Below the pieces are notes generated by a model that was not told the DNA's origin, searched no databases, and was given only the letters and a program-made list of their open reading frames with translations. Below, one piece after another: positions 1-10,003 of a stretch of DNA of 10,003 nucleotides (within the stretch, counting starts at the first letter, position 1; each line of letters starts with the position of its first letter). The translations under genes and the position numbers were made by a program. This stretch comes from a virus (Duplodnaviria > Heunggongvirae > Uroviricota > Caudoviricetes): the IMG/VR virus record IMGVR_UViG_2711768001_000003; one strand, 5' to 3'.

Positions 1-69
1 ATATCTACGGCAGCAAGCCAGTAATGGGTTAAGTGATAACAGGTGTCTGGAAATATAGGGGCAAATCCA
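1..69 (+). mobile_element. Right terminus of an IS2-like insertion sequence (IS3 family); partial, the element continues upstream of the window
   Basis: Bases 1-69 (ATATCTACGGCAGCAAGCCAGTAATGGGTTAAGTGATAACAGGTGTCTGGAAATATAGGGGCAAATCCA) match my recollection of the IS2 right end, which finishes ...TTAAGTGATAACAGATGTCTGGAAATATAGGGGCAAATCCA. There are a few substitutions. Similarity stops at 69. Confidence 0.75.
2..58 (+). CDS. C-terminal 18 codons of the IS2-like transposase OrfB (5' part outside the window)
   Basis: The frame starting at 2 reads YLRQQASNGLSDNRCLEI, then TAG at 56-58. The recalled IS2 OrfB C-terminus is ...EYLRQRACNGLSDNRCLEI*. Confidence 0.65.
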   Translation, partial: YLRQQASNGLSDNRCLEI

Positions 70-177
70 GCGTTCATCAGCCCCCGCATTGCCGACAGGA
101 TCACAGACGGGGGGCGCAACTGGTTGTCGTTCAACTGGCCCAGCTACCGTTCTTGTATCAGAGGTGTGGCTGCATGA
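70..177 (+). pseudogene. 3' remnant (35 codons) of the gene upstream of the helicase, probably the replication initiator, truncated by the IS2-like element
   Basis: The frame is open from the IS boundary (AFISPRIADRITDGGRNWLSFNWPSYRSCIRGVAA*). Its TGA at 175-177 overlaps the helicase ATG at 174 as ATGA, the usual translational-coupling junction in lambdoid replication modules. No start codon is available because the IS abuts at 69/70. The product is not recognised. Confidence 0.5.
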
Positions 178-1565
178 CAACACCAGTCTGGCGTAATGAT
201 GACCTGGAAGGCGCTGTCATTGGCGCATTCTTTCTGCGTGGGGCAGATCATGAAGTGATGGATATTCTGATCACACTACCGGCGGACATTTTTTCTGTAC
301 GAGCGTATCGGGATATCTACACAGGCATCTGCAGACAGGCCCGTGTTTCAGGAGTGATTGACCCCGTGCTGTTGTGTAATGAGATGCCGGAACTTGCCCC
401 GGTGATTACTGATACCGGGCGTAAAACCTGGGTGAAGTCTTCACTGGAGCACTATGTTGCAGCGTTGCGGCGCAATGCCGCACTGCGCGATGCAGAAAAA
501 ACACTGAATGAGGCGCTGCAGAAATTACGTGATGCGCATACCTGTGAAGCAGCTGAAGATGCCCTGAAGGATGCGCAGAACATGATGGTCACACTGTCGA
601 CAGGAAAGGGCGTCATTCAGCCGGTACATATTGATGATGTGCTTCCGGAAGTGGTTGAGCGTGTTGAATGCCGGAATCAGGGGCTGGAGAAATCCAGGAC
701 GTTGATGACCGGTATTGATGAACTGGACGCAAAAACAGGCGGTATGGAGCCCGGAGACCTGGTATTCATTGCCGCCCGTCCTTCGATGGGGAAAACCGAA
801 CTTGCGCTGGACATCATCGACAAGGTGACTGAGCAGGGGCATGGTGTGCTTCTGTTCACCATGGAGATGGCGAACATCCAGATTGGTGAACGTATGGTGT
901 CTGCGGCTGGAGGGATGCCAGTATCACGCCTGAAATCTGTGGCTCACTTTGAAGATGAAGACTGGGCGCGTTTCTCACAAGGGGTGGGGCGGATGACCGG
1001 GCGCAATATCTGGATGGTGGACCAGGCGAACCTGACCATTGATGAGATATGCGCAACAACGAAACACCATCTGATTAAACATCCGGAAACGGCGCTGGTG
1101 GTGGTTGATTATCTCGGGCTGATAAAAACCCGAACCACGGGGCGTCATGACCTTGCCGTGGGTGAAATCTCAAAGGGGCTTAAAGGCCTGGCAAAATCCG
1201 GTGGTTTTCCGTTGATTGCGCTGAGCCAGCTCTCCCGCGGTGTGGAGTCCAGACCCAATAAACGTCCCATGAACTCAGACCTGAAAAATTCCGGAGAAAT
1301 AGAGGCGGATGCAGACATCATTCTGATGCTTTACAGGGATGAAGTGTACAACCCGGATACACAGGCTACAGGCATAGCAGAAATTAATATCACGAAACAA
1401 CGTAACGGTTCTCTGGGGACGATTTACCGGCGTTTTTATAACGGACATTTTCTGCCTGTGGACCAGGAAAGCGCACAGGTTCTTTCCACCCCAATGCGGC
1501 AGCCCCAGCCGCGCAGATACAGCAATACACGTACCGACAGCAGTAAGATGGAGCGTTTCTTTTGA
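174..1565 (+). CDS. DnaB-family replicative DNA helicase (phage P22 gp12-like)
   Basis: 463 aa from ATG 174. It has the Walker A motif GDLVFIAARPSMGKTELAL, the DnaB-type motifs VVVDYLGLI and ALSQLSR, and ADADIILMLYRDEVY. The ORF-track start at 33 lies inside the IS terminal repeat and is rejected. Confidence 0.9.
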   Translation: MTTPVWRNDDLEGAVIGAFFLRGADHEVMDILITLPADIFSVRAYRDIYTGICRQARVSGVIDPVLLCNEMPELAPVITDTGRKTWVKSSLEHYVAALRRNAALRDAEKTLNEALQKLRDAHTCEAAEDALKDAQNMMVTLSTGKGVIQPVHIDDVLPEVVERVECRNQGLEKSRTLMTGIDELDAKTGGMEPGDLVFIAARPSMGKTELALDIIDKVTEQGHGVLLFTMEMANIQIGERMVSAAGGMPVSRLKSVAHFEDEDWARFSQGVGRMTGRNIWMVDQANLTIDEICATTKHHLIKHPETALVVVDYLGLIKTRTTGRHDLAVGEISKGLKGLAKSGGFPLIALSQLSRGVESRPNKRPMNSDLKNSGEIEADADIILMLYRDEVYNPDTQATGIAEINITKQRNGSLGTIYRRFYNGHFLPVDQESAQVLSTPMRQPQPRRYSNTRTDSSKMERFF

Positions 1566-1576
1566 ACAACCAGACA

Positions 1577-1819
1577 ATGACTTTTACCTCTGAACAATTG
1601 CGTAAACACGCGCAGGAAATGTTGCGACAGGCGGAACAACTGGAAAAAACAGGTGTAACAAAAGATGCCATTCGTCGGGATATGGTGCCAGCGCTCAGGG
1701 AACTGATGCAGGCGAAACATCGCGCACAAAAAGCGGTGGATGAGCTCGTTGATTGTGTGGCAGAGCTGGAAACCAAAGTTGGAAAGTTTGAAAAAATGGT
1801 GCAGGAGGTGCTGCGCTGA
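1577..1819 (+). CDS. Hypothetical 80-aa all-helical (coiled-coil-like) protein
   Basis: The ORF sits between the helicase and rusA, and its stop TGA (1817-1819) overlaps the rusA ATG as TGATG. An alternative TTG start at 1562 overlaps the helicase stop. No family recognised. Confidence 0.55.
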   Translation: MTFTSEQLRKHAQEMLRQAEQLEKTGVTKDAIRRDMVPALRELMQAKHRAQKAVDELVDCVAELETKVGKFEKMVQEVLR

Positions 1820-2190
1820 TGCGCCATGAGTTTATTTTACCTTATCCGCCGACGGTGAATACTTACTGGCGACGTCGTGGCAGCACATATTTTGTATCAA
1901 AAGTTGGTGAGCGTTATCGCCGTGATGTGACGCTAATTGTTCGCCAGCAGCGGCTGAAATTAAACCTGTCCGGAAGGCTGGCGATAAAGATTATTGCAGA
2001 GCCACCGGATAAGCGCCGTCGTGACCTGGACAATATCCTGAAAGCACCACTGGATGCGCTGACGCATGCCGGACTACTCATAGACGACGAGCAGTTTGAT
2101 GAAATCAATATTGTGCGCGGTCAGCTCGTTCCTGGTGGGCGACTGGGCGTGAAGATTTATGAAATCACAGGTGATAACGATGGCGCGTGA
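1819..2190 (+). CDS. rusA: Crossover junction endodeoxyribonuclease RusA (Holliday junction resolvase)
   Basis: The 123-aa product shows RusA hallmarks: [45 protein letters not shown] and GGRLGVKI. It is collinear with E. coli DLP12 RusA. AGGAGG at 1803-1808 lies upstream of the ATG. Confidence 0.92.
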
Positions 2191-2566
2191 TATTCAGCAG
2201 GTTATGGAACGGTGGGGGGCTTGGGCTGCAAACACTCATGAAGATGTATCCTGGGCGTCGATCGCTGCTGGTTTTAAAGGGTTAATTCCGTCGAAAGTGA
2301 AATCACGCCCTCAGTGTTCTGATGATGATGCAATGATAATTTGTGGCTGTATGGCCCGGTTGAACAAGAAAAATCAGGATTTGCACGATTTGCTGGTGGA
2401 TTATTACGTAGGTGGAATGACTTTTATGAGTCTGGCACGGAAACATGGGTGTTCGGATACCTGTATTGGCAAGCGCCTGCAGAAAGCGGAAGGGGTTATT
2501 GATGGCATGTTGATGATGCTTGATATCCGGCTGGAGATGGACAGATACGTAGAACGAATTATGTAG
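2180..2566 (+). CDS. Late-gene antitermination protein Q (QuuD/DLP12-type)
   Basis: [23 protein letters not shown]...[20 protein letters not shown]...[20 protein letters not shown]...[10 protein letters not shown] is nearly collinear with recalled E. coli QuuD. ATG 2180 has AGGTGA 6 nt upstream and overlaps the rusA 3' end by 11 nt. The ORF-track start at 2159 is less likely. Confidence 0.88.
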
Positions 2567-2570
2567 GTGC

Positions 2571-2600
2571 TTGACCAGACACATTGTCCGGGGCTATATT
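2571..2600 (+). promoter_or_regulatory. Candidate late promoter PR' (sigma70)
   Basis: TTGACC (2571-2576), an 18-nt spacer, then TATATT (2595-2600), beginning 5 nt after the Q stop codon. Lambdoid PR' lies in this position. The Q-binding and pause elements are not resolved. Confidence 0.6.
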
Positions 2601-2606
2601 CCTCAC

Positions 2607-2684
2607 GCGCCAGCAAAATCTGGCGTCGGGATTGGAACCCCGGATAGAGACCGCGACAGACACACGCCGCGAGCGTGTTTTTTA
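2607..2684 (+). ncRNA. Predicted short PR'-to-tR' transcript (lambda 6S RNA / StxS-like), about 77 nt
   Basis: Inferred from the predicted TSS about 7 nt after the -10 and the intrinsic terminator at 2662-2684. It contains a 5' hairpin CGCCAG-CAAAAT-CTGGCG (2608-2625) and a second imperfect hairpin at 2626-2644. The ends are predicted, not observed. Confidence 0.4.
2662..2684 (+). terminator. Rho-independent terminator (candidate tR')
   Basis: Stem ACACGC (2662-2667) / GCGTGT (2673-2678), 5-nt loop CGCGA, followed by a T-run (TTTTTTA). Confidence 0.6.
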
Positions 2685-2811
2685 TTGTCGTATGCACGCG
2701 CACATCTGAATTATGGTGGGGCGCATGGGGGAGCTGAAAAGCTCGCCGGTCGGTTTCCCGGTAGTTCCAACCCTGTGCGTCTCACCACCCGATGATTGGA
2801 ACCTGACGGTG

Positions 2812-2840
2812 TTGACAGTTTCAGGTTTGCAGTTTACATT
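2812..2840 (+). promoter_or_regulatory. Candidate sigma70 promoter for the ORF6N-domain gene (moron promoter)
   Basis: Perfect -35 TTGACA (2812-2817), 17-nt spacer, -10 TACATT (2835-2840, 4/6 match). Confidence 0.4.
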
Positions 2841-3040
2841 TCCCCGCGGTGCTCAAAACACCTCGAAAGCGGTATCCACACCCGATAGCCATGTGGTTTT
2901 TTTGTGTCCAGAATTCTTGGTTTATGACCGGGTGTGCGGCTAATACAATACCAGCAATGGAAATACGCCCGCCGACTTTCGACGGTTTTGAGCGCCCGGT
3001 CACCCTCTCAAAAGGGGTAAATCAAAATATTCGAAAGGAC

Positions 3041-3610
3041 ATGTCTATGAATCGCACGTCTATTGAAAAACTCCCGTCACTTACGCATAACCATCTTCCT
3101 GTCATGACAACAGAGCTGCTGGCTGATTTGTACGGAACAGAGCGCCAGCGTTTGACAAACAATTTCAATCGAAACAAAGAACGGTTTATAGAAGGTAAAC
3201 ATTTTTTCCTGATAGAAGGTGATGCGTTACGAGAGTTGAAGAACGAAAACTCTTTAAGAGTTTCTGTGAAAATTGCCCGTAACGTTCGCTCCCTCATCCT
3301 CTGGACAGAACGTGGCGCAGCCCGTCACGCCAAAATGCTCGAAACCGATCAGGCGTGGGAAGTGTTCGAAAAACTGGAAGACTGTTATTTCAACCAGAAA
3401 CAGCCACCAGCGGCACAAAACACATCTATCGAAAATGATGGATGCGCATTACTGAGCCACTTCGATAAACACGGTCAGGTTGAGTTCACGGAAAAGGTAC
3501 CCGCCGATGCGATGGTATGTACTCTGGAACGGTTTAAATTTTATCTGGAGCAACACGGGTGGATCGTTGCCCGTAAAGAGCAACTGGTGGAGCGGTTGAT
3601 GCGGTTTTAA
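3041..3610 (+). CDS. ORF6N-domain (KilA-N-like DNA-binding) protein, putative antirepressor-like; C-terminal half unassigned
   Basis: LPVMTTELLADLYGTERQRLTNNFNRNKERFIEGKHFFLIEGDALRELK...SLILWTERGAARHAKMLETDQAWEVFEKLEDCYF fits the ORF6N pattern. AAGGA at 3035-3039 favours ATG 3041 or, with better spacing, ATG 3047. The ORF-track GTG at 2849 adds 64 residues that do not look like protein. Confidence 0.8.
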   Translation: MSMNRTSIEKLPSLTHNHLPVMTTELLADLYGTERQRLTNNFNRNKERFIEGKHFFLIEGDALRELKNENSLRVSVKIARNVRSLILWTERGAARHAKMLETDQAWEVFEKLEDCYFNQKQPPAAQNTSIENDGCALLSHFDKHGQVEFTEKVPADAMVCTLERFKFYLEQHGWIVARKEQLVERLMRF

Positions 3611-3685
3611 AAATTTTTTCCGAAAACTTTACGATCGTAAAAAGTTGAATATCCTGTTAAGAGTGGTTACTACGCCACACAGCTT

Positions 3686-3711
3686 AAACCCGCCGATGAG
3701 CGGGTTTTTTT
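3686..3711 (+). terminator. Rho-independent terminator downstream of the ORF6N gene
   Basis: AAACCCGC (3686-3693), loop CGATGA, GCGGGTTT (3700-3707), extending into a run of 8 T. Confidence 0.8.
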
Positions 3712-3761
3712 ATACCTGAAAAACGGCACAGGACGTTAAACGTGCTGGTGGTCAGATGAGT

Positions 3762-3790
3762 TTGCAGATGTGATGACATATGGTTATTAT
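3762..3790 (+). promoter_or_regulatory. Weak candidate promoter for the tRNA array
   Basis: TTGCAG (3762-3767), 17-nt spacer, TATTAT (3785-3790). The predicted TSS is a few nt before the first tRNA at 3800. The -35 matches only 3/6. Confidence 0.3.
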
Positions 3791-3799
3791 TCTGCCTCC

Positions 3800-3876
3800 G
3801 GCCCTTTAGCTCAGTTGGTCAGAGCGAGCGACTCATAATCGCCAGGTCGCTGGTTCAAGTCCAGCAAGGGCCACCA
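3800..3876 (+). tRNA. tRNA with CAT anticodon, most like tRNA-Ile2 (lysidine-modified, reads AUA; ileX/ileZ-like)
   Basis: It folds as a cloverleaf: acceptor GGCCCTT/AAGGGCC, anticodon loop CTCATAA, T-arm GCTGG-TTCAAGT-CCAGC, encoded CCA. The anticodon and T arms resemble recalled E. coli ileX far more than elongator tRNA-Met. Confidence 0.85.
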
Positions 3877-3877
3877 A

Positions 3878-3954
3878 CCACCACTAGCTCATCCGGATAG
3901 AGCATCAACCTTCTAAGTTGACGGTGCGAGGTTCGAGTCCTCGGTGGTGGGCCA
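3878..3954 (+). tRNA. tRNA-Arg (anticodon TCT, reads AGA/AGG)
   Basis: Cloverleaf: acceptor CCACCAC/GTGGTGG, D-arm GCTC-ATCCGGATA-GAGC, anticodon arm TCAAC-CTTCTAA-GTTGA, T-arm CGAGG-TTCGAGT-CCTCG, discriminator G, encoded CCA. It has an unusual C1:G72 pair and diverges from host argU. It starts 1 nt after the previous tRNA. Confidence 0.85.
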
Positions 3955-3956
3955 GC

Positions 3957-4032
<76 letters not shown>

Positions 4033-4035
4033 TAT

Positions 4036-4110
<75 letters not shown>

Positions 4111-4243
4111 GCGAGATTTGAGACGAAGGTTGTTATTTGCACTGACACAATATTGTGTGGGAATGTCTGACTCCTTACCATCTCCTGTTCTGTGATGTTG
4201 TTTTGTTGCAGTTCCAGTGCTCTTTTTTCAGCACCAGAATGGT

Positions 4244-4769
4244 NNNNNNNNNNNNNNNNNNNNNNNNNNNNNNNNNNNNNNNNNNNNNNNNNNNNNNNNN
4301 NNNNNNNNNNNNNNNNNNNNNNNNNNNNNNNNNNNNNNNNNNNNNNNNNNNNNNNNNNNNNNNNNNNNNNNNNNNNNNNNNNNNNNNNNNNNNNNNNNNN
4401 NNNNNNNNNNNNNNNNNNNNNNNNNNNNNNNNNNNNNNNNNNNNNNNNNNNNNNNNNNNNNNNNNNNNNNNNNNNNNNNNNNNNNNNNNNNNNNNNNNNN
4501 NNNNNNNNNNNNNNNNNNNNNNNNNNNNNNNNNNNNNNNNNNNNNNNNNNNNNNNNNNNNNNNNNNNNNNNNNNNNNNNNNNNNNNNNNNNNNNNNNNNN
4601 NNNNNNNNNNNNNNNNNNNNNNNNNNNNNNNNNNNNNNNNNNNNNNNNNNNNNNNNNNNNNNNNNNNNNNNNNNNNNNNNNNNNNNNNNNNNNNNNNNNN
4701 NNNNNNNNNNNNNNNNNNNNNNNNNNNNNNNNNNNNNNNNNNNNNNNNNNNNNNNNNNNNNNNNNNNNN
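4244..4769. other. Run of 526 N (assembly gap or masked sequence)
   Basis: Counted directly from the sequence: the first n is at 4244 and the last at 4769. Confidence 1.
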
Positions 4770-4871
4770 ATTGGTGTGCTGGGAAGTCTGCTTCTGGGGC
4801 TTCTGACTTATCTGACAAATCTGTATTTCAAAATAAGAGAAGACAAGCGTAAGGCTGCGAGAGGTGAATAA
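4770..4871 (+). CDS. S: Phage-21-type class II holin (pinholin S21-like), 3' 33 codons only; the 5' part lies in the N run
   Basis: The visible [33 protein letters not shown] matches the recalled C-terminus of S21/EssD (...[33 protein letters not shown]). The stop TAA overlaps the endolysin ATG as TAATG. A 71-aa holin would start near 4656. Confidence 0.85.
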
Positions 4872-5368
4872 TGTCGCCATCATTACGCAAGGCTGTTGCA
4901 GCTGCTATTGGTGGTGGGGCTGTTGCTATAGCATCTGTGTTAATCACTGGCCCAGGTGGTAACGATGGTCTGGAAGGTGTCAGCTACATACCATACAAAG
5001 ATATCATTGGTGTATGGACTGTATGTCACGGACACACCGGAAAAGACATCATGCTCGGTAAAACGTATACCGAAGCAGAATGCAAAGCCCTCCTGAATAA
5101 AGACCTTGCCACTGTCGCCAGACAAATTAACCCGTACATCAAAGTCGATATACCGGAAACAACGCGCGGCGCTCTTTACTCGTTCGTTTACAACGTGGGC
5201 GCTGGCAATTTCAGAACATCGACGCTTCTTCGCAAAATAAACCAGGGCTATATCAAAGGCGCATGTGACCAGCTATGTCGCTGGACATATGCTGGCGGTA
5301 AGCAATGGAAAGGGCTGATGACCCGTCGTGAGATTGAGCGTGAAGTCTGTTTGTGGGGGCAGCAATGA
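4871..5368 (+). CDS. R: SAR endolysin (phage 21 R21 / RrrD-like lysozyme, T4-lysozyme fold)
   Basis: The 165-aa product has an N-terminal Gly/Ala-rich signal-arrest-release segment ([20 protein letters not shown]). The catalytic region [24 protein letters not shown] is nearly collinear with recalled R21. Confidence 0.92.
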
Positions 5369-5829
5369 GCAGAGTCACCGCGATTATCTCCGCTCTGGTT
5401 ATCTGCATCATCGTCTGCCTGTCATGGGCTGTTAATCATTACCGTGATAACGCCATTACCTACAAAGAGCAGCGCGACAAAAACGCAAGAGAACTGAAGC
5501 TGGCGAACGCAACCATTACTGACATGCAGCAGAGACAGCGTGATGTTAATGCACTCGATGCTAAATACACGAAGGAGTTAGCTGATGCGAAAGCTGAAAA
5601 TGAAACTCTGCGCGCTGATGTTGCCGCTGGTCGTCGTCGGTTGCACATCAAAGCAGTCTGTCAGTCAGTGCGTGAAGCCACCACCGCCTCCGGCGTGGAT
5701 AATGCAACCAGCCCCCGACTGGCAGACACCGCTGAACGGGATTATTTCACCCTCAGAGAGCGGCTGATGACGATGCAGATGCAACTGGAAGGGGCACAGG
5801 AGTATATCCGCACTCAGTGCATTAAGTAG
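5365..5829 (+). CDS. Rz: i-spanin Rz
   Basis: [21 protein letters not shown] is an N-terminal TM segment, followed by a coiled-coil periplasmic domain similar to lambda Rz. ATG 5365 overlaps the endolysin stop as ATGA. Confidence 0.9.
5585..5767 (+). CDS. Rz1: o-spanin Rz1 (lipoprotein), fully embedded in Rz in the +1 frame
   Basis: The 60-aa product [60 protein letters not shown] has a lipobox (VVGC) and a proline-rich segment. It is almost identical to recalled lambda Rz1. Confidence 0.9.
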
Positions 5830-5871
5830 CCTTTTTATCGTGGTAAACATTTCGCAGGGTATGAGGTATTT

Positions 5872-6222
5872 ATGCCATCACTAATCCCACGTGCCTGCCG
5901 TAAGCGTGGATGTGCAGGTACAACCACAGACAGTTCGGGTTACTGCGATAAACATCGCGGTGAAGGCTGGGTGCAGCACCAGCGCGGACTGAGCCGCCAC
6001 CAGCGTGGCTATGGCTCAAAATGGACGGTGATTCGTGCCCGTATTCTGAAGCGCGATAAAGGTCTGTGTCAGTTGTGTCTGCGTGTCGGTGTGGTGAGCG
6101 AGGCGAAAACCGTCGACCACATCATCCCGAAAGCGCATGGCGGAACAGACGCAGACAGCAACCTGCAGAGTCTGTGCTGGCCCTGCCATAAAGCGAAAAC
6201 AGCGCGCGAACGAATCCGGTGA
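5872..6222 (+). CDS. HNH endonuclease (packaging-associated, HK97 gp74-like position)
   Basis: It has the HNH motif DHIIPKAHGG...N...LCWPCHKAKT plus N-terminal Cys pairs. GAGG lies 5 nt upstream of the ATG. The gene sits immediately upstream of the terminase genes. Confidence 0.88.
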   Translation: MPSLIPRACRKRGCAGTTTDSSGYCDKHRGEGWVQHQRGLSRHQRGYGSKWTVIRARILKRDKGLCQLCLRVGVVSEAKTVDHIIPKAHGGTDADSNLQSLCWPCHKAKTARERIR

Positions 6223-6244
6223 TAATTATTCTCACTTGTAGGGA

Positions 6245-6304
6245 GGGGCGGGGCAAATCCCTGTGACCTGACGTCTTCCGGACTGCCCGCCCCATCGTTT
6301 TTTT
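6245..6304 (+). other. GC-only interrupted inverted repeat followed by T7; candidate cos-region element or terminator
   Basis: GGGGCGGGGCA (6245-6255) pairs with TGCCCGCCCC (6284-6293) as 10 bp with one bulge. The spacer is 28 nt, followed by ATCG and then TTTTTTT (6298-6304). It lies in the 121-nt HNH-terS intergenic region. Confidence 0.35.
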
Positions 6305-6343
6305 ATACCCGCGAAAAATGAAATTTAACCAGGAGTGCCGCAT

Positions 6344-6838
6344 ATGGCTGGAACGGCGGGGCGTTCCGGGCGTCGCCCCAAGCCAACGGCGCGCAAGGCG
6401 CTGGCCGGAAACCCCGGCAAGCGAGCCCTGAACAAAGATGAACCTGTTTTTACGCCCATCAAAGGTGTTGAGCCACCAGAGTGGTTCGCTGAAGAAGATC
6501 TCCCTCTCGCCACGATCATGTGGCAACTGACAACCAAAGAACTCTGCGGTCAGGGCCTGCTGTGCGTGACTGACCTGGCGGTACTTGAGCGGTGGTGCGT
6601 GGCCTATGAGTTCTGGCGACGTGCCGTGAAAAATATTGCCATACAGGGCAACACCATCACCGGTGCAATGGGCGGCAGGGTCAAAAATCCGGAGCTGACC
6701 GCCAAAAAAGAACAGGAGTCCGAGATGAGCAGCACGGGGGCAATGCTCGGACTCGACCCCAGCAGCCGCCAGCGTCTGATTGGCCTGGCGGGGCAGAAGA
6801 AAGCCACTAACCCGTTTCTGAAAATTATCGAATCATGA
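6344..6838 (+). CDS. Terminase small subunit, P27 family
   Basis: [34 protein letters not shown] is the typical P27-family N-terminus. AGGAG at 6331-6335 lies 8 nt upstream of ATG 6344. The ORF-track GTG at 6335 overlaps that SD and is less likely. Confidence 0.88.
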
Positions 6839-8568
6839 GCCGGAAATCTTACCCCAACGTAAATGCTGCAAATCAGTATGCCCGGGATGTCGTGCGCGGA
6901 AAGATTGTTGCCTGCCAGTTTGTGATTCAGGCCTGCCAGCGCCATCTTGATGACCTGATGGCGGAAAAAAGTAAGTCGTTTCGTTACCGCTTCGACAAGG
7001 ACCTGGCTGAACGGGCCGCGAAATTTATTCAGCTGTTGCCGCACACCAAGGGGGAGTGGGCATTCAAACGGATGCCCATCACGCTGGAGCCGTGGCAGCT
7101 ATTTGTGATCTGCTGTGCGTTTGGCTGGGTCAATAAAGGCACCCGGTTGCGCCGCTTCCGGGAGGTGTACACCGAAATCCCCCGTAAGAACGGCAAATCA
7201 GCAATCTCTGCCGGTGTTGCCCTGTATTGTTTTGCCTGTGATAACGAGTTTGGCGCGGAAGTGTATTCCGGTGCCACGACAGAGAAACAGGCGTGGGAAG
7301 TCTTTCGCCCGGCGCGACTGATGTGTAAACGCACACCCATGCTGACGGAAGCGTTCGGGATTGAGGTTAACGCCTCAAACATGAACCGTCCGGAGGATGG
7401 CGCGCGGTTTGAACCGCTGATCGGCAACCCAGGTGATGGTTCATCACCCCACTGTGCCGTGGTTGATGAATATCACGAGCATGCCACCGATGCGCTTTAT
7501 ACCACAATGCTTACCGGGATGGGGGCGCGACGTCAGCCACTGATGTGGGCCATCACCACCGCCGGGTACAACATTGAGGGGCCGTGCTACGACAAGCGGC
7601 GGGAAGTCATCGAGATGCTCAACGGCTCGGTGCCTAACGATGAACTGTTCGGGATCATCTATACCGTTGATGAAGGTGACGACTGGACCGGCCCGCAGGT
7701 GCTGGAAAAAGCCAATCCAAATATTGGCGTGTCGGTTTATCGCGAATTTTTGTTAAGTCAGCAGCAGCGTGCGAAAAATAACGCCCGTCTGGCAAACGTC
7801 TTTAAAACAAAACACCTCAATATCTGGGTGTCGGCGCGTTCGGCGTATTTCAACTTGGTGAGCTGGCAGAGCTGCGAGGATAAATCACTGACCCTTGAGC
7901 AGTTCGAGGGGCAGCCGTGCATTCTGGCCTTTGACCTGGCGCGTAAGCTGGATATGAACAGCATGGCGCGACTTTATACCCGCGAGATTGACGGTAAAAC
8001 GCATTACTACAGTGTGGCCCCGCGTTTCTGGGTACCGTATGACACGGTGTACAGCGTCGAGAAAAATGAAGATCGACGGACAGCCGAACGCTTTCAGAAA
8101 TGGGTGGAAATGGGCGTTCTGACCGTTACCGATGGTGCGGAGGTGGATTATCGCTACATCCTCGAGGAGGCCAAAGCGGCGAACAAAATCAGCCCGGTCA
8201 GTGAGTCACCCATCGACCCCTTCGGGGCGACCGGGTTGTCACATGACCTTGCTGATGAAGACCTGAATCCCGTCACTATCGTCCAGAACTTCACCAATAT
8301 GTCCGATCCGATGAAAGAGCTGGAAGCAGCGATTGAATCGGGACGTTTTCATCATGACGGCAATCCCATCATGACCTGGTGTATCGGCAACGTGGTCGGC
8401 AAAAACATGCCGGGTAACGATGATGTGGTGAAACCCGTCAAAGAGCAGGCGGAAAACAAAATCGATGGTGCAGTTGCGCTGATTATGGCGGTTGGCAGAG
8501 CCATGCTGTACGAGAAAGAAGACACGCTGTCTGACCACATTGAGTCCTACGGGATCCGCTCGCTTTAA
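6835..8568 (+). CDS. Terminase large subunit (HK97/Terminase_1-type)
   Basis: The 577-aa product has the Walker A-like motif [14 protein letters not shown] and the Walker B/coupling motif AVVDEYHEH, plus a C-terminal nuclease region ([10 protein letters not shown]). The start overlaps the terS stop as ATGA. Confidence 0.9.
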
Positions 8569-8579
8569 CTGAGGTAATT

Positions 8580-8762
8580 ATGATCATGCTGATTCTCGCG
8601 CCTCTGGTGGGCGTGCTGGGTGCGCTTTTGCTGGCGTATGGTGCCTGGCTGATTTATCCCCCGGCGGGTTTTGTTGTTGCCGGGGCGCTGTGCCTGTTCT
8701 GGTCGTGGCTGGTGGCGCGATATCTCGACCGTACACGGCAGTCTGTCGGCGGAGGTAAATAG
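8580..8762 (+). CDS. Small (60 aa) two-TM membrane protein, function unknown
   Basis: [49 protein letters not shown] has two hydrophobic helices. GAGG lies upstream of the ATG. The stop TAG (8760-8762) overlaps the portal GTG start by 1 nt. Confidence 0.6.
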
Positions 8763-9918
8763 TGTTCTTTTCGGGATTATTTCAACGAAAAAGCGATGTG
8801 CCGGTGACCACGCCAGCAGAACTGCTGATGCTATCGGGCTGTCATACGACACCTATACCGGAAAGCGGATCAGTAGCCAGCGGGCCATGCGCCTGACGGC
8901 GGTCTATTCTTGCGTCAGGGTGCTGGCAGAGTCTGTTGGTATGCTGCCCTGCAGTCTCTACAAAATCAGCGGTACCCTGAAAACACGGGCGGTGGATGAA
9001 CGACTGCATAAGTTGGTTTCGGCAAAACCTAATGGCTACATGACACCGCAGGAATTCTGGGAGCTGGTTATTGTCTGCCTGTGTCTACGGGGGAATTTTT
9101 ACGCCTACAAGGTAAAGGCACTGGGAGAAGTGGTGGAGCTTCTTCCGATAGATCCGGGCTGTGTGGAACCGAAGCTGAACAGCCAGTGGCAGCCGGTTTA
9201 TCAGGTGACGTTTCCGGATGGTTCCGTGGATGTGTTGACCCAGAATGAAATCTGGCATGTGCGCACCCTGACGCTGGATGGACTTGTCGGGCTGAATCCC
9301 ATTGCGTATGCGCGTGAGGCCATTTCACTGGCAGCGGCAACCGAGGAGCACGGTGCCAGGTTGTTTAGTAATGGTGCGGTGACATCCGGTGTGTTGCGTA
9401 CGGAACAAAAGCTCACGCCGGATGCTTACGAGCGTCTGAAGAAAGATTTTGAGGAGTGTCACACGGGGCTTGGCAATGCTCACCGCCCGATGATTCTGGA
9501 AATGGGGCTGGACTGGAAGTCGATGGCGCTGAACGCCGAGGACAGTCAGTTCCTGGAAACCCGCAAGTTTCAGCTGGAAGAAATCTGTCGTCTGTTCCGG
9601 GTGCCGTTGCACATGGTGCAGAACACCGATCGCGCCACCTTCAACAATATCGAAGAGCTGGGGCTGGGATTTATCAACTATTCACTGGTGCCGTATCTGA
9701 CCCGCATCGAACAGCGGATCAACACCGGACTGGTACGAAAAAGTAAGCAGGGCGTTTATTACGCCAAATTTAACGCCGGGGCGTTACTGCGCGGGGATAT
9801 GAAGTCCCGTTTTGAAGCCTACGCCACCGGGATCAACTGGGGAATTTACTCTTCCAATGACTGCCGCGACCTGGAAGATATGAATCCGCGTCCCGGTGGT
9901 GTAATGCCGATCAGTTAA
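8762..9918 (+). pseudogene. HK97-family portal protein gene, apparently frameshifted near 8824 and 3'-truncated by IS4 at about 9901/9902
   Basis: A strong SD GGAGG (8751-8755) sits 6 nt before GTG 8762. That frame gives a portal-like N-terminus [21 protein letters not shown] but stops at 8894-8896. The portal body (ADAIGLSYDTYTGKRISSQRAMRLTAVYSCVRVLAESVG...) continues in the -1 frame from 8824. The last 5 codons and the stop (VMPIS*) are read from IS4 sequence. Confidence 0.8.
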
Positions 9919-9950
9919 GGATCAGTTGACCGATCCAGTGGCTGTGTAAG

Positions 9951-9985
9951 AATCCGGAAACGCTCACTTGTTTCCGGATTTTTTT
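9951..9985 (+). terminator. Strong terminator-like hairpin inside the IS4 left end, immediately before the transposase ATG
   Basis: A perfect 11-bp stem AATCCGGAAAC (9951-9961) / GTTTCCGGATT (9970-9980) with an 8-nt loop, followed by a T-run that extends to 9985 and abuts ATG 9986. Confidence 0.6.
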
Positions 9986-10003
9986 ATGCACATTGGACAG
10001 GCT
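9986..10003 (+). CDS. insG: IS4 transposase InsG, first 6 codons (3' part outside the window)
   Basis: ATG CAC ATT GGA CAG GCT translates as MHIGQA, which matches the recalled InsG start MHIGQALDLV.... Confidence 0.65.

Follow-up and report, generated by a model that had tools for sequence, protein, structure and literature searches.

The closest described relatives of the portal locus reported here are found in phage phiP27 (portal protein NP_543090) and in Escherichia coli A36 (WP_240745495), where the genes follow the order HNH, terS (P27 family), terL, ymfR and portal. In phiP27 and the E. coli P27-like prophages, the portal gene is read from a GTG codon that is preceded by a Shine-Dalgarno sequence and overlaps the stop codon of ymfR. 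In A36 and phiP27, genes for prohead protease, capsid and connector come after the portal. More remote from these, the portal genes of the Shigella and Salmonella phages SfIV, SfII, SfI and ST64B are intact and the phages are viable, while the gp3 portal of HK97 (PDB 8cez/8fql) is a distant relative to which the window portal has clear homology, with a match to the equivalog profile TIGR01537 (portal_HK97).

Decay of prophages and formation of pseudogenes driven by insertion sequences (IS) are known from Shigella, and IS expansion is typical of Shigella genomes. The DNA analysed here, a 10,003-nt stretch referred to as the window (IMG/VR record IMGVR_UViG_2711768001_000003), does not differ in kind, as it carries a prophage fragment lying between an IS3-family element and IS4.

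Here, we compare this fragment with its intact relatives. It shares with phiP27 and A36 the gene order from HNH to portal, with the P27-like prophages the overlap of portal start and ymfR stop, and with e14-type elements the terL-ymfR-portal arrangement. Over 380 codons its portal gene is 92.6-92.8% identical to those of phiP27 and A36 in nucleotides and 97.4-97.6% in amino acids, and its nucleotide identity to the portal genes of SfIV, SfII, SfI and ST64B is 87-89%. Unlike phiP27 and the P27-like elements, it lacks one G (codon 21/22), codons 381-413, and the prohead protease and capsid genes; unlike those of the four Shigella and Salmonella phages, its portal gene is broken. We conclude with high confidence that two independent lesions have inactivated this gene, an HK97-family portal from a P27/ST64B-type prophage, and that the deletion is inherited and belongs to a remnant common to all Shigella sonnei genomes examined.

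Results

Features of the locus

The coordinates of the main features are collected in Table 1.

Table 1 Features of the prophage remnant and its portal gene, in window coordinates
Feature	Position	Strand	Basis or remark
IS3-family element end, left boundary of remnant	1..68	+	1047 nt ending at window 68 in locus L003
Terminase large subunit gene, intact, 577 aa	6835..8568	+	Pfam TerL_ATPase and TerL_nuclease
ymfR-like small membrane-protein gene, 60 aa	8580..8762	+	homologues annotated 'protein YmfR' / 'membrane protein'
Residual 44-codon ORF	8762..8896	+	21 genuine portal codons and 23 out-of-frame codons; TGA 8894-8896
1-nt deletion site, one G of CTGGC missing	8824..8825	+	alignment gap confined to window
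Portal body, codons 22-380 of 413	8825..9901	+	-1 frame; matches to Pfam, TIGR01537 and 8cez_A
343-aa ORF picked by gene finders	8887..9918	+	internal ATG = codon 43; ends in IS4-encoded VMPIS
IS4 left end (TAATGCCGATCAG...), truncating portal	9902..10003	+	100% identity to annotated IS4 stretch; transposase downstream in related loci

Identity and start of the portal gene

The Shine-Dalgarno sequence of the portal gene, GGAGG (8751-8755, plus strand), is followed after TAAATA (6 nt) by a GTG codon (8762-8764) that shares one base with the TAG stop of the upstream ymfR-like ORF. The initial annotation had described a GGAGG-N6-GTG signal opening a frame of 44 codons, with the body of the portal in the -1 frame, and both parts of that description hold. 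The signal and its short ORF are present, and the body frame, which is -1 relative to the GTG frame and open from 8671 to 9918, matches the whole Pfam Phage_portal profile (PF04860; 358.8 bits against a cutoff of 39.1, E 3.3e-107, positions 2-321 of 321). Further matches are to TIGR01537 portal_HK97 (263.6 bits, cutoff 112.05, profile positions 3-343 of 343), which covers residues 39-379 of the repaired portal protein, and to the HK97 portal 8cez_A (E 4.6e-51) over residues 27-380. Directly upstream lie terL and ymfR, as in intact relatives; the downstream side consists of IS4 and chromosomal genes. The window gene is a pseudogene of an HK97-family portal (TIGR01537/PF04860).

Were the true start of the portal the internal ATG at 8887 (codon 43), the deletion would fall in a leader and the protein would be undamaged. 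The record of phage SfI does annotate its portal from the equivalent ATG, gene finders pick the 343-aa ORF at the window locus, and the Pfam domain begins after this codon. However, nothing resembling a Shine-Dalgarno sequence stands ahead of ATG 8887, whereas GGAGG and GTG, with the overlap of the ymfR stop, are unchanged in all seven aligned sequences (the window and six homologues). The start of the residual ORF is also the annotated portal start of E. coli A36, E. coli C311, phiP27 and SfIV, and the ST64B record begins 3 nt upstream of the GTG. Furthermore, 13 of the 16 sites that vary within codons 1-42 among the seven sequences are at position 3 of the GTG frame, and the homology to 8cez_A (from residue 27) and to TIGR01537 (from residue 39) begins upstream of M43 in both cases. 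As a distant relative, HK97 gp3 tells no more than that the stretch ahead of M43 is part of the protein. Taken together, the position-3 bias, the two matches and the invariant start signal identify the upstream stretch as portal, so that the deletion breaks real coding sequence; an internal start is accordingly very unlikely.

A single missing base

The window was aligned to six homologues (E. coli A36, E. coli C311 and phages phiP27, SfIV, ST64B and SfI). At 8822-8825 the window has CTGC, against CTGGC in all six intact genes. This comparison with intact portal genes, proposed in the initial annotation, puts the indel at 8824/8825, the missing base being the bracketed G of CTG(G)C, in portal codon 21/22. 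Among 1394 matching E. coli records, the top ones align over 442 nt to a 441-nt query from the window, beneath which they are annotated 'terminase large subunit | ymfR | phage portal protein'; for a query with one G added, 222 of 222 positions align to E. coli with no gap. The repaired translation, ...TTPAELADAIGLSYD..., is the same at that point in SfIV, ST64B, SfI and E. coli C311, in agreement with the homologue sequence given when insertion of one G was first suggested. The N-terminal 30-residue peptide of SfIV, SfII, SfI and ST64B equals the repaired window sequence except for A13V.

A two-frame layout, or a start downstream of the break, in the homologues had been named as a sign against the deletion. 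The homologues are instead single ORFs from the equivalent GTG, of 413 codons each in A36, C311, phiP27 and SfIV. The window holds no such uninterrupted ORF of ~413 codons, being frameshifted at codon 21/22 and truncated after codon 380.

With the portal body in the -1 frame and the two frames overlapping from 8762 to 8896, a programmed -1 ribosomal frameshift or transcriptional slippage could in principle join them into a functional portal. No slippery heptamer of the form X XXY YYZ was found in any frame between 8762 and 8896, however, and the search of the same interval for homopolymers as a basis for recoding found none at the break, the only runs (TTTT at 8768 and AAAAA at 8788) being upstream of it. 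The two-frame layout occurs in none of the six aligned homologues, each of which keeps the extra G and reads in one frame, and the portal gene is in addition truncated by IS4 and stands at a locus without capsid partners. Recoding therefore has next to no probability as an explanation, and the frame break is best read as a lesion.

Substitutions specific to the window are clustered at 8794-8830. A local rearrangement was considered as their origin and rejected, as nearly all of them are synonymous in the GTG frame, which marks them as ordinary allelic divergence older than the deletion. In a scan of one genome per species, a set that may not include S. sonnei, neither the deletion-bearing allele nor the repaired allele with the window SNPs (CTGGCTGATGCT) had a match, and the exact ancestral (undeleted) allele was likewise not found there. 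The window allele is present in none of the complete E. coli genomes of the collection, the best identity being 95.9%.

The deletion is shared by distinct assemblies

According to the initial annotation, either a decaying prophage carries a genuine inactivating frameshift or a base was miscalled. In the latter case the real gene would be a single ORF, misread in the source assembly at its GG dinucleotide. A GG doublet is indeed present at the deletion site, and loss of one base is the commonest sequencing artefact. Against this, a 50-nt deletion-bearing probe matched exactly at all 20 places examined, which come from 18 distinct assemblies, and the repaired probe was absent from all 20. The identical deletion is thus present in 18 of the 18 assemblies fetched and the intact form in none; these come from different projects, one of them a hybrid assembly, and a GG is no homopolymer run prone to systematic error. 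Because no repaired form occurs among the 18, a one-off base-calling error is excluded as the source, and an error of base calling or assembly is on the whole vanishingly improbable. Replication across assemblies makes the deletion an inherited feature of the lineage, in support of the true frameshift.

Naming of the assemblies as S. sonnei rests on papers for 4 of the 18, all closed chromosomes: CFSAN030807 (GCA_002442535.1; PMC11594029), 2015C-3566 (CP022457.1; PMC6456863), FC1653 (CP037997; a hybrid assembly according to the title of the paper, PMC6836418) and Ss046 (CP000038, named from a paper).

In the assembly collection, 1695 blocks record exactly the 343-aa product, down to the five residues at its end that IS4 encodes. 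Gene finders make such an internal-start call only where the upstream frame is broken, so these records point to the same break.

IS4 removes the end of the gene

Portal homology ends at 9901 and IS4 sequence begins at 9902. Window positions 9897-10003 match, at 100% identity, DNA that carries the annotation 'Transposase InsG for insertion sequence element IS4', transposase ORFs with Nterm_IS4 and DDE_Tnp_1 domains (442 aa when intact) lie just downstream in related loci, and the matching inverted end, ...CTGGCATTA, is found in loci L008 and L003. Both the terminal sequence and the transposase identify the element as IS4. It removes portal codons 381-413, the last 33, and contributes five residues (VMPIS) before a stop at 9916-9918. 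The frameshift described in the initial annotation stands; this second and larger lesion had been missed there.

Beyond the right end of IS4 we found no target-site duplication (no repeat of ...CCCGGTGGTG) and no continuation of the portal, the sequence there being CAGCCCTTGAGC... in L008 and L011 and GCTC... in L003. Neither protease, capsid nor tail genes follow IS4 at the locus, from which the connector and the remainder of the head and tail module are also absent. In most strains the genes beyond IS4 are bamE-recN-nadK-grpE, with an IS3-family element nested within IS4; in the others they are raiA-pheA-tyrA-aroF, and IS4 is intact. The lack of both duplication and continuation, with chromosomal genes on the far side, implies a later IS4-associated deletion or inversion, for which IS4 would be the breakpoint.

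This difference on the far side of IS4 is seen among S. sonnei assemblies when L003 and L004 are compared with L008 and L011 (11016-13780). Such strain-dependent flanks point to an IS4-associated rearrangement between strains.

Contents and variation of the remnant

At the left boundary, the 1047 nt that end at window 68 in L003 match multi-copy elements annotated 'IS3 family transposase' at 100%, with gene calls of 121 aa and 301 aa (HTH_Tnp_1/rve). The terminal sequence of this element, ...TAGGGGCAAATCCA, fits that of IS2, and we take the element to be IS2. Between the two IS elements lie a dnaB-like helicase gene, rusA, Q, an ORF6N-domain gene, four tRNA genes and lysis genes, followed by HNH, terS (P27 family), terL, ymfR and the broken portal. 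The exact TerL is recorded in 4305 blocks, and the 10 places examined keep the local context up to IS4.

The four tandem tRNA genes (3800-4110; Met-CAT, Arg-TCT, Thr-TGT and Gly-TCC) are placed between the Q antiterminator and ORF6N genes and the lysis cassette. Window positions 4244-4769 are 526 masked bases (N), which give rise to the spurious ORFs listed across this run in several frames. In the ten S. sonnei loci compared first, ~661 nt lie between the corresponding flanks and contain a 98-aa ORF call together with the beginning of the holin gene. From 4770 to 10003, the window differs from most of these ten loci by two substitutions only, at 5249 and 5276, both within the gene for lysozyme, where the window has T and L003 has G and C.

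In L006 and L012, an extra IS3-family insertion with ORFs of 272 aa and ~100 aa (locus 160-1385, window ~403) splits the dnaB-like helicase gene, and several assemblies have split terL, terS or dnaB calls. The split calls and the further insertion may be extra lesions or assembly errors. In CP044191.1 (L008/L021), the sequence from terL to portal is identical to the window and the lysis/HNH/terS stretch (window-equivalent 4770-6834) has 71 mismatches, as if this part had been exchanged with another prophage.

Discussion

Divergence of the repaired portal gene from those of A36 and phiP27 amounts to dS ~0.32 and dN ~0.013, a dN/dS ratio of 0.039-0.042. A ratio of ~0.04 indicates strong purifying selection for nearly all of this divergence and a gene that was functional until recently. 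We infer that both lesions are recent, late events and that the remnant is without function.

In the best account, the G at 8824/8825 was lost after long purifying selection, so that ribosomes starting from the conserved Shine-Dalgarno-GTG signal would terminate after 44 codons. The other lesion, the joining of IS4 at 9902, took away the last 33 codons, and the downstream head genes are missing from the locus. What is left is an IS-bounded remnant, from the dnaB-like gene to the truncated portal, that is common to every S. sonnei genome examined and would be unable to form particles. In these terms the locus offers nothing unusual: it is a pseudogene of familiar type, in a P27/ST64B-type prophage remnant eroded by IS elements, and occurs in many public S. 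sonnei assemblies.

Neither lesion falls within the conserved portal domain, although both are close to it, so that a truncated core could still be made from ATG 8887, which is 7 nt upstream of the TGA ending the 44-codon ORF. One could thus imagine that this 343-aa core, with the whole Pfam domain kept, is still translated by termination-reinitiation, and that it has been retained with intact HNH, TerS and TerL as a decoy against the assembly or packaging of incoming P27/Sf-type phages. Such a role is speculative and very improbable. If S. sonnei is a young clone, this would explain the apparent conservation, and the intactness of the neighbouring genes, equally well. Preference is given to the reading as a pseudogene without function.

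The importance of the locus beyond annotation is small. Its lesion and IS4 junction are in every S. sonnei assembly examined and could therefore serve as a mark of the S. sonnei prophage remnant, and the case illustrates how public assemblies, with no new sequencing, can decide the nature of a frame break noticed in one read-through. The correct label is that of a frameshifted, IS4-truncated portal pseudogene and not that of a 343-aa or 414-aa 'portal protein'.

Several records at or near this locus carry other labels. In the Ss046 record (CP000038.1; positions 7840-9084 of the locus), a TTG further upstream (window 8674) serves as the start of a 414-aa 'portal' call that runs through the wrong-frame stretch, and in the SfI record the intact portal is annotated from the internal ATG (positions 629-1744 of the locus) and not from the conserved GTG. 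A phage record of 1764 bp, OR844959.1 ('Enterococcus phage Efm 3-10'), is 96.7% identical to window 8560-8891, which suggests that enterobacterial prophage sequence has come to stand under the name of an Enterococcus phage through contamination or mislabelling.

Follow-up and report, generated by a model that had tools for sequence, protein, structure and literature searches.

The window, by which we mean the whole stretch of 10,003 nt analysed here (IMG/VR record IMGVR_UViG_2711768001_000003), contains a prophage remnant of 9.8 kb in which the genes follow the order TerL, ymfR, portal. On the left the remnant is bounded by the end of an IS2 element (positions 1-70) and on the right by a copy of IS4, probably a hybrid one, inside which the window ends. 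The coordinates of the features are summarized in Table 1.

Table 1. Positions of the truncated portal gene, the IS4 left end with its predicted regulatory features, and the left boundary of the remnant.
Feature	Position	Strand	Details
IS2 end	1-70		left boundary of the remnant; last 70 bp of IS2
HK97-type portal gene, 5' part (pseudogene)	8762..9901	+	GTG start 8762; 1-nt deletion near 8825; cut at 9901
Left copy of the 12-bp IS4 target duplication	9890..9901	+	GTCCCGGTGGTG; repeated after the IS4 right end in contig L100
IS4, first 102 bp of the 1,426-bp element	9902..10003	+	identical to the reference copy; window ends inside the element
IS4 left terminal inverted repeat	9902..9919	+	TAATGCCGATCAGTTAAG; 18 bp
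Three GATC (Dam target) sites	9909..9935	.	at 9909, 9920 and 9932; spacing 11 + 12 bp, about one helical turn
Predicted sigma-70 promoter of the transposase	9926..9953	+	TTGACC 9926-9931, 16-nt spacer, TG-n-AAGAAT 9948-9953
Leader hairpin	9948..9985	+	arms 9948-9962 and 9969-9983; G+C core 9953-9961 and 9970-9978
IS4 transposase, first six codons (MHIGQA)	9986..10003	+	ATG at 9986; full product 442 aa

The gene to the left of IS4 was identified as a portal gene by alignment to the portal of E. coli A36, and in relatives the called gene product has a PF04860 record. At the DNA level it shares 92% identity with annotated E. coli portal genes, and it is placed after the large terminase subunit; both the homology and this position agree with an HK97-type portal (PF04860). 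The gene is disrupted twice. A deletion of 1 nt near 8825 shifts the frame, so that the first 21 codons, counted from the GTG at 8762, do not continue into the rest of the gene but into a stop at 8894, and the same deletion was present in every relative and in the IMG/VR contig L100 described below. The second disruption was seen when positions 9003-10003 were used as query. At least 80% of this query was covered in 1,091 E. coli genomes, annotated as 'phage portal protein', and among the matches listed the portal homology ended at query positions 897-899 (window 9899-9901), with none spanning the junction. The portal of E. coli A36 continues for another 101 nt to its own stop and is followed by genes for the HK97 prohead protease, the capsid and the tail. 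The end of portal similarity, placed at about 9901 in an earlier note on this DNA, is therefore exact, and the natural stop of the gene lies 101 nt further on, with the final 33 codons lost. At the breakpoint (...ccgcgtcccggtggtg/taatgccgatcagttaaggatcagttgaccgatccagtgg...) the reading frame runs into IS4 terminal sequence, just as the note had said, and the fused frame reads PRPGG-VMPIS with a stop at 9916-9918.

IS4 would thus have transposed into portal codon 380, and the last 33 portal residues would have been replaced by VMPIS and a stop. A portal homologue that naturally ends in ...GGVMPIS, with no insertion at all, has the open reading frame itself as its sole support; as intact homologues run 33 codons further and the DNA from 9902 onward is the end of a multicopy IS4, with matches in 2,591 E. 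coli genomes, this reading is refuted and we give it practically no weight. Because of the frameshift plus the IS4 truncation, the portal gene should be annotated as a pseudogene.

The element starts at 9902 with TAATGCCGATCAGTTAAGG... (TAATGCC...). Of 5,426 E. coli genomes, 2,591 gave matches to the last 113 nt of the window; RefSeq labels these matches 'IS4-like element IS4 family transposase'. An annotated reference copy of IS4 (L002:3013-4438) measures 1,426 bp, begins with TAATGCC, ends with GGCATTA and is flanked by a 13-bp target duplication. Window positions 9902-10003 are identical to the first 102 bp of this copy (L002:3013-3114), which bears out the assignment to IS4 made from the sequence in the earlier note. 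Full-length copies in the relatives are 99.5-99.6% identical to the reference over 1,426 bp, and this near-identity places them in the IS4 subgroup. Members of the subgroup carry the end signature -AATR and generate duplications of 10-13 bp (PMC2266710). The element examined here has inverted repeats of about 18 bp with the -AATR signature and a target duplication of 12 bp, while other copies are flanked by duplications of 11 and 13 bp. The left repeat TAATGCCGATCAGTTAAG and the right repeat TAATGCCAGTCAGTTAAG, the latter seen only in relatives, match at 16/18 positions and differ solely at positions 8-9 (GA vs AG), reading GATC at the left and AGTC at the right. The inverted repeat is likely the site of the transposase. 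The start codon of the transposase gene and its first residues MHIGQA were confirmed where they had been expected, at 9986; the window holds six codons of the gene, and PF13006 (Nterm_IS4) and PF01609 (DDE_Tnp_1) are recorded on the 442-aa product in relatives. In its inverted repeat, the length and domains of its transposase and its 12-bp duplication the element is the IS4 of Escherichia coli and Shigella, without any difference in the element itself. Its target does differ: a coding sequence was hit here, whereas IS4 and its relatives mostly hit terminator-like hairpins.

The source of the window was traced by sequence comparison. Shigella sonnei-type chromosomes, CP000038.1 among them, showed 99.96-100% identity to the window. 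The large terminase had exact matches in thousands of assemblies, among them the complete chromosome CP000038.1, and a second complete chromosome, HE616528.1, was reached through the helicase; we take these two records to be Shigella sonnei Ss046 and Shigella sonnei 53G, respectively. Positions 1-4243 are 100% identical to S. sonnei-type loci, positions 4770-10003 differ from locus L010 by two SNPs, both within the lysozyme gene, and positions 8000-10003 are identical to locus L006. The intervening positions 4244-4769 are a run of N. Tandem repeats, considered as a cause of the many overlapping open reading frames at 4155-4883, were ruled out, as the stretch is this run of N. The window as a whole was found in no complete E. 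coli genome and in no phage record, where its best matches were phiP27-like and SfII/SfIV-like modules. The exact junction gave no match among the GTDB species-representative genomes; the source lineage is not a representative genome. The chromosomal genes ypjC and pinH, together with three IS1 copies, lie upstream of the remnant in the relatives.

Taken together, IS4 very probably sits in a prophage of the lambdoid type that has an HK97-type head and belongs to a Shigella (S. sonnei-type) lineage. The prophage is a decayed, non-inducible remnant, and its IS-driven decay is typical of Shigella. Five insertion sequences, IS1, IS2, IS4, IS600 and IS911, have expanded in all Shigella species (PMC7373316). 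The locus is one more instance of the same kind of prophage decay that was described for Shigella (Hawkey et al. 2020, PMC7373316; Seferbekova et al. 2021, PMC8072062), with which it shares the remnant bounded by IS2 and IS4, the insertion of IS2 into IS4 in some strains and the exchange of flanks between IS copies.

A simple insertion leaves a recognizable right junction. If intact, it would read GGCATTA followed by GTCCCGGTGGTGATGTC...; the reciprocal junction with the portal remainder would read GGCATTA-GTCCCGGTGGTG-ATGTCTATC..., with GGCATTAGTCCCGGTGGTGATGT as the diagnostic stretch. In JGI metagenomes the reciprocal junction gave no match, and the left and right junctions were absent from 5,426 complete E. 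coli genomes. A pattern search of IMG/VR for the IS4 right end, 0-3 nt and TCCCGGTGGTG returned one contig, L100. Its right junction (...ctgactggcatta/gtcccggtggtg/atgtctatctcacaccgatgaac...) consists of the IS4 right end, a 12-bp copy of window positions 9890-9901 and the missing portal codons, a remainder of 101 nt. Behind it follow a protease of 228 aa, a capsid protein of 401 aa and lambda-like tail genes. In the left part of L100 an unoccupied site is read through into the protease, followed by a single 'n' and then by IS4 from inside its hairpin, with the loop inverted. We read this left part as a scaffold or assembly join by which the right junction is unaffected; L100 therefore proves the right junction, not a clean intact insertion. 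Since L100 has the outcome predicted for a simple insertion, the original event was, with high probability, a normal IS4 transposition with a 12-bp duplication of GTCCCGGTGGTG.

The near-identical complete chromosomes show a different right flank. IS4 is full length in them, and in some it is split by IS2 at IS4 position ~1120. In six chromosomes the right flank begins with gctcattgagcac... and continues into bamE-recN-nadK-grpE, and in four it begins with cagcccttgagctg... and continues into raiA-pheL-pheA-tyrA-aroF. All ten readable near-identical complete chromosomes (10/10) thus have a bamE or a raiA flank, without the duplication and without the portal remainder. For a simple insertion the earlier note had predicted an 11-13 bp duplication of ...CCCGGTGGTG, followed by the remaining portal codons and a protease gene; this was found in L100, with 12 bp, and in none of the ten chromosomes. 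Both chromosomal flanks are known from ordinary IS4 insertions in E. coli: the yfjF/bamE interval is occupied by IS4 in 3 genomes (11-bp duplication) and the bamD/raiA interval in 337 (13-bp duplication).

These flanks suggest that homologous recombination between the IS4 copy in the portal gene and the chromosomal copies (yfjF/bamE and bamD/raiA) later parted the two halves of the prophage. The product would be a hybrid IS4 whose left flank is phage DNA and whose right flank is chromosomal, and most likely the element is now a rearrangement junction that arose by recombination between IS4 copies. For the genome of the window, which stops 102 bp into IS4, we infer the rearranged state from the relatives. 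That this particular genome retains the simple insertion, with IS4 followed by the second copy of the 12 bp, the 33 missing portal codons and the genes for head and tail, would be compatible with a window that ends inside IS4, and such a structure exists at least once in public data (L100). It is nevertheless improbable, as all ten readable near-identical chromosomes have the bamE or raiA flank, and the window is identical to L006 over 8000-10003 and only two SNPs away from L010. The earlier note had considered a simple insertion or a deletion junction that removed the head and tail genes. Both an insertion and a junction appear to be right, at different times: the present state would be a junction that separates the head and tail genes.

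As to the fate of the distal half, we lean towards an inversion. Between bamE and the remnant, the relatives lack the genes yfjF-ratA-smpB-ssrA that E. coli has there, and it is because these genes, too, are gone from their usual place by bamE that we favour inversion over deletion. The difference between the bamE-type and the raiA-type chromosomes, judged from the gene orders, is as expected if the segment from raiA to bamE inverts between two inverted IS4 copies; the K-12 map was used for this argument. The yfjF-side and bamD-side IS4 left junctions gave no match in IMG/VR. Alternatively, the portal remainder, head and tail genes may have been deleted by recombination between directly oriented IS4 copies, a possibility of some substance that we nonetheless place clearly below an even chance. 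It is in line with a remnant that is otherwise heavily decayed, with IS2 at its left edge, three IS1 copies upstream and a frameshift in the portal gene, and in the relatives the portal remainder is absent from the ~8 kb on the right side of the junction and the ~20 kb on its left side. However, a loss of smpB and ssrA would be costly, which makes their relocation by inversion more plausible, the bamE-type and raiA-type orders differ as an inversion predicts, and UniRef names a protease identical to that of L100 as Shigella sonnei. Look-ups of the capsid cluster representative P0121 and of the L100 protease gave, among the matches listed, intact E. coli prophages and no S. sonnei chromosomes. 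The strain-variable bamE or raiA flank is useful for structural typing of S. sonnei, and the IS4 junction explains why draft assemblies break at this place.

IS-driven prophage decay is known biology, and the finding as a whole is the correct reading of an ordinary, already annotated feature that has little importance beyond annotation. The GATC triplet and the hairpin at the IS4 left end are modest side observations.

Three GATC sites lie within 27 nt of the IS4 end, two of them in a repeat, as the earlier note had counted. The repeated unit is the 8-mer GATCAGTT, present at 9909 and 9920, and two of the three sites are not independent, since both are part of it. Among 5,000 mononucleotide shuffles of IS4, 65 (1.3%) contained three GATC within 27 nt. 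Elsewhere in the window no three GATC sites lie closer together than 93 nt. The first site lies inside the inverted repeat (repeat positions 8-11), the second ends 3 nt before the predicted -35 box and the third starts immediately after it. Hence, the Dam-sensitive transposase binding proposed in the earlier note would fit GATC 1, which is in the 18-bp repeat, better than GATC 2 and 3, which flank the -35 box. As in Dam-regulated elements of the IS10, IS50 and IS903 type, the sites are found in promoter elements or in the terminal transposase site.

The conservation of the sites was surveyed in left ends fetched from 80 loci. The pattern TAATGCC-GATC-AGTTAAG-GATC-nnTTGAmC-GATC was kept in all Enterobacterales-derived left ends but two, namely a deletion variant (L041) and a Brenneria copy with AGTC at site 1 (L030). 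The triple was also kept in elements with 55-58% identity from Corallincola, Ferrimonas and Pseudaeromonas, which belong to the Alteromonadales and Aeromonadales. These orders are regarded as carriers of Dam, SeqA and MutH. The triple was absent from elements of Halomonas, Desulfobulbaceae, Legionellaceae, Sphingobacterium and several MAGs, many of which have AGTC at site 1. In a rough NJ tree the GATC-bearing elements did not fall into one clade. The correlation of the triple with the host is confounded by the phylogeny of the elements, and the Dam-positive orders were taken from textbook knowledge. Among 11 distinct GATC-bearing left ends of Enterobacterales, Aeromonadales and Alteromonadales the GATC sites were invariant, with variable columns at 0/12 GATC positions vs 15/34 other positions (p = 0.004). 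Within the terminal 34 bp, where nearly everything is conserved, 5/22 of the other columns varied, which leaves a weak contrast (p = 0.09).

Sites on one helical face present the geometry preferred by SeqA on hemimethylated DNA, and the helical phasing of the GATC sites therefore makes SeqA a further possibility. Dam methylation, and possibly SeqA binding, could tie the expression of IS4 or the use of its end to replication, as in IS10 and IS50. The comparison of elements lends moderate support to an effect of Dam, and that Dam modulates IS4 seems to us about as probable as not, or slightly less so. If it does, control of the promoter is more likely than an effect on transposase binding, as GATC 1 alone is in the repeat and the other two sites lie on either side of the -35 box. 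In IS10 and IS50, transcription of the transposase genes is limited by Dam methylation of GATC sites in their promoters (PMC4265352; PMC9296519). With IS10 and IS50, IS4 shares GATC sites in or near the promoter elements and in the terminal repeat of the transposase-proximal end, as well as a Dam-positive host. The overlap of GATC sites in IS10 and IS50 is with the -10 region, whereas in IS4 two sites bracket the -35 box, one lies in the repeat and all are helically phased. Moreover, Dam dependence has been shown for IS10 and IS50, while for IS4 it is a hypothesis drawn from the sequence.

The GATC sites could instead be unrelated to Dam and be conserved through the transposase-binding repeat, in which GATCAGTT occurs twice, and the vicinity of the -35 box, an explanation to which we give just under an even chance. 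It would account for the terminal 34 bp, in which almost all positions are conserved and the GATC columns not significantly more so, and it agrees with the AGTC found in place of GATC at the right end of every relative, with the AGTC that Halomonas-type relatives have at the left end too, and with the searched literature, in which no report of Dam effects on IS4 itself was found. On the other hand, the triple and its 11/12-bp spacing are unchanged in elements whose transposases are 55% identical, even where the bases between and behind the sites differ, and the triple was seen only in hosts from orders regarded as Dam-positive. Some relatives even add a fourth GATC inside the -35 box (TTGATC), and IS10 and IS50 provide a precedent in the same IS family.

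A sigma-70 promoter is predicted in the left end of IS4 and would drive the transposase gene. Scanning positions 9700-10003 gave this single site (1 found vs 0.2 expected), and relatives with 55-58% transposase identity preserve the -35 and -10 hexamers at the same distance from each other, with a diverged sequence between them. A conserved hairpin or terminator directly before the ATG had been missed in the earlier note. The hairpin consists of AAGAAUCCGGAAACG, a loop and UGUUUCCGGAUUUUU, followed by two more U and the AUG; on the DNA, the T-run (9979-9985) reaches up to the ATG. The 5' arm of the hairpin shares bases with the -10 box, and the GGA of the likely ribosome-binding site lies in the 3' arm. 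The fold of the 102-nt IS4 RNA had a free energy of -38.9 kcal/mol (z = -5.1).

The stem sequence varies among 24 relatives while the pairing is kept (CCGGAAAC, CCAGAAAC, CCGGTGATC, CCGGTATCAG, CCCTGTCAG, CTGAGTTC and others). In these 24 relatives 96.7% of the cells were paired vs 76% in shuffles, and compensatory changes on both sides were present in 11 of the 14 stem pairs. None of 500 shuffles reached any of the observed covariation measures, and sliding the partner columns collapsed the signal. No Rfam family matched the IS4 leader. With regard to termination, the fold has a 15-bp stem followed by seven T, and a consensus scan returned no terminator, possibly because the stem extends into the T-run. 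The Halomonas relatives keep the stem but have no T-run, which suggests that pairing, and not termination, is the conserved property.

The position of the 5' arm gives the hairpin a particular relation to the promoter. The -10 hexamer forms the beginning of this arm, and RNA synthesis from a start about 7 nt further on (~9959-9961) would therefore leave the arm out of the transcript. RNA from the predicted own start folded with -7.3 kcal/mol (z = +1.7) and was less structured than shuffled controls, while RNA starting 16 nt further upstream formed the hairpin (-26.5 kcal/mol). The hairpin may thus act as an insulator: transcripts from outside, in the window those of the co-oriented portal gene, would be terminated or would have their ribosome-binding site buried, and the own mRNA of IS4, lacking the 5' arm, would be translated. 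We consider this the simplest model, in which the structure is shown by covariation and the function is a proposal.

Tentatively, and with more doubt than confidence, the left 84 bp of the IS4 subgroup may be seen as a conserved, hitherto undescribed two-part switch, which would combine a GATC-caged promoter sensed by Dam or SeqA with a silencing hairpin over the -10 box. If so, the phased GATC sites that cage the -35 box and the third site in the repeat would form a replication-coupled module that is kept only in Dam-positive hosts and lost after transfer to Dam-negative hosts, and the hairpin would silence all transcripts entering from outside. The covariation of the hairpin and the host-tracking GATC triplet offer a cheap and testable hypothesis for the regulation of the founding member of the IS4 family.

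The 'fold-back inhibition' of IS10 and IS50 follows the same logic as the insulator proposed for IS4. Like the terminator of IS200 and the fold-back structures of IS10 and IS50, the IS4 hairpin is a transposase-proximal stem-loop that would be present only in transcripts from outside and would cover the ribosome-binding site. In IS200 a terminator at the left end protects against impinging transcription (PMC4513863). IS4 differs from IS200, IS10 and IS50 in that one predicted hairpin joins both features, is followed by a T-run and overlaps the -10 box with its 5' arm.

IS4 and its relatives were found inserted mostly in the loop of G+C-rich hairpins bordered by runs of A and of T, and the hairpins targeted in this way are bidirectional terminators. 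The sample covered the left flanks of the loci of IS4 and its relatives (L013-L092) and positions 2200-2225 and 3651-3675 of two E. coli IS4 insertion loci (L093 and L094); examples are the hairpins of the yfjF/bamE interval (aaaaaaggtgctcattgagcacctttttt) and the bamD/raiA interval (aaaacggcagcccttgagctgccgtttttt). Beside the left repeat, the target duplication of IS4 and its relatives often ended in ...G[GC][TA]G. The insertion site in the portal gene is an exception to the preference for terminator-like hairpins. At the right end, a palindrome (CCAGTCAGTT-GC-TTAACTGACTGG) was conserved in all elements of the IS4 subgroup (e.g., 4410-4438 of L002, the reference copy); part of it is shared with the stop codon of the transposase gene and with the right inverted repeat. 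As its stem sequence is nearly invariant across the subgroup, the palindrome lacks covariation evidence.

The portal-linked IS4 is itself interrupted in some relatives. It was split by IS2 at IS4 position ~1120 in some S. sonnei-type strains, and in the S. sonnei-type chromosome HE616528.1 by another IS3-family element rather than IS2 (L097, about 20991-21392). These interruptions are nested IS insertions that differ from strain to strain. In L100, the IMG/VR contig that carries the IS4 right end, an empty insertion site (ggtggGgatg) within 2400-2900 was read through into the protease gene, followed by one 'n', then by IS4 beginning within the leader hairpin with its loop inverted, and only after this portion by the occupied right junction. 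Region 2400-2900 is probably a scaffold join, from a genome or population in which empty and occupied sites coexist.

The portal gene also carries a 1-nt deletion near 8825, as seen by comparison of region 8762-8896 with the intact portal of E. coli A36. Consequently, the frame opened by GTG-8762 runs into a stop at 8894; for the main portal frame, no proper start remains. The deletion is not a sequencing error in the window, because it was common to all S. sonnei-type loci and L100.

Features located in the window and in related loci
Feature	Position	Remark
IS2 right end	window 1-70	window begins inside this IS2 copy
c4-a1b1	window 2594-2646	Rfam gathering-level match
isrK	window 2607-2683	Rfam gathering-level match
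C4 antisense RNA	window 2709-2792	Rfam gathering-level match
sRNA-Xcc1	window 2926-3009	Rfam gathering-level match
Phage-borne tRNA genes (n=4): Met-CAT, Arg-TCT, Thr-TGT, Gly-TCC	window 3800-4110	downstream of Q
Run of N (masked)	window 4244-4769	526 N, between tRNA cluster and holin gene
IS2-interrupted portal-linked IS4	L003-L005, L009-L011, about 14190-15521	

IS2 and IS4 form the two bounds of the prophage remnant. Since the window opens within the IS2 right end, a 510-aa ORF at 33-1565, whose start falls in IS2, was rejected as an artefact; the true gene of the DnaB-type helicase is 174-1565.

Between the antiterminator Q gene and the ORF6N-domain gene, the Rfam matches lie within 2594-3009, a region that resembles a C4 antirepressor-control cassette of the P1/P7 type within a lambdoid remnant. 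The tRNA genes lie further downstream; in Stx phages, tRNA genes and toxin genes sit at the same position, downstream of Q. Overlapping ORFs on both strands of the masked stretch were dismissed as artefacts, the stretch being a run of N; relatives have 661 bp in its place (7275-7935 in the near-identical locus L010).
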